NCBI GenBank assembly: GCA_965203315.1
Contig: OZ241857.1
Location: 1,120,001-1,184,000 of the forward strand
Direction of reading: 5' to 3'
Source of the DNA: Nitrosopumilus sp.
GTDB lineage: Archaea > Thermoproteota > Nitrososphaeria > Nitrososphaerales > Nitrosopumilaceae
DNA: 64,000 bases
Part shown: in pieces, positions 1 through 64,000 of the stretch
How the letters are laid out: the number at the start of each line of letters is the position of its first letter
How positions within the stretch are numbered: position 1 is the stretch's first letter
The notes under the pieces: generated by a model
The model's database searches: none
What the model was told of the DNA's origin: nothing
The model's input: only the letters and a program-made list of their open reading frames with translations
Made by a program: the position numbers and the translations under genes

Positions 1-338
1 AGCGATCTAGCATACATCGTCACTAGAATATCAAATCTGCCTGCTACTTCAGATACATCTCGCACACCGTCGATCTTGAATAGTTTATCAACAATACTGT
101 CTCGTTTCTTTGCATCGATGTTGATTCCTGTAAATGCCTTGACAGTATATCCAAGCTCAGAATTGTTTACGATTATTGTGAATCGTTCGATCATCTTTCT
201 CTTGACCAGTCGTTTTATCCTCGAGTACACCAACGACGAATTTGTGTTGATCTTTTCTGCTAGACGTAGGACGGTAATAGAAGAGTCATTAGACAGTTCA
301 GTAAGTATCTTTAGATCAAGTTCGTCGACTTCGGTCAT
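1..338 (-). CDS. Lrp/AsnC family transcriptional regulator (runs off window start)
   Basis: Manual translation from ATG at 338: MTEVDELDLKILTELSNDSSITVLRLAEKINTNSSLVYSRIKRLVKRKMIERFTIIVNNSELGY...SEVAGRFDIL, an AsnC-type HTH plus ligand domain; absent from ORF track. Confidence 0.9.
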   Translation of the reverse strand, partial: MTEVDELDLKILTELSNDSSITVLRLAEKINTNSSLVYSRIKRLVKRKMIERFTIIVNNSELGYTVKAFTGINIDAKKRDSIVDKLFKIDGVRDVSEVAGRFDILVTMYARS

Positions 339-402
339 TTGTGGTATTTCTGTATATATTTTGGTGTTTATAAAGTTATTATTGTAAAAATTACAAGATA
401 TT

Positions 403-1485
403 TTAAATTTTGCCTTTTTTATACAACATCTCTGCCAACAGTACAGCGCCCTTGGCCGAACCCATCTTTTTGTTGTGTGAGAACAACATGTACTTGAGAC
501 CGTTGTTAAAGAGTTCTTCTCGTTCCACTCTGCCTATCGTAGTAGTCATCCCATCCCCGACAGTCTTCTCCATCCTTGGTTGAGGTCTAGTCGGATCGTC
601 ATGGAATGCATAATAGTTCTTTGGGGCAGATGGTAATCCCAATACAGAGATATTCTTGTTACACATCTCATAGAGAGCCTTTGCTTTCTCGGGATCTATA
701 TTTTCACTAGTCTCTACAAAGACCGATTCTGTATGTCCATCAACTACTGGTACTCGAGTACATGTACAACTAACTCTAATGTCCGCGTCGTTGATCTTTT
801 TACCATCAAATGTACCTAGAATCTTTCTAGTCTCGCGTTTAACCTTTCCTTCTTCATTTGGAATATAGGGTAGAATGTTTCCAGTAATGTCCATTGCAGA
901 GACACCACTTTTACCACCTCCAGAGATAGCTTGCATTGATGTCATCAAGACCTTCTTTGCACCATACATCTCGACTAGTGGTTTTAGTGTAATGACCAAG
1001 CCGGTTGTGGTACAGTTCGGTAGTGGTGCTACCCAACCCTTCCAGTTACGGTTCGCCTTTTGAATATCTAATAGATCGCTATGTTCGTCGTTGATACCAG
1101 GGATCAGTATCGGTACATCGTCTTCATATCTGTATGCAGAACTAGTAGAGATCACTGGCAAAAGAGCTGCCATATTAGTCTCGATATCTCTTGCAGCTTT
1201 GGACTCGATTGCCGAGAAGACCAGATCTAGACTATCGGTATCCAACTCATCGATCTGTCGAACTTGCATCGTTTTGATATAATCTGGTATCTCACCACCA
1301 ACATCCCATGCAATAATCCCATTAGGGTTTCGTAGCGCGTCAAGATAGATCTTACCTGCTGAACGTTCCGATGCTGCAATCTGGGTTACCTCAAACCATG
1401 GGTGATTCTCTAGTGATTGTACAAACTCTTGTCCAACAGAGCCCGTGACGCCCAATATTGCAACACGCTTTCGATCCATGTACAT
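403..1485 (-). CDS. asd: Aspartate-semialdehyde dehydrogenase
   Basis: GVTGSVGQ NADP motif, PNCTT catalytic Cys, QAISGGG, CTRVPVVDGH. Confidence 0.95.
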   Translation of the reverse strand: MYMDRKRVAILGVTGSVGQEFVQSLENHPWFEVTQIAASERSAGKIYLDALRNPNGIIAWDVGGEIPDYIKTMQVRQIDELDTDSLDLVFSAIESKAARDIETNMAALLPVISTSSAYRYEDDVPILIPGINDEHSDLLDIQKANRNWKGWVAPLPNCTTTGLVITLKPLVEMYGAKKVLMTSMQAISGGGKSGVSAMDITGNILPYIPNEEGKVKRETRKILGTFDGKKINDADIRVSCTCTRVPVVDGHTESVFVETSENIDPEKAKALYEMCNKNISVLGLPSAPKNYYAFHDDPTRPQPRMEKTVGDGMTTTIGRVEREELFNNGLKYMLFSHNKKMGSAKGAVLLAEMLYKKGKI

Positions 1486-1745
1486 TACAACATTGAGGAT
1501 TAATATATTTCAATATCTGCAATAACTGTCAGCGCCTCATACAACAGGTCTTCAATGTATGTAGTTTAGAAACATACGAGATGTACGAATACGTTTCGAA
1601 AATTTTGTACATCTACGGGAGAGACTGATCAGGGTATGAGATACTTTCAAACTTTTGATGCTCTAGTTCTAGACGACATAAAGATCAATCGATAGTACAA
1701 GAGATGCATAATACAAGAGTGTTAGAAAGTACAATACATCATATA

Positions 1746-1874
1746 TAGTCGTGAACATAATAATTTTCCTAGTCTGCAGTATCACAATTTAGTGTTATTT
1801 GTTCTGTCAGAGGTAAATTCTGTCTTACACCACATATGTGGGAGTAGACAAGAAAATAATTCCGTTCGTGACTA
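1746..1874. mobile_element. MITE family A (IS630-derived), copy A1, 129 bp
   Basis: Ends TAGTCGTGAACATAATAATTTTCC / GAAAATAATTCCGTTCGTGACTA resemble the IS630 TIR; TA on both sides; similar throughout to copies at 18072 and 25762. Confidence 0.9.
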
Positions 1875-1875
1875 T

Positions 1876-2086
1876 ACCAAAGTGCAAAAGTATTTTCCAA
1901 GTAAATCGTAGAAGAGCATGTATGTAATTATGAATACATCTTTACGAAAATCAAAAGTACATCATTTGAATGATTTTGCCTATAGAAATAGCATATACAC
2001 TGTCGTCATTACAAGATGAGTACATCCATAAAAAGTACATATACGTTCTTTTGTTGTCGCCTTGGAAAATACTTTTGCACTTTGGT
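1876..2086. mobile_element. Foldback/MITE-like element B with perfect 26-bp terminal inverted repeat
   Basis: ACCAAAGTGCAAAAGTATTTTCCAAG (1876-1901) is the exact reverse complement of 2061-2086; imperfect symmetry continues inward; TA next to both ends. Confidence 0.75.
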
Positions 2087-2101
2087 GTATGTTTGAGAGT
2101 G

Positions 2102-2206
2102 ATGAATGAAAAAAGCATGGAACGATTGAGTACTATATTCAGATGTTTACTTACATGGGAGCGATAGGGCATAGATGTATATGACAAACTACTCAAAGTT
2201 CTCTAG
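2102..2206 (+). pseudogene. Possible C-terminal remnant of an IS66-like transposase
   Basis: MNEKSMERLSTIFRCLLTWER*GIDVYDKLLKVL* resembles IS66 transposase C-termini from memory; internal stop; abuts element B. Confidence 0.35.
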
Positions 2207-2387
2207 GCAACCTGATATCATACTCAGGTTTTCAACATCTGGGAACATATCTCTTCCCTTTGTCGGAATCTACAGTTGGACTGATTTGAGACTTTATCTC
2301 AAATCTACAAAATGCTTTCGAGTCAGTGCAGATACCATGACCGTACAATTTTAGAATGTTTTTATGTCATTGTGAGGATGAAACAAC

Positions 2388-3002
2388 ATGGCAATTGAGA
2401 GCAAGATGCTAGAGATCAGCGAGGTTGAAGAATATGTCATCTTGTTGGTACATGTGGACGATCAACCCATACAAGGCAGACAGAAACTCCAATTTTTGAT
2501 GTATATGTTAGGTGGGGCATACAACGAGATCAGAGAGTTGTGTGATTTTACAATAAAAGATAACGGTCCATACAGTTCAATATTGGATAATTCTCTAGAT
2601 CATCTTGTACAGATTGGTCTACTAGCAGAGCTTGATGACGCCATACAATTGACTGAAAAATGCACATCATATGCCAAAGATATCGTAGTCAAAAAAGACA
2701 AGATTCTAAAGTTTCCAGGATTAATTAATATAAAGATGTCAGATGTGTTTGAAGTACAAAAGAATATTGTAAACGACGTAACCATTCTAGAGATGCTATC
2801 ATTTATGTATTGCTTGTATCCTGACATGCAAAAGGGTTCTACAACCTACGAGAAACTAAAGCCAGATATTAAAGAACATCTATTCTCCATGGTCGCTAAA
2901 GAAAAGTTTGGTTATAAAAGAGTAGGAGGATTGCTCGGGATACCACTGCACATAATAATGAAAGAGGCGGGTAAACGCGGATTACTCAGATTAGAGCTTT
3001 GA
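2388..3002 (+). CDS. Putative antitoxin: N-terminal wHTH (YwgA/SocA-like) fused to a UPF0175-like C-terminus
   Basis: GRQKLQFLMY..NGPYSS N-terminal motifs; C-terminal KEKFGYKRVGGLLGIPLHIIMKEAGKRG; overlaps the PIN gene by 4 bp. Confidence 0.55.
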   Translation: MAIESKMLEISEVEEYVILLVHVDDQPIQGRQKLQFLMYMLGGAYNEIRELCDFTIKDNGPYSSILDNSLDHLVQIGLLAELDDAIQLTEKCTSYAKDIVVKKDKILKFPGLINIKMSDVFEVQKNIVNDVTILEMLSFMYCLYPDMQKGSTTYEKLKPDIKEHLFSMVAKEKFGYKRVGGLLGIPLHIIMKEAGKRGLLRLEL

Positions 3003-3490
3003 AGATAATAGACACATCCACATTCGTTGGAATATTCAACGAAGCGAAAAGACCAGATGTGTTTGAAGATCTTTTACAACTGGGACACATATTAGTAATT
3101 ACAAAATATGTGTTATCGGAGGTGGAGGATCCTACCACCAGTACAAACGTTAAAAGATTAATAACAGAGCGTAAACTTGAACGCTCAGAAAGAAACGCAC
3201 TTGAAGAAATTAAAGCTTTTCAACTATCTTATACAAATTTAGAGCCAGGTGAGACGGATGTAATCCTCACTTACCTAAAACTAAGCCAATACACAGACAA
3301 TATTTACTGTATTTTAGATGACGATGCTGCACGAAAGACGGCATCAAAATTAAAAATAAGATATACTGGTCTGATAGGACTATTAAAGATGTTAAAGACT
3401 CGTGGAATTAAGAGTCCAGACGAGATCCGTGAAATTTTCAAACTATTAAAAAAAGGTGGTTTCAGGATGCCAAAACATATTGATATCTAG
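2999..3490 (+). CDS. PIN-domain (DUF3368-like/VapC) toxin
   Basis: IIDTS, LEPGETDVI, LDDDAARKTA, TGLIGLL, GFRM motifs. Confidence 0.85.
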   Translation: MKIIDTSTFVGIFNEAKRPDVFEDLLQLGHILVITKYVLSEVEDPTTSTNVKRLITERKLERSERNALEEIKAFQLSYTNLEPGETDVILTYLKLSQYTDNIYCILDDDAARKTASKLKIRYTGLIGLLKMLKTRGIKSPDEIREIFKLLKKGGFRMPKHIDI

Positions 3491-3729
3491 AGTACGACGT
3501 TAGGTCGACATGTTGTTTAGGCACGAAAAATAAACTTTTCATAAAAGATCATACTAGACATCCATGACAACTCAACATCATGCCCGAAGATACAGTAGAA
3601 GTGTCTTGTCACAGTATTTGGTCACATCTAGTCTCGTAAAGTCTCAAAACTCTTCTCTGTTTATGTATATCTTGGTTCCAGTATAAGATTAAAGTATCTC
3701 ATTTGCAAGATCAAAAAGTCATACAATAT

Positions 3730-3839
3730 GATTCTTTTCAGTTTACGTGGGATGAATGGTTACATAAATCACCATAAGATTCTAGAAGGAAAAATTAAAA
3801 AAAGCCTTGCGAAATATCATCCCATGTAAATCGAAGATC
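3730..3839. repeat. MITE-like family C, copy 1
   Basis: Imperfect inverted ends (TTTACGTGGGATGA / TCATCCCATGTAAA); homologous to 5185-5263. Confidence 0.6.
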
Positions 3840-3942
3840 CTCTGTCATTGGTTTAAACTTGTACCAGAAAATGATCTTACATTTGTTCGGTCTACATAAT
3901 CAGACGGTAGAATCTCAGCGATAACACAATCAAATACTTGAT

Positions 3943-4788
3943 TCAACTATTCTTTGACTCTAGTTTTGACTCGATGACACGTCTGTATTTTTCGCCTTTG
4001 GGGTTAGAAGGATCTAGATTTATTGCAGTATTTATGGTATCTAGTGCCTCATCATAGAGTTCTAGACCATAAAACCTCGCACAAAGAGAATACAATATGT
4101 CAGGATCTTGTGGATCTAGTTTTGCCAGATACCTACAGCATTTTATTGACTCCTCGTTTTTGCCAACACGGTATAGCGCTGTTGCCTTGTTTATCAAAGT
4201 CTCTACATTATCAGGATCTGTTGATAGTTCCTCTTCAAAACACTCGAGTGCTGCATTGTACTTTTTTAGATCAAATAATAACAGTCCCTTGTTGTGTAGA
4301 GTTTGGTCATCATAGCTAGCTTGTAGAATATCATATATTGCAGGGTTTGTGATATCATCGGGGTCATTATAGGTTGGATTGTATTCTAGAGCTCTGTCAT
4401 AATAGTACAGGATCTCTTTTGCGAGGTCTGGATCTGGATCTCGGTTATATCTTTGGTGCAATACTAGTCCTTTAATACTAAACAAGGATTGATCATCTAT
4501 TCCACTATCCCTAGTCTTGTCTGCACATTCTAGAGCTTTATCATATTTGCCAGCATCATACAACATGGCTGCTTTTGTGGCAAGATATACTGGTTTATAG
4601 GCTTGACTAGCACACCGTATTGCATCATCACAGTGACCAAGTGCAACATCATGTCTTCCTCGATCGTTAAAATGCATAGCTTTGAATTGATGTGCAATTG
4701 CCACATCTGGATTTCTTGCAAGTATGTCATTACAGAGATCTAGAATCTCTTCACTCCTGCCTTCTCTTATTAGATCCGATACCTGCAT
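3943..4788 (-). CDS. Tetratricopeptide repeat protein
   Basis: Multiple TPR units (LHNKGLLLFDLKKYNAALECFEEELSTDP; YDEALDTINTAINLDPSN). Confidence 0.9.
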   Translation of the reverse strand: MQVSDLIREGRSEEILDLCNDILARNPDVAIAHQFKAMHFNDRGRHDVALGHCDDAIRCASQAYKPVYLATKAAMLYDAGKYDKALECADKTRDSGIDDQSLFSIKGLVLHQRYNRDPDPDLAKEILYYYDRALEYNPTYNDPDDITNPAIYDILQASYDDQTLHNKGLLLFDLKKYNAALECFEEELSTDPDNVETLINKATALYRVGKNEESIKCCRYLAKLDPQDPDILYSLCARFYGLELYDEALDTINTAINLDPSNPKGEKYRRVIESKLESKNS

Positions 4789-5184
4789 TGTTACAATACT
4801 AATTTGTTCATCTTCGTGTATCTTGTTTACCCTACTAGACCGTATTCATAATTCAATTTTGGCAAATATTGGAGTTTGAATATTTTTGTGCCACGTGTGT
4901 GATTTGGACTATTCCATTTATACCAAGTTTTAATATGTATGCAGATCTATAAATTCACAACATATTGTAAATTTACCTCTAGGATATCAAATATTTCGTC
5001 GATAACTTTAATCAATATTCAACTAAACAAGAGATATGCATAATGATGAGTGTGTGTTTTGGTTTATGCTAGGATGATCGTGCTAAGTGTCAAGAAAGAA
5101 CCGAATTATGAATAGGGTCTACTTGACAATCTCGTACTTTACCTACATTCGTCTTATCTTAAATTTTATGGTCTACCAAAACTA

Positions 5185-5263
5185 GATCTCTTTGGTTTAC
5201 GTGGAATAGAATGGTTACAGAAAAAGCCTTGTGAAATATTATCCTATTTAAATCCAAGAGATC
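5185..5263. repeat. MITE-like family C, copy 2 (shorter)
   Basis: GATCTCTTTGGTTTACGTGGAATA...TATCCTATTTAAATCCAAGAGATC; shares GAATGGTTACA and AAAAAGCCTTG-GAAATAT with copy 1. Confidence 0.6.
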
Positions 5264-5356
5264 CTACAACATGTAATCTAGTAGATACTTTATGATTTAC
5301 CTAGTTTGTGCCTTTTTTACGTCAGAGAACCGTTACAGTAGCTCATGAATCTTTAG

Positions 5357-6493
5357 ATGCCAAAGACACTATACCTAGTAAGATCAACTCTAAACATGCA
5401 GCAGAAACCACGTGAGTTTATACTAAAACATAGACCTACATTACACGGTGGAAAGAACGCGATTCATTATACATCTAGTACATCTAGCGATCCAAAAAAC
5501 ATAATCGACTTTAGTGCCAACATCAACCCACTAGGATGTCCCACTCAGGTACTAGAGGCGCTACTAGATAACTTGGCCAATATAGTTGACTATCCAGATC
5601 CAAATTCATCAAAACTCTCTACTGCTCTAAGTCGTTATCTGAAACTAGATTCCAAAAATATAGTTATAGGAAATGGTGCCACGGAGATAATCTATAACTT
5701 TTGTAGTGCATTTCTTGCAAAATCTAGAGTATTAATTCACATTCCAACATTCCAAGAGTATGAGAGGGCAGCATCGCTAGTTAGTGCTCGCATATCAAAG
5801 TTTACTACAATGGATCTGGCAGACGATGTTGAATTGTTTATATCAAATATCCCCAAACATGGTTGTGTCTTTGTGTGTAATCCAAATAACCCAACAGGAA
5901 CAATTGTACCTCAAAGAAAGATGCTCGATATTGTAAATGCTGCATATTCAGTATCTTCATTTGTATTCGTCGATGAATGTTTTATAGAACTAGCTGGGCA
6001 GGAAAGAGCATCTGTAATCAAACATATCAAAACCTTTGAAAACTTGATCATATTACGTTCTCTCACAAAGTCTTTTGGATTACCAGGAATTCGTATAGGT
6101 TATGCTGCTGCATCTGAACAGATAACAGATATCTTGACTAGAATTAAAATTCCATGGAGTGTAAATACGCTTGCTCAAATATCTGCAATAGCATCTCTTA
6201 AATGCCAAGATCATGTCAAGAGGTCTCGCAAAGTAATAACTGACGAGTATCAATATTTACGTAAAAAGATCAATGCCATTCCGGGTTTCTGTTGTTACAA
6301 ATCAACTACAAACTTTATTCTAGTCAGTACATCACTAGACTCGACATATATACAACAACAGTTATTAAAATCAAATATACTAGTTCGAGACTGCAAAAAC
6401 TTTGATGGTTTATCAGAAAATTGTATTCGAATTGCAATACGTACACACAAAGATAATCTAAAACTCGTACGTGCATTGGAGCAGATACAATGA
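5357..6493 (+). CDS. cobD: Threonine-phosphate decarboxylase (PLP class I/II fold; true start probably slightly downstream)
   Basis: HGG, DFSANINPLG, CNPNNPTG, VDECF, RSLTKSFGLPGIRIGY; first gene of the cobalamin operon. Confidence 0.85.
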   Translation: MPKTLYLVRSTLNMQQKPREFILKHRPTLHGGKNAIHYTSSTSSDPKNIIDFSANINPLGCPTQVLEALLDNLANIVDYPDPNSSKLSTALSRYLKLDSKNIVIGNGATEIIYNFCSAFLAKSRVLIHIPTFQEYERAASLVSARISKFTTMDLADDVELFISNIPKHGCVFVCNPNNPTGTIVPQRKMLDIVNAAYSVSSFVFVDECFIELAGQERASVIKHIKTFENLIILRSLTKSFGLPGIRIGYAAASEQITDILTRIKIPWSVNTLAQISAIASLKCQDHVKRSRKVITDEYQYLRKKINAIPGFCCYKSTTNFILVSTSLDSTYIQQQLLKSNILVRDCKNFDGLSENCIRIAIRTHKDNLKLVRALEQIQ

Positions 6494-7320
6494 GATCCAT
6501 AATGATCCAAGGCACGTCATCTGCTGCCGGCAAGACTACTCTTGTAGCTGCGTTATGTAGAATATTTTCTGATCTAGGATATAGTGTATCTCCATTCAAA
6601 TCTCAAAATATGTCAAGGATGTCGTATGTAGACTCTGACTTTGAGATCTCTGTTGCCCAAGCAGTACAGGCCATAGCTGCACGTTGTGACATAACGCCTA
6701 ACCTAAACCCAATTCTTCTCAAACCACTCGGCGATTATACAAGCATGATATATCTAGATGGTAAACCCTACAAAGAGATGCACGCTAAAGAGTACTATAC
6801 TACCTTTATTGATACTGCGCTAACACATGCGACTAGTTCGCTCAAATTATTACACGATACCTTTGATATTGTAATATTAGAAGGAGCTGGTAGTCCAGCT
6901 GAGATCAACTTGCAACAATATGATATTGCCAACATGAAGATGGCAGATGAGATATCTGCTGCTGTACTGCTTGTATCTGATATAGACAGAGGTGGAGCGT
7001 TTGCGAGTATTGTAGGAACGATGTCATTGATCGAGCATAAAGAGTTAGTAGAGGGATTCATACTCAACAAGTTTCGAGGCGATGTTAAACTACTCCAGCC
7101 TGGATACGCTAAACTAGAACAGTTGACAGGACATCCTGTTCTTGGAACGATACCGCTGATTCATACCGGACTACCTGAAGAAGACTCTATGGGCTCCGGA
7201 CAGCGCCGAAAACAGTGGTACAAGAAAGATATTCTAGAGATCGATTCAGATCTAGATAGATTAGCAGATATTGTACGTTCTAACATAGATATGACAAAGA
7301 TTGAGGAGATCATACAATGA
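6490..7320 (+). CDS. cobQ: Cobyric acid synthase, synthetase domain only
   Basis: QGTSSAAGKT, PFKSQNMS, NPILLKP, EGAGSPAEINL, DIDRGG, NKFRGD, PEEDS; no GATase domain. Confidence 0.9.
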   Translation: MRSIMIQGTSSAAGKTTLVAALCRIFSDLGYSVSPFKSQNMSRMSYVDSDFEISVAQAVQAIAARCDITPNLNPILLKPLGDYTSMIYLDGKPYKEMHAKEYYTTFIDTALTHATSSLKLLHDTFDIVILEGAGSPAEINLQQYDIANMKMADEISAAVLLVSDIDRGGAFASIVGTMSLIEHKELVEGFILNKFRGDVKLLQPGYAKLEQLTGHPVLGTIPLIHTGLPEEDSMGSGQRRKQWYKKDILEIDSDLDRLADIVRSNIDMTKIEEIIQ

Positions 7321-8342
7321 TCATCGATGCTCCAATCTCTGACACATTCGGAACATTTGCTATCACATACACAGACATAATCGTAGTTATTGCAGGTGTA
7401 CTTGGTGGTGTGATTGCAGTTCTAATCGATCTGCGATTTGGTGATCCGACAAACCGATATCATCCGACTGCATGGATGGGCATCATAATCGCAAGGCTCA
7501 CTATACTATTCAAGAGTTCTAGTCCAAGACGAGAGCGTGTTGGAGGAGTCTTGATAATACTTGGAACAACAGGTATTGTACTGTCAGCTGTATCGTTGAT
7601 AACATTGGGATTACATCTAGTACCTGTCTCACTCTTTTTGATCAACGGTATCATTCTAGGAATATCTCTAAAGACTACTATAGCTATACGTGGTATGGTC
7701 ACTCATGCACTCGCAGTTCTAGATTCGTTAGACGATCTGGATACAGCACGTTCTAGTTTGTCTATGATAGTCAAACGTGACACAAGTAGTCTTGATCGAG
7801 ATCATGTGATATCAGGTGTATTAGAGAGTACTAGTGAGAATATGGTTGATGGCATTACCGGTCCTTTATTCTACTACGGACTCTTGGGATTGTTTGGTGC
7901 ATTTGTGTATCGTATTGTAAATACAGCAGACTCTATGATAGGATATCGCACCAATCTATTCTGCAATATTGGATGGTTTGCAGCAGTATCTGACACTGTA
8001 CTAAATTATATCCCTGCAAGACTTACAGGTCTATTGATTGTAGTATCGTCTGCCATGTTGAACTACAATTGGCGCGAGTCATACCGCATAATGCTGCGAG
8101 ATGGTAAAAAGACATCTAGTGTAAATGCAGGATATCCGATGGCTGCACTTGCAGGTGCATTAGGCATACAACTAGAAAAGATAGACTGCTATACGCTAGG
8201 TACCGGCAATACTCCCCTAGATCATTCTCATGTGTACAATACAATATCCATAATCAAGACGACATCGATCCTATTCTTTTGTACAATAACAGTACCGCTA
8301 GTTGTTGTCTTGTCACTTCTTGGATGGTGGATTCATGTTTAA
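7317..8342 (+). CDS. cbiB: Adenosylcobinamide-phosphate synthase
   Basis: GDP..HP, ESTSENMVDG, YRIVNTADSMIGY, NYIPARLT, NAGYPMAALAGALG. Confidence 0.92.
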   Translation: MIIDAPISDTFGTFAITYTDIIVVIAGVLGGVIAVLIDLRFGDPTNRYHPTAWMGIIIARLTILFKSSSPRRERVGGVLIILGTTGIVLSAVSLITLGLHLVPVSLFLINGIILGISLKTTIAIRGMVTHALAVLDSLDDLDTARSSLSMIVKRDTSSLDRDHVISGVLESTSENMVDGITGPLFYYGLLGLFGAFVYRIVNTADSMIGYRTNLFCNIGWFAAVSDTVLNYIPARLTGLLIVVSSAMLNYNWRESYRIMLRDGKKTSSVNAGYPMAALAGALGIQLEKIDCYTLGTGNTPLDHSHVYNTISIIKTTSILFFCTITVPLVVVLSLLGWWIHV

Positions 8343-9060
8343 AGAGACCAGCTATGTGATATCATTTCTAACCATACTTCCATCAAAGGGAGCTCCACTA
8401 GATATCGTTGCCAAATACATGCATCTATTTCCAATAGCAGGAATATTGTTAGGTGTGGTCATAGGGTCTATAGGTTTTGGACTCTCAAATGTACTCGATC
8501 CACTGATAGCTGGCATGTTAATAGTTGCATGTATAGTCATCATAACTGGACTACACCATACTGATGGTCTCGCTGACTTTGCAGACGGAGTGATGGCTAA
8601 AGGTACTCTAGATACAAAGATATCAGCCATGCGAGATCATACTACAGGTACAGCTGGCATATCTGCATTGGTACTATATCTGATCGGTCTAGTAGCTGTA
8701 ATATCATTATCTAGCGGATATGAGTTGTTTCGTGCACTACTAGTCAGCGAGGTTCTTGCAAAGTTTGCTATGGTTTTATTGGCAAGTATGGGAAACGCCA
8801 TACCATCAAGTTCCTGCTCGTCATTTGTTACGATAATGAGAGATAGACGTAGACTAGTATTTGCAGGCGCGATAACACTACTGACCGTGATTCTAGTAGG
8901 TCAATTAGTAGGTCTGATAATGTTTGGTATCGTGATAACTATGGTGTTAATTCTGTTCAGTGTGTCTATGCAGAGTTTTGGTGGAGTTGCTGGAGATATC
9001 TTTGGTGCAACAAATGAACTGACACGTCTTGCAGCACTGTTGGTATTTGTATCGATATGA
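8335..9060 (+). CDS. cobS: Adenosylcobinamide-GDP ribazoletransferase (cobalamin synthase)
   Basis: FLTILP, TGLHHTDGLADFADG, GGVAGDIFGATNE; ATG at 8335 preferred over track start 8302. Confidence 0.92.
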   Translation: MFKETSYVISFLTILPSKGAPLDIVAKYMHLFPIAGILLGVVIGSIGFGLSNVLDPLIAGMLIVACIVIITGLHHTDGLADFADGVMAKGTLDTKISAMRDHTTGTAGISALVLYLIGLVAVISLSSGYELFRALLVSEVLAKFAMVLLASMGNAIPSSSCSSFVTIMRDRRRLVFAGAITLLTVILVGQLVGLIMFGIVITMVLILFSVSMQSFGGVAGDIFGATNELTRLAALLVFVSI

Positions 9061-9635
9061 TCGGCATCATAATGGCAGGAGGTAGAGCCACCAGAATGGG
9101 CATACGCGAGAAACTATTACTGGGATCACGACCGGTAATACTAAACGTAGTTCGAGCACTATCAGAGTCGGAACGTTTTACAGATATAGTTGGAGTAACT
9201 AGTCCACATGCACCAGAGACTCGTCGAGTCTTGGAACAACACAACATAACCATCTTTGAATCTGCAGGTGATGGATATGTCGAGGATCTGAATCAGATAC
9301 TATTACACATAGAGGAACCCGCACTGATCATATCAGGCGATATGCCACTAGTAGACTCTGATATAATACATGATATACTAGACATGTATAATCCAAAACA
9401 TACATGGACTAGTGTCTTGGTCACTGTAGATTATGCTAAAAACATAAAGATCAGTCTCGAGACCACAGTAACCATAAACGGTACGCAATACTACTATACA
9501 GGAATATCACTAGTAGACGCGTCTGTTATATCAGATCTAGATGTACAGACCGAGAACTATATCATACTAGATGACAAGCGTGTTGCTGTAAACCTCAATA
9601 CGCAACGAGACCTAGAGTTTTTGCAAGATAATTGA
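9057..9635 (+). CDS. cobY: Adenosylcobinamide-phosphate guanylyltransferase (NTP transferase)
   Basis: MAGGRATRM..EKLLL, GDGYVEDL, NLNTQRDL; operon context. Confidence 0.85.
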   Translation: MIGIIMAGGRATRMGIREKLLLGSRPVILNVVRALSESERFTDIVGVTSPHAPETRRVLEQHNITIFESAGDGYVEDLNQILLHIEEPALIISGDMPLVDSDIIHDILDMYNPKHTWTSVLVTVDYAKNIKISLETTVTINGTQYYYTGISLVDASVISDLDVQTENYIILDDKRVAVNLNTQRDLEFLQDN

Positions 9636-10020
9636 TCGACGTAATTTCAGAGTACAAATTACAAAAAGTTTGAGAATAATAGATTACAATAGTAAACAGA
9701 TGCACTAGATGCAAAAAATAGATATACAGAGATATAGAAATATCAGATGACCTCAATTCCAAACAAGAGAGATTCAAAAGTCAAATATCTTTACAACAGA
9801 CTGAAATGCAATAGATTAGTGAAACCAAAGATGCAGATGTACAGATTGTCTATTCATGTTATACAATTCATATTATACACAGATACTATTGAATTTACCA
9901 TCCTTGCATTATTACTAGATGTCAGTTGGTAAATCATCCTATGACCACATAGTATGCCATGGTTATTAATTGACAAGAGTTCTTTTGAACCGATCGTTAT
10001 GTGAAATAGTTGTTATCCAA

Positions 10021-10221
10021 TTACGTGAGTTTTTTGGCATCTAGATCTGCATGCAGACGTGCTTTGGATCCAGTTGGTTTCGAGAGGATATTTCCACATG
10101 AATTACACATAACGATGGTAGATGCGTGAGAGTAGACTATCTGTATTTCGTTGCACTCTCGGCACTTTACCTGACTAAACTTGCTTGATGGCTCTGGAAT
10201 ATCGATATGATCTTTCTTCAT
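10021..10221 (-). CDS. rps27e: 30S ribosomal protein S27e
   Basis: IPEPSSKF..VKCREC..CNSCG..PTGSKA. Confidence 0.95.
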   Translation of the reverse strand: MKKDHIDIPEPSSKFSQVKCRECNEIQIVYSHASTIVMCNSCGNILSKPTGSKARLHADLDAKKLT

Positions 10222-10499
10222 GCTGCTACCAACTCGAACTTTTTAATACGCATTCCAAGCTTGTTGTACTTTTTCTTACATACAGTACATGTCATTATTG
10301 GTGTGATCTTTTTCGTAACCTTGGCTGGTTTGGCTAGTTTTGGAAACTTTTGTCCACCATACCCTTGTTTACGTTCCGCATGTCTGCGTTCACCCCTAGC
10401 AGATCCACGTCGTTTTCCCGCTTTGTATATAGACACCTTTTGTTCGGTGTGCGTCTTACATTTTGCACAGTACTTTCTCATCACCTTTGGAATGTTCAT
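10218..10499 (-). CDS. rpl44e: 50S ribosomal protein L44e
   Basis: MNIPKVMRKYCAKCKTHT...GYGGQKFP...CTVCKK; true start 10499. Confidence 0.95.
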   Translation of the reverse strand: MNIPKVMRKYCAKCKTHTEQKVSIYKAGKRRGSARGERRHAERKQGYGGQKFPKLAKPAKVTKKITPIMTCTVCKKKYNKLGMRIKKFELVAA

Positions 10500-10567
10500 A
10501 TCAACATACCGCCCTCTGCCGTAATTTAAGCATTGAACGTAAATAGTCGTCTGTATTATGGTATACT

Positions 10568-12331
10568 GTGAGATCACGCCTAGCAGATACCGTGTCGTCA
10601 TCAGGTATGGTCGCAATGGGGGAGAGAGAAGCTGATCTACTCTTGACGAACTGTAAACTAGTCTCAGTGTACACCAACGAGATAATCCCGAATAGTCAGA
10701 TAGCCATATCTGGAGATCGTATTGCATACATAGGTAGTGATGCAACACACACGTGTGGTTCTAAAACAGAGGTTATGGATATTGAGGGCAGGTACGTCTG
10801 TCCTGGACTCGCCGATCCACACATGCATCTAGACCAATTTGTCACTCCAGCAGAGTTTGCCAAGACTGCTGTACTGCACGGTGTAACATCACTATTCTCA
10901 GATCCTATCGATATAGTAAGTGTTGGTGGATATACTGCGTTCAAAGAGTTTCTGCGACTGACTTTGGATCTGCCTATACGTGTATTTCATACTGTACCTG
11001 GCGGGCTACCAGTAGATCCAAAGTTTAGTAGATGTAATGTACTCTCTCTGCAGGAAGAGCAATCTGCTATTCTAGACTCAAATGTTCTTGGGATGGGTGA
11101 GGTGTTCTCTTGGACCAAAGTCACGTTACGCGATCCAAAGACATTACGCTCGATTGCTACAATGTTAGAGAACGATTGTATCATAAATGGTCATACAGCA
11201 GGTGCAAGCGACAAGAAACTAAATGCATACATTGCTTCTGGAATAATCTCGTGCCATGAACCGATAAACTTTGATCAAGTCTTGGAGCGCCTACGTCTTG
11301 GGATGTGGATTATGATTCGAGAGGGATCCATTAGACGTGATCTTAAAGGCATTGTATCAGAGGTCATCAAACACACAACTCATCTCGATAGACTGATGTT
11401 CTGCTCAGACGGAATCGATCCATTAGATATTACTCATGTTGGATATATCGATAGATGTGTACGTGAGTCGATAAAACTCGGAATAGAACCAATAGATGCA
11501 ATATCGATGGCATCTAGAAACTCTTTTGACTATTATAATATGGGCAGAGATCTTGGTGGAATTGGACCTGGAAGGCTTGCTGACATTATAGTATTTGATG
11601 ATCTAGATGCGTTTAAACCACGTCATGTATTTGTAGGTGGCAAGATTGTAGTGTACAATGGTACACTGCATGCCAGAGTTGAAAGTCCAATCATACCCGA
11701 ATGGATAAAAAACACCATACATCTCAAAGAGGTTGTTCCAGATGACTTTGTTGTGCATGCCAAGAATGACAGTGTAACTGCAAATACCATACACATGATC
11801 ACAGAGATCGTCACCAAACTAGGTTCTGTTAAACTTGAGGTATCTGATGGCACAGTTGTTGTACCGCAAGACTCTGACGTATACAAGATTGCTGCATTCG
11901 ATCGAACTTTACATAGTGGCAAAAAGACTGTAGGGTTTCTAGAAAACTTTGGTAGTGATATCGGCGCACTAGCTTCTACATGGAGCTTTCATGAGAACAA
12001 TATGATCGTGATCGGTTCAAACGACTCTGACATGGTAACAGCTGCAAATCATCTCATAAAACATCATGGTGGTCTAGTAGTTGTAAAGGATGGTAAAGTT
12101 TTATCTTTTATGAAGCTAGATGTTGCCGGAATAATGTCTAGCGAGTCATTTGCAAAGGTTGCAGAAGAGTTTGAGAGATTCTTGTCGTGTATGGCAGACT
12201 CGGGTTGTAAGTTTCAGCGACCACACATGATTCCACTATTTCTGCCATTTCTTGCCCTACCGTCTGTTCGTATACTAGCAGGTGGAATAGTTGATGTCAA
12301 GGCACGGAGATATATCAATCCCATACAATAG
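10568..12331 (+). CDS. ade: Adenine deaminase
   Basis: PGLADPHMHLD, GEV, NGH, SCHE, IREGS, CSDG, GIGPGRLADI. Confidence 0.88.
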   Translation: MRSRLADTVSSSGMVAMGEREADLLLTNCKLVSVYTNEIIPNSQIAISGDRIAYIGSDATHTCGSKTEVMDIEGRYVCPGLADPHMHLDQFVTPAEFAKTAVLHGVTSLFSDPIDIVSVGGYTAFKEFLRLTLDLPIRVFHTVPGGLPVDPKFSRCNVLSLQEEQSAILDSNVLGMGEVFSWTKVTLRDPKTLRSIATMLENDCIINGHTAGASDKKLNAYIASGIISCHEPINFDQVLERLRLGMWIMIREGSIRRDLKGIVSEVIKHTTHLDRLMFCSDGIDPLDITHVGYIDRCVRESIKLGIEPIDAISMASRNSFDYYNMGRDLGGIGPGRLADIIVFDDLDAFKPRHVFVGGKIVVYNGTLHARVESPIIPEWIKNTIHLKEVVPDDFVVHAKNDSVTANTIHMITEIVTKLGSVKLEVSDGTVVVPQDSDVYKIAAFDRTLHSGKKTVGFLENFGSDIGALASTWSFHENNMIVIGSNDSDMVTAANHLIKHHGGLVVVKDGKVLSFMKLDVAGIMSSESFAKVAEEFERFLSCMADSGCKFQRPHMIPLFLPFLALPSVRILAGGIVDVKARRYINPIQ

Positions 12332-12375
12332 CGATATCGCCAGGGATCTTTTAGATTAACGTGTGATGGTATTTT

Positions 12376-12551
12376 GGTTCTGTTCAATTGACGGGGGTTG
12401 ACATTTTCTACACAAAATTCTCGAAAAATTTTGCAAAATATGGAAATGGTCTCATATCGGCTATTGTAAATTCTGCTGTTCTGAGTCTCATGGTGTGAGT
12501 TCTTTGAGATAACGTCATGACGATCTCAACCCCTGTCAATTGAACAGAACC
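12376..12551. mobile_element. MITE family D (IS6-like ends), 176 bp
   Basis: 26-bp TIR with 1 mismatch: GGTTCTGTTCAATTGACGGGGGTTGA / TCAACCCCTGTCAATTGAACAGAACC; second copy at 28949. Confidence 0.85.
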
Positions 12552-12695
12552 AGTCTCAGGAATCATGTTAACGACACAACAAAATCTCTAAGACATGCAG
12601 TACTGGAAATTGACTGCCTTTTTCTGTGAACATTTGCGATGTTATATAAAACAATTGCGTATGATAGCTACGGACTGTTTTTATTATATCTATGA

Positions 12696-13757
12696 GTGAG
12701 CCAAGTGATGTATAGATTCACTGCTCCTGCCTTGTTTGCTACGGTGATTATTATGTCATTTTTGATAACAAATGGTGTAGATGCTAAAACTAGTGATGAT
12801 AAACTAAATGAAAAGATACCCGGTGACAAGCTATTAAACAGACATGAAGACTGGAAACTAAAGTATGATGACTCGAAAAAATATGAAGAGGAAGATAAGG
12901 CCATTCATGCATATGTAGATGACAACCACCCAGACAACGAGTGGAACAAGATCACAAAGAAGAATCAGATCAAGATATACAATTTTGATACACGAGCCGA
13001 TCAGAAAGATGCTGGATTACATGCATTGTTGTTTCATGTAAAATATCAGAAAGAGTCTGACACTTACAACCCAACAGTAGCCGAAAGGAGATTTCATGAC
13101 TGGGCTACAGAAGAGATCAAGAGTCCAGTTATGCCTACAAACGTCACGTCCAATATGATACAAGCGATCATAAAGACATACAACGAAAATGCCAATTATG
13201 GACACGTTCCGATCAAACTGTTCGACTCTGATGTTGATTTTTGGATAAAAGTAGCTGCTGACAAGATGTGTGAATTAGACAACACTTGTGATCTAAATGG
13301 TGCAATCTTTGATCCAGACTCACCTGATTGTACGTTTGTACAGTGTGCAGATGCGACAACATGGTCAACACATCACAGATTATATGTTTTTGTGGAGCCA
13401 TACTCTTGTGCAGGTACTTCAAATTGTATATCTGTAAATCGTACAAGTGGTAGCGGAGAGTTAGAAATAAGTGCACTAGATCCAACTGGAAACGCTCACT
13501 CTACAACTAGAAAAATAAAATATTATGCTATTGATCATTCATATGTTGACACTTATCGTGTATCTCACGAGCTTATAGTTACACTTAATCTTGGGGAAAA
13601 TAGTTTTACCATAGGACCAAGAACAGGGACGGATAGTGTAATAATTTATGGAGATAAAACATTCAAGCCAGATACATGTAATGATAATCGAGTTGAACCA
13701 AACTGCGGAACGTATTCTATAAGAGGCGTAGCAAGCGACGCGACTTTTGAAACATAA
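12696..13757 (+). CDS. Hypothetical secreted protein, Cys-containing
   Basis: 353-aa ORF, signal-peptide-like N-terminus (..NGVDA), paired Cys; no family recognised. Confidence 0.7.
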   Translation: MSQVMYRFTAPALFATVIIMSFLITNGVDAKTSDDKLNEKIPGDKLLNRHEDWKLKYDDSKKYEEEDKAIHAYVDDNHPDNEWNKITKKNQIKIYNFDTRADQKDAGLHALLFHVKYQKESDTYNPTVAERRFHDWATEEIKSPVMPTNVTSNMIQAIIKTYNENANYGHVPIKLFDSDVDFWIKVAADKMCELDNTCDLNGAIFDPDSPDCTFVQCADATTWSTHHRLYVFVEPYSCAGTSNCISVNRTSGSGELEISALDPTGNAHSTTRKIKYYAIDHSYVDTYRVSHELIVTLNLGENSFTIGPRTGTDSVIIYGDKTFKPDTCNDNRVEPNCGTYSIRGVASDATFET

Positions 13758-13773
13758 TGTCTTTAGGTTTACT

Positions 13774-14598
13774 ATGAAACGCCTCGTTGTTATCATACTA
13801 GTAGTAATTATCATAGTGACCATCGCAATTATGAGTGTGCCTATGTCTTTATACAACTATTACACATATACGATTCCTATGAGAGATCCATTAATTGACT
13901 ATACTGTAGCTGATTTTCATTATCCACCTGTAAATGATGCAAGTTTTTTAATTATGAAAAGTGCCACACTCTTGGATGACGGATCAATTGATGTGGAGTT
14001 TAGACCAAATAATAGATATGTACACTACAATGGGTCAAATTTTGCCCATGTTGAAAACATCAAGGCTGGTCAAACCTTTGTTGTATCATGTATGTATGAA
14101 GACTATGGTAATCAAACATTACATATAATTCCTAATTATGAAGAGTTGAAGAAATCTATAGAGGAGACTCGTACAATATCCTATGTTGCAGATGAAGAAT
14201 ATTTTGAAAATAACTGCAATAATGATCCTGATGAAGAGGGATGTAATCGTCTTTATAATGCCTTTCTTAGCAATTCGACTATTAATGTACAAGAATCATA
14301 TGGATATACACGACCATATCTCGATAAAGAGTTTTATGACAAACCCTTTGTCCAGATTTTAAGATATATGGGTCTAGGTGAGATTAATGACAATAAAGTT
14401 TATGTGTTTCATCATATAGAGGGATACCTTCGAGATTATGTACCATGTAACTATCCACAAGTAATAGAGCACTCTGTTAATCTGGTATATGCAGAGCCAC
14501 CAGATTGGTATCTTTGTACCTACTCTGGATTATATCGTCCCAGTATGGTTTTGTATGATTTTGAGGAATCTAGATGCGCTCCATACAAAGAGAGTTAG
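13774..14598 (+). CDS. Hypothetical membrane-anchored protein
   Basis: MKRLVVIILVVIIIVTIAIMS N-terminal TM; long ORF directly after 12696-13757. Confidence 0.7.
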   Translation: MKRLVVIILVVIIIVTIAIMSVPMSLYNYYTYTIPMRDPLIDYTVADFHYPPVNDASFLIMKSATLLDDGSIDVEFRPNNRYVHYNGSNFAHVENIKAGQTFVVSCMYEDYGNQTLHIIPNYEELKKSIEETRTISYVADEEYFENNCNNDPDEEGCNRLYNAFLSNSTINVQESYGYTRPYLDKEFYDKPFVQILRYMGLGEINDNKVYVFHHIEGYLRDYVPCNYPQVIEHSVNLVYAEPPDWYLCTYSGLYRPSMVLYDFEESRCAPYKES

Positions 14599-15018
14599 TA
14601 CAGTTGTGACAAATTCTCCGGGAATATTGAATAGATACTTGACAGACATGAAAACAAATGTTAGTCAATCATATCTAATCACAGTGGCATTCAATTGTAC
14701 CATTTTAGATTCTAGTAATGATCCTAGTATCTATCGTTTACACTAGTATACAAATCATCTGTATCTTTCGTGATACTTAGCCACCCATACACAGATTGTG
14801 TTTAGAGGTTTTGTTTTGGGCAAGAATTGTAGTTGGTAGTGTAGCAACGATAATTATCTGCATCTATGATACATAGTGAGTGATCAATTCCTTTGACAAG
14901 AACAAGTTTTGTGAATTGACGCATGGCGATCTGATAGCGATCGGCTAGTCTATCAAACGTCAATATGCATAATCAAGTTTACTAGTAATCGTTTACAGCC
15001 CCCTAGATCAAAAACATA

Positions 15019-15203
15019 CGCCTACACGACACTTGTGCATAAAAGTTACAGGCCAAGCCTAGTTGTGATGTCCGACAGCATGAGAGAAGTGAACCTGTTC
15101 GCTTTGAGATCCATAGTTCATAGGTGCTCTCTTGCTACTAACAGTAGGTAAACCCATAGATATCGATGGCCAAGCCCTGTACCTAGTGACACTAGCATAG
15201 GCG
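15019..15203. ncRNA. Candidate multi-stem structured RNA, unidentified
   Basis: Nested complementary pairs CGCCTA/TAGGCG, TACAGG/CCTGTA, GCA-GAGAG/CTCTC-TGC plus five local hairpins in a GC-richer non-coding tract. Confidence 0.45.
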
Positions 15204-15263
15204 GACACTCGCTATACGAATCAAGTAATATTAAAAAAGGGGATTTAATGGACAATCAACAAG

Positions 15264-16877
15264 ATGGCATCAATTCAGCAAGGACCAAACGGGCCAGTCC
15301 TAGTTCTAAAGGAGAGCGCACTTCAACAGAAGGGCAAAGACGCTCAACAGAACAACATTGCAGCTGCCAAACTTGTAGCCCAACTAGTAAAGAGTAGTCT
15401 CGGTCCTAGAGGTCTAGACAAGATGCTAGTTGACTCGTTAGGTGATGTAACTATTACCAATGATGGTGCAACCATCCTCAAAGAGATCGATGTCCAGCAT
15501 CCAGCAGCAAAGATGATGGTAGAGATCTCAAAGACCGTCGATAATGAGGTTGGTGATGGCACAACATCATCCGTAGTCTTTGCAGGAGCACTCTTGGCAA
15601 GAGCCGAGGAACTACTAAAGAAAGACGTTCACTCTTCAACAATAGTGGAAGGCTTTCAGAGTGCAGCTGACAAGACATTAGAGATTTACTCTGAACTATC
15701 AAAGAAGATAAAACCAGATGATCGTACTTCATTACTCAACATTGCAACGACTAGTATGCAGTCAAAACTGATATCAGAAGACAGTGATATCATTGCTCAG
15801 ATTGTAGTAGATGCTATTCTTAGTATTGTAGTTAAAAAAGGCGATAATTATACAGTTGATCTAGAGAACATAAAGGTCGAGAAAAAGTCTGGCGGTTCTA
15901 TTCAAGATACGCAGATAGTAAAAGGTATCGTACTAGACAAAGAGATCGTTCATAGTGGTATGCCCACAAGGATTCAAAATGCAAAGCTAGCTCTACTAAA
16001 CTCCGCTCTAGAGATAGAAAAGACCGAGATGTCATCTGAGATTAGAATTACCGACCCAACACAGATGCAGATGTTTCTAGAAGAAGAGAATCGTATGTTA
16101 AAGGCAATGGTCGAGAAACTTCATGATGTTGGGGCAAATGTACTGATCTGTCAGAAAGGTATTGACGACATTGCACAACATTATCTTTCAAAACATGGCA
16201 TTATGGCTGTACGTCGAGTTAAAGAGAGTGATATGATTAAACTTGGAAAAGCAACTGGAGGCAGAGTGATAAGTAATCTAGACGATCTGACTGCATCTGA
16301 TCTAGGTGCTGCAGACCTTGCACATCAAAAGAAAGTCGAATCTGACAAATGGGTATTCATTGAGGGTTGTAAACATCCTCAATCTGTAACACTACTAATT
16401 CGTGGTGGATCCCAACGCGTAGTTGATGAAGTAGATCGATCCATCCATGACTCGTTGATGGTAGTCAAAGATGTCATCGAAAAACCAGAGATCGTAGCTG
16501 GTGGTGGAGCTCCAGAGTCTTTTGCTGCATCAAAACTAAAAGAATGGGCAGACAACTTTGATGGACGAGAACAACTTGCAATCAAAAAGTATGCTGAAGC
16601 ACTAGAGTCTATTCCGCTCGTAATTGCAGAGAACGCAGGCATGGATCCAATAGATACGATGGCCAACCTACGTGCGAAACAAAACCAAGGTCGCAAATGG
16701 ACAGGAATTGATGCTAGAAATACAAGGATTACCGATATGCTTGCAATCAATGTAGTTGAACCTATTGCAGTAAAGGAACAGATCATAAAATCTGCGACAG
16801 AAGCTGCATGTATGATATTACGAATAGATGATGTCATAGCCGTCTCTGGAGGACCAGGTGGCGGCCCACCAGCCTAG
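15264..16877 (+). CDS. ths: Thermosome (group II chaperonin) subunit
   Basis: SSLGPRGLDKM, TITNDGATIL, EVGDGTTS, ILRIDDVI. Confidence 0.97.
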   Translation: MASIQQGPNGPVLVLKESALQQKGKDAQQNNIAAAKLVAQLVKSSLGPRGLDKMLVDSLGDVTITNDGATILKEIDVQHPAAKMMVEISKTVDNEVGDGTTSSVVFAGALLARAEELLKKDVHSSTIVEGFQSAADKTLEIYSELSKKIKPDDRTSLLNIATTSMQSKLISEDSDIIAQIVVDAILSIVVKKGDNYTVDLENIKVEKKSGGSIQDTQIVKGIVLDKEIVHSGMPTRIQNAKLALLNSALEIEKTEMSSEIRITDPTQMQMFLEEENRMLKAMVEKLHDVGANVLICQKGIDDIAQHYLSKHGIMAVRRVKESDMIKLGKATGGRVISNLDDLTASDLGAADLAHQKKVESDKWVFIEGCKHPQSVTLLIRGGSQRVVDEVDRSIHDSLMVVKDVIEKPEIVAGGGAPESFAASKLKEWADNFDGREQLAIKKYAEALESIPLVIAENAGMDPIDTMANLRAKQNQGRKWTGIDARNTRITDMLAINVVEPIAVKEQIIKSATEAACMILRIDDVIAVSGGPGGGPPA

Positions 16878-16881
16878 AATA

Positions 16882-17745
16882 TTGTCGTATAAGGTTGGTG
16901 TTGATCTAGGTGGTACAAAGATTGAAGCAGTACTGTTAGACGACAATCTAAATACACTTACAAGAAGACGTATCCCAACTCCAGCTAAATACTCTGAAAT
17001 AATCTCCAACATAACGAACCTAGTGAATGGTATTACAGTTGATATCGAGTATACATTTGGGATATGCACACCAGGTGTCATATCTACAGATACGGGTCTG
17101 ATCAAGAATAGCAACACTGCTGCACTAATAGATAAACCGCTATCGGATGATCTAGCTAAAGCATTAAACACCACAGTACAAATAGAGAATGACGCCAACT
17201 GCTTTACCATAGCTGAAGCAAAACTTGGCGCGGCCATACATTTTGATGTGGTATTTGGTGTGATAATGGGGACAGGTGTCGGTGGTGGCATAGTCATCAA
17301 CAAAAGACTGCACAAGGGCAAAAACCTCCTTGCAGGAGAGTGGGGACACCACACATTATACCAAGATGGCAATAGTTGTTACTGCAGTAGAACAGGATGT
17401 GTGGAGACGTACATCTCTGGTCCTGCCTTAGAATCACGATGGCGACATCTAGGTGGTTCTAGACTAGCACTACCTCAAATACTTGAGAATCTTGATGCAC
17501 CGTATGGCAATCTCTGGAAGAACGAATTTATCAAAAACTTTGGACGTGCTCTAGCAAATGTGATCAACATCTTGGATCCAGATGTGATCGTACTAGGTGG
17601 TGGTCTATCAAATATTGATTTTTTATACACCCTAGGTAGAGATGCCGTATATCAAAATACATTCTCTGATGTCACTACACCAATATTACGAAATACTCTA
17701 GGTGACTCTGCTGGTGTGTATGGTGCAGCTCTGCTAGACGCCTAA
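16882..17745 (+). CDS. ROK family sugar kinase
   Basis: GVDLGGTK, ENDANC, GTGVGGG, GEWGH, CYCSRTGCVE; TTG start at 16882 preferred. Confidence 0.9.
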   Translation: MSYKVGVDLGGTKIEAVLLDDNLNTLTRRRIPTPAKYSEIISNITNLVNGITVDIEYTFGICTPGVISTDTGLIKNSNTAALIDKPLSDDLAKALNTTVQIENDANCFTIAEAKLGAAIHFDVVFGVIMGTGVGGGIVINKRLHKGKNLLAGEWGHHTLYQDGNSCYCSRTGCVETYISGPALESRWRHLGGSRLALPQILENLDAPYGNLWKNEFIKNFGRALANVINILDPDVIVLGGGLSNIDFLYTLGRDAVYQNTFSDVTTPILRNTLGDSAGVYGAALLDA

Positions 17746-18071
17746 ATTAGGTTATGTTGTAGACGTAAAGAAAACTTTTTCTAAAATTTTAAGTGTTTTA
17801 AATTAGATGGTAACACATTTAGTGAATTCTAGATGCGAGTTTACTTGTTAGAGTTATTTTGGTTTTGTTGTTTAACTAAATATAAAAAAGCTGTTATAAT
17901 TTTCCAAAGTTGTTTACAGATTGGAAATTTAACTGCTCGTAAAACTGTAATGCAAAGACCAAAGTAAACAACTGTGTGTGTCTTGAATTATTGTCAACTA
18001 TTTGTTAAAGTCATGTGTGTTAATTTTTGTTCCGTCAGCTAGTGTGTCATTGTTTAGCCTAGTATGATCTA

Positions 18072-18202
18072 TAGTCGCGAACAGAATAATTTTCCTAGTC
18101 TGTAGTATCACAATTTGGTGTTAGCTGTTCTGCCAGAGGCAAATTCCGTCTCTGACCACACACATGCGGGAGTAAACAAGAAAACAATTTCGCTCGTGAC
18201 TA
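18072..18202. mobile_element. MITE family A, copy A2, 131 bp
   Basis: TAGTCGCGAACAGAATAATTTTCC...CGCTCGTGACTA, flanked by TA. Confidence 0.9.
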
Positions 18203-18204
18203 TA

Positions 18205-18317
18205 TAGTCATGAGTATTATTTTCCAGTATTGATACTGCAATCTAAGTCTGCTAGAGACAAACTATGTCTATGATCACACATGCACAAAAGTGAGAAAAT
18301 AATTTCGCTCGTGACTA
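18205..18317. mobile_element. MITE family A, divergent copy A3, in tandem with A2
   Basis: TAGTCATGAGTATTATTTTCC...GAAAATAATTTCGCTCGTGACTA; separated from A2 by a single TA. Confidence 0.75.
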
Positions 18318-18330
18318 TCAAATACAAGAC

Positions 18331-18693
18331 TCAGTCAATATGGTTATCTCGTACTTTTAAGATTCGATCAACGGTCTCTTTGATATTGATATCCAACTCG
18401 GTACTTATCAAGATCAGACCTGCGCCACCTATCGGTACAGTTATTCTATAGATCTTTTCGTATAACGCTAGTGCGAATATTGGATTACCGATCTTTTCTG
18501 CAGTCTTTTTACGAGACGACCATCGATATACAGCTTGAGATAGTGTCATCTCTGTCTCTTCCCTTGTTAGATGTATGGTTAGACCCTCTCGCGCCTTGTC
18601 GTATAACTCACCAAAGTCATAAATTCCAACATATCTGATCTTGTCATCGCACTCTAGCATCTCATCACATATCTTGTCATAGTTCATGATCAT
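18331..18693 (-). CDS. Conserved thaumarchaeal small protein (roadblock/profilin-like fold, tentative)
   Basis: YDKICDEMLECDDKIRYVGI...IGNPIFALALYEKIYRITVP; start overlaps guaA stop (TGATG). Confidence 0.7.
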   Translation of the reverse strand: MIMNYDKICDEMLECDDKIRYVGIYDFGELYDKAREGLTIHLTREETEMTLSQAVYRWSSRKKTAEKIGNPIFALALYEKIYRITVPIGGAGLILISTELDINIKETVDRILKVRDNHID

Positions 18694-20216
18694 CACTGTG
18701 GCTCTATAGTTGATGGTGGCTTGCTTGATATTGCATATGTAACCCATGTTACATCATCAATCTCGTTTGTGATTCTGTTGCTGATCTTTTCAAGGATATC
18801 CATAGACAGTCTAGTCCAATCTGCAGTCATTGCATCAATAGAGTCTACAACTCGTACAATTACAATATTTCCATAATGTCGTTGATCACCTACTACACCC
18901 ACTGCCTTGTCATCACCAACAGCAGCATATGCCTGCCATACTTTATCGTATATACCTGCGGTAACTAGCTCGTCCTCTACTATCTTACTGGCAATCTTTG
19001 CTATTCGTAGCTTTGTCTCTGTTACCTCTCCAATAACTCGAACAGCTAGACCAGGTCCTGGAAACGGATGTCTCTTTACGAATACTGTTGGAACACCAAG
19101 AATCTTTGCAATCTCTCGTACCTCATCTTTGTATAGCTCTTTTAATGGTTCCAAGACTTTGAGATCCAACCACTCCGGTAGCCCTCCCACATTATGATGT
19201 GACTTTATTACAGCTGCTGGTCCCTTTGATATACCGCTCTCTATGATATCAGGGTATAGTGTCCCTTGGGCAAGCCATTGAAATGGACCATGATCTTTTG
19301 CAAACTCTGTAAATACACCAACAAACTCTTCGCCCACTATCTTTCGTTTTATCTCTGGGTCGACTATTCCTTGCAGATTATTCAAAAATCTCTTCTCTGC
19401 ATCTATCGCTGTAAAGTTGACGTTCCAGTTAGCTCTAAACATCTCTTTGATCTCTTCTGCTTCGTTGTGTCGAAGTAGTCCGTTATCCACAAAGACACAA
19501 GTTAGTCTATCTCCGATCGCTTTGTGGATCAGTAATGCAGCAACAGTAGAGTCTATTCCTCCACTCACACCACACAATACATCTCCTTGAATCTTTGATA
19601 ATTGCGACACAGACGTTCTAACAAACTCGTCCATAGTCCACTCTTGTTTTGCTTTGCAGATGTCTAGTACAAAGTTTTTGAGAATCTGTGTTCCTTGCTC
19701 AGTATGTACAACTTCGGGATGGAATTGGATCCCGTATATCGGTTTACTCTTTGATGCTATTGCAGCTGATTCTGCATTGTCTGTATGACCTATTACATCA
19801 AACCCTTGTGGAATCTCCTCTGCTTCATCACCATGACTCATCCAAGCCTTGATCTGAACTCCGATATTACCAAGTAGTGTAGTATTGTCGTCTACATGTA
19901 GCGTTGATGAGCCATACTCTCTGTTTACTTGCTTTACTCTACCACCATACTTGTCTACAATTAGTTGGTGTCCGTAACATATTCCAAGTAATGGTAAATT
20001 TAGATCAAAGATTGCAGAGTCGGGAGTTGGTGCGTCTGCATCATATACACTTGCTGGTCCTCCAGATAGTATTATTCCCTTTGGAGTATGTCGTTGCAGA
20101 TCATCTCTAGTTATATCAAATGGAACAATCTCGGCATATACAGAGAACTCTCTAATTCTACGACATATCAAATGTGTGTACTGTGAACCAAAGTCCAATA
20201 CAACTATCTTGTCCAT
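18693..20216 (-). CDS. guaA: GMP synthase (glutamine-hydrolysing)
   Basis: DFGSQY, GICYGHQ, QFHPEV, SGGIDS, KSHHNVGG, HPFPGPGL, KPPSTIE. Confidence 0.97.
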   Translation of the reverse strand: MDKIVVLDFGSQYTHLICRRIREFSVYAEIVPFDITRDDLQRHTPKGIILSGGPASVYDADAPTPDSAIFDLNLPLLGICYGHQLIVDKYGGRVKQVNREYGSSTLHVDDNTTLLGNIGVQIKAWMSHGDEAEEIPQGFDVIGHTDNAESAAIASKSKPIYGIQFHPEVVHTEQGTQILKNFVLDICKAKQEWTMDEFVRTSVSQLSKIQGDVLCGVSGGIDSTVAALLIHKAIGDRLTCVFVDNGLLRHNEAEEIKEMFRANWNVNFTAIDAEKRFLNNLQGIVDPEIKRKIVGEEFVGVFTEFAKDHGPFQWLAQGTLYPDIIESGISKGPAAVIKSHHNVGGLPEWLDLKVLEPLKELYKDEVREIAKILGVPTVFVKRHPFPGPGLAVRVIGEVTETKLRIAKIASKIVEDELVTAGIYDKVWQAYAAVGDDKAVGVVGDQRHYGNIVIVRVVDSIDAMTADWTRLSMDILEKISNRITNEIDDVTWVTYAISSKPPSTIEPQ

Positions 20217-20222
20217 AGCGTA

Positions 20223-20762
20223 CTAGGTCTTCTCCAACATTTTTTTAAACGTCCAACCAACTGTGTTGATTATCTCGTCTGCACGTTCTCGTTGACGATA
20301 GTTTTTGACTATGATCTCTCGTATATCAGAACCATCTTTTTTTATGGTATAGTCCAAGACTTGATCTGGTTTTATAGATCCTTTATCTAACTCGAGCTTG
20401 TCTTTTCGTGTCATCTCTTTGATTATTCTATCTAGAAAGAATGACTGAAATGGCGGTGTCGCGACGTCAATATTTACATGTGCGTCTACTTTTATGGATA
20501 CTTGATCTGCAGTTAGATATGCATTTGCAATAGTCTCACCAACTCCACTTCTTATCGGTACTGATTCGATCTTTTCAGGTTTTGTAAGATTTGACGCTTT
20601 TGTAAAACTAGCCCCTTTTATGATCATATCCAAGAGCTGTATGTTCTTCTCCAACATTGCTATAGAGTCTTGATGTTTCTCGACCTCTTCGATCAGGCTA
20701 TCTTTTAGTTCAACCGCATCTTTGATCTGCTGCTCTGAGAATCCCATACTGCTAGTCATCAT
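20223..20762 (-). CDS. Conserved hypothetical protein (coiled-coil N-terminus)
   Basis: Long ORF co-oriented with guaA; start uncertain. Confidence 0.7.
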   Translation of the reverse strand: MMTSSMGFSEQQIKDAVELKDSLIEEVEKHQDSIAMLEKNIQLLDMIIKGASFTKASNLTKPEKIESVPIRSGVGETIANAYLTADQVSIKVDAHVNIDVATPPFQSFFLDRIIKEMTRKDKLELDKGSIKPDQVLDYTIKKDGSDIREIIVKNYRQRERADEIINTVGWTFKKMLEKT

Positions 20763-20846
20763 AATACGGTAATTAAATGAATCTTGGTTTCTATGGTACA
20801 CATAATAAAATGTCGCAGATATCTTGTAGGATCTCTTGTTAAAGAA

Positions 20847-21566
20847 CTAGAATAGATCGAGTGTCATATTCAACGAGATGTCTTTGAATCCTACTAGCGA
20901 TGTAGATGTTGTGTATAGTTTTGCTTGAGCAAAACCACTAAACCACTCTAGTAGTGATTTTGCTTTAGACAACTTTTGTAGTTTTATGTATCGGTCAGAG
21001 AGATCAGTGTTGGAATATATGCCGATCTCTGTTCCTAGATCCATTCCAAATAGTACTATTCGCTTTGCGCCAAAGTATTCAGCAAGAAATACTGCTCTAT
21101 CACCATCGGTAAATCCACCAAAGTTTTGAATATTTCCATATGGTTCTGTTTGAGTTGTGCCTATACAGTTTGTAAAGTTTATCGCAAGATCTAATTTTGA
21201 TATATTGTCTCCATGCGCATGAACAACAAAGATGCATTCTGTATCTGCTAAGGATAATAGTGACGACTCGTCACCATCGAGATCTGTAACTATAATATCA
21301 GGTATGATATCAGCTGCAACAAGTGTCTCTACCACACTATCTGCTGCAATTATAATCATGTCTAGTTGTTTTATGATTGGAATAGATACTCCCAGTGATG
21401 GACCAGCTCCGATCACGGCTATACTCTTATCTTGTATAATATTTGACAACTTTGTGAGGTTTGGTTCTTTGAGTATAGAGTTTAGATACTTTGCAGCTGC
21501 TATATCGTCTTGAATATTATAATTAAACTCGTCTACTATTTGGCGATATTGTGCTTTCCAGTCCAT
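20847..21566 (-). CDS. mptE: 6-hydroxymethyl-7,8-dihydropterin pyrophosphokinase MptE-like
   Basis: IGAGPSL, IVTDLDG, VHAHGDN, NFGGFTDGDRAV; divergent from folP. Confidence 0.88.
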   Translation of the reverse strand: MDWKAQYRQIVDEFNYNIQDDIAAAKYLNSILKEPNLTKLSNIIQDKSIAVIGAGPSLGVSIPIIKQLDMIIIAADSVVETLVAADIIPDIIVTDLDGDESSLLSLADTECIFVVHAHGDNISKLDLAINFTNCIGTTQTEPYGNIQNFGGFTDGDRAVFLAEYFGAKRIVLFGMDLGTEIGIYSNTDLSDRYIKLQKLSKAKSLLEWFSGFAQAKLYTTSTSLVGFKDISLNMTLDLF

Positions 21567-22534
21567 ATAACACAAATAGTTTAAACTATATCATAAACGA
21601 TATGATTCATAAATCTAGTACTAAAACAAGTGATGACTCTATATCCATGAACAAAAATACTGATAAATTTCATCATTCCGGTGGCTCGATCGATGTATCA
21701 GGTATAATGGTGGGAGGAGATAGCCCTGTACGCATAATGGGAATACTCAATACAAGTCCAGAATCATTTTACAAGAACTCGATCAGTACGTCAAACAGAG
21801 AGATCCGTGATGCTATAAAACAACTAGATGATGATGGTTCTGATTTTATAGATATTGGTGGTATGTCTACTGCACCATATCTCAAGACGATGGTATCAGA
21901 GAGTACGGAGAAGGATCGTGTCATAAATGCGATAAAGATAGCTGTAGACTCTACCAACCTTCCAATATCTGTAGATACATGTAGATCTAGTGTTGCACGA
22001 GCTGCATTAAAAGAGGGCGCTACCATACTCAATGATATCTCGGGACTACAATATGACCCAAAGATGCCTGACATCATATCTGGCACGAAACTGACAATAG
22101 TACTATGTGCATTTAGTCCTAAACCCATACTTGGAACTATACGTGATACATTACTCAGATTGGAAGCGAGTATAGAGATCGCCAAATCTGTAGGAGTTGA
22201 TAATATCATAGTTGATCCTGCAATCGGCTTCTTTCGTAGAGAAGGACATGGATCGTTATTTACAACGACCACATGTGATAATACTAGACGTGATCTAGAA
22301 TTGATTAAACACCTCGATATGATTCAGATGGGATATCCTATTCTAGTATCGGTATCGAACAAGTCTTTCATCGGTAACGTCTTGGATCGTGACTCGTCAG
22401 ATAGGCTCTATGGATCTATTGCAGTTGAAGCAATCTCGACCATGCTTGGAGCAGATATCATACGTACACATAACGTGAGACCTACCAAAGATGCAGTAGA
22501 TATTGCATCGGCCATAAGATCTAGTCGTGTATAA
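21551..22534 (+). CDS. folP: Dihydropteroate synthase (true start likely downstream)
   Basis: MGILNTSPESF, DIGGMST, ISVDT, NDISG, DPAIGF, SNKSFIG, IIRTHNV. Confidence 0.92.
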   Translation: MLSSPYNTNSLNYIINDMIHKSSTKTSDDSISMNKNTDKFHHSGGSIDVSGIMVGGDSPVRIMGILNTSPESFYKNSISTSNREIRDAIKQLDDDGSDFIDIGGMSTAPYLKTMVSESTEKDRVINAIKIAVDSTNLPISVDTCRSSVARAALKEGATILNDISGLQYDPKMPDIISGTKLTIVLCAFSPKPILGTIRDTLLRLEASIEIAKSVGVDNIIVDPAIGFFRREGHGSLFTTTTCDNTRRDLELIKHLDMIQMGYPILVSVSNKSFIGNVLDRDSSDRLYGSIAVEAISTMLGADIIRTHNVRPTKDAVDIASAIRSSRV

Positions 22535-22623
22535 TGGTTTTAAATCGAATACGTCTAGAATTGTTTTAGTGGATCAGATACAAAGGCTTATAATCAATGT
22601 TCAGATTTTTTAACAAGGTTTAG

Positions 22624-24054
22624 TTGGAATTTAGAGAAGGGTTAACTTTTGATGACGTGTTACTTGTACCTAAATACTCGGATATTACTAGTCGAAGTCA
22701 GACCGATCTGAGTACTAGGTTATCACGAAATATATCGATCAATATACCGTTTATTAGCGCAAACATGGATACTGTAACAGAGTCATCCATGGCGGTTGCG
22801 ATGGCTAGGGCAGGAGGCATTGGAATAATTCATCGATTTCTAACTATACAAGAGCAGACCTACGAGATACTAAAGGTTAAACGCTCTGGTAGCGTCATAA
22901 TAGAAAATCCTTACTCTATCAGCTCTGAGAAGACTATTGCGGATGCGGCGTCTTATTCACAAGAACTAGATATCTCTGGACTCTTGGTTGTAGACTCGGA
23001 CTCTCATCTTTTGGGGATCATAACAGAACGAGATCTAATGTTTGCTGATCCCACTCAACGAGTATCTGATGTGATGACTCGTGACGTGGTTACCGCCAGA
23101 CCTGGTGTATCACTCGATGCAGCAAAAGAGATACTACACAAACATCGAGTAGAGAAACTCCCCATAGTTGACGAATCCGGTAATATACAAGGACTGATAA
23201 CAAGTAAGGATATTACAAATCAAACCAACTATCCAAATGCATCCAAAGATGCAAAGGGTAGTCCTCTTGTTGGTGCAGCTGTAGGAGTAAAAGGCGACTT
23301 TTTAGAGAGGGCAGAGTCACTTCTCAATGCTGGTACAGATGTCCTTGTAGTAGATATCGCACATGGCCATAGTGAGAACGCAATAAACACGATAAAACAC
23401 ATCAAGAAAGCATTTCCGAGCTGTGAGTTGATTGCAGGAAACGTTGCAACAGCTCAAGGTGTACAAGATCTCATACGAGCTGGTGTTGATGCAGTAAAAG
23501 TTGGTGTAGGTTCTGGTTCCATATGTATAACTCGTGTCATTACTGGTTCAGGAGTCCCACAGCTTACTGCTGTGCTAGATTGTGCCAAAGTAGGTCAAGA
23601 TAACGATATCCCAATAATATCCGATGGAGGTACAAGAACATCTGGCGATGCAACAAAAGCACTAGCGTCTGGTGCATCATCGGTTATGTTGGGTAGTATG
23701 TTGGGTGGTACCGACGAGTCTCCTGGTACAGTTCTTACAAAGAATGGAAAACGATTCAAAGTTTATCGAGGCATGGCATCACTTGCAGCTTCCATAGGTC
23801 GCAAGTCTAAAGAGACTGGCAGCCTATCATTTGATGACGAACTCAATGATTATGTAGCAGAAGGTGTAGAGGCGATGGTGCCATACAAGGGAACTGTGGT
23901 TGATATTCTAAAACAGCTTACTGGTGGTGTACGTTCTGGACTGAGTTACTGCGGTGCGCATACTATCTCACAGATGCAGTCAAATGCAGAGTTTATTAGA
24001 ATGTCTCGAGCTGGATTTGCAGAGAGTCAGCCACACGATGTATCTGTGATGTAA
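22624..24054 (+). CDS. guaB: IMP dehydrogenase with CBS pair
   Basis: [39 protein letters not shown]. Confidence 0.97.
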
Positions 24055-24229
24055 TCTTGTACATGCATCATTATCTAGACTCCATTCATCTCTCTTTTCA
24101 CTAGTCCACAGTTTCTTAGTGTTGAATATTTTTTACTACTCTAATCCAGTAGAGTTAGTGAACTACTAATCAAGAACAGACACGATCAATAAATACAAAT
24201 GTAAATTTATTTCTGCACACGACTATATA

Positions 24230-25761
24230 TAGTCACGAACATAATTATTTTCCGGTTCGTTGTTAAGCAATCGTGTTGCCTTTTGTTAATCGTGTAGCTC
24301 AAATCACAACGATTATCATAAAATACGAAAAAAGTCAGATAAATTTTGATTTGTTGTAAAGATATTCACGCCAATACACAAAACAATCAAAATTTTATGG
24401 TCGTCTGCATGATTTATTCTTGCACGACACAATGATTTTTGTAATTTCAAGCTATATTTTTGGCGTAATTATCTTTCTCTTAAGACAACCCATGACATTT
24501 GCGTTGCATTTCATGATTTTCATAGTTTCATCTGCATGTTTCTCTAGAGATCGTAGTGTTTTAAAGACTTTGTTGACTGGAGTATATTGTCTAAACTGTT
24601 TCCAGAGTGCTTCTGATGCATTGAGTTCAGGAACAGCAGCTGGTAATTGCACTAACTTTATGTTATTTTCTTTTGCAAATCGTCTACTTATTTGACTAGT
24701 GTGACATGATGCACCGTCAAGGATGAGTATTATTGGTTCTATCATGGGACGCATCTTTCGTATGATCTTCATAAATGCTATAAAGTCTTTAGAATTTGCT
24801 CAATGACGTATTGTATGACATATTTTTCCGTTAGTGCTGATTCCTCCAAATATTGTTATTCTCTCAGCTTTTCCTGCTACTGCTAGCATGCGTATCTTTT
24901 CACCTATCCTTGACCAACTTTTTACACGACGTTTTGTGTGGGTGTTGATGTGCATCTCATCTACTGCCATCACTAGAAATCCCATGTTGTTTAGACGTGA
25001 AATCCAAGATATGTTGGCTCTTTGGAATTTTTTTATCATCTCATCACTGGCTCGATTAGTGAAATTTACTTGGACATAGCTCTTTGCAGAGCGTCTTAGC
25101 TCTCTCATTCTGCGTCGTATCGTGCTGGGATGATATCGTACTTTTGTTATATTGAAAACCAACTCTAAAATTCTTTGTACTGTTGTGGTGCTGTCGAGTC
25201 CCAGTATGTACTCAAACATTCGGTTAGATACTTTTGGTTTCCTTCCTCGACCTGACTTGTCTTTGAGTCCCTCAATTCCTTCTTTCTGATACCGTGTAAT
25301 CCAATTAAATACGGTGCGAGGCGTAATTCCTGCTATCTCTGCAACATTTACTTGTGTGTAACTAAAATTTAGTACCGTTAGTACAACAATAATTCTTTTG
25401 TGTACGTTATGATTTGGCATGTGTTTGATGTAGCTAACCATATCCTCACATACTTGATTCATTACATATCATAAAAGATAGTAACAAATAAACATGTATA
25501 GTCAACTAAACATGATCAATTAGTTAATTATTATTGTTCAATACCAACATTAACAAAAATTTAAATTTTTTGTGCGCCATTGGACATTTTAAATTTTGGT
25601 CACTAATCATTTTTGTTTATTTCCAACCATGAACTAATAATCAGTGATTTTTGTTGTTATTGCCTCGTATGTTTTATGATCAATGTGATTTCAACGAGGA
25701 TGTTGAAAGAAATCACATAATTTGGCAAAAACGAACCGGAAAATAATTATGTTCGTGACTA
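24230..25761 (-). mobile_element. IS630-family insertion sequence, copy 1 (1532 bp)
   Basis: Perfect 32-bp TIRs TAGTCACGAACATAATTATTTTCCGGTTCGTT; TA flanks; near-identical to 46104-47636. Confidence 0.95.
24452..25462 (-). pseudogene. IS630 transposase with nonsense mutation (Ser221 TCA>TGA)
   Basis: Both ORF pieces are in the same frame; copy 2 has TCA where this copy has TGA at 24800-24802. Confidence 0.9.
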
Positions 25762-25892
25762 TAGTCCTGAACATAATAATTTTCCTAATGTTTAGTATCA
25801 CAATTTGGCGTCATCTGTTCCGCTAGAGGTAAATTTCGTCTCTGTTCTCAGATATGCAGAAGTAAACAAGAAAACAATTCCGCTCGTGACTA
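25762..25892. mobile_element. MITE family A, copy A4, 131 bp, abutting IS630 copy 1
   Basis: TAGTCCTGAACATAATAATTTTCC...CGCTCGTGACTA followed by TA. Confidence 0.9.
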
Positions 25893-25935
25893 TAGATGTT
25901 TATATTCAAACTCTAGATTATTGTTAAATACAAAA

Positions 25936-27528
25936 TCATGGTTGACTTGTACTATTTGTATGTATATGAACAAATTCCCCCTCTCCTGTAAAGTACATAG
26001 AGTGGTATGGAAATGTCGAAGGATTTATTTTATCCATCTCTCCTCTAAACTCTTTTATTTTTGATATGTTCAAGTATAGAGCAAGTTTAGGGTCTCGCTC
26101 TAGATCTATTAAATAATGATTGTCAACTAACAGATAAATATGTTCTGTAGGTGGGGAATAACTTATAATATCTGCATAATCTAACATTATATTGTCTTTT
26201 TGATATACATTATTTAAAATCCATGTATATACTGGACTTGCAAGAAATTTTGTGTTACTATCGTTAAAATTATTTATAGAAAACTCTAATGCAGTAAACT
26301 GAGCTGATGTCATATCAGTAGTAATTAGAAGTGACGAGACTGTTAGGCCATAGACTACAAAACTGAGCATTATTGGAATTATGATAACTTTTTGAGTTTT
26401 AATGGAATTGATACGTTCGATGTTCTCTTGAAGCAATAATGCAATAGATATAGAAATAACTGGTAATAATAATATGTAATGAAAATATTGAAAAAATCCT
26501 ACAAAATTTACAAATATTAAAAACGGTGCGAACCATAGTATCATAAAGAAATTTCGCTTAAGCAAAACATACGTAAATGATACAAATCCAAGAATCGCAA
26601 TTACTGGATCGATCCAAACAACATATGTTGTAACTTGCAAAAATTGTCCTGAACCTCGACTTGCTTGCCAAAATACATCACGAAACCACCAATCTAATTG
26701 ACCAAGAGATAAAGCCACACCTGGCCAGATCATTGGAATTACAAATACTCCCGGTAACCATTTTAGAATAAATTGCAATCTAGTTTGTGTTATGATAATA
26801 TATGCTACCACAGGAATCATAGTTATAGCTGTAAGTTTAGTAAATATTGCGAGACCTAATAGCACTGATGAGCCCAGTACGGTAATATTTTGATGTTTGG
26901 TATCTTTAGAGTGTAATGCCAGTAGTATTGATGACAACAAAAGCGGTAAAAGAATCGTATCTAGTACGATTCGACGTAGTAGCCAAGTTATCGGCATTAA
27001 ACCGAATAAAATACTTGCGAGTATTGCAGCTTTCTTATTAAATCGTTTCTCTGTAATTTTATATATTAAAAATGTATCAAATACAGCTAATAACCCCATC
27101 AATATTCGTGGAGCCAAGTATGATAGCTCAAGTGACTCTTTTACAGTATCTGGAAATCCAACAATTGATAAAAATCCAGATAGCACCAATTGGCCAAAAT
27201 AAGGGTGATCATAAAATCCACCACAACCTACATCAAAATCAGGTTGACAGGGCAGATTAATTTGGCCAAAATAAGAATGATCATAAAGATAACTATCTTT
27301 CAACACACCACTTAATTCTGAATGAGATAAAGCTGATTTTATTGACGGATGATCATAAAATCCTTCTTGTGGAATTGTATTTTCTAAAATGTTCATAGCT
27401 CGGCGCATGTATACACCTTCATCAAAAAAGAGATCAGGAAAACCTACAGGATTCCATAAATGAACATACCCGGATAATATCAGTATTACAACTAATATTA
27501 CATAATGGTTTTTTCTGTTAGCAAGCAT
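25936..27528 (-). CDS. GT-C membrane glycosyltransferase (ArnT/PMT-like)
   Basis: FFDEGVY, YDHPYFGQ, multiple TM helices, GLAIFTK. Confidence 0.85.
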   Translation of the reverse strand: MLANRKNHYVILVVILILSGYVHLWNPVGFPDLFFDEGVYMRRAMNILENTIPQEGFYDHPSIKSALSHSELSGVLKDSYLYDHSYFGQINLPCQPDFDVGCGGFYDHPYFGQLVLSGFLSIVGFPDTVKESLELSYLAPRILMGLLAVFDTFLIYKITEKRFNKKAAILASILFGLMPITWLLRRIVLDTILLPLLLSSILLALHSKDTKHQNITVLGSSVLLGLAIFTKLTAITMIPVVAYIIITQTRLQFILKWLPGVFVIPMIWPGVALSLGQLDWWFRDVFWQASRGSGQFLQVTTYVVWIDPVIAILGFVSFTYVLLKRNFFMILWFAPFLIFVNFVGFFQYFHYILLLPVISISIALLLQENIERINSIKTQKVIIIPIMLSFVVYGLTVSSLLITTDMTSAQFTALEFSINNFNDSNTKFLASPVYTWILNNVYQKDNIMLDYADIISYSPPTEHIYLLVDNHYLIDLERDPKLALYLNISKIKEFRGEMDKINPSTFPYHSMYFTGEGEFVHIHTNSTSQP

Positions 27529-27565
27529 AATACAAATCTGTTTAATATTAATAAATTACTATTTA

Positions 27566-28594
27566 TTAAATATACTTGTATTCATCACTAACAAGTTTTT
27601 TCTTAACAAACTCAATAGGCTCAACAGGTGTAGGATCTACACCTGCAAGTATGGCACGATATATTGAAGTGTAATCTAAGAGATATATCAAATTTATCAG
27701 TTTTGTAAATATATCACCAGATACAGAATATATTTGATCATACTCTATGTTATGCATGTCAAAAAACTCTCCCAAGATATCAAATCGTTCACTGGTTTTA
27801 ATATAATCGTCTACACCTCGAATCATTATAGGTCTTAGACTGGTATTTACAGACCACGAGACAATTCCGTTATGACATGCTTCAATAACATCTTCCGTTA
27901 TGACATGCATCTTTGCGTTCTCTTGTAATGAATTTTTAAAACGTATTGCACTAGCTCGCAAGCCCCACGGATAGTATATTACAGGTATGTTATCTAGATG
28001 TGAGGCGAGTTCTAGTGCAGGATTAGATTCTGTCAAGTTTGTGGATGATATTATAGATCGGTAATGATCTAATTTTGAAAAGGTATATGATATATCTGAT
28101 ACTGGTAGAAATGATTGTAAAATTTTGAGCATCGTAAATAAAAAGATTGGAAATGATGAACGCGGAGAATGAACCATCTGTATATGATGATAATTGATAT
28201 TCATCTTTTGACACAGTTCACGCATCTTACCACCACTAGAGAATGCATATATCTTACATTTTATTTCGGCTGCCTTTGTGAGAACATTCAAAGTTTCTTG
28301 AGTGTTTCCAGATATACTCGTTGCAATAACTATACTCTTTGGAGTAACAGTCTTTGGTAAGAGATATCCTTTTACGATATCAACGTGTATACCTGTCTGG
28401 GATAGTACTGATGCAAAGATATCACTTAATGCGCCGGAACCGCCCATTCCTGCAAAGACGACATGAGTAACGTCTTTGAGTTCAATATCATCAACGTTGA
28501 TATCATAACTAGATTGAGCCATCTCAGGCCATTTGTCATAGATCTCAAACATGCGTTCTAGATCTACATCATAAAGTCGTTTAGTGTCTAACAA
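27566..28594 (-). CDS. Bifunctional phosphoglucose/phosphomannose isomerase (SIS domain)
   Basis: GMGGSG, SISGNTQET, SSGG, RFKNSLQENAK, EACHN, DPTPV. Confidence 0.9.
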   Translation of the reverse strand: MLDTKRLYDVDLERMFEIYDKWPEMAQSSYDINVDDIELKDVTHVVFAGMGGSGALSDIFASVLSQTGIHVDIVKGYLLPKTVTPKSIVIATSISGNTQETLNVLTKAAEIKCKIYAFSSGGKMRELCQKMNINYHHIQMVHSPRSSFPIFLFTMLKILQSFLPVSDISYTFSKLDHYRSIISSTNLTESNPALELASHLDNIPVIYYPWGLRASAIRFKNSLQENAKMHVITEDVIEACHNGIVSWSVNTSLRPIMIRGVDDYIKTSERFDILGEFFDMHNIEYDQIYSVSGDIFTKLINLIYLLDYTSIYRAILAGVDPTPVEPIEFVKKKLVSDEYKYI

Positions 28595-28948
28595 GTGATT
28601 GTACTATATTGTTATGAAAATATATGTTATGAGCCAAGTGTAGATGTTCAAGGATGACTAACTACGTTATCAGACATAGTAAGACAGTTGCTTTTATGTA
28701 CATGTGAGTGTGCCTCAACAGTGTAATAATAACAATGGACGTAAAACATTGGCCTAGTTGGTGTTGACACTAGTCATCTGACTCATCTGCACGTTCCCTA
28801 ACCTTCTTGAGAATGCAGTATCGACTCAAACTTTTCATGAATCCCATGAAATATGGTAAGCACGACGCACATTTAATAGTTGAGATCAAGGCTTTGTAAG
28901 CAGGTATGTCAATCATACACTTGAGCATTAAAATCAACCATCGTATAC

Positions 28949-29127
28949 GGTTCTGCTAACATGACGGAGGTTGACATTTTCTGCACAAAATTCTCGAAAA
29001 CTTTACAAAAATATGAAAACGGTCTCATATCGACTATCGTAAATTGTTGCTGTTTTGAGTCACATATTGTGTGAGCTCTTTGGGATAATGTCATAACGAT
29101 CTCCACCTCCGCCAAATTAATGGGATT
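28949..29127. mobile_element. MITE family D, decayed copy
   Basis: Colinear with 12376-12551 (GGTTGACATTTTCT-CACAAAATTCTCGAAAA..GGTCTCATATCG); right TIR degenerate. Confidence 0.8.
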
Positions 29128-29139
29128 GTTAAATCACAG

Positions 29140-29463
29140 TTATGTCGTCTTACTACGCCTCTTAGACAAGATTATCTTTCTATATGTATGACCACATGTA
29201 AGACATGAGATTCGTATAGATTTGATTGGTGATCGACCTAATCTGATTCTAGAACCAACACCTGGAGCCATAAACAACTTGCAGCGCTTACAAAACATAA
29301 TCTTGATACAAGATGGCATGGGTACCTTGTGCCTTGTACTTATACGTCTTGCAATATTTGCCTGACTTTGAGATAGTACAGGTCGCTGTCTGGCATTTGC
29401 GACGGCATGTTTGATCAAGATCATCATACGCTCTTGAGCGATATCATATAGTACAGGTTTCAT
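29140..29463 (-). CDS. rnp4: Ribonuclease P protein subunit Rpp21
   Basis: IAQERM, FCKRCK..PG..RIR..CLTCGH zinc ribbon. Confidence 0.9.
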   Translation of the reverse strand: MKPVLYDIAQERMMILIKHAVANARQRPVLSQSQANIARRISTRHKVPMPSCIKIMFCKRCKLFMAPGVGSRIRLGRSPIKSIRISCLTCGHTYRKIILSKRRSKTT

Positions 29464-29586
29464 AGAATGTCAATAGTCAGTATAGTTAAAAACTGCTTTG
29501 AATATTTCAATGATGTATTACAATACCATATACTGTACACCACATACGGTATATTGTATACTGTATACTGGATCATAGATATCAGA

Positions 29587-29660
29587 TGCAGTCAGCGGGA
29601 TTCGAACCCGCGTCACAGGGTTGGAAACCCCGAATACTAACCAGGCTATACTATGACTGC
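29587..29660 (-). tRNA. tRNA-Gly (anticodon TCC), intronless
   Basis: Cloverleaf: acceptor GCAGTCA/TGACTGC, anticodon arm CGGGG-TTTCCAA-CCCTG, T arm GCGGG-TTCGAAT-CCCGC. Confidence 0.96.
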
Positions 29661-29682
29661 AATAGAGACTAAATCTTGAATC

Positions 29683-30345
29683 CTACATAAAAATGGTTTT
29701 TTCATATTCGTATAATATTCGAGCAGTCACGATATGGCTCTCTAACGAGTGCTCATTAATTGAGTACATGTCATCAACCTGCGATGTAGTAGTTTTGGTA
29801 AAATGACCCTTCTGAAATCCTCCAATTATAATACAACAGTCATCAGAGATCTGGTTTGCTATATCACTACAAGACTGTCTTGAGCCTAACGTAGATAGAC
29901 CAATTACTTTAGATGGATTTATCGTGTCTAACAGCTCTGATAAAGTTTGATCATATAGCCTTAAAAGTTCTATATCGTCTGTAACTCTCGTTCTGTACAA
30001 CTTTGTAATCAATCCCTCAAATCTATGATATGACTTTGGAATACGTACATTTTGGCCAAGTTTGATCACCTTGTTGTGTATGGTATGAACATAGACGGAT
30101 AACTCGTTTTGGTAGTAGAGAGGTATCGATGTTGCCTCCAATAATGAAAAGTGTACAATATCTGGCCTACCCCGTTTCATCTCGTTCGTTATACCTTTCA
30201 TAGCTGCATAGTGCCACGAGTTATCTAGTAGAGTTTGTACAGGCAGTCTTCCTAGACGTTGCGCGTGACGCACAACAGATGGATGATCTTGTAGTTGTAC
30301 CGGAACGATCTCTAATGAAGACTCGGCAAGTATGAGTGAGATCAT
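29683..30345 (-). CDS. nep1: Nep1/Emg1 rRNA pseudouridine methyltransferase
   Basis: LAESSLE, RGRPDIVHFSLL, RIPKSYHRFEGL, IGGFQKGHF. Confidence 0.93.
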   Translation of the reverse strand: MISLILAESSLEIVPVQLQDHPSVVRHAQRLGRLPVQTLLDNSWHYAAMKGITNEMKRGRPDIVHFSLLEATSIPLYYQNELSVYVHTIHNKVIKLGQNVRIPKSYHRFEGLITKLYRTRVTDDIELLRLYDQTLSELLDTINPSKVIGLSTLGSRQSCSDIANQISDDCCIIIGGFQKGHFTKTTTSQVDDMYSINEHSLESHIVTARILYEYEKTIFM

Positions 30346-31451
30346 TGAACTCTTTCCAACTGTGTACTAAACTCAGACCATCCAGATTTGGCAGTACCAT
30401 TTGTATAAAATAGACCAGTATTGCAGATGTATCTGTCCAATCGTTCAATTATGAATTCGTTGCCACCAAGTGAAGAACTGCCAACAGTAATTGTTGCATT
30501 ACCGATACTCTGTGTCTCTTTAGCACATGTACCTTCAGATCTGTCATATTGTCGATACCATGTCATAAATGCAATATCTGATTCATTGTTGTCGTAAAAG
30601 TCAAAGAGTCTTTGTATAAACTCAGTCTGATCAGTAGAGTTACCACCTACAAACTCTGATGTACTCCAACTCAGCTCAAAGAACCCAACCTTCATTCCAG
30701 GTACCATCTCAAAGGTTTTGGTGAGATCATCTATGGCTTGATCTGGAGTTCTTGTTATGTCGTTGACGATATCTATTGGTGAATAAGAGAATGCAACAAA
30801 ATCTCCTATAGCAAGTTCTGATACAGTATTGTTTAGATTCTTGTTTAAAACATGATGTAATCCAAAGGCATTACCCATCTGCACATCAGGATGTAGAACT
30901 TTCATCTCTTCAAAGACGCTTACAAATAATTGTCGATATGGATCAATATTTTGTTCTGCATGTCGAAATTGTGACTCTGTCTCGCCTGCAATGATGACAG
31001 TATCAATAATATAATATCTATCAAGTATACGATCCAGAACGTTTACGAGTCTAGTGTGATCTATCGAGTCTATTTGTGGATTATTCATGTATCTAGGAAA
31101 CGGTCCTAGTTGTTCACCATTTACTAAAGAGAAATATAATGTAACTTTGAGATTATTTTTTTCATGTAATCCCATCAGAATATCTGTTTGTGCCCAATCA
31201 AATTGATCACGTTCTGGCTCTATCAGATTCCAAAAGAGATATGCGTTACCTCTACCTATTCCTGTAGATGCAGCTGTAGTAAATATCTGATCTATCTGTC
31301 GTGGAGATACGTCTTGTATAGGCGTATTGATTACCATTCCAATCTTGCTAGTCGTCTCCATACTGGTATTTTGTGGCATGTACAATACAGATGCGATTAC
31401 AATGCTAGCAATAACAGTAGATACAACACCGGCTAGAATACGTTTGTTCAC
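30342..31451 (-). CDS. Membrane-anchored protein, possible glycoside-hydrolase-like TIM barrel
   Basis: N-terminal TM; WNLIEPERDQFDW, AFSYSP, FFELSW resemble GH-A-like folds. Confidence 0.6.
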   Translation of the reverse strand: MNKRILAGVVSTVIASIVIASVLYMPQNTSMETTSKIGMVINTPIQDVSPRQIDQIFTTAASTGIGRGNAYLFWNLIEPERDQFDWAQTDILMGLHEKNNLKVTLYFSLVNGEQLGPFPRYMNNPQIDSIDHTRLVNVLDRILDRYYIIDTVIIAGETESQFRHAEQNIDPYRQLFVSVFEEMKVLHPDVQMGNAFGLHHVLNKNLNNTVSELAIGDFVAFSYSPIDIVNDITRTPDQAIDDLTKTFEMVPGMKVGFFELSWSTSEFVGGNSTDQTEFIQRLFDFYDNNESDIAFMTWYRQYDRSEGTCAKETQSIGNATITVGSSSLGGNEFIIERLDRYICNTGLFYTNGTAKSGWSEFSTQLERVQ

Positions 31452-31682
31452 ACTACAACGAAAAAGAACGAAATTAAAAAAAGTTTTGAATTCATCGATA
31501 TATCGATATACCAGTTATCAATACTCGTGAATCCATAACTGTAAACAAAAACCAGTAATGTGTATCCGTGATCTCTTACATTGAATGATTTTATCACTCT
31601 CAATTATTAGAGATCTGATCGATAAATACGACTGTAAATTTGTTTATCAATCATGTCTAGTTACTGTTGTATCATCTATTAT

Positions 31683-34334
31683 CTAACCAGATGTGCATCC
31701 ACTGTGTCCGCATTCTAGACACATACTACATCCTTCAACAAAGACTAGATTATTTTTACATGTAGGACATAGACGATCTTCAGATATCTCTTGGATTATG
31801 GGATCAGTGACGATCTCTTCATCATGAAACTTTATTGCAAGAGATGTATTAACTTGAGACTTTATGTACGGGTTTGTGATATGATTCTTTACAAAGCTTG
31901 TGACATACTCACTCGGTAATACATCGAATGTCTTTTGTGCGTTATCACTAGTCATATGCAAGACCTGTTTGTGTCTAGAACCATCTCGATATACGGTTAT
32001 TCCTTTTAGTCCTAGTTCGTGCGCAAAGAGATAGGCAGATTTTACATCTTCGGCAGTCACATCATAAGGCATATTGATCGTCTTTGCTATTGCATTTCCA
32101 ATCCAAGTCTGCCACACACTTTGAGCCAAGAGATGATCTGCCCAATGAATATCCATTGCAGTAACAAAGATCTCTTGCATCCATTTTGGTATCTCGTCGA
32201 TACCACGAAGTGATCCATAGTTGTCTGCAATCTTTGCTAGTATCTCATCGTTGTATAGTTGATGTTCTTTTAACGTCTCTTCGACTATCTTGTTTGTGTA
32301 AAAGAATCGTCCAACTGTGACACGTTTCTCAAAGACTAGTGCAAATGCAGGCTCCATTCCATTGCTACAATCCGCAATCATAGATAGTGTACCTGTTGGT
32401 GCAATAGTAGTTGTCAGAACATTTCGAATTCCATACTGTTTGATCTTTGTGATCAATGCGTCCCACTCGTACGAGTGAGAGTCTTTTGGTTTCTCATAGT
32501 ATCCTGCAACAGGAATCTTGCCTTCCGGATACTCGGTCTTGCTGCATAATGGGAACTCGCCACGAGATTTTGCAAGTGCAACACTCTCTTCCATGGAATA
32601 GTATGTTAACGCCTCTGACAGTTTGGATTGTAACGAGTATCCTTCTTTAGAGTTGTATGGGATACGAAGTTTGTACAATAGATCTGCAACTCCCATAACT
32701 CCCAATCCAATTCTTCGTGATTCTCTAGACGCTACATTGATCTCTGGTACTGGATAATTGTTTACATCAATAATGTTGTCTAAGAATCGAGTTGTCTTAC
32801 GGATGGTCTCTTCGTATCGTTGCCAATCAAATTCATATGTTCCATCTGCTTGTCTCTTTACAAGATTAGCTAAATTGATCGAACCCAAGTTGCAAGACTC
32901 GTATGGATATAGACTCTGTTCGCCACATGGATTGGTAGCTCGTAACGGAGATTGACGAGCTTTTGCAAATACATTATACTTGTTGATATTATCAAAAAAG
33001 ATCAGACCGGGTTCGGCACTCTTCCATGCAGATAGCGCAATTAAATCAATTAATTGGTGTGAGTTGATCTCTTTTACCGGTTTGTTATTACGAGGGCTAC
33101 GAAGCATATAGCTGCCGTCAGTTGTGTTGACTAGTGAATTCCAAAAGTCTTCCCAGACTCCAACACTGACATTAAAGTTTTCTAATATACCGGGATTTGT
33201 TTTGTTTGTGATAAACTTTTCAACATCGGGATGCCACACCTCGATTATTCCCATATTTGCTCCACGACGTTTTCCACCTTGTTTTACTACTTCGGTTACA
33301 GTATTGATTATATTCATAAATGATACAGGACCTGATGCAACGCCAGATGTTGACGCAACAATATCCCCCTCTTCGCGAAGATTAGAATAGTTTATTCCCA
33401 CTCCGCCTCCAGACTTGAAGATCATTGCAGCATCAGATGTACATTTCATGATATCTTCCATGTCATCATCCATACCTAACACAAAACATGCAGATAGTTG
33501 ACCCAGACGCCCTCCTGCATTCATCATTGTGGGTGAGTTTGGTAGAAAGTCTTGGGATATCATTAGATCATAGTACTCTTTTACCTTATCAGCATAGTTG
33601 TCTAGCTTTTTGGCTACAAGCAGAGTCAATAGCTTTTTAAAGTTGACTTTCATCTTACCGCTGTTTGCCAGATTTATGTAATGGTGGATCAAGGCTCTAA
33701 AATGCCACTTGTTAAGATAGTATGGACCGATCTTGAACTTGTAGTCAAAGGCATCAAGTTTATCAAGATATGACTTTGCTTCATCTATATCTCTCTTATA
33801 GTGTCCCTCCTTGTCAAAGAGCTGTGAATCATACAGCATATCACCAACTCCAACTAGTATTGCAACTCGTTCAAACATTGCCGTTGGAGACTCGATTATC
33901 TCGTTCTTACCGTTTCTGAATAGGTAACGAGACGCCAATACTCGTAGGCAGTTGAGATCAAACTGTTTTGAGACAGGATCGAGAGACTTTAGGTTCAATA
34001 CCTTCATCTTTTCATCTCTGAGCTTTCGCCTCTCATGACGATATACGATATACGCTTTGGCAATGTCGCTATGGCCACTATCGATCAGCGTAGACTCGAC
34101 AATATCTTGAATGTCTTCAACTGTTGGTATATGTGATTGTGTGAATCCCTGTTCGACTAGTTTGTGGATGACCTTCCCTGCTAGTTGATCAGATAGGTTA
34201 CGATCTGGTTTGGATACTGCAGTTAGAGCTTTGAATATGGCATTAGATATTTTGTCTTGGTTGAAATTGGTTATTGCTCCACTCCTCTTACGAATTTCAT
34301 GTATAGTGCTCTCAATTTGGGAATTATCTGACAT
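31683..34334 (-). CDS. nrdJ: Adenosylcobalamin-dependent (class II) ribonucleotide reductase with ATP cone
   Basis: ATP cone IRKRSG, PNSPTMMNAG, LSACF, TNPCGEQ, CNLGSINL, TIAPTGT, C-terminal CPTC/EGC..C..CG. Confidence 0.95.
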   Translation of the reverse strand: MSDNSQIESTIHEIRKRSGAITNFNQDKISNAIFKALTAVSKPDRNLSDQLAGKVIHKLVEQGFTQSHIPTVEDIQDIVESTLIDSGHSDIAKAYIVYRHERRKLRDEKMKVLNLKSLDPVSKQFDLNCLRVLASRYLFRNGKNEIIESPTAMFERVAILVGVGDMLYDSQLFDKEGHYKRDIDEAKSYLDKLDAFDYKFKIGPYYLNKWHFRALIHHYINLANSGKMKVNFKKLLTLLVAKKLDNYADKVKEYYDLMISQDFLPNSPTMMNAGGRLGQLSACFVLGMDDDMEDIMKCTSDAAMIFKSGGGVGINYSNLREEGDIVASTSGVASGPVSFMNIINTVTEVVKQGGKRRGANMGIIEVWHPDVEKFITNKTNPGILENFNVSVGVWEDFWNSLVNTTDGSYMLRSPRNNKPVKEINSHQLIDLIALSAWKSAEPGLIFFDNINKYNVFAKARQSPLRATNPCGEQSLYPYESCNLGSINLANLVKRQADGTYEFDWQRYEETIRKTTRFLDNIIDVNNYPVPEINVASRESRRIGLGVMGVADLLYKLRIPYNSKEGYSLQSKLSEALTYYSMEESVALAKSRGEFPLCSKTEYPEGKIPVAGYYEKPKDSHSYEWDALITKIKQYGIRNVLTTTIAPTGTLSMIADCSNGMEPAFALVFEKRVTVGRFFYTNKIVEETLKEHQLYNDEILAKIADNYGSLRGIDEIPKWMQEIFVTAMDIHWADHLLAQSVWQTWIGNAIAKTINMPYDVTAEDVKSAYLFAHELGLKGITVYRDGSRHKQVLHMTSDNAQKTFDVLPSEYVTSFVKNHITNPYIKSQVNTSLAIKFHDEEIVTDPIIQEISEDRLCPTCKNNLVFVEGCSMCLECGHSGCTSG

Positions 34335-34700
34335 AAGTTATGATTTAGAAGAATTGTTTGTATATAACTTTAACATAGATAACAAATTTGATTTTAATAA
34401 AATATATGCATAAATGACTATAGAAGACGGGAATGCACAATACTATGATCTCTTGAGACTAGTTGCTCACACGTATAGTAAATTGATGATCTAAAATAGA
34501 CTAAAAATATTGACAATAGTATGATAAATATTGGATATAGATTCAGGTATTGATCATGTACAATTGTACAAGACATAATACTTGGTATTGTAGACTTGTC
34601 AACTAGAATCACTAGTTGATCTAAAGAGTGATTTGATCGACAGAGTCTGTTAGAAATATTACAAGGAGGTTATATAAGGAATGCCAATTATTTCTCACTA

Positions 34701-36800
34701 TTACAGTTGATCAGAATAGATGTATGGTGATTTACATTTGGGGCACTTTTCCACAAAAGGTTGATCTTTGAATCCACACTCCCCACATACAGCGATCCGC
34801 TTGAGTGGTTTAAACATAGGTAGTAGAGCTGATGCCTTTTCGATTATAGTTTTGATCGTCTCAGCCGTTGCATCGTCACCTATATTTATTGTGACTAGTA
34901 GACCTCCATTGAGTCTCTTTGAGATCGCATTTGACTCTGATATGATCTTACTCTTTGGTGTAAGTTTATCGATCTCTGACGCCTCGATCTTTACACCCTG
35001 CGAATAAGGTATACCTTCCATCGAGTTTGTAGTAGAGTTCTTGCCATACTTTTCGCCGTCTAGGCGTGGAAATCGCTCTGAACCTTCCACGGTTGTCATA
35101 GAGATGGTAACCACATCGCCTGTCTCCTTGGCTGCCTTGTTGGCAACATCTATCGCCGTCTCGATGATCTTGTTGGCGATCTCTTTACCAGCCTTGTCTT
35201 CATATCCTAAAATGTCAAAGACCGACTCTTTCATCCCGATCAGATTTATCACAAGAGATATTGAGCTCTTTTGCATATACTGTGTATTTTTAGCTAATAT
35301 GGGATTGAGACCTCGACGTGTAAGATCTGATACGTCCTTCTTTCGTATGATCATAGAAGACAAGGCAGGCTTTAACAATAGTGCAAGTCTAGCTCTAAAG
35401 TAAGTCTCATCTTTATTTGACTCTAATGCAAGTCTTGGTAGATTTATCGATACAGACTCTAATGTGAGGAGAAGTGGACCTGTATTCTTTGTGGGGTTAC
35501 CAACTATACCATAACTTGATGTACGGCCCCGAGAAAATGATACATTTCCTCCCAAATTTATAATCTCAGATATTATATTAGATACATCAGATATCTTTCC
35601 AACTGTATGATCAATTATCAAACCAATCTTTGCCAATGTAGTTATCTCGACATATCGTTTGTATGATTTGAGTATTGCACCAACTATCTTTTTGTCTGAA
35701 TCAAGGGAGAGATGAATAGATACCATAGTCTTGTGTCCATTATACTTTGATGTTGATATGCTAGTAAATATGCCAAAGAGTTTTTGTTCTAGCTCTTCTA
35801 GATTCTTGGAATGTTTTGCAAATATCTGTTGCATTCCATAAACGACTATCTCTTTTGATGCTTCTCTAGACAAGAGTGATATTATAATTGATAACGAGTT
35901 TGAAACATCATCAAGATATTTTGATGGCGGAATTCTAGATATATCAAGATATTTTCCTCCAAGATCAACTCCATTACTCAAGATATCTTTAATGTTTACA
36001 AATATTGTATCAGGTAACATTGACCATAATCCCGGATTTGTTATGTGTAGATCGCCGGATAGATGTGCATCGGCCATATCTTTGGTCAATACATTTGTGA
36101 GAATATTCTCTGCAAATACCCGCTGACCTGCATCTAACAATATACCTTCAGCTCCGTTATTCATATGATCTGAGTTTGAGAGCATCGAGTGCACATCATA
36201 GACGGGCATTCCTAGTCGAACAAGTTTGTTACGATACTCTTCGCTTCCATGCTCGATGAGAACAGAGTTTACCATCTCACGGATTAGAGCGCCTGTAAGG
36301 TATGTAGGCTGATATTTGTATATTTTAGTCTCAACCTCTTCTGTTATCTTTTGTGCAAGTTCAAGTGATAGATTTCCTTCACGTACAAGAGACTGAATTA
36401 TCTTGTGAGAGTTAAACTCTTCAACAGATTCATCAGATGTTCTGACATACATCTTGCCACTCTCGATTACAGATCGTTCTTCGATCTGTCTCGTAAGACT
36501 TAGAACTAGTTTGCCGATATTTGTGATCGTGTATCGCTTTTCTGATTTGTTTAGTGAAACAAGAGACTGTCTCAATAGTTTTCGCAGATGATAAGCAAAC
36601 TTGCCACTATCTTTTTTGGATATAAAACCAGCTAGTGATTTTAGTTCAGAGTAGGTTAATGGAGCTTTAGAGTTTAAGATTCTGAGGATATCAATTCTAT
36701 TAGGACTTGCCATTACAGAGAATATCATTCTGACACGTTTGGAGGTAGATTGATTTCTGCCACCGCGTTTTGATTCGGTTATCTCCTCACTAAATGCCAT
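34701..36800 (-). CDS. wHTH + ATP-cone + NrdD-like barrel protein (probably non-catalytic)
   Basis: ArsR-like N-terminus (PNRIDILRIL..YSELK..FAYHLRKL), ATP cone (YVRTSDESVEEFNSHKI), AHLSGDLHI, SINLPRLA, ends at CGECG..CPKC. Confidence 0.75.
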   Translation of the reverse strand: MAFSEEITESKRGGRNQSTSKRVRMIFSVMASPNRIDILRILNSKAPLTYSELKSLAGFISKKDSGKFAYHLRKLLRQSLVSLNKSEKRYTITNIGKLVLSLTRQIEERSVIESGKMYVRTSDESVEEFNSHKIIQSLVREGNLSLELAQKITEEVETKIYKYQPTYLTGALIREMVNSVLIEHGSEEYRNKLVRLGMPVYDVHSMLSNSDHMNNGAEGILLDAGQRVFAENILTNVLTKDMADAHLSGDLHITNPGLWSMLPDTIFVNIKDILSNGVDLGGKYLDISRIPPSKYLDDVSNSLSIIISLLSREASKEIVVYGMQQIFAKHSKNLEELEQKLFGIFTSISTSKYNGHKTMVSIHLSLDSDKKIVGAILKSYKRYVEITTLAKIGLIIDHTVGKISDVSNIISEIINLGGNVSFSRGRTSSYGIVGNPTKNTGPLLLTLESVSINLPRLALESNKDETYFRARLALLLKPALSSMIIRKKDVSDLTRRGLNPILAKNTQYMQKSSISLVINLIGMKESVFDILGYEDKAGKEIANKIIETAIDVANKAAKETGDVVTISMTTVEGSERFPRLDGEKYGKNSTTNSMEGIPYSQGVKIEASEIDKLTPKSKIISESNAISKRLNGGLLVTINIGDDATAETIKTIIEKASALLPMFKPLKRIAVCGECGFKDQPFVEKCPKCKSPYIYSDQL

Positions 36801-36848
36801 AGTTGTCGTTTAAAAAAGGACTAAATAAGACTTTTGATTATATCTTTT

Positions 36849-37010
36849 TTATCTCTCATCAACATCAAGTGTAAACTCTGATGTAGATAATCTCTGTCCG
36901 CAAGAAGGACATCGTCCATTATGTTGATTCATTACATCTCTGATAGATTTTAACATCTTCATATTGACAATGTTTTCTCCACACTTACCACAAGTTACTT
37001 CAACTGACAT
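36849..37010 (-). CDS. 53-aa zinc-ribbon microprotein
   Basis: Manual translation MSVEVTCGKCGENIVNMKMLKSIRDVMNQHNGRCPSCGQRLSTSEFTLDVDER; below ORF-track cutoff. Confidence 0.8.
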   Translation of the reverse strand: MSVEVTCGKCGENIVNMKMLKSIRDVMNQHNGRCPSCGQRLSTSEFTLDVDER

Positions 37011-37116
37011 TAAAGAAAGTAATAGTTGATATATAATTTAAGTGAATCTGATTATAATATGATCTATCATAATCAAATAATGTGTTGTAATACTTGTTGT
37101 ATACCAGTAGACAAGA

Positions 37117-37485
37117 CTAGTTGATCTTTTCTATTAGGATGCCACGATTATCGAATCCAACTATATGTGCTCTTGTGCCGACAGGTAGATCAGCTGGAGT
37201 AGATATTCCTCCCATGAATCCAGATATTCGTAGATCAGAGTTATCTAGATCTAGTACAACAAAAGCATAAGGAGTATATGCTTCAAAACCAGTAGGAGGT
37301 ACTGTAATTATGGTATATGTGACAATAGAACCTATACCTTCTAGTTTAACTGGTTCAAAGTTGGATGCACCGCAACTCTGACAAAAGTATACTGTAGATA
37401 GATGAGCATGTCCACACTTTGTACATCTGTGAGTTAAAATTTTGCCCTCTTTTGCACACTCGATTAGTTGTTCTTTAACTGTCAT
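37117..37485 (-). CDS. DUF35 Zn-ribbon/OB-fold protein (thiolase partner)
   Basis: CTKCG..FCQSCG, GSIVTYTII..P.GF..PY; adjacent to thiolase. Confidence 0.9.
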   Translation of the reverse strand: MTVKEQLIECAKEGKILTHRCTKCGHAHLSTVYFCQSCGASNFEPVKLEGIGSIVTYTIITVPPTGFEAYTPYAFVVLDLDNSDLRISGFMGGISTPADLPVGTRAHIVGFDNRGILIEKIN

Positions 37486-37487
37486 GA

Positions 37488-38642
37488 TTATACACTTTGA
37501 AATATGTGGACGGCACAGCTTGCCCCAGTTGCTCCAAAATTATGTGTCAGACCAATCTTGGCATTCTTGACAGTTCTTGCTCCTGCTTGACCAGTAAGCT
37601 GTTCAAAGACTTCAACGACTTGGCCAACTCCAGTTGCGCCTATAGGATGTCCTTTAGATTTTAGGCCACCAGATGGATTAACCGATATGTCAGAGTTTAA
37701 TTTGGTTCGATCTTCACGAACAGCTTGCACACCTTTGCCCTTGTCAAAGAATCCTAGATCTTCAGTATCTACAATCTCTGCAATAGTAAAACAGTCATGT
37801 AGTTCGACAAAATCAACGTCAGATGGTTTAATGTTTGCCATCTTGTATGCTGCATCTGCAGCTATCTTTGTACTGGGAATAGTCGTCATCTGTTCACGAC
37901 CTTGTAGTGCTGCAGGTGACCCGCCTCGACCTGAGCCAATCACTTGAACATAGTCACCGCCATGCTCTTTTGCAAACTTTTCAGAACATAGTATAACGGA
38001 ACTGGCACCGTCAGAGAATGGACAGCAGTCATAGAGCTTTAATGGACTAGCGACAACTGCCGAGTTCATCACATCATCTACGGTAATCTTCTTTTGTAGA
38101 TGTGCTTTTGGGTTCAACAGTCCATTCTCATGGTTCTTTACTGCAACTTTTGCAAAGTCTTCTTCGGTTGCGTCAAACTCGGATAGATATGCACGGGCCA
38201 TAGATGCAAAGAGTCCTGGAAATGATGCACCAGCTTGACCTTCATAGAAAAAGTCAGAACAGTATGCAAAATAGGTCGTAGTCCACTCGGTACCAGTATG
38301 TGTGACCTTTTCGACACCAGTAACTAGCAAGCAGTCATAAAATCCAGCTGCTACATTTGCATATGCCTCTCTAAATGATACAGAACCGCTTCCACAAGCT
38401 GATTCAATCGATAGTGATGGTCTATCTGATATGCCCAAATTACTCATAAGAACAGGTCCTAGATGAACTTGCTTGTCGGCTACTCCGAATACGTTTGAGA
38501 TGTAGCCTGCTTTGACGTCTTTTGGCGAGATTCCTGCACTCTCTATGGCAGATACAGATGCCATTGTTGTAATATCTACTATACTGTCGTTTAATTTACC
38601 ATATTTGGTGCTACCGCCACCAAGAACACAGACTTTCTCCAC
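37488..38642 (-). CDS. Thiolase (acetyl-CoA acetyltransferase)
   Basis: ESACGSG, NPKAH, ELHDCF, NPSGGLKSKGHPIGATG. Confidence 0.93.
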   Translation of the reverse strand: MEKVCVLGGGSTKYGKLNDSIVDITTMASVSAIESAGISPKDVKAGYISNVFGVADKQVHLGPVLMSNLGISDRPSLSIESACGSGSVSFREAYANVAAGFYDCLLVTGVEKVTHTGTEWTTTYFAYCSDFFYEGQAGASFPGLFASMARAYLSEFDATEEDFAKVAVKNHENGLLNPKAHLQKKITVDDVMNSAVVASPLKLYDCCPFSDGASSVILCSEKFAKEHGGDYVQVIGSGRGGSPAALQGREQMTTIPSTKIAADAAYKMANIKPSDVDFVELHDCFTIAEIVDTEDLGFFDKGKGVQAVREDRTKLNSDISVNPSGGLKSKGHPIGATGVGQVVEVFEQLTGQAGARTVKNAKIGLTHNFGATGASCAVHIFQSV

Positions 38643-38709
38643 AAGATCGATTGATTTTGATCCATATAAAAATCGTTTAGTATTATGTTGAACTGTACAT
38701 AGATATCAG

Positions 38710-39123
38710 ATGGCACAAGACAGACATATCATAAAGCTGACAAAGGGTAAGACTACTGCATTCAAGAGAGAGATCTTGCAGTATATGGATCCTAATGGAT
38801 TCATCTCGTGGTCAGCAAAGGAGAAAAAGTATGTCATACTTGGAACGAGTACTCCAAAGAAGGGTCTTGTGACATGTCCCAACTGTAAGATTGGTGAACT
38901 GATGGTTGTGAGATCAATGAAGACTAGAAAGAGATTCATCGGTTGTTCCAACTTTTATAGTGGCTGTAATGCATCCTCGCCTCTGTTACAGAGAGCACGA
39001 CTGCGAGCTACAAAGAGTCCATGTGAGATATGTAAATGGCCAATCATATTATTTCGATATTCACGAAATGAAAAATGGCAAAGACGATGTTCCAATATAA
39101 AATGCAAGACTAACAAATCTTAG
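38710..39123 (+). CDS. Topoisomerase IA-type C4 zinc-finger protein
   Basis: CPNC..GELMV..RFIGCSNF..C, CEIC..CSNIKC. Confidence 0.8.
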   Translation: MAQDRHIIKLTKGKTTAFKREILQYMDPNGFISWSAKEKKYVILGTSTPKKGLVTCPNCKIGELMVVRSMKTRKRFIGCSNFYSGCNASSPLLQRARLRATKSPCEICKWPIILFRYSRNEKWQRRCSNIKCKTNKS

Positions 39124-39920
39124 TCTATCTTGTACAGACTAGATCTTCTATTCTTCAAGAGTGGTAATGCTTTACGTGTATGTATGATCTTTTTTGGATC
39201 AATTGTTACGATTCCAATCCCTTGTCGTTTCTTCATGTCGATCAGTATCTTGCCAAATGGATCTACTACCAAGCTACGACCACAATAGATATTTCCAACT
39301 TGATCAGGAGCAATTACATAACAACCGTTCTCAATCGCACGTGTCCGGGTTATTGCAAGCCAGTGCTCTTCTTTCATGTACCCCTGTACCCACGCAGACG
39401 GTACAACTAGACATTCAGAACCAGCAACAGCTAGTGTACGCGACATCTCTGGAAATCTCAAGTCATAGCATATCATAACTCCTAGTTTGCCAATAGATGT
39501 ACTGACTGGTTTTGTGATGACTGAACCAGCAACCAACTTTGTAGATTCACGAAAACCTAGTGCATCGTACAGATGGATCTTGCGATATGTAGAGACCAGT
39601 CTGCCATTCTTGTCAGATATGAATACTGTATCGTATACACGATCTTTTACTGAACTCGTTTCATAAAGAGAACCGACTACTTGAATCTTGTACTGTTTAG
39701 CAGCAGAGAGAATACTCTGAACAAAGTTACCATCTAGTGGCTCTGCCATGCTAGCAAGTTGATGAGGCGTCTGTTTTGAATCTGTATAAAACATCATAAA
39801 CTCTGGAAACGCACACAGTACTGCGCCTTGTGCAGCTGCTTTTGAGATATAATTAATGATTCGTTTGAGATTTACAGTCTTGTCACGATGAGCTTTAAAT
39901 TGAACTAGACCTACTTTCAT
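39120..39920 (-). CDS. Carbon-nitrogen hydrolase (Nit1-like)
   Basis: FPEF, YRKIHLYD, ICYDLRFPE, RAIENG; start MKVGLVQF at 39920. Confidence 0.92.
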   Translation of the reverse strand: MKVGLVQFKAHRDKTVNLKRIINYISKAAAQGAVLCAFPEFMMFYTDSKQTPHQLASMAEPLDGNFVQSILSAAKQYKIQVVGSLYETSSVKDRVYDTVFISDKNGRLVSTYRKIHLYDALGFRESTKLVAGSVITKPVSTSIGKLGVMICYDLRFPEMSRTLAVAGSECLVVPSAWVQGYMKEEHWLAITRTRAIENGCYVIAPDQVGNIYCGRSLVVDPFGKILIDMKKRQGIGIVTIDPKKIIHTRKALPLLKNRRSSLYKID

Positions 39921-40358
39921 GATATCTGTAAAGATACTAGAAATAAAAAGATTAGAGTTGAGATTATTGTGCAAAGAACCAATTCTTTTTTGGATTGTCT
40001 TGAAACACAACGATTACATGACTCTCTTTTGTCTTGAGAATCTCTACTGCAGCCTCTGTTATGGCTTTAGCATATTGACTCTTTTGCTCCTGTGTTCTAC
40101 CAGGATACATCGACACTGTAATCAGTGGCATCAAACTAGCTATATCTCAATGCCAAATGTATCTTTCTAGTAAAGAGTAATTGAAAGCAGGACGTACAGT
40201 ATAGACAACATGATACTTTTTGCATGAAAGTGATTTGATTACTGTCGAGAGGTCAATCAGATCTTTGCTAGTTTAAAATTTCTCATCTATCCGATCGTGT
40301 CTAACAGAACCAATCAAACACAACACTTAAAGTTATTATATCATACACACAACTTGTC

Positions 40359-42296
40359 ATGGGCGAATGGAGACCTGGAAATACTATTATGAAGATTCCA
40401 TTAAAAGATCATACATTAGAGATTACTGGTAAAGATATCCAAGTCTACAACTCTGAAAGAATTTTGTTGATTGTTCGGATGAGAGATATTAAAGCAATCA
40501 CCCCAAGAGAAGAAAATAGTATTTGTATATATTATGATAAAATAGGGTGTCATCCATTCAGACCAGATAGAAAAATATATGAACTCGATAAATCTCAACC
40601 CTCGTCATTGCAAGTTTGTCGTCAGATTCTTAATAAACTTGCAAATATAGGACTAGTACAAAAAAATGAGAAAGGTCTGCTGTGTATAAAACATAATGAG
40701 GAGATTTTAGGGGTATTTCCTAATGTCAGAATACATAAAAATTTTGGTGTACTCTACATTACAAGTTTAAGAATTGTTCACGAAACTGATATTGGAGTAT
40801 TGATGGATATGGACTATTATGATATGGTACATGTCAGAGAACAATCAGAAAATACTATTGAAATAATATGGGAGCATGACGTATCGTCTCTGAAAGATCC
40901 AATATTTTCTTCTAAAATAACTATGTCAAGCAAGTCTGATAGGAAAGTTGCATATTTAAGAATTACTCGGCATATTGCAGGAGTTGATTCGGTGAATAAG
41001 ATATTTTATAAATTGGATAAAGATTTTGGTTCGTTAGATTGTGACAAAATATATGACCTAGCTCGAAATAGTGATAAAGATTTTGATAAATACATATTCA
41101 TATTATCCCTGCTTTCATGTGGATATGTTTCTGATGATTTTACAGATCATGAAAAAGACCTGATTCTAGCATGTAAATTATTGGAATTTGACGAAAAACT
41201 TGTCATGACTATGACCAACGAAGAAGTTCGACAGCGTAACTTTTCTACAAGATATGAGTATTTTTCAGATCGTATAGTAAAGGAATTTGATCTAGATGAA
41301 GATAACATATTAGACTATGTTGAACGCTGTCTAAAATCAGATCAAACTCCAGATCAAACGCAACGAGATATCCAGAGCAGACATTCAGAGATGATGAATG
41401 CAATAAGATTGACTAACAAGATATATGCTGAGTCTCTACGATACTATGACAAACGAGTTATGATTTTATACAAAGAGTGGTGTAAAAGTAATCCTCTACA
41501 AAACTTTACAGACGAGTACGGCAATGAGTGGGTCAATTATCTTTTAAATAAATTAGATACACCTAAAGGACATCATCCCATTGGTGATTATTATCCTAGT
41601 TATCATAATCTAAAATCTATGTTAGAGATTAGAGACAAAAGCCGTTATACACTTACAAACTTTTCAGCTCCAGATCATATAGAACCGAGAGATATCTACA
41701 ACAACTGTTGGTATGACAAGCAACATGAAATGTGGTATGTCCAAGATAGTGACTTGGGTTATATTTTACAGAATATTGCAGACTCTAATCCAGATCGCTC
41801 AGAGGCGATGGTTGGTAGACGTGTATGGGGTTTTAAAAAAGACCGTGTGAATATGTTTTGTGGGTTTCCTAGCGTATTACAAGAGTCCATCTATAAAGAA
41901 AAAGCAATCACAATTACATCTAGTAGAGTCACAGGTCAGACAATGCGTAGATTGTTTTCTGACACTCTCAATTATATACTACCGATACTACGAGATTCGG
42001 ATATCATTCCAGAGATGGAGATCAAATATGGGAGCATGTTCTATAAAACCAGTGAGTTAAAATATATCATTAATCCTTTGGGTGACTATGACATACTTAC
42101 ACCACAGATGGCAAAGTTTAAGAATAAACGATACGACTTTGCAGATATTCCGTTAAATGAGAGAGTTAGAAGGGCACTATTTGTTTTAGAGACAGGTCTC
42201 AGATTTAATCCTCATGCCCCTTTGGAACCATCTACAATAAAGGTTCCAAATCCATATCCAAATACGTTCTATGATGAACGTTTTGAATACGTATAA
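40359..42296 (+). CDS. Hypothetical 645-aa protein, possible N-terminal PH-like domains
   Basis: Long AT-rich ORF; GVLYITSLRIVH resembles the bacterial PH/GRAM GxLxLTxxRxxF motif. Confidence 0.65.
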   Translation: MGEWRPGNTIMKIPLKDHTLEITGKDIQVYNSERILLIVRMRDIKAITPREENSICIYYDKIGCHPFRPDRKIYELDKSQPSSLQVCRQILNKLANIGLVQKNEKGLLCIKHNEEILGVFPNVRIHKNFGVLYITSLRIVHETDIGVLMDMDYYDMVHVREQSENTIEIIWEHDVSSLKDPIFSSKITMSSKSDRKVAYLRITRHIAGVDSVNKIFYKLDKDFGSLDCDKIYDLARNSDKDFDKYIFILSLLSCGYVSDDFTDHEKDLILACKLLEFDEKLVMTMTNEEVRQRNFSTRYEYFSDRIVKEFDLDEDNILDYVERCLKSDQTPDQTQRDIQSRHSEMMNAIRLTNKIYAESLRYYDKRVMILYKEWCKSNPLQNFTDEYGNEWVNYLLNKLDTPKGHHPIGDYYPSYHNLKSMLEIRDKSRYTLTNFSAPDHIEPRDIYNNCWYDKQHEMWYVQDSDLGYILQNIADSNPDRSEAMVGRRVWGFKKDRVNMFCGFPSVLQESIYKEKAITITSSRVTGQTMRRLFSDTLNYILPILRDSDIIPEMEIKYGSMFYKTSELKYIINPLGDYDILTPQMAKFKNKRYDFADIPLNERVRRALFVLETGLRFNPHAPLEPSTIKVPNPYPNTFYDERFEYV

Positions 42297-42441
42297 TCGT
42301 GGATAGAAACGAGTTTACATTTGTTAATGATTTTCTATTATACTTGGCGATTTACAACCACGACTATTGGTGAATTAGAAATCTATTGATCAATAACATT
42401 CTTGATCGATAAATGTGACGTGAATTTATTTTTGTCCACGA

Positions 42442-45138
42442 CTATGCACAAGGATTTTTATCGCCAGATGTTTCGTCACTAGTCTCGCCATATTTTGCTC
42501 TGCTTGCCTCAATGGCTCGTTCAAATCTTATTTTCTTTCTAACATCCTCACGAATTCTCTCTAGTGGCCAGTCGGGATGCTCACGTTGAACTTGTTGCAT
42601 CATTCGTACTGTCTCTTCTTGTGTATATTTTTTTGGTTGTGCGACAGAACTAGATTTTGACTTGTGAGATATAATGCCAGTACCGTCACAAATTTTACAA
42701 TCAAGAGATTGTGTGCTATTTCCAAAACAGCTATAGCATGTCTGATCAGTTGATTTTCGTTCGTCATATACTGTATCGTAGATATATTCGAAAAATCGCC
42801 ATGATTGATCAACCTCTTCTTTATCGGATACAAGTTGAATGTTATCTGATATGTCAACTATTACACAGTCGGTTGTTCCGTTATTCTTTGGTCCTCGCAA
42901 TCCTCTACCTGCCATCTGATTATACAATACATGACTAAATGTAGGACGTGCAACAAACACACAGTCTACTTTTGGTGAATCAAATCCGGTAGTAAGTATA
43001 TTGTAATTACATAAAACAGAGATCTTGCCTTGTCTAAAATCGTTTGTTATTTCATCTCTCTCTTCAGTGCTAATTTTATGATCAATCGATGCAGATTTTA
43101 TTCCATATAGCGCGTCTAACACAAATGATATAAACCGTGAATGTTCAACAGAACAAGCAAAAAGGAGAATTGATTTTTTATTTTCTTTATTTATTAATGA
43201 ACATATCTTGTTAATTATTCTGTGGTTTCTCTGTGGATCACTTCCAATTGCTTTAATAGTTTTTTCAGAGATATCATGAAATTGTTTAAACTGTTCTATC
43301 TCTTTGTCAGTCATATCTACTTTGTGTCTTGAATAATCAATAATATAGTGATGAGGAACTGCTAGAATTTTTTGTTTGATTAAATGGTCATATAGTTTTT
43401 TCATTTCTTTATCATTTGATGCTTCACTCGATCTAGGAGACTGTAGAATATTAATATATGATATGGCCATATTTGTACTCGTATTTTTACTATCGCTAAC
43501 GTATAGTTGAATTTCATACTTGCCTGGGTCTCTGAATGAAAAGTCGATATTTGCGTCTTGACCCTTTTCATTATAAACTTCTGTGCTTGGGCTATCGTGA
43601 TTATGTTTAAGAATGATAAAGTGATACTCTATAATTCTTTCATCAGTAATACTATATGATCCTTCACCATACAATCTAATCTGTTCGTTTTGGAGTCCAT
43701 TCTTCTGTACAGTAAGAGAAGCATGTGGAGGAACATCAACCTCGTCTGCAAGATCTGAAAATGATGGCCAAAGTATACGATGCTTCTTTCCAAATCTATT
43801 CAATAAACTTGTTGTACTCTTTTTGTCATCATCACCCCTAAACGGAGTTGCGGTCAAGCCAAGCAGGCATGTATGGTTTTCACTAATATCCATACCTGCT
43901 CTTCTCCGAAAGTTAAATCCCAATGCTTCTAAAACTCGATTATAGCTAATATTAGATGGGACCGCATGGTGCGCTTCATCTATAATTACCATTGCGGTGT
44001 ATTTTCCTAATTCTGGAAGAGAACCGTTATCACTATTTTTAGATATACTGTACAGTGATTGTATTGATGCCACTATTACACCATTTTGTTCATCAATATA
44101 GCCACCATCATCACCAGAGTGCTGATATAATATGTCACCGATATTTTTGGCTTCTTTATCATATATTGGATGTAGTCTTAGACTGGAATCTTTTTTGCCT
44201 TTGTGTCTAAACATATCTGCAAACGTATCGAATGCTTGTTGGCATAGTTCCTTTTTATCAACGATCCATAAAATGAATTTCTTATCTTCTTTACCCTTCT
44301 TGCCATCGTTTATCCAATCTATAAGTGTCTCAACAACCAACCTAGTCTTTCCTGCACCTGTCGGTAAAACAACAAGTGCTCTCGATGTATCTATAGTATA
44401 GTTTTCTAGCATATCAAGAATCTTGAGTCTAATACTAGATTGATAATCATGTAAGGGTTGCAACATCCCAATAGGACGTATAGTGTCTGGAAGGAGTTTG
44501 GCTTCATGACTTTGACTAAAGAAAATTTCTCTCGGAAGCTCGAGATGGTCATGATTCTTAGCCTTAAGATGTTCAATGATCGTTTTGCAAAAGCTTTTGT
44601 ATTCTTTATTAATAGTGAACTCTTTAACAAGATCACATAGATTATTTGATACAATTCGCTGTTGTGCAGTGATACACTCTTTATCAGAACAATATAACGG
44701 TTTTTTAAGCCCTAGCTTTTGAGAAAAAATGGGCTGATCCTTATTCCACTTGCTATTACATTTTTTACATGATCCAGCAGACTCTGAATTGATATTACTA
44801 ATTAAACAAGATAAAAATATATCCTTGAATGAACTATCTATTTCAATCTGTTTTTTTATGATCAAGCACAAAAAGCTTGTTCGAGTATGCTTGTTAGTGT
44901 TTACAAGAAAATTTTTACCAACATAATCAAAAAGAATTTCTGCAAAAGATTTTCTTTCTGCATGACTTTCCTTCTCATAATTTTGTAGTTGACCATAAAT
45001 AGAATCAGAGAAACGTTTATCTGCAATACTTGGAATTATATCTTTTCTAATCTCATCATCTGTCCACCAATCATTAAAAATAGATATTATCTTATCTTTG
45101 GGAGGGATTTCTGGCGGCAGATCAAAAAAATCGGTCAT
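42442..45138 (-). CDS. SF2 DEAH helicase (ResIII-like) with PKD-like insertion and C-terminal Zn finger
   Basis: LPTGAGKT, DEAHH, GLTATP, LTTGFDSP, QMAGRGLRG; CYSCFG..CKICDGTG. Confidence 0.9.
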   Translation of the reverse strand: MTDFFDLPPEIPPKDKIISIFNDWWTDDEIRKDIIPSIADKRFSDSIYGQLQNYEKESHAERKSFAEILFDYVGKNFLVNTNKHTRTSFLCLIIKKQIEIDSSFKDIFLSCLISNINSESAGSCKKCNSKWNKDQPIFSQKLGLKKPLYCSDKECITAQQRIVSNNLCDLVKEFTINKEYKSFCKTIIEHLKAKNHDHLELPREIFFSQSHEAKLLPDTIRPIGMLQPLHDYQSSIRLKILDMLENYTIDTSRALVVLPTGAGKTRLVVETLIDWINDGKKGKEDKKFILWIVDKKELCQQAFDTFADMFRHKGKKDSSLRLHPIYDKEAKNIGDILYQHSGDDGGYIDEQNGVIVASIQSLYSISKNSDNGSLPELGKYTAMVIIDEAHHAVPSNISYNRVLEALGFNFRRRAGMDISENHTCLLGLTATPFRGDDDKKSTTSLLNRFGKKHRILWPSFSDLADEVDVPPHASLTVQKNGLQNEQIRLYGEGSYSITDERIIEYHFIILKHNHDSPSTEVYNEKGQDANIDFSFRDPGKYEIQLYVSDSKNTSTNMAISYINILQSPRSSEASNDKEMKKLYDHLIKQKILAVPHHYIIDYSRHKVDMTDKEIEQFKQFHDISEKTIKAIGSDPQRNHRIINKICSLINKENKKSILLFACSVEHSRFISFVLDALYGIKSASIDHKISTEERDEITNDFRQGKISVLCNYNILTTGFDSPKVDCVFVARPTFSHVLYNQMAGRGLRGPKNNGTTDCVIVDISDNIQLVSDKEEVDQSWRFFEYIYDTVYDERKSTDQTCYSCFGNSTQSLDCKICDGTGIISHKSKSSSVAQPKKYTQEETVRMMQQVQREHPDWPLERIREDVRKKIRFERAIEASRAKYGETSDETSGDKNPCA

Positions 45139-46103
45139 AAATAGCCTAAATGTGTATCGTTATTAAAAGTTTGTAACTTTTGTTTATATACGTTGACTTG
45201 ATTACTTGAATTTAATATCTAGTACAATATGATATTCTCAAGGAAATCATAACTCTTTTAGTACATCTCTAAAAAACCCATCATTAGGATCTCGAAGCAT
45301 CCATCTATCTAATAGATTGTTAAAGTTTTGACAGCTAGTCTCTGAAATTATCGTACATGCATAACATGCAGAACCAGAATATTTCATATCTAGAGCAAGA
45401 TTCTTCCGAAGTTCTACAGGATCTCTTTCGCCACACAAGGGATCGCCCGAACAAACATCAGAGCGTCTTATGGTATTTTTGACAATCATCTCAAAATTCT
45501 TTACATTACCCAATCTAACTAGCCCACCCAAACTTCCTCCTGACGAAGCACTCGATGTATAAACAAGTATTCCATTTCGATTTTGTGGATCGGCTGTAGA
45601 ATATATTCTCTCTTTAAGCGATGCTTCATGATATCCTGAATGATTGGCAATTTCACGTATAAGCAAATGTGCAAATGTATGAAGAAATATGTAACGTGGA
45701 GAATTGAACATTTTTTTAATAATCTCTTTCTCAATATGTTTGTGTTTATCTGCATGTTCTGCATAGCTGTCTAGTAGTACATCATATCTTTCACAAACTT
45801 TTGGTCTTTGCTCCCATATTGAAAGTATGTCTTCATCAAAACTGAAAAAGATTCCTTCGCCTTTTGTTTCAATAGCAGGCAACCAATCAATAGAAGATTT
45901 GTTTCGAGAATTAAACATGTCGCTTGAGCTAATTGGTCTGAATGCAGATTTTCTATTTAGTTGTTCTTCAGTGGCAAACGGATCTGGAGAAATACCTCTA
46001 GTGAACCCTCGTAACACATTAATTGCGATCAATCTATGAAATTTCATTAAAGATTTTACATGATATTTTTCTAGTAATGACTTTTGTATGTCTAATGGTT
46101 CTA

Positions 46104-47636
46104 TAGTCACGAACATAATTATTTTCCGGTTCGTTTTTGCCAAATGATGTGATTTCTTTCAACATCCTCGTTGAAATCACATTGATCATAAAACATACGA
46201 GGCAATAACAACAAAAAATCACTGATTATTAGTTCATGGTTGGAAATAAACAAAGATGATTAGTGACCAAAATTTAAAATGTCCAATGGCGCACAAAAAA
46301 TTTAAATTTTTGTTAATGTTGGTATTGAACAATAATAATTAACTAATTGATCATGTTTAGTTGACTATACATGTTTATTTGTTACTATCTTTTATGATAT
46401 GTAATGAATCAAGTATGTGAGGATATGGTTAGCTACATCAAACACATGCCAAATCATAACGTACACAAAAGAATTATTGTTGTACTAACGGTACTAAATT
46501 TTAGTTACACACAAGTAAATGTTGCAGAGATAGCAGGAATTACGCCTCGCACCGTATTTAATTGGATTACACGGTATCAGAAAGAAGGAATTGAGGGACT
46601 CAAAGACAAGTCAGGTCGAGGAAGGAAACCAAAAGTATCTAACCGAATGTTTGAGTACATACTGGGACTCGACAGCACCACAACAGTACAAAGAATTTTA
46701 GAGTTGGTTTTCAATATAACAAAAGTACGATATCATCCCAGCACGATACGACGCAGAATGAGAGAGCTAAGACGCTCTGCAAAGAGCTATGTCCAAGTAA
46801 ATTTCACTAATCGAGCCAGTGATGAGATGATAAAAAAATTCCAAAGAGCCAACATATCTTGGATTTCACGTCTAAACAACATGGGATTTCTAGTGATGGC
46901 AGTAGATGAGATGCACATCAACACCCACACAAAACGTCGTGTAAAAAGTTGGTCAAGGATAGGTGAAAAGATACGCATGCTAGCAGTAGCAGGAAAAGCT
47001 GAGAGAATAACAATATTTGGAGGAATCAGCACTAACGGAAAAATATGTCATACAATACGTCATTCAGCAAATTCTAAAGACTTTATAGCATTTATGAAGA
47101 TCATACGAAAGATGCGTCCCATGATAGAACCAATAATACTCATCCTTGACGGTGCATCATGTCACACTAGTCAAATAAGTAGACGATTTGCAAAAGAAAA
47201 TAACATAAAGTTAGTGCAATTACCAGCTGCTGTTCCTGAACTCAATGCATCAGAAGCACTCTGGAAACAGTTTAGACAATATACTCCAGTCAACAAAGTC
47301 TTTAAAACACTACGATCTCTAGAGAAACATGCAGATGAAACTATGAAAATCATGAAATGTAACGCAAATGTCATGGGTTGTCTTAAGAGAAAGATAATTA
47401 CGCCAAAAATATAGCTTGAAATTACAAAAATCATTGTGTCGTGCAAGAATAAATCATGCAGACGACCATAAAATTTTGATTGTTTTGTGTATTGGCGTGA
47501 ATATCTTTACAACAAATCAAAATTTATCTGACTTTTTTCGTATTTTATGATAATCGTTGTGATTTGAGCTACACGATTAACAAAAGGCAACACGATTGCT
47601 TAACAACGAACCGGAAAATAATTATGTTCGTGACTA
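46104..47636 (+). mobile_element. IS630-family insertion sequence, copy 2 (1533 bp), intact
   Basis: Perfect 32-bp TIRs; TA target duplication at 46102-46103 and 47637-47638. Confidence 0.96.
46404..47414 (+). CDS. IS630 transposase (HTH + DDE)
   Basis: HTH (TVFNWITRY..GL.D..GR), DDE triad AVDEM, ILDGASCH, PELNASEALW; single ORF. Confidence 0.95.
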   Translation: MNQVCEDMVSYIKHMPNHNVHKRIIVVLTVLNFSYTQVNVAEIAGITPRTVFNWITRYQKEGIEGLKDKSGRGRKPKVSNRMFEYILGLDSTTTVQRILELVFNITKVRYHPSTIRRRMRELRRSAKSYVQVNFTNRASDEMIKKFQRANISWISRLNNMGFLVMAVDEMHINTHTKRRVKSWSRIGEKIRMLAVAGKAERITIFGGISTNGKICHTIRHSANSKDFIAFMKIIRKMRPMIEPIILILDGASCHTSQISRRFAKENNIKLVQLPAAVPELNASEALWKQFRQYTPVNKVFKTLRSLEKHADETMKIMKCNANVMGCLKRKIITPKI

Positions 47637-48685
47637 TATATCTATTCTAAGATCATGTTGCGGTCCTAATTTTTTACGTTCTGAAACTCTAATAAAATCA
47701 TCAAACTCTTGTTCTAGTGCTTTTTCCATTATAGATACATCATCATTAAGAACAACAAATTTTGATTCTAGTGTCTCTTTTATCTCTGATTCTTCACACT
47801 CTTTCAAAATTTCTTTGAAATCGTCTTTGTAAAAATCAAATATGGTGTCAGTTGTTCTATTACTCTCATAATCATCTCGAATCCTTTTACGTAATCGTCC
47901 TTCGTCTCTATCTAATAATTCATCAATTGGATTAATCCACTTTGGGATTAATAGAGCAGTTGTATTAACTGGATAATAAATCGCAGTAGAATTGACTTGT
48001 ATTCCATACACATCTTCATTACATTTTTCACTATCCTTACTTAGCCATGGCTGGTTTCCATAACAAGTATTAAAATTAAATCTTTGAAATATTTTTTTAG
48101 AAGTTGCATTTCGCATTGATCTCTCTGATCCGCAATGGAGGCATTTTACTTTATAATTAAACCAGTTGATTCCCGTACCAGATTTGAGAAATACTAATTT
48201 TGGTTCTTCGTTGGACTTTTTAGTGCATTTTGCTATATTTCCATCTAGATTTTCTGGAAAATGTGCCCACATCTCCCAAGGAAATTCAGATATGTGCCCA
48301 TTATCACATATTTGTACAAAATATGCATGAAGTAATGAGAGGTTTGAATCGTGACAATCAACACAAGCAAATCCTTTGTAACTAGATGCAACTAGTGGGT
48401 GCTTTTGTAATCGATGACAACGTTGACATAATTTCCATTGTGGAAAGGATATACAAGGTACATGAGATGTGTCATCAGATGATAACATTTGAAAGAAACC
48501 CTTTTTGAGTTGTTGAGATAAATATGGATGTGAGACTTCTCTCATGTGTTTTCTCTCTTCAGTATTTTTTGGCCAAAACTCTAATCCAAGTATCATCACA
48601 GTATCATTTTGAAGATTCACTAGGGAACCGGGTCCGAATGTAGTTATGAGCTGACTAAGTCTAAGTGTTCCTGCGTTGACCATTT

Positions 48686-51600
48686 TTATCTTCCATAGGG
48701 CTTTTGATAATATAAAGTGATTTCTGATTCGGCATCTCTCAAAGATTCCATAACAGTAAAAGCATTTTCATCATAAGTATCTCTAGAAGAGTTTATCAAA
48801 TATAGATCATTTATTTTACTCTTTTGGTATGGGTTTTTACTATACTTTAATGTCCTTTTATTTTCTTCTGCATTCTTGATGAGATCTTGCCATTTTTTAA
48901 TTATATAATCAATATCGATTTTGGTTTGTTCCAATTCTTCAGGATCAATATCTTTCACTCGGTTTAAGATTTGCTCTTTTATTTTTTCAGTAAGATTTAG
49001 TACTCTAGGAATATTGGTGCTAAATCCTGTAGGATCAGTCGATAGAATATTATCTTGTAGTCTTACTAGTGCAAGAAATATTCCATTGAGTCCTCTATCT
49101 CGAGATCTTCCAGAATATGGAGTGAGTGAGCTAGGTTCGATCAATTTATGAAATTCTGTGTGAAAATGAATAAAATTTTCAAAATATGATAAATCGCGTG
49201 GGTTAAGATATGTATAATTTGTTACAACGATCCCAGGATTATTGCGACCTATTCTTCCCGATGCTTGAATATATTCTGATGTATTCTTTGGTTGGCCATT
49301 GATTACTAATAAATTAAGTCTGTCAACGTCTACACCAACAGAGAGCATATTAGTACAAAGCAATGCATCTAGAACTCGATCGCTTCCAAGCTTTGTTTCT
49401 ACTGATTGTAAAATTTTAGGAATCTCTGTAGCTAAAACTCTTCCTGTTAATTCTTCTTTTTGTAATATTTCTGAAGCAACTTTTTTAGCATTATTCTCTC
49501 TTTGAAAAATCTTCTCTGAGTCAATTATAGAATTAATGTAGTGGGGGAGTGTGTCATCATACATACGAACTGATGCTCCTAGATTTTTAATTGTGTTATA
49601 ATAGTTAACAAGTGTATAATAAGGATCCAAATCATCATCAGAAAAATCGAATTTCTCGTTGTTAAAATAAAATGAATTTTTGTTTTCTCGGATATGTCGA
49701 ATTTTTCTTGTTATAGATGCAGCTATTCGAATACCAACATTATACCTACTAGTCGTAGTAGAACATACGCCAATGTGTAACTTGCCGGGATTTTCTTCGC
49801 TTAGTGGTAAAGATTTCGCAAAAAACGATTCTCCAAATTCAAATCCTTGTGGTGGAAAGATCTTTGTTGATTCTAAATTAAATAAATCTTTTATTTGTTC
49901 ACTAGATTTTTTCATAGTAGCCGTAGCTGTAGATGCAATGATTTTAGGTCTAATTTCTTTATATGTAGACAATAGATCTATAGTGGTTTCATATAGACCA
50001 GTTATTGTTCCTAATGGACCTACAATTAGATGTAACTCGTCTTGAATTATTAGTTCTGGAGGAGATAGTTGCCTAGAAACATTGCCAAGGATTGTTCTTG
50101 TTTGTCCATCTTTGAATTTGTGTTCTTTATGGTGTGAACATATTTCATTTTTCACATTTTTCATATTTTTTGGCCTATATCCATGTTTACGACAGAATTG
50201 AGATACATTTCCAAATAATACTGAATAACGCGGGTTCCAAGAAAGCTGTGCAAATTTATCTACAGTCGAGATAAGTAGTGATGGTCGTAAATGTATTATA
50301 TCTTCATCTATAAATACAACAGGAAGAACTCTGTCGGGATCATTTGGTTTACCAAAAAAGCATTTTTCATTGCATCTGATTTGGATTCTTCTCGGTCTTA
50401 ATTTACTTGAAGATTCATATGCATTTTCAAATTCATATGAACGTGCATCTAATCTTCGTCCACACCAGGGGCAATTTAGTAATTGCATGGGATCACCCTC
50501 TTCAATCAGCATGTTTGGATTATGTTGTCTCGATTTTATTTTAGATCTAGCGTCTGCAAAAGCGTTCGGAGTAGTTTTAACTCCAGCCCAGAGACCCACG
50601 AGGAATGGCTCGTCACCAAATTTTACGCTGTTTTTGCCTTTCATTCTTACATATTCACATGCACATAGAAGTGTCGCCGCTCGTTGAAACTGTTGTAGTG
50701 TTAGTAGACGATATGTATATCGCATAATAACGGATACACCATATCGATCTAACTCTTCATCAAACGATTTAGGATCTTTTCCTTTTAATCGCCTATATGC
50801 AAGTGTAAATGCGATAACACCGTAATACGCTTCAGTTTTACCACCACCAGTTGGAAACCATAATAGATCTACTGTTTTATGATCTTTAGAGTCCTTGTCA
50901 GTAATAGATTCAATATTTAGTAATAAAAACGCAATTTGAAACAATCTCCATTCCGGATTGATCTCTGCATCATTTGGATGATCTTCAGTAATCTTTTCGC
51001 CATTCTCGATCTTGTCTCGGTTTTGTTTTACCCATTTTGAATGAAGAATGTTTTGATACATCACTTCATTTGTAAATCTAAAGGCTTCACCTACTAATGG
51101 TTCATTCGAAATTTTGTGTATTCCATTACGAATACGTGTAAGAGCATCATTACAATTGTCAATATTTTGTTTTGGTATATTTTCACTACCAGTTATGAAG
51201 TCTCTTTCAATTGTACTGTCTGAAGTTTGTTCCCATTCTTGTAATTTATCTTTTAGACTTTTAATCCATTCTCCATATTCTTCTACAATTGGTGATAAAA
51301 TATTTTGAAATTCGTTAAAATTTGTGACTTTTGAAAGTACTTGCATGTTTAATGATTTTTTGACTTTAACTGATGGATCTATTGGTTTGATTTCTGGAAT
51401 TTTGTAGTGTGGAATGAATGTAGTTTGAATCCAATCAGTTCTATCTTCTTCTTCGTTTATGTTCCATTCCACAGAACAGTTTTTACCGTGTGCAAAATAT
51501 TTCTCGTTTCGAAATAAAAACATCATTGCCTTATCTGTTTCATCATTTATTGTTTGTTTAATTCTAGAAATATTAAGAAATATTTTATCATTATTTGATG

Positions 51601-52288
51601 ATTCTATTCGTATTTTTGGTTGAAAAACACAATCGCTATCATGAACTCTCCCACCTCTTGTTAAAGATTCATTTGTTAGAAAAACATTTAGTGTCAAATA
51701 GTTATCTTTATTTTTTTTACTTACATTATATTTTAGAAAAATTTTTTTATTGTCCTGTAATTGTATTTCATTTCTAGATAGTTTTAAATCAATTTCAATT
51801 GGATCTAAATCATAATCTACCCTCTTCCAATCTTGTTTATTTATTTTAGATTTTGTCTTTGTTTTAATATTGTCTGGGAGTTTAGATTCTTCTTGTACAT
51901 ATATACCATATGAAACCTTTGCTAGTATAGATTGTTGATCTATTGGAATATGACAGGTTATCCCTAATGAGCTTGGTTTGGTACCTATATTGACTCGCAT
52001 CTCATCTTCATTATCAGATTCCTCCGAATCTTGTAACTGAATGGAATTTTGTTGTATGTGTTCATCTTCATTAGCTTCATCATCCACTTCTAAATTTTGT
52101 TGAGTAGAGTTTTGTTGTACATGTTCATCCTCAACCGAGTTTGTCTGAATCGGGTACAAAACTCCACTCCAGTATCGATTTTTAGGATTGTCATCGAATG
52201 AAAACGATTCATCTGTCTCATGTGGACCTACTAGTTCTTTTTCAAGCTCGTCTAGAATAACATCTCGAATTATACTACCTTTATTCAT
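48686..52288 (-). CDS. drmA: DrmA-like SF2 helicase (DISARM)
   Basis: ELVGP..P..RY.SG.LYP N-terminus, PSSLGIT, WRLFQIAF, LLWFPTGGGKTEAY, MRYTYRLLTLQQFQRA, QDELHL, TNMLSVGVDVDRL, YIQASGRIGR; directly upstream of drmB. Confidence 0.9.
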   Translation of the reverse strand: MNKGSIIRDVILDELEKELVGPHETDESFSFDDNPKNRYWSGVLYPIQTNSVEDEHVQQNSTQQNLEVDDEANEDEHIQQNSIQLQDSEESDNEDEMRVNIGTKPSSLGITCHIPIDQQSILAKVSYGIYVQEESKLPDNIKTKTKSKINKQDWKRVDYDLDPIEIDLKLSRNEIQLQDNKKIFLKYNVSKKNKDNYLTLNVFLTNESLTRGGRVHDSDCVFQPKIRIESSNNDKIFLNISRIKQTINDETDKAMMFLFRNEKYFAHGKNCSVEWNINEEEDRTDWIQTTFIPHYKIPEIKPIDPSVKVKKSLNMQVLSKVTNFNEFQNILSPIVEEYGEWIKSLKDKLQEWEQTSDSTIERDFITGSENIPKQNIDNCNDALTRIRNGIHKISNEPLVGEAFRFTNEVMYQNILHSKWVKQNRDKIENGEKITEDHPNDAEINPEWRLFQIAFLLLNIESITDKDSKDHKTVDLLWFPTGGGKTEAYYGVIAFTLAYRRLKGKDPKSFDEELDRYGVSVIMRYTYRLLTLQQFQRAATLLCACEYVRMKGKNSVKFGDEPFLVGLWAGVKTTPNAFADARSKIKSRQHNPNMLIEEGDPMQLLNCPWCGRRLDARSYEFENAYESSSKLRPRRIQIRCNEKCFFGKPNDPDRVLPVVFIDEDIIHLRPSLLISTVDKFAQLSWNPRYSVLFGNVSQFCRKHGYRPKNMKNVKNEICSHHKEHKFKDGQTRTILGNVSRQLSPPELIIQDELHLIVGPLGTITGLYETTIDLLSTYKEIRPKIIASTATATMKKSSEQIKDLFNLESTKIFPPQGFEFGESFFAKSLPLSEENPGKLHIGVCSTTTSRYNVGIRIAASITRKIRHIRENKNSFYFNNEKFDFSDDDLDPYYTLVNYYNTIKNLGASVRMYDDTLPHYINSIIDSEKIFQRENNAKKVASEILQKEELTGRVLATEIPKILQSVETKLGSDRVLDALLCTNMLSVGVDVDRLNLLVINGQPKNTSEYIQASGRIGRNNPGIVVTNYTYLNPRDLSYFENFIHFHTEFHKLIEPSSLTPYSGRSRDRGLNGIFLALVRLQDNILSTDPTGFSTNIPRVLNLTEKIKEQILNRVKDIDPEELEQTKIDIDYIIKKWQDLIKNAEENKRTLKYSKNPYQKSKINDLYLINSSRDTYDENAFTVMESLRDAESEITLYYQKPYGR

Positions 52289-52442
52289 TTAGAAGGTTAT
52301 TGACACTGCTTGATAATAAACTTGTACTTGGTAGATATCACACTAGCACAATAAACGATTCAAGGTATATGAACAACGAGTTGGTCAAGTATTGACTCTA
52401 GATCATGCGAACAAATATTCTCCGCCAGCCAACTGTGACAGA

Positions 52443-53246
52443 TTACTCGTAATATGGTCTATAGCCATACCTAGTTCCATACGTAAATTCAGATTCATGT
52501 GTCTTTTTGTAGAAATATCCTGTAGCCACCCCAATTACAAATCCACCTATATGAGCCAGATATGCAACTCCGCCAGCACCAAAACCAAAGCTACCTATGA
52601 ACAGAGGAAGAAGATTCTGAAATATGAGCCAGAATGGTAGAAACCATTTTGCCTGAATATGCATCATCCTCCAAAAGAATCCCAACATCATGAATGTCAG
52701 TATCCTAGCACGTGGAAATATGATCAAATATGCGCCAAGTACACCAGAGATTGCTCCTGATGCGCCAACAGCCGGTGTCGTACTAGATGGATCTGCATAA
52801 ATGTGTGCCAAACTTGCCACTATGCCCCACATAAGATATATGCCTAGATACTTGAAGCGTCCAAACTTTTGTTCAATGTTGTCACCAAAGATCCATAGAA
52901 AGAGCAGATTACCACCAATATGTAATATTCCTCCGTGCATAAACATCGAGCTCAATAATGGAAGATATTGAATATCAGGACATGATAGTGTGAGTTGACC
53001 AAACGATAATGGTAATTGAGTTACACTAGGTTCTGTTATACAGTATGGTACTGCTCCCCACGTATAGTACATGTTTACTGTATTGACACGTATTTGGTTT
53101 CCTTCTACCATTGCAAAGTCTAGAAACTGACCACCTGTCATAAATATCTGAATCACAAATACGATCAGATTTACAGCGATGAGAGCATATGTCATTTTAG
53201 GTTTAAAGCCTGTTGGTGATGGATTCTCATCTCGTAGCGGAAACAT
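52443..53246 (-). CDS. Rhomboid intramembrane serine protease
   Basis: MFPLRDENP, SMFMHGG..H..GN, VGASGAISG, AHIGGF. Confidence 0.93.
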   Translation of the reverse strand: MFPLRDENPSPTGFKPKMTYALIAVNLIVFVIQIFMTGGQFLDFAMVEGNQIRVNTVNMYYTWGAVPYCITEPSVTQLPLSFGQLTLSCPDIQYLPLLSSMFMHGGILHIGGNLLFLWIFGDNIEQKFGRFKYLGIYLMWGIVASLAHIYADPSSTTPAVGASGAISGVLGAYLIIFPRARILTFMMLGFFWRMMHIQAKWFLPFWLIFQNLLPLFIGSFGFGAGGVAYLAHIGGFVIGVATGYFYKKTHESEFTYGTRYGYRPYYE

Positions 53247-53556
53247 AGGTTGTGTTGTAGAGTACAAAAATCGTATAATAAGATTAGTGATATTCAAACT
53301 ATGGATAAACGATACCTCAGATAGATGTTCTTGTTTTTGATAACATTGATGTATATTTTGTTAAAGATGTACAATATCAGATCGTCAATCATGGATAAGA
53401 AGAGATCTCTAACAGAACATTTGACTTGATCCAGTATATGATATCTTTTCGTAATAGTTGGAATACAAGAGGACAGACAAGGATTGATAATATTGAAATT
53501 AAGAGATAGTAGCTTATTCTCTTAGATTATTGAAACGTGTACAGAGACTTGTTGTA

Positions 53557-54810
53557 TCAAATCACAACTAGACCTTGTTCAACTAGATATGTAATGATCT
53601 CGATAAATGCTTCATCGGTTATCATATCGTTTGACCACCATCCAGCCGGTTGTGTAACCCATGATGGAATGCTCCATTCGAGTTGTGGAACTATATCACG
53701 TGTAACAGATAGTATTCGTTGCTCAAACATATAATCAATACCTTCAAGAAATTCGTTATCTGATATCTCACCATTTGCCCATGAACCGGCGCTCTCTTTT
53801 ATCCATGCAGGAATACGAGATAGTTCTGGAGGAATTCCCTTGTCAAATCCAGAGATAGCAAGTACTCCTTGAGATCTGGGTTGAACGGTATATGCAACAT
53901 GCCAAAAACCTAGTTCATCTCTACTTTGAATAAACTCTATTGGCTCATCATTAAATGTGACCTCAAATATCTCATCGCCAGAGATTGGAGCGAACTCAAA
54001 GTTTGCATATGTCTCAAATGGATAGCTGTTATATCCACGTATACTCATTACCGTTCCCGTATCATCAAAGGTTGCGTTATAGAACCAAGAACCCGAATCG
54101 TATCTAAAGCTGTACTTTTGACCCTCCTTTTTTGTAGTTATAGGTACAACTGTAGTATCGGTAGGAGCAAAACAACTATAGTACAAGATCGGCTCAGTTA
54201 TAGAGGGATCTGGATACATTGTAAAGTTGACTATCTCGCCTGGTCTTATCTCAGGTATAAACTCGATATTTTGAGTTACATCCAATATATCATCATGCCC
54301 ATGAACTATTGCAAAGATCTTGGGATTGTGTATAGTTTGGTCTCCAGTATTTTGAATCCTACCAGTAAGATGACCGTCCTTGTGTGTAATGAGTGTCTGA
54401 TCGTATAGTACTTGGAGTGGGATCGTATCTTGCGCGGCATATTGAAACGATACGTCAGCTGGAACCAAGACAGGGCGTGTACTTTGAACGTCTGGAAACT
54501 TTAGTTTGAATGGAATCTCGCTGTATGGCCCCAAAGGAACATGCTGTATAGTTTGAGCTAGTCTTGTATTATGATCAATTACAGATACGGTTATGGTTGG
54601 AAGTATGCCATGATCTAGATTGTTTTTGATATTTCCAATTACAGTATAGACTCCGTTAGAGTCATAGTATCCAATATACTCGCCTGTAGGAACATAGACC
54701 TCTGAATGGGCAACCGGTACAAATAAGACAAAGAGTACACTAGAGAGAATTAATAATATCTTCGAATCCGGCAGAAGACTTTGCAAGTAGACTTGGGCGA
54801 TACTCTTCAA
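53557..54810 (-). CDS. Secreted protein with C-terminal thaumarchaeal IPxW(I/V) repeat domain
   Basis: Signal peptide; IPAWIKESAGSWANGEISD.EF and IPSWVTQPAGWWS repeats; start uncertain. Confidence 0.75.
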   Translation of the reverse strand: MKSIAQVYLQSLLPDSKILLILSSVLFVLFVPVAHSEVYVPTGEYIGYYDSNGVYTVIGNIKNNLDHGILPTITVSVIDHNTRLAQTIQHVPLGPYSEIPFKLKFPDVQSTRPVLVPADVSFQYAAQDTIPLQVLYDQTLITHKDGHLTGRIQNTGDQTIHNPKIFAIVHGHDDILDVTQNIEFIPEIRPGEIVNFTMYPDPSITEPILYYSCFAPTDTTVVPITTKKEGQKYSFRYDSGSWFYNATFDDTGTVMSIRGYNSYPFETYANFEFAPISGDEIFEVTFNDEPIEFIQSRDELGFWHVAYTVQPRSQGVLAISGFDKGIPPELSRIPAWIKESAGSWANGEISDNEFLEGIDYMFEQRILSVTRDIVPQLEWSIPSWVTQPAGWWSNDMITDEAFIEIITYLVEQGLVVI

Positions 54811-55237
54811 CTAATCTACTAACCAGATCACGTGATTTAATATAATATCGCTTTTTAAACTCTATTCGTTTAATGTATACGAGTTCATCAGATACCAGTT
54901 GTGTGAGATAGAACGATACGGTAGATTGAGATTTTTTGGCTTTTTGTACAAGTTGAGAGAACTCTTGACCATCCTCATACATTAATGCGAACAATATTAC
55001 ACGGGGAGTCTCTTTGCGTAATGCCTTGATCGCAACCGACTCTTCTTCAGTTATATCTGGCACGTAAAAACGAATCTGTCTTGGACCGCGAACCGCCTTG
55101 ATCATGTTGCGTTGTTCCAGTTTAGTAAGATGATGATCCAGTACGCCATTTTTGAGTCCAGTGTGGCGCATCAGTTCTCGGAACTGAATTCCTGGATTCT
55201 TTTCGATGATATCCTTGAGTAATGACGCCCTAGTCAT
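54740..55237 (-). CDS. Double wHTH transcriptional regulator
   Basis: NPGIQFRELMRHTGLKNGVLDHHL..LE and second HTH KSQSTVSFYLTQL. Confidence 0.85.
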   Translation of the reverse strand: MTRASLLKDIIEKNPGIQFRELMRHTGLKNGVLDHHLTKLEQRNMIKAVRGPRQIRFYVPDITEEESVAIKALRKETPRVILFALMYEDGQEFSQLVQKAKKSQSTVSFYLTQLVSDELVYIKRIEFKKRYYIKSRDLVSRLVEEYRPSLLAKSSAGFEDIINSL

Positions 55238-55622
55238 TTCTAAAGACCCCCAATGCCAACACTCCTAGCGTTGTAAATGTCAATAGATGACCTATCTCCG
55301 ATAATGGAACTACATCTAGGTCGTATACAGTAGGCCATGTAACGTCAACCAACATTACCACCTCGGCCCCAATAAAAGTAGCAAATGCAATCATACTTAA
55401 AAGAAGACGTTTGGTCCTCAGACGATTATACGCAAGTATAGACAAGAGTGTGATGAATACTGCAAGTGTTATTCCGCCCACATGTAAAAAGATATGCGCT
55501 ATATGAAAGCCGTGCAACAGATGTGGTATTATAATAGGAATGGCCAAGATTGACACGACGCCGACGAGTACCATCGAGAATAGAGTTGACTTTCTCTCAA
55601 GTATAGTCTCTGCTCTAAACAA
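55230..55622 (-). CDS. Small 4-TM membrane protein, His-containing, coupled to the regulator
   Basis: Hydrophobic helices; PHLLHGFHIAHIFLH; overlaps regulator start. Confidence 0.75.
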   Translation of the reverse strand: MFRAETILERKSTLFSMVLVGVVSILAIPIIIPHLLHGFHIAHIFLHVGGITLAVFITLLSILAYNRLRTKRLLLSMIAFATFIGAEVVMLVDVTWPTVYDLDVVPLSEIGHLLTFTTLGVLALGVFRND

Positions 55623-55676
55623 CAGTACAATTACACATCTAGAACGTTTAAGATATGTGGTTCAAACTTGGAATGC

Positions 55677-57179
55677 TTATATGCTAATTATACCGTTTTC
55701 GAGTAGAAACGTTATACTTTGAAGAAATGTAGCATCATCGATCTTCTCTTGTGCCCACCATAGAGCGTTTGTTCGTATCCATGGTGGTATATCACCCGCA
55801 TAATCAGTTGTATCAGATGGTACATTCAGTACAATTACATTATCTTGTATCAGATATTGAATCGCTGCAAGAAATGTAGCATCATCGATCTTCTCTTGTG
55901 CCCACCATAGAGCGCTCTGTTTTATCCAAGATGGAATCATAGTTGTGCGATCAAATATGACTGGAATTGTAGTTGTTGCAAGCGGATTGCCATCAATATT
56001 CTTAAAGGTTAGATTCACGACGCCAGAGATATTGTCAGGTATGACAAATGATGCAGTGGTGTGTTCTTGACGCGAGTTTGTACTGGTACCACTCTGCGTG
56101 TATATTGTTGTGCTGTCCTGAGTAACATCTAGTGTATAGTCTGTAGCAACTGGTCTACCTTTGAGAAATACATCGGTTATGTCAAAAGACAAGACTGCTT
56201 TAGAGTTGTGGCGTAGATCTTGTGGTTCCCAAGAGAGGAGAATTCGAAATTGACCGTTCTCAGTAACCGAACTTAGATGTGGATAGTTACGGTCTGGTGT
56301 GATAACAAAACTCATGTCGTCACTCTTTGTGCCGTTCTCCAAAACTCGTAACAACTCTTTCTGGTATATGGTAAAGTGAACAGTTCTAGGATCAGTGAAA
56401 AAGTCATCCACTGCGACTACATTCTCAGAGAGTTGTAGATCATTTACATACATTATAAATCCCGATGAGAGCATGTCGCCGAATGATGTTGGTGTTGAAA
56501 ACTCGATATGGACAACATCTGTTCTATCTATGTTAGATTCAGTCAACTCGAATGGCATTGTAAATTCGATTCGTTTGTCATCTGCGTTGTAATCAAAGTT
56601 TGAGAGCTCGTCATAGTATGTAACTAGATCTATGTATTGGTCTCCAAAGTTAGGATCGTCTATGGTGTGACGTGTACTCTGTGCAATAGATATCCCAGAA
56701 TTGAATATGAGAGGATCGTCTAGTATATCGTAACTATTTGCCGTAGTAATCTTAACATCAAACTTGTATAGGCCACCTTTGGCGAGATCTGTACCTCGTA
56801 TATCAAATGTCTTCGCTTCGAGACCAAATAGAGAGCCAAATAGATCGCGTTCACGTTCAGTTATAGATATAGAGTCGACACTCTCAGAGATGAAGTTAAA
56901 GGTTATAGAACCACTGTCTGCTTTAAACTCTCTCTCAAAGAGAAACTCGTCTCCACGTTCTGAACGAATCTCAAAGGTTACATCTCGAAGAGTTACCTTT
57001 GAGTCAAAATCGATCAGAGATATTGTAAACTGTTGTGTATCATTTGTGGTCGATGAGTTTATCTCGAGGGTTACAGTCTTGCCATCTAGTTCGGCATTGA
57101 TCGCTTCGCTACCAATTCCATGACCATGTACAGTTCCAAACGTGATAGATACTATTACAAGTAAAAAGAGTGTCTTCAA
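55677..57179 (-). CDS. Secreted protein, HGIG mature N-terminus, C-terminal IPxWI repeats
   Basis: Signal peptide ..VHG-HGIG; two WWAQEKIDDATFL repeats; paralogous to 57418-59154. Confidence 0.8.
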   Translation of the reverse strand: MKTLFLLVIVSITFGTVHGHGIGSEAINAELDGKTVTLEINSSTTNDTQQFTISLIDFDSKVTLRDVTFEIRSERGDEFLFEREFKADSGSITFNFISESVDSISITERERDLFGSLFGLEAKTFDIRGTDLAKGGLYKFDVKITTANSYDILDDPLIFNSGISIAQSTRHTIDDPNFGDQYIDLVTYYDELSNFDYNADDKRIEFTMPFELTESNIDRTDVVHIEFSTPTSFGDMLSSGFIMYVNDLQLSENVVAVDDFFTDPRTVHFTIYQKELLRVLENGTKSDDMSFVITPDRNYPHLSSVTENGQFRILLSWEPQDLRHNSKAVLSFDITDVFLKGRPVATDYTLDVTQDSTTIYTQSGTSTNSRQEHTTASFVIPDNISGVVNLTFKNIDGNPLATTTIPVIFDRTTMIPSWIKQSALWWAQEKIDDATFLAAIQYLIQDNVIVLNVPSDTTDYAGDIPPWIRTNALWWAQEKIDDATFLQSITFLLENGIISI

Positions 57180-57180
57180 T

Positions 57181-57396
57181 CTAGGTCCACTTGTTGGGAT
57201 CTTTCTTCCAGATCATTTTACCGTCGATCGTTACCGAATCGTTCTCTTCAAAGATTGTATGCCATTTGCCGTTACTTGGAAAGATTCGATCCATCTCTTC
57301 AACTCGTTTATCTGTAGGAGGCCTGTTCATAAGAGCGCCCCATTTCATATTTGGAATCCTTGGCAATATATCATTAATATCTCGCATATCTATCAT
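57181..57396 (-). CDS. Small conserved hypothetical protein
   Basis: 71-aa ORF packed between co-oriented genes (MKWGALMNRPPT..GKWHT). Confidence 0.7.
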   Translation of the reverse strand: MIDMRDINDILPRIPNMKWGALMNRPPTDKRVEEMDRIFPSNGKWHTIFEENDSVTIDGKMIWKKDPNKWT

Positions 57397-57417
57397 ACAC
57401 CAAATTTATTTAAAACC

Positions 57418-59154
57418 TTATGATTGTATCGAGATTATTCCCTGTGAGATTAGAAACTGTATAGCAGAGATGAATGTAGCATCATTTACGTCTCCGTTGA
57501 CCCAATACTCTGCGGTATTCTTGACCCATGTTGGTATCTCAGAGCTAGAGTCTTGACTTGTTGTAGTTGTGGGTACTCGGATTATCTCCTCTTCAATTAG
57601 AAACTGTATAGCAGAGATGAATGTAGCATCATTTACGTCTCCGTTGACCCAATACTCTGCGGTATTCTTGACCCATGTTGGTATTGCGGTATTGGTAGGC
57701 GTTGTGGTCACAGACGGTACGTCTGGTTCAGGTACAGTGATTGTTCCAGACTGTGTTCCTGGACCTATCTCAACTAGACCAGAGCCTATTCCTGCATGTG
57801 TCTGATCATAGTCGAGTCCTGTTCCATATATCCAAACATCGATTCGTGTCATACCTTGATCTGGAATGTAGATGTTTTGTACGTCGACACCTTCGGTAGA
57901 TAGAATACCCTTGTTTTGTACGTCGTTGCCTATATTTGTGAGTAGAATGTTCTCAGAGCTGTCGATGATTCTGTATCCATATCTGACATCTTTTAACAGT
58001 TGATCATCAGAGTTCATCAATGCAAACTCGAATGGAATCTCTTGTTCTGCACCGAGTGCACTATCCCACGATAATCGTACTTTGGATGGAACCTCGTTTT
58101 CATAGGTTTCGAGATCAACTAGATAAAACTCGATCATACTCTTTGATGGTTTGTCTAGAGGAACCATCTTCAAGTTCATAATACCGCTATTAACGTTTGT
58201 AGGACCCAACAACTCGTTGATGCGTTTGAGTTCAGAGTTTGTGACCAAGAAATGAATGATGTTCTGATCTGTGTATGTATATGGATCATTGAGTAGTGCG
58301 CGGTGACCAAGTTCGATTCCATTAACATATCCTTTAAACTGTGTACCTTCAGCATATGGAAGGAAAGACTTTGGTACTCGAACCTCTTCGTGTACAACTT
58401 GAACAGTATCTACATAGGATGGTGTCCAATCAAACGGCATGTTAAATGATATTGCATTTGTAGTCTGATCAAACTCAAAGTTGTCAACTTCGTCATAGTA
58501 AGTCTTTACAAGTACAGGAACCTCTTCGGCGTTTGCAGTCTGGATCATAAAGTCTTGTTCTTGTGCTACACTGACAAATGTCTCATAGCTGAGTGTGTTA
58601 GCAACCTGACTTCGAGGACTAGTAGCACCTTCGATATCAATTCGAATGTTGTATAGTCCACCTTTCTCCAAGATTGGACCAGTAATTGTAGGTCTTGCAC
58701 ATGTGTCTAGATTATCATCTGTGCACTGTTCACCTTGAACTGATTTTGCTCCAGGAGCGCTGATATCTTCACTACCACCAACAACAGTACACCTCCACAA
58801 CTCGGCTTTATCACAGTCAGACTTGGGTCTAATCTCTACATCAAGTCGCCCATCTTTATCGTAAAAGAGGTCACGTACTAGGAGATCTCCTGCTCGCCAT
58901 ACCTCTATTCTATATGTTACTTTATCAAAATCTATGTCAGTGTCGAAATCTAAAAATCTTACTTGCATGTTTATGTCATCGACATCTCCTACGGTAATGT
59001 CTGCAGGAGTAAGCTGAGTACGAACAGTTACATTCATTCCTTCAAAGCTTATTGGAGGTGCTTGATCACCACCAATGCCATGTCCAAAAGCATTCGGTAC
59101 AAATAATGTAATAGTAGCAAGTGCAACTATAGATAGAATCAACCTAGAATACAT
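57418..59154 (-). CDS. Secreted protein, [10 protein letters not shown] mature N-terminus, C-terminal IPTWVKN repeats
   Basis: Signal peptide ..AFG-HGIG; KTYYD, MPFDW, VHEEV; duplicated C-terminal module. Confidence 0.85.
57449..57684. repeat. Perfect 89-bp direct repeat (57449-57537 and 57596-57684)
   Basis: Identical at nucleotide level; encodes [29 protein letters not shown] twice. Confidence 0.9.
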
Positions 59155-59259
59155 TTATCAAAATTACACGTATTCCATATTTAAAGATGAATGAATAGGT
59201 ACGATCGGCGCAAAGACGTACAGGTATGACTTTTATTTATCAATGGATAAAAACATGTT

Positions 59260-60090
59260 ATGAAATTTATCTTTGTACTTGTACCATTACTTGTACCATT
59301 GTTGATGGTATCCGCATATGGAGAGCAACAGACTCTATCAACCGACAAACAAACTCTTGATGTAAGGATAACGCACGATCCGATACAAGTAGACACTCAG
59401 ACTAGAATTCAAGTAGATTTTATCAATCCCAATACGCAAAGACTCCAAGAGCATATAGACTATACTGTATCTGTATCAAAGGATGGAACGAATGTCTTTG
59501 GGCCGATTCCGCTAACGCACACAACTCCTGGTACGGTAAAGATTCCAGTCGAATTTCTAAGTCAAGGAGTATACACAATGGAGATTGGTGTAGAGGGAAT
59601 CTTGTTTCAACCAATACCTCCAGAGATAGTCTCATTTGATATTATAGTACAGAGTGCAGATGCGGCAGAGCCACGAGACGCAATCACGCAACCAGACGGA
59701 GGCGGATGTCTAATTGCAACAGCTACCTTTGGCTCGGAACTTGCACCACAAGTCCAGCAGCTAAGAGAGCTCCGAGATAACATCATACTAGAGACAGATT
59801 CGGGGGTTGCATTCATGAGTGGATTCAATCAAATGTACTATTCGTTTTCGCCTACAGTAGCTGATCTGATAAGGGAGAGTCCAGTATTGAAAGAGACGGT
59901 AAAGACGGGACTCGTACCAATGATAACATCACTCTCATTGTTAAATCATGTACAGATGAACAGTGAACAAGATATCATACTATATGGTGTCTCTCTAATT
60001 TTGCTAAATGTTGGTATGTATATTGGACTGCCTGTGTTTGGATTTCTAAAGTTGTACCAGTCAAAGAGACCATGGTACAAATTTGAGTGA
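59260..60090 (+). CDS. Secreted protein with CFI-box-CTERM domain
   Basis: Signal peptide; GGGCLIATATFGSELAPQVQQLRELRDN..FNQMYYSFSP; C-terminal TM. Confidence 0.85.
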   Translation: MKFIFVLVPLLVPLLMVSAYGEQQTLSTDKQTLDVRITHDPIQVDTQTRIQVDFINPNTQRLQEHIDYTVSVSKDGTNVFGPIPLTHTTPGTVKIPVEFLSQGVYTMEIGVEGILFQPIPPEIVSFDIIVQSADAAEPRDAITQPDGGGCLIATATFGSELAPQVQQLRELRDNIILETDSGVAFMSGFNQMYYSFSPTVADLIRESPVLKETVKTGLVPMITSLSLLNHVQMNSEQDIILYGVSLILLNVGMYIGLPVFGFLKLYQSKRPWYKFE

Positions 60091-60123
60091 GGTTTTTAAG
60101 TATCTACATAACATCATTGAACA

Positions 60124-61014
60124 ATGAAGAAAGTAATCAGTTCAATCTTCGTATTATGTGCTTTAGCAGTCGGGTTATCAGCTTCGGATGCTTTTGCAGA
60201 TCATGCTGAAGTGACGATTGAGCCGGTATCAGGATCTGGTACTGCAGGTTGCCAAGAGACACCAGAGGGTTGTTACAATCCAATGATAGCTACAGTCGAT
60301 GTAGGTGGTAAGGTAATCTTTTTAAACACTGATGTAGTGCCTCATGTGTTTGCAGCAGGAGAACCAGGTAGAGATATAGGAATGACAGGCGAGTTTGGTG
60401 GCGAACTAGTACAACCAGGCGGTTCACAAGAATGGACTCCAACTGAAGTAGGTGAAGTATCTCACTTTTGTACAGTTCATCCATGGATGACAGGTACTAT
60501 AGTAGTACAGGCAAAAGAGGGTGAAGATGTCACGAAGGGAGACGGAATGATGGGTAAGATGATGGATGACATGAACACGATGATGGCCATGGAAGACGCA
60601 TCTGGAACAGGAATGCTACCTGATGGTACTATGGTCATGATCCAAGTCGACGAAGCAGGTATGGAAGAGACGACAATGATCAAGGTCATGTTCGAAAATT
60701 CAGAACATGTCAACTATGACATCATGGCAATGCAAGGAGACAGTACAGTACTAGACGATATGGACGTACACTCACACACAGGTATTGAAGAACACATGAC
60801 TGCTCCACTGGAAGCTGATCTAAGCGAGATGCCACTAGACATAACCATAATGTTCAAGGGATATGGCATAGATGAGATTACAGGAGAAGCTGGTGAGGTA
60901 ATGTTTACCAATGTTGTTCCAGAGTTTGGGACAATTGCAATGCTAATACTAGCAGTCGCAGTAGTCAGTGTGGTGGTAGTCACTTCAAAATCTAGGGTTA
61001 TTCCAAGACTCTAA
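60124..61014 (+). CDS. Blue (type 1) copper plastocyanin-like protein with PEFG-CTERM
   Basis: H...CTVHPWM ligand set; Met-rich linker; VVPEFGTIAMLIL TM tail. Confidence 0.9.
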   Translation: MKKVISSIFVLCALAVGLSASDAFADHAEVTIEPVSGSGTAGCQETPEGCYNPMIATVDVGGKVIFLNTDVVPHVFAAGEPGRDIGMTGEFGGELVQPGGSQEWTPTEVGEVSHFCTVHPWMTGTIVVQAKEGEDVTKGDGMMGKMMDDMNTMMAMEDASGTGMLPDGTMVMIQVDEAGMEETTMIKVMFENSEHVNYDIMAMQGDSTVLDDMDVHSHTGIEEHMTAPLEADLSEMPLDITIMFKGYGIDEITGEAGEVMFTNVVPEFGTIAMLILAVAVVSVVVVTSKSRVIPRL

Positions 61015-61025
61015 GGAATACTCTC

Positions 61026-61661
61026 TTATTTTCTTTTTACTAGTGATATTACAGCCAGTATTACGCCAGATGCTCCAATACCCAATCCAAAGAATGCAAT
61101 ATCATAGCTAGCTGTATCATCCGATCCAGATATCTTTAGTTGACCAGACTGTATTCTAGATACATCTTGTTGTAGTGCAGATACTGCATTCTTTAGTGCA
61201 GATGTGTCAGTATCTCCTTGTACACTTTGAGGTGGAAAGTCCAAGATTGCAGTAGACTCGACATCTTCGATGGGAATCTCAACATCGACTTGTACGCCTT
61301 CTAGTACACCTTGTAGTACAACGGTATATGTACCGGTCTTTGTTGGTATTATAGGAGAAAAGTAGTATCCAGGTTTTTGGTCAGAGTTGATACCGATCTG
61401 CTTGGATGCACCACCAAATGTAACTGTAGCGTCCATGCCTCTAAACGCATTTGTTATACCGGTAAATGTACCTTCATTCTCACCACGCTCTATCACTCGA
61501 AAGACTAGATCGTTCCTAATACCTACAATTGGAGGTTCTATTCCCCAACCGGCCTCTATCTCAAAAGGCTCTACCTCGACTGTAGTATGACCAAAAGATG
61601 GAGTAGTCACACCTACAACGAGCAAGAGTACTAGACCAGATATCAGTTTCACAGATATCAA
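61026..61661 (-). CDS. Secreted, C-terminally anchored protein with N-terminal His
   Basis: Signal peptide ..SFG-HTTVEV; GWGIEPP; C-terminal TM. Confidence 0.75.
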   Translation of the reverse strand: MISVKLISGLVLLLVVGVTTPSFGHTTVEVEPFEIEAGWGIEPPIVGIRNDLVFRVIERGENEGTFTGITNAFRGMDATVTFGGASKQIGINSDQKPGYYFSPIIPTKTGTYTVVLQGVLEGVQVDVEIPIEDVESTAILDFPPQSVQGDTDTSALKNAVSALQQDVSRIQSGQLKISGSDDTASYDIAFFGLGIGASGVILAVISLVKRK

Positions 61662-61754
61662 AGTACTGTATAGGTTAATTATCTTTATGTGATAACTGGT
61701 ACAAGAATCAAACAGCTAGATTGTTTAAATGATCAAGTATCTATCAAAAGATAA

Positions 61755-64000
61755 ATGATAAGGATATTGTTAGTATTTGTAATATTGTGTGGAACTGTTC
61801 CACTTGTATCTGCTCACCCTTTTACAGAACAGACTATTCCCAGCTTGGCCAGTAATGCACCTGTGGGAACGACAGAGGTTATCGTATACTTTTCAGAACC
61901 AGTCGATATCAACTTTAGTGAGATCAGAGTTTTTGATCATACTGGAGATCAGATAGACAACAAGGATACTGCATATTATGAGAACGAACTGTCTCTGATC
62001 GTTACGACACCACCATTAGAGGATGGCAAGCATACTGCATCAGTCAAGGTATTATCCAAAATAGATGGACATTTGGTTCCTAGTGCATTTGTATTTGGTG
62101 TCGGGGATGTAATCATAAAAGATACATCAGTCGATGTAGATACAGAGATCATATTTCTACCTGGGGCAGTGGCAAGGTTTCCCGGACTTGTAGGTCAGAC
62201 TATTGTACTAGGAGCTATAATTTCATCACTACTGATCTGGGGAATACAGAACAAGAGGACGATCATGGACGAGCTGCAAAAGGTGCAGATGCAACATTAC
62301 TCTAAATTTATGACGATTACAGGTTTGGGACTGATCCTAGTGTTTGTATCAAATGTATTGATGATCGCAATCCAGACGATCCGCTTAGAGACTACGTTCT
62401 TTGATGTGATCGGTACATACTTTGGTACTGTATGGGTTGTGAGGATGGGCACAACCGTTGCGTTGCTGATCATCTGGTTTGTGTTGAATAGACAGGGTAG
62501 ACTGACGATAAAGGGACAGAGCTTGATGCTCAGTATATCACTTGTCCTGATTGCTACAACGACTATAATCGGTCACGGAGCAGCAAGTGGAGAGATGGGC
62601 GCCACAATACTAGACTATGCCCACAATCTGGTTGCAGCTGTATGGATAGGAGGACTGGTATATTTGGCCATGATACTGTTACCTGCTCTGTCTCAACTAA
62701 ACCGGACAAACGAGTCAAAGATGAGTCTGGTCATAATTCCGAGATTCTCGATAGCGTTTGTAATTGCAGTTGGCATAGTTATCGTTACAGGTCCAACACT
62801 CTTGTGGTTCTTGGAGAGCGATGTATCAAGGATAACAGACTCTGTCTTTGGCCAACTCATAATCTCAAAGATCGTGATTGCTGTAATCATGGTTGGATTG
62901 GGAGGGTTCTTTCAGTTCAAGTTGCAACGCGAAGGAACGCGAAACCACACACAGAACAATATTCGTAGAAAACTTCAACGAACACTAAAGATCGATGTTG
63001 CGCTAGGTATAGCACTACTCGGCATAGTTGCATTACTCACCAATGGTACGCTACCTGCAGGCGAGATTGGGCCAGCTAGTGCACAACAGATATCATATGG
63101 GTACAAGGCCATCGAGTTTACAGATGATGCCAAGTTTGATATCGAGTTAGTACCATTTACCAGCGGCATAAACACGATAACAGTAAGTGTAAGTGACTTG
63201 AACGGGAATGGACTGTACGATTTGGATCAGGTAAAGGTAAAGGTATCCAACCCTTCAAAGAACATAGTAGCGATCGAGATTCCTATGACGCAGATCGTAT
63301 CAGACGATACCACAAGATTTCAAGGCGATCTAACTTTTGGATTCTCTGGAGAGTGGTTGATCGAGATCGAAGCTCAACGAACAGAGAACGTCAACGAGTC
63401 AAAGATGTTAAATCTATTGGTGAAACCCAGACTCGGAGACATGCAGATGCAAGTCATCGAGTACGAGTTTCCAGAGAGAGTAGCTCCACTCAACTTGATA
63501 TATGATGGACACGGATCTCTATGGATAGGCGATACAGCAGCCCCTAAACTCTGGCAGTTTACGATAGATACTGCCGAGTTTGAGTCGTATACGTTTGATG
63601 GACTAGTCATCACGTCGCTTGCTAGAGACAGTATGGGGAGAATCTGGTTTCTAGATACACAACGTAGTCAGTTGGGATATCTAGATCCAGATACACGACA
63701 AATCACAACAAAGATCATACCAAATGTGGGTCCGGTAATATCAGAGAATAGACCGATCTCGATTCAGACCGACTCGGACGACGTAATATGGGTAACTGTT
63801 ACCAACAAGGACAAGATCGTAAAGTATTCACCAAAAGATGATACGTTTGACGAGTTTGATCTAAAACGAGGATCACTTCCGTTTGCACTAGATATCGACG
63901 ATGAACAACGAGTATGGTATACGGCAACCGGTACAGGCGATATAGGATATATCGACAGAGATGGGCAGATTGTTACGTTTGCAGCTGATCCTCCATTACA
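61755..64000 (+). CDS. CopC-CopD fusion copper protein with C-terminal beta-propeller repeats (runs off window end)
   Basis: Manual translation: ..VSA-HPFTEQTIP..FSEPV..LSKIDGH (CopC), GH..HNLVAAVWIGG (CopD), then G.LWI/G.IWF repeats; absent from ORF track. Confidence 0.88.
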   Translation, partial: MIRILLVFVILCGTVPLVSAHPFTEQTIPSLASNAPVGTTEVIVYFSEPVDINFSEIRVFDHTGDQIDNKDTAYYENELSLIVTTPPLEDGKHTASVKVLSKIDGHLVPSAFVFGVGDVIIKDTSVDVDTEIIFLPGAVARFPGLVGQTIVLGAIISSLLIWGIQNKRTIMDELQKVQMQHYSKFMTITGLGLILVFVSNVLMIAIQTIRLETTFFDVIGTYFGTVWVVRMGTTVALLIIWFVLNRQGRLTIKGQSLMLSISLVLIATTTIIGHGAASGEMGATILDYAHNLVAAVWIGGLVYLAMILLPALSQLNRTNESKMSLVIIPRFSIAFVIAVGIVIVTGPTLLWFLESDVSRITDSVFGQLIISKIVIAVIMVGLGGFFQFKLQREGTRNHTQNNIRRKLQRTLKIDVALGIALLGIVALLTNGTLPAGEIGPASAQQISYGYKAIEFTDDAKFDIELVPFTSGINTITVSVSDLNGNGLYDLDQVKVKVSNPSKNIVAIEIPMTQIVSDDTTRFQGDLTFGFSGEWLIEIEAQRTENVNESKMLNLLVKPRLGDMQMQVIEYEFPERVAPLNLIYDGHGSLWIGDTAAPKLWQFTIDTAEFESYTFDGLVITSLARDSMGRIWFLDTQRSQLGYLDPDTRQITTKIIPNVGPVISENRPISIQTDSDDVIWVTVTNKDKIVKYSPKDDTFDEFDLKRGSLPFALDIDDEQRVWYTATGTGDIGYIDRDGQIVTFAADPPL

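Follow-up and report, generated by a model that had tools for sequence, protein, structure and literature searches.

The window, a 64,000-nucleotide stretch from the genome (99.98% complete) of an ammonia-oxidising-type archaeon, probably carries a DISARM-like defence module of a type characteristic of its archaeal family, in a copy that has been reduced and has since been inactivated. The core of this module is DrmA, DrmB and an SF2 helicase that resembles RadD and contains an Ig/PKD-like insert, with drmC and a methyltransferase as optional parts, and this class with its RadD-like third motor is a variant of the known DISARM kind. The module in the window is inactivated by an insertion sequence (IS) in drmB; for this genome the system is dead, killed by an element present in seven near-identical copies.

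The island and its interrupted drmB

The genes lie in an AT-rich island of 12.4 kb (40011..52442, unstranded) between a nitrilase gene (CN_hydrolase, 39120-40010) and a rhomboid gene (52443-53297). The initial annotation of this DNA, made from the sequence alone, had described the island in the same way, and both flanks were identified, with a GC content of 0.28-0.37 inside the island and 0.37-0.44 in the flanks. In 10 of the 17 same-genus genomes in which both genes were found, the nitrilase and rhomboid genes are separated by less than 600 bp; the junction that the island occupies is closed in most congeners. The initial annotation counted three genes here and did not list a plus-strand ORF of 645 aa (40359-42296). 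This ORF matched no Pfam or PADLOC model and nothing in any of the fetched DrmA loci. It has two paralogues elsewhere in the window's genome and homologues far from drmA in three relatives (G248, G327, G140), and is island cargo that stands outside the DrmAB module.

The drmA gene (48686..52288, minus strand) is intact and encodes 1200 aa, the SF2 helicase half of a YprA-like DrmAB motor. Its product, already described as DrmA-like, matched the PADLOC model PDLC02575 at E 2.2e-233. Its residues 7-1193 align with residues 136-1303 of DrmA in the Serratia structure (7s9v_A) at E 2e-152, and the motifs GGGKTE, DELH and QASGRIGR can be read in its sequence. An acidic loop at residues ~50-97 aligns with the position of the Serratia trigger loop, placed at residues 176-232 in PMC9142583.

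Two base pairs separate drmA from the first piece of drmB, the gap that had been noted before, and drmB is split into two pieces because a 1533-bp IS has inserted into it. The N-terminal piece (47634..48683, minus strand; 349 aa, all native) matched the PADLOC DrmB model PDLC02583 with E 2.3e-23 over profile positions 6-337 of 606, and its stop codon (47634-47636) comes from the IS end. The C-terminal piece (45247..46101, minus strand; 284 native residues) contains the DUF1998/MZB zinc domain (PDLC02583 E 1.6e-53, profile positions 376-603; Pfam MZB E 2.1e-7); its ORF, 45247-46143, starts inside an IS end and is native from residue 15. When aligned with 16 intact DrmB proteins, the two pieces abut at columns 516/517 with zero residues missing, and the family DrmB profile matched Serratia DrmB (7s9v_B) with E 4.4e-125. 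Judged by these alignments, the window's DrmA and DrmB are genuinely homologous to the Serratia DrmAB of known structure. The initial annotation had recognized the DUF1998 DrmB correctly and had listed it as one gene.

The inserted element (46104..47636, plus strand) encodes a transposase (ORF 46404-47414, plus strand) with a DDE_3 domain (E 1.6e-24) and HTH domains, ends in inverted repeats of 45 nt, ~35 nt of which form the core, and is flanked by a duplicated TA (46102-46103 and 47637-47638). It thus has all the features of the IS630 / Tc1-mariner group, namely a DDE_3 transposase, terminal inverted repeats and a TA target duplication, the last of which is the defining mark of the IS630 family. 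The genome contains seven full-length copies, each matching positions 1-1533 at 99-100% identity, and the second copy within the window is likewise TA-flanked. Both drmB::IS junctions were present in contigs from 3 runs of 3 studies, and no contig from these runs bridged an empty drmB site; contigs drop rare variants, so an intact allele could exist in part of the population. The IS lies inside drmB, and therefore no full-length DrmB can be made.

A RadD-like third helicase

The third gene (42442..45138, minus strand) encodes a protein of 898 aa with Pfam matches to ResIII (E 8.9e-21), Helicase_C (E 1.5e-17) and, weakly, PKD_4. The protein contains the motif QMAGRGLRGP, and its Walker A, DEAH, TAT and QxxGRGxR columns (motifs I, II, III and VI) are invariant across 22 orthologues. 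In the AlphaFold model (mean pLDDT 74.8), residues 1-200 form a helical and zinc-ribbon N-domain for which the structure search returned no fold match, and an Ig/PKD-like beta-sandwich is inserted at ~residues 475-565, with a C-terminal zinc ribbon after it. The top 8 chains in a Foldseek search of the PDB were all RadD (8h5y, 7r7j, 6jde; E 1e-15 to 1e-13), the best at E 1.3e-15, with 19-20% identity over ~550 columns and TM-scores of 0.25-0.40, and ~590-aa homologues are labelled 'DNA repair protein RadD' by one source. The best PADLOC match was to PbeA (E 1.9e-12), in the C-terminal helicase domain only. The sole match to a DrmD model was at E 0.004 (13.4 bits), no DrmE model matched, and the helicases of 15 relatives gave no DrmD or DrmE match at E <= 1e-5. 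Its ATPase core motifs and its fold mark the third helicase as an SF2 ATPase of the RadD-like kind that carries an Ig/PKD-like insert and stands apart from the DrmD and DrmE models, in agreement with the earlier description of a ResIII-like rather than an SNF2 helicase.

As the best structural matches of this helicase are to E. coli RadD, a repair protein, and MrfA, another repair helicase, belongs to the YprA family (10.1101/2025.09.15.676423), the cluster might be read as a DNA-repair module, in which a YprA/MrfA-like helicase and a RadD-like ATPase act on damaged or stalled DNA. However, it is the DISARM models and the DISARM structure that DrmA and DrmB group with, rather than MrfA, and DrmA has a patchy distribution, with matches at E <= 1e-30 in 32 of the family's 401 genomes. 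The location in an AT-rich island at a junction closed in most congeners, the addition of PLD nucleases, DrmMII-type methylases and GHKL ATPases in relatives, and the tolerance of an IS disruption in a genome that is 99.98% complete also argue against repair, a role that we consider very unlikely.

Gene content among relatives

We compared 17 loci, the window and 16 fetched DrmA loci of the same archaeal family, a set confined to loci with a full-length close DrmA; 14 weaker DrmA-like matches (E 1e-30 to 1e-67, frames of ~1100-2200 aa) and one locus in contig-end fragments (G297) were left out. A helicase with ResIII and Helicase_C domains lies within the drmAB cluster in all 17, and the synteny beyond this genome that the initial annotation had proposed to check holds in every locus of this set. 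The DrmA and helicase trees, both from quick searches with SH-aLRT support only and with many rows of deviant composition, share the same major groupings. Among 78 bacterial loci screened, the helicase adjoins DrmAB in the four best matches, all actinobacterial, and in the actinobacterial clusters it is present as a fusion partner; both trees place these loci (L022, L023, L024, L026) together with archaeal loci of the GHKL type. R-M pairs, HEPN/NTase, TIR, GmrSD and a HamB-like helicase are also encoded near the module in relatives, surroundings that fit a role in defence.

The 898-aa helicase could in principle be an independent gene that stands beside drmAB by chance: it lacks a strong PADLOC family match, PbeA being the best, it is separated from drmB by a 108-bp gap, and G363 encodes it on the other strand. 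Its place beside drmAB in all 17 family loci, its occurrence as part of a fusion protein in the actinobacterial clusters and the congruence of its tree with that of DrmA essentially refute this reading, which we regard as highly improbable. In the third helicase DrmAB has a genuine and conserved partner, and the proteins themselves presumably associate physically.

A drmC gene is present in 8 of the 17 loci, and a methyltransferase is found nearby in 8 (Pfam E <= 1e-6, in ORFs >= 110 aa up to 20 kb away). The remaining nine loci carry a bare drmA-drmB-helicase triad without drmC; a methyltransferase was found in the fetched DNA of one of these (G112) and in none of the other eight. Some of the drmC-less triads form a well-supported clade separate from the window's, which comprises 6 species in the tree built from DrmA and 7 in that of the helicase. 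G327, G088 and G194 possess DrmC together with a C5 methylase of the DrmMII type (E 5e-113 to 2.2e-201), and also encode a GHKL ATPase of 729-731 aa and a ResIII helicase.

The window lacks drmC, drmD or drmE and a methyltransferase, as had been claimed from the sequence and as was borne out by searches for PLD, for PF01555, PF02384 and PF00145, and with the DrmD and DrmE models. In a DNA alignment with the closest relative, G036, a 108-bp spacer (45139..45246, minus strand) occupies the place where G036 has drmC, and it holds no drmC remnant. With the G036 DrmC as query, no homologue was found in the whole genome at E <= 0.01; the window has no PLD gene, and PF13091 occurs across the genome in two proteins only, ~1100 aa each and far from the locus. 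No PF01555, PF02384 or PF00145 methyltransferase was found in the window (C1:1120001-1184000), and no island ORF has a methyltransferase domain; elsewhere in the genome there are 26 matches to PF01555 and 8 to PF02384. DrmC is reported in PMC9142583 to be dispensable and often absent from DISARM operons.

Both of the window's closest relatives, G036 and G363, have drmC (between or after drmB) and a methyltransferase nearby. A quick tree placed G363, with drmC, outside a pair formed by the window's genome (G000), without it, and G036, with it, at SH-aLRT values of 100 and 99. Because the two nearest relatives keep drmC, we interpret its absence from the window as a loss, and on this sequence comparison the window's copy reads as a reduced derivative. 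Alternatively, drmC could have been gained in G036 and G363, loss being only one step more parsimonious among these three taxa.

These comparisons also bear on the proposal of the initial annotation that the window's three genes are an intact, self-sufficient minimal DrmAB antiviral system, either methylation-independent or served by a host methyltransferase in trans. Consistent with it, the bare triad is found in 9 of 17 loci, including the well-supported clade, so that the idea holds up for the family; the genome's PF01555 and PF02384 methyltransferases could act in trans; and neither drmA nor the gene of the third helicase is damaged, both retaining every ATPase motif. However, a drmB that cannot yield full-length DrmB refutes this reading for the window's copy as it stands, no contig in the 3 studies spans an empty site, and the closest relatives carry drmC with a methyltransferase in the vicinity, which together leave it an unlikely account of this locus. 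Regular association with drmC or a methyltransferase in homologous loci, which had been named as evidence against a minimal system, is seen in the nearest loci, G036 and G363, and does not extend to the whole family. No named subtype that fits DrmAB plus a RadD-like helicase was found in the literature searched.

Possible mechanism and known systems

In the explanation that we favor, that of a reduced and inactivated DISARM-like module, DrmA and DrmB would form a split YprA-type helicase, and the RadD-like helicase would take the place of the canonical DrmD or DrmE. In the window's lineage drmC would have been lost, and a still-active IS630-family element would later have entered a TA site in drmB. 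By homology to Serratia DrmAB, the acidic trigger loop of the intact relatives may hold DrmAB off, and DrmAB may load on invading ssDNA with a free 5' end and undergo ATP-driven translocation. The RadD-like ATPase could act as a second motor or as a reader of DNA structure, and a system without its own nuclease might stall replication or recruit host nucleases.

A broader conjecture, which we advance only tentatively, is that DrmA, DrmB and the RadD-like helicase make up an old, self-sufficient antiviral class that needs no methyltransferase or nuclease of its own. Two co-evolving motors would stop invading DNA by recognising its structure, and PLD, methylase and GHKL/Tiamat-like modules would have been repeatedly gained and shed in archaea and actinobacteria, the window being a stripped copy that an IS has only just disabled. 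Much about DISARM is not yet understood, including the roles of DrmD and DrmE and the sparing of self-DNA, and DrmC is dispensable. An archaeal class that swaps DrmD/DrmE for a RadD-like motor co-evolving with DrmAB, in natural versions with and without PLD and methylase genes, offers a ready comparison set for asking which parts are needed, and it connects the archaeal loci with the actinobacterial Tiamat-like/DrmAB neighbourhood.

Among known systems, ARMADA, Druantia and Dpd combine a YprA-like helicase and DUF1998 with extra helicases, and ARMADA has an unsplit YprA helicase, a BrxHII-like helicase and a PglX-like methylase, as set out in 10.1101/2025.09.15.676423; the window has neither a BrxHII-like helicase nor a PglX-like methylase. 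In Table S1 of the same source, Nitrososphaeria helicases appear only as 'DISARM-like helicase'. E. coli RadD, the best structural match, shares the SF2 core and zinc-binding elements with the window's helicase. Only the core is alike, as the low TM-scores indicate, and the window's protein adds the 200-aa N-domain and the Ig/PKD-like insert. The gene for RadD is a housekeeping repair gene that stands alone, whereas the window's helicase belongs to a drmAB cluster.

Another neighbour is the Tiamat-like 'Type III-C neighbourhood', which has a ResIII/RadD-like helicase beside DrmA and DrmB, fused to a GHL (Tiamat-like) ATPase and accompanied by GajB and a cytosine methyltransferase (bioRxiv 10.64898/2026.09.30.754977). 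The four actinobacterial loci fit that description, whereas in the window the helicase lacks a GHL domain and neither GajB nor a methylase is encoded close by. DISARM class 2 of Bacillus paralicheniformis, listed in PMC11529989 as DrmE, DrmA, DrmB, DrmC and DrmMII, has the DrmA-DrmB core in common with the window, and its DrmC and DrmMII-type methylase recur in G327, G088 and G194. In contrast to class 2, neither the window nor the 15 relatives scanned gave a DrmE match at E <= 1e-5; those three relatives have the GHKL ATPase and ResIII helicase instead, and the window is without methylase and PLD.

Of the components that define DISARM, the window has DrmA and, directly after it, the interrupted DrmB; DrmC, an operon methyltransferase (DrmMI, N6-adenine, or DrmMII, C5-cytosine) and DrmD/DrmE are absent. 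Class 1, represented by Serratia sp. SCBI (DrmD, DrmMI, DrmA, DrmB, DrmC, DrmMII; DrmAB structure 7s9v/7s9w), differs from the window in its SNF2 DrmD, where the window's second motor is RadD-like (ResIII family), in having DrmMI, DrmMII and DrmC, and in a drmB that is not IS-broken. The two nevertheless have homologous DrmA and DrmB, a helicase split over two genes, an acidic loop at the trigger-loop position and a second SF2 motor in the operon.

The island and the break in drmB

All genes of the cluster lie on the minus strand of the window: a 1200-aa DrmA ORF (48686-52288; PADLOC DrmA, E 2.2e-233; Pfam Helicase_C), drmB in two pieces, and the third helicase, an ORF of 898 aa (42442-45138; Pfam ResIII and Helicase_C). 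The N-terminal drmB piece (349 aa, 47634-48683) starts 2 bp past drmA and matches positions 6-337 of 606 in PADLOC PDLC02583, and the C-terminal piece, a 298-aa ORF (45247-46143), matches positions 376-603 of the same 606 along with Pfam MZB/DUF1998. Window DrmA matched Serratia DrmA (7s9v_A) over nearly its full length (E 2e-152), with an acidic stretch at about residues 50-97 aligned to the Serratia trigger-loop region (residue range as stated in PMC9142583), and a profile of DrmB sequences matched Serratia DrmB (7s9v_B; E 4.4e-125).

Between the two drmB pieces is a 336-aa transposase ORF on the plus strand (46404-47414; Pfam DDE_3 and HTH domains), part of an IS630-family element at 46104-47636 that is bounded by inverted repeats with TA at both sides. 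The genome (2.47 Mb, 7 contigs, 99.98% complete) contains seven full-length copies of this element, 99-100% identical and each aligned over exactly positions 1-1533, as well as one fragment. Removing the element and one TA in silico joined ...RIDI in frame to EPLDIQ... and gave a DrmB of 633 aa. Aligned with 16 intact DrmB proteins, the pieces meet at columns 516/517 without a gap in the protein, and the zinc-binding cysteines are retained. Both drmB::IS junctions are present in contigs of three runs from three studies, and no contig bridging an empty site was found among them, although contigs can miss rare variants. Because the pieces abut without loss and rejoin in frame, both junctions occur in contigs and no empty site was seen, the insertion looks recent and clean, but this is the state of the sampled strain. 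The initial annotation had read these three genes as a minimal, possibly undescribed DrmAB antiviral system; the three-gene observation is real but incomplete, and the reading is wrong in taking the window copy for an intact minimal system.

Contigs X6 offered only IS-like sequence, small fragments and a 'skips 1988' joint whose sides are 20 nt each, and we interpreted them as a repeat or as coming from another organism. The element occurs once more in the window (24230-25761), between ORFs and TA-flanked; at 1532 bp this copy is a single base short of the one in drmB, and its transposase frame is split into 106-aa and 220-aa ORFs.

GC content is 0.28-0.37 over 40-52.4 kb versus 0.37-0.44 outside, and this island is flanked by a CN_hydrolase gene and a rhomboid gene. 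Among the 17 same-genus genomes in which both flanking genes were found, they are less than 600 bp apart in 10, 1.3-1.7 kb apart in three and 5 kb apart in one; in the other three (G014, G015 and G016) they are far apart or on different contigs. Since the flanking genes are close together in most congeners, the 12.4 kb between them in the window is inserted DNA at a site that varies. A plus-strand ORF of 645 aa (40359-42296), without a Pfam or PADLOC family match, also lies in the island. It has two paralogues in the same genome, G000 (G000:C1:1306146-1308050 and G000:C6:46802-48745), the three proteins being 645-695 aa long and 46-49% identical to one another, and the family occurs in 15 of the 401 genomes of this archaeal family that we searched. 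We rejected this ORF as a fourth component: its homologues are far from drmA in G248, G327 and G140, and away from drmA wherever checked.

A RadD-like helicase beside drmA and drmB

The helicase query matched 23 of the 401 family genomes (E <= 1e-60) and the DrmA query 32 (E <= 1e-30). Sixteen loci had a close DrmA of full length (G036 and 15 more) and were taken, making 17 with the window and leaving out contig-end fragments in G297 and 14 weaker DrmA matches in frames of about 1100-2200 aa, which are probably other YprA-like helicases. A helicase with Pfam ResIII and Helicase_C domains was present in the drmAB cluster of all 16 fetched loci, and thus in 17/17 with the window. It lies on the same strand directly past drmB or drmC in 15/17, window included; in G363 it is convergent, and in G112 it follows one opposite-strand ORF. 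No DrmD or DrmE match at E <= 1e-5 was found among the 15 helicases scanned. For the window helicase, PADLOC gave unspecific matches (PbeA and restriction helicase domains of types IV and I), with DrmD only at E 0.004. The proposal that this helicase is a different, syntenic third component was therefore borne out.

We also built quick maximum-likelihood trees of DrmA (19 rows, omitting G149 with its split drmA) and of the helicase (20 rows), supported by SH-aLRT only and with many rows of deviant composition. The major groupings are identical in the two trees: archaeal loci of a GHKL type cluster with actinobacterial Tiamat-like/helicase-fusion loci, G363 joins the pair formed by the window and G036, G082, G248, G112 and G140 lie at the base of the remaining group, and G131 (with G149), G125, G204, G099, G076 and G393 fall in a tight clade. 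Because the trees agree, they argue for a long co-inheritance of DrmA and the helicase.

Outside the family, a genome-contig search with generic Walker A and DEAH patterns returned mostly unrelated helicases, and only four loci, all actinobacterial (L022, L023, L024 and L026), proved useful; these were the only ones of 78 screened by tblastn with DrmA and DrmB near the helicase. Each encodes a fusion protein of about 1540 aa in which Tiamat (TmtA) models match the N-terminus and the helicase forms the C-terminal part; the fusion gene is followed by a UvrD/GajB-like gene, DrmA and DrmB, an arrangement described in a 2026 preprint (10.64898/2026.09.30.754977) as a Tiamat-like 'Type III-C neighbourhood'. 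A thaumarchaeal helicase with 31% identity (L021) has neither DrmA nor DrmB nearby.

Several archaeal loci show further features. The variant operon of L165, L166 and L168 (G327, G088 and G194) opens with a GHKL ATPase with two HATPase domains (729-731 aa), continues with DrmA, DrmB and DrmC, and closes with a ResIII helicase that is short (614-756 aa) and a DrmMII-type C5 methylase. In G149 drmA is split into ORFs of 647 and 529 aa; directly upstream of it lies a HamB-like helicase of 1178 aa with HIRAN at its C-terminus (L162 1150-4686), and downstream is a GmrSD-like gene. In five loci from several genera (L019 of G036, L155 of G140, L163 of G082, L164 of G112 and L167 of G248), the module is directly flanked on its helicase side by a short-chain dehydrogenase gene, with a metallo-beta-lactamase-fold gene next in two of the five. 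These dehydrogenase-flanked loci suggest that they share a hot spot for insertion, distinct from the window's.

The ATPase motifs of the helicase are invariant in 22 orthologues. In a search with its AlphaFold model (mean pLDDT 74.8) the eight top-ranked PDB chains were all E. coli RadD (E 1.3e-15 to 7e-13, 19-20% identity), followed by Type ISP enzymes, XPB and others. A beta-sandwich is inserted at about residues 475-565 and gave weak PKD matches; the protein also has a C-terminal zinc ribbon and, at the other end, a 200-aa N-domain that is helical with a zinc ribbon. This N-domain matched no Pfam family, gave no Foldseek match at E <= 0.001 when folded alone (pLDDT 60.7), and yielded no usable match in an ESM Atlas search with residues 1-225. 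A complex prediction of G036 DrmB (638 aa) with residues 1-235 only of the G036 helicase, its N-domain, gave a score of 0.01 (mark 0.32), which speaks neither for nor against contact. About 40 metagenomic proteins share the whole architecture at 49-65% identity; their only label is 'DEAD/DEAH box helicase', and where the source gives a name it is Thaumarchaeota or Nitrosopumilaceae. Because forms of 885-898 aa occur among them, the length of the window helicase, by this comparison, is not a truncation. The genome encodes a second, shorter RadD-like helicase (G000:C1:402064-403281; frame about 538 aa), which shares 29-34% identity with the window helicase and adjoins no DrmA.

drmC and methyltransferases

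The PLD nuclease gene drmC (PLDc_2) is present in 8/17 loci (G036, G363, G140, G082, G248, G327, G088 and G194) and absent from nine (window, G112, G099, G076, G393, G125, G204, G131 and G149). Eight loci have a DNA methyltransferase inside the fetched DNA: in G248 and G363 it is co-oriented and directly upstream, in G327, G088 and G194 it is of the C5 DrmMII type, in G036 and G082 it belongs to or adjoins separate R-M pairs, and in G112 it is 4 kb away. None was found in seven loci with at least 20 kb of context (window, G140, G393, G125, G204, G131 and G149); G099 and G076 are 9-10-kb contigs with only the three genes. A methyltransferase is thus nearby in 7/8 drmC-bearing versus 1/9 drmC-less loci, an association that is suggestive only because the loci are relatives of one another. 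The 509-aa N6 methylase of G036 is a doubtful DISARM part, a short-chain dehydrogenase gene lying between it and the helicase.

Methylase-free, PLD-free triads of drmA, drmB and helicase, as initially claimed, do exist, G112 being the only one of the nine drmC-less loci with a methyltransferase. The drmC-less clade comprises six to seven species over five genera (by database label), which shows that the bare triad persists. The DrmA tree places the window inside a drmC-bearing group, so loss of drmC in its lineage is the simpler reading; a 108-bp spacer occupies the position of G036's drmC and contains no trace of it. A nuclease hidden in the N- or C-terminal helicase tails of drmC-less loci was sought with Pfam (E <= 0.05), which returned only HNH_repeat and zinc-ribbon matches.

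Genome-wide, we counted 26 PF01555 and 8 PF02384 methyltransferase matches, all outside the window, and found no C5 methylase. Methyltransferase genes are unusually numerous, most of them within about 300 kb of contig 1 (G000:C1, about 430-730 kb).

Relation to known DISARM classes

To our knowledge, the system rules of DefenseFinder and PADLOC do not call two core genes alone DISARM. A definition quoted in PMC11529989 comprises drmABC, a methyltransferase and drmD or drmE, and a passage of PMC9142583 presents DrmAB as the core complex and DrmC as dispensable and often missing. We found no description of an archaeal triad of drmA, drmB and a RadD-like helicase in the full-text literature, a scope outside which subscription journals and bioRxiv supplements fall. 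Bell et al. 2025 (10.1101/2025.09.15.676423) place 'many uncharacterized DISARM-like classes' in the DISARM-like clade, and their Table S1 labels Nitrososphaeria and Nitrosopumilus helicases only 'DISARM-like helicase'. Judging from the Serratia structure and the domain content, DrmAB of intact members would load on 5'-ended single-stranded DNA, and the second motor may help to stall or expose invading DNA. The window's cluster belongs to a DISARM-like class whose third motor is RadD-like; it is reduced, and an IS630-family element has inactivated it.
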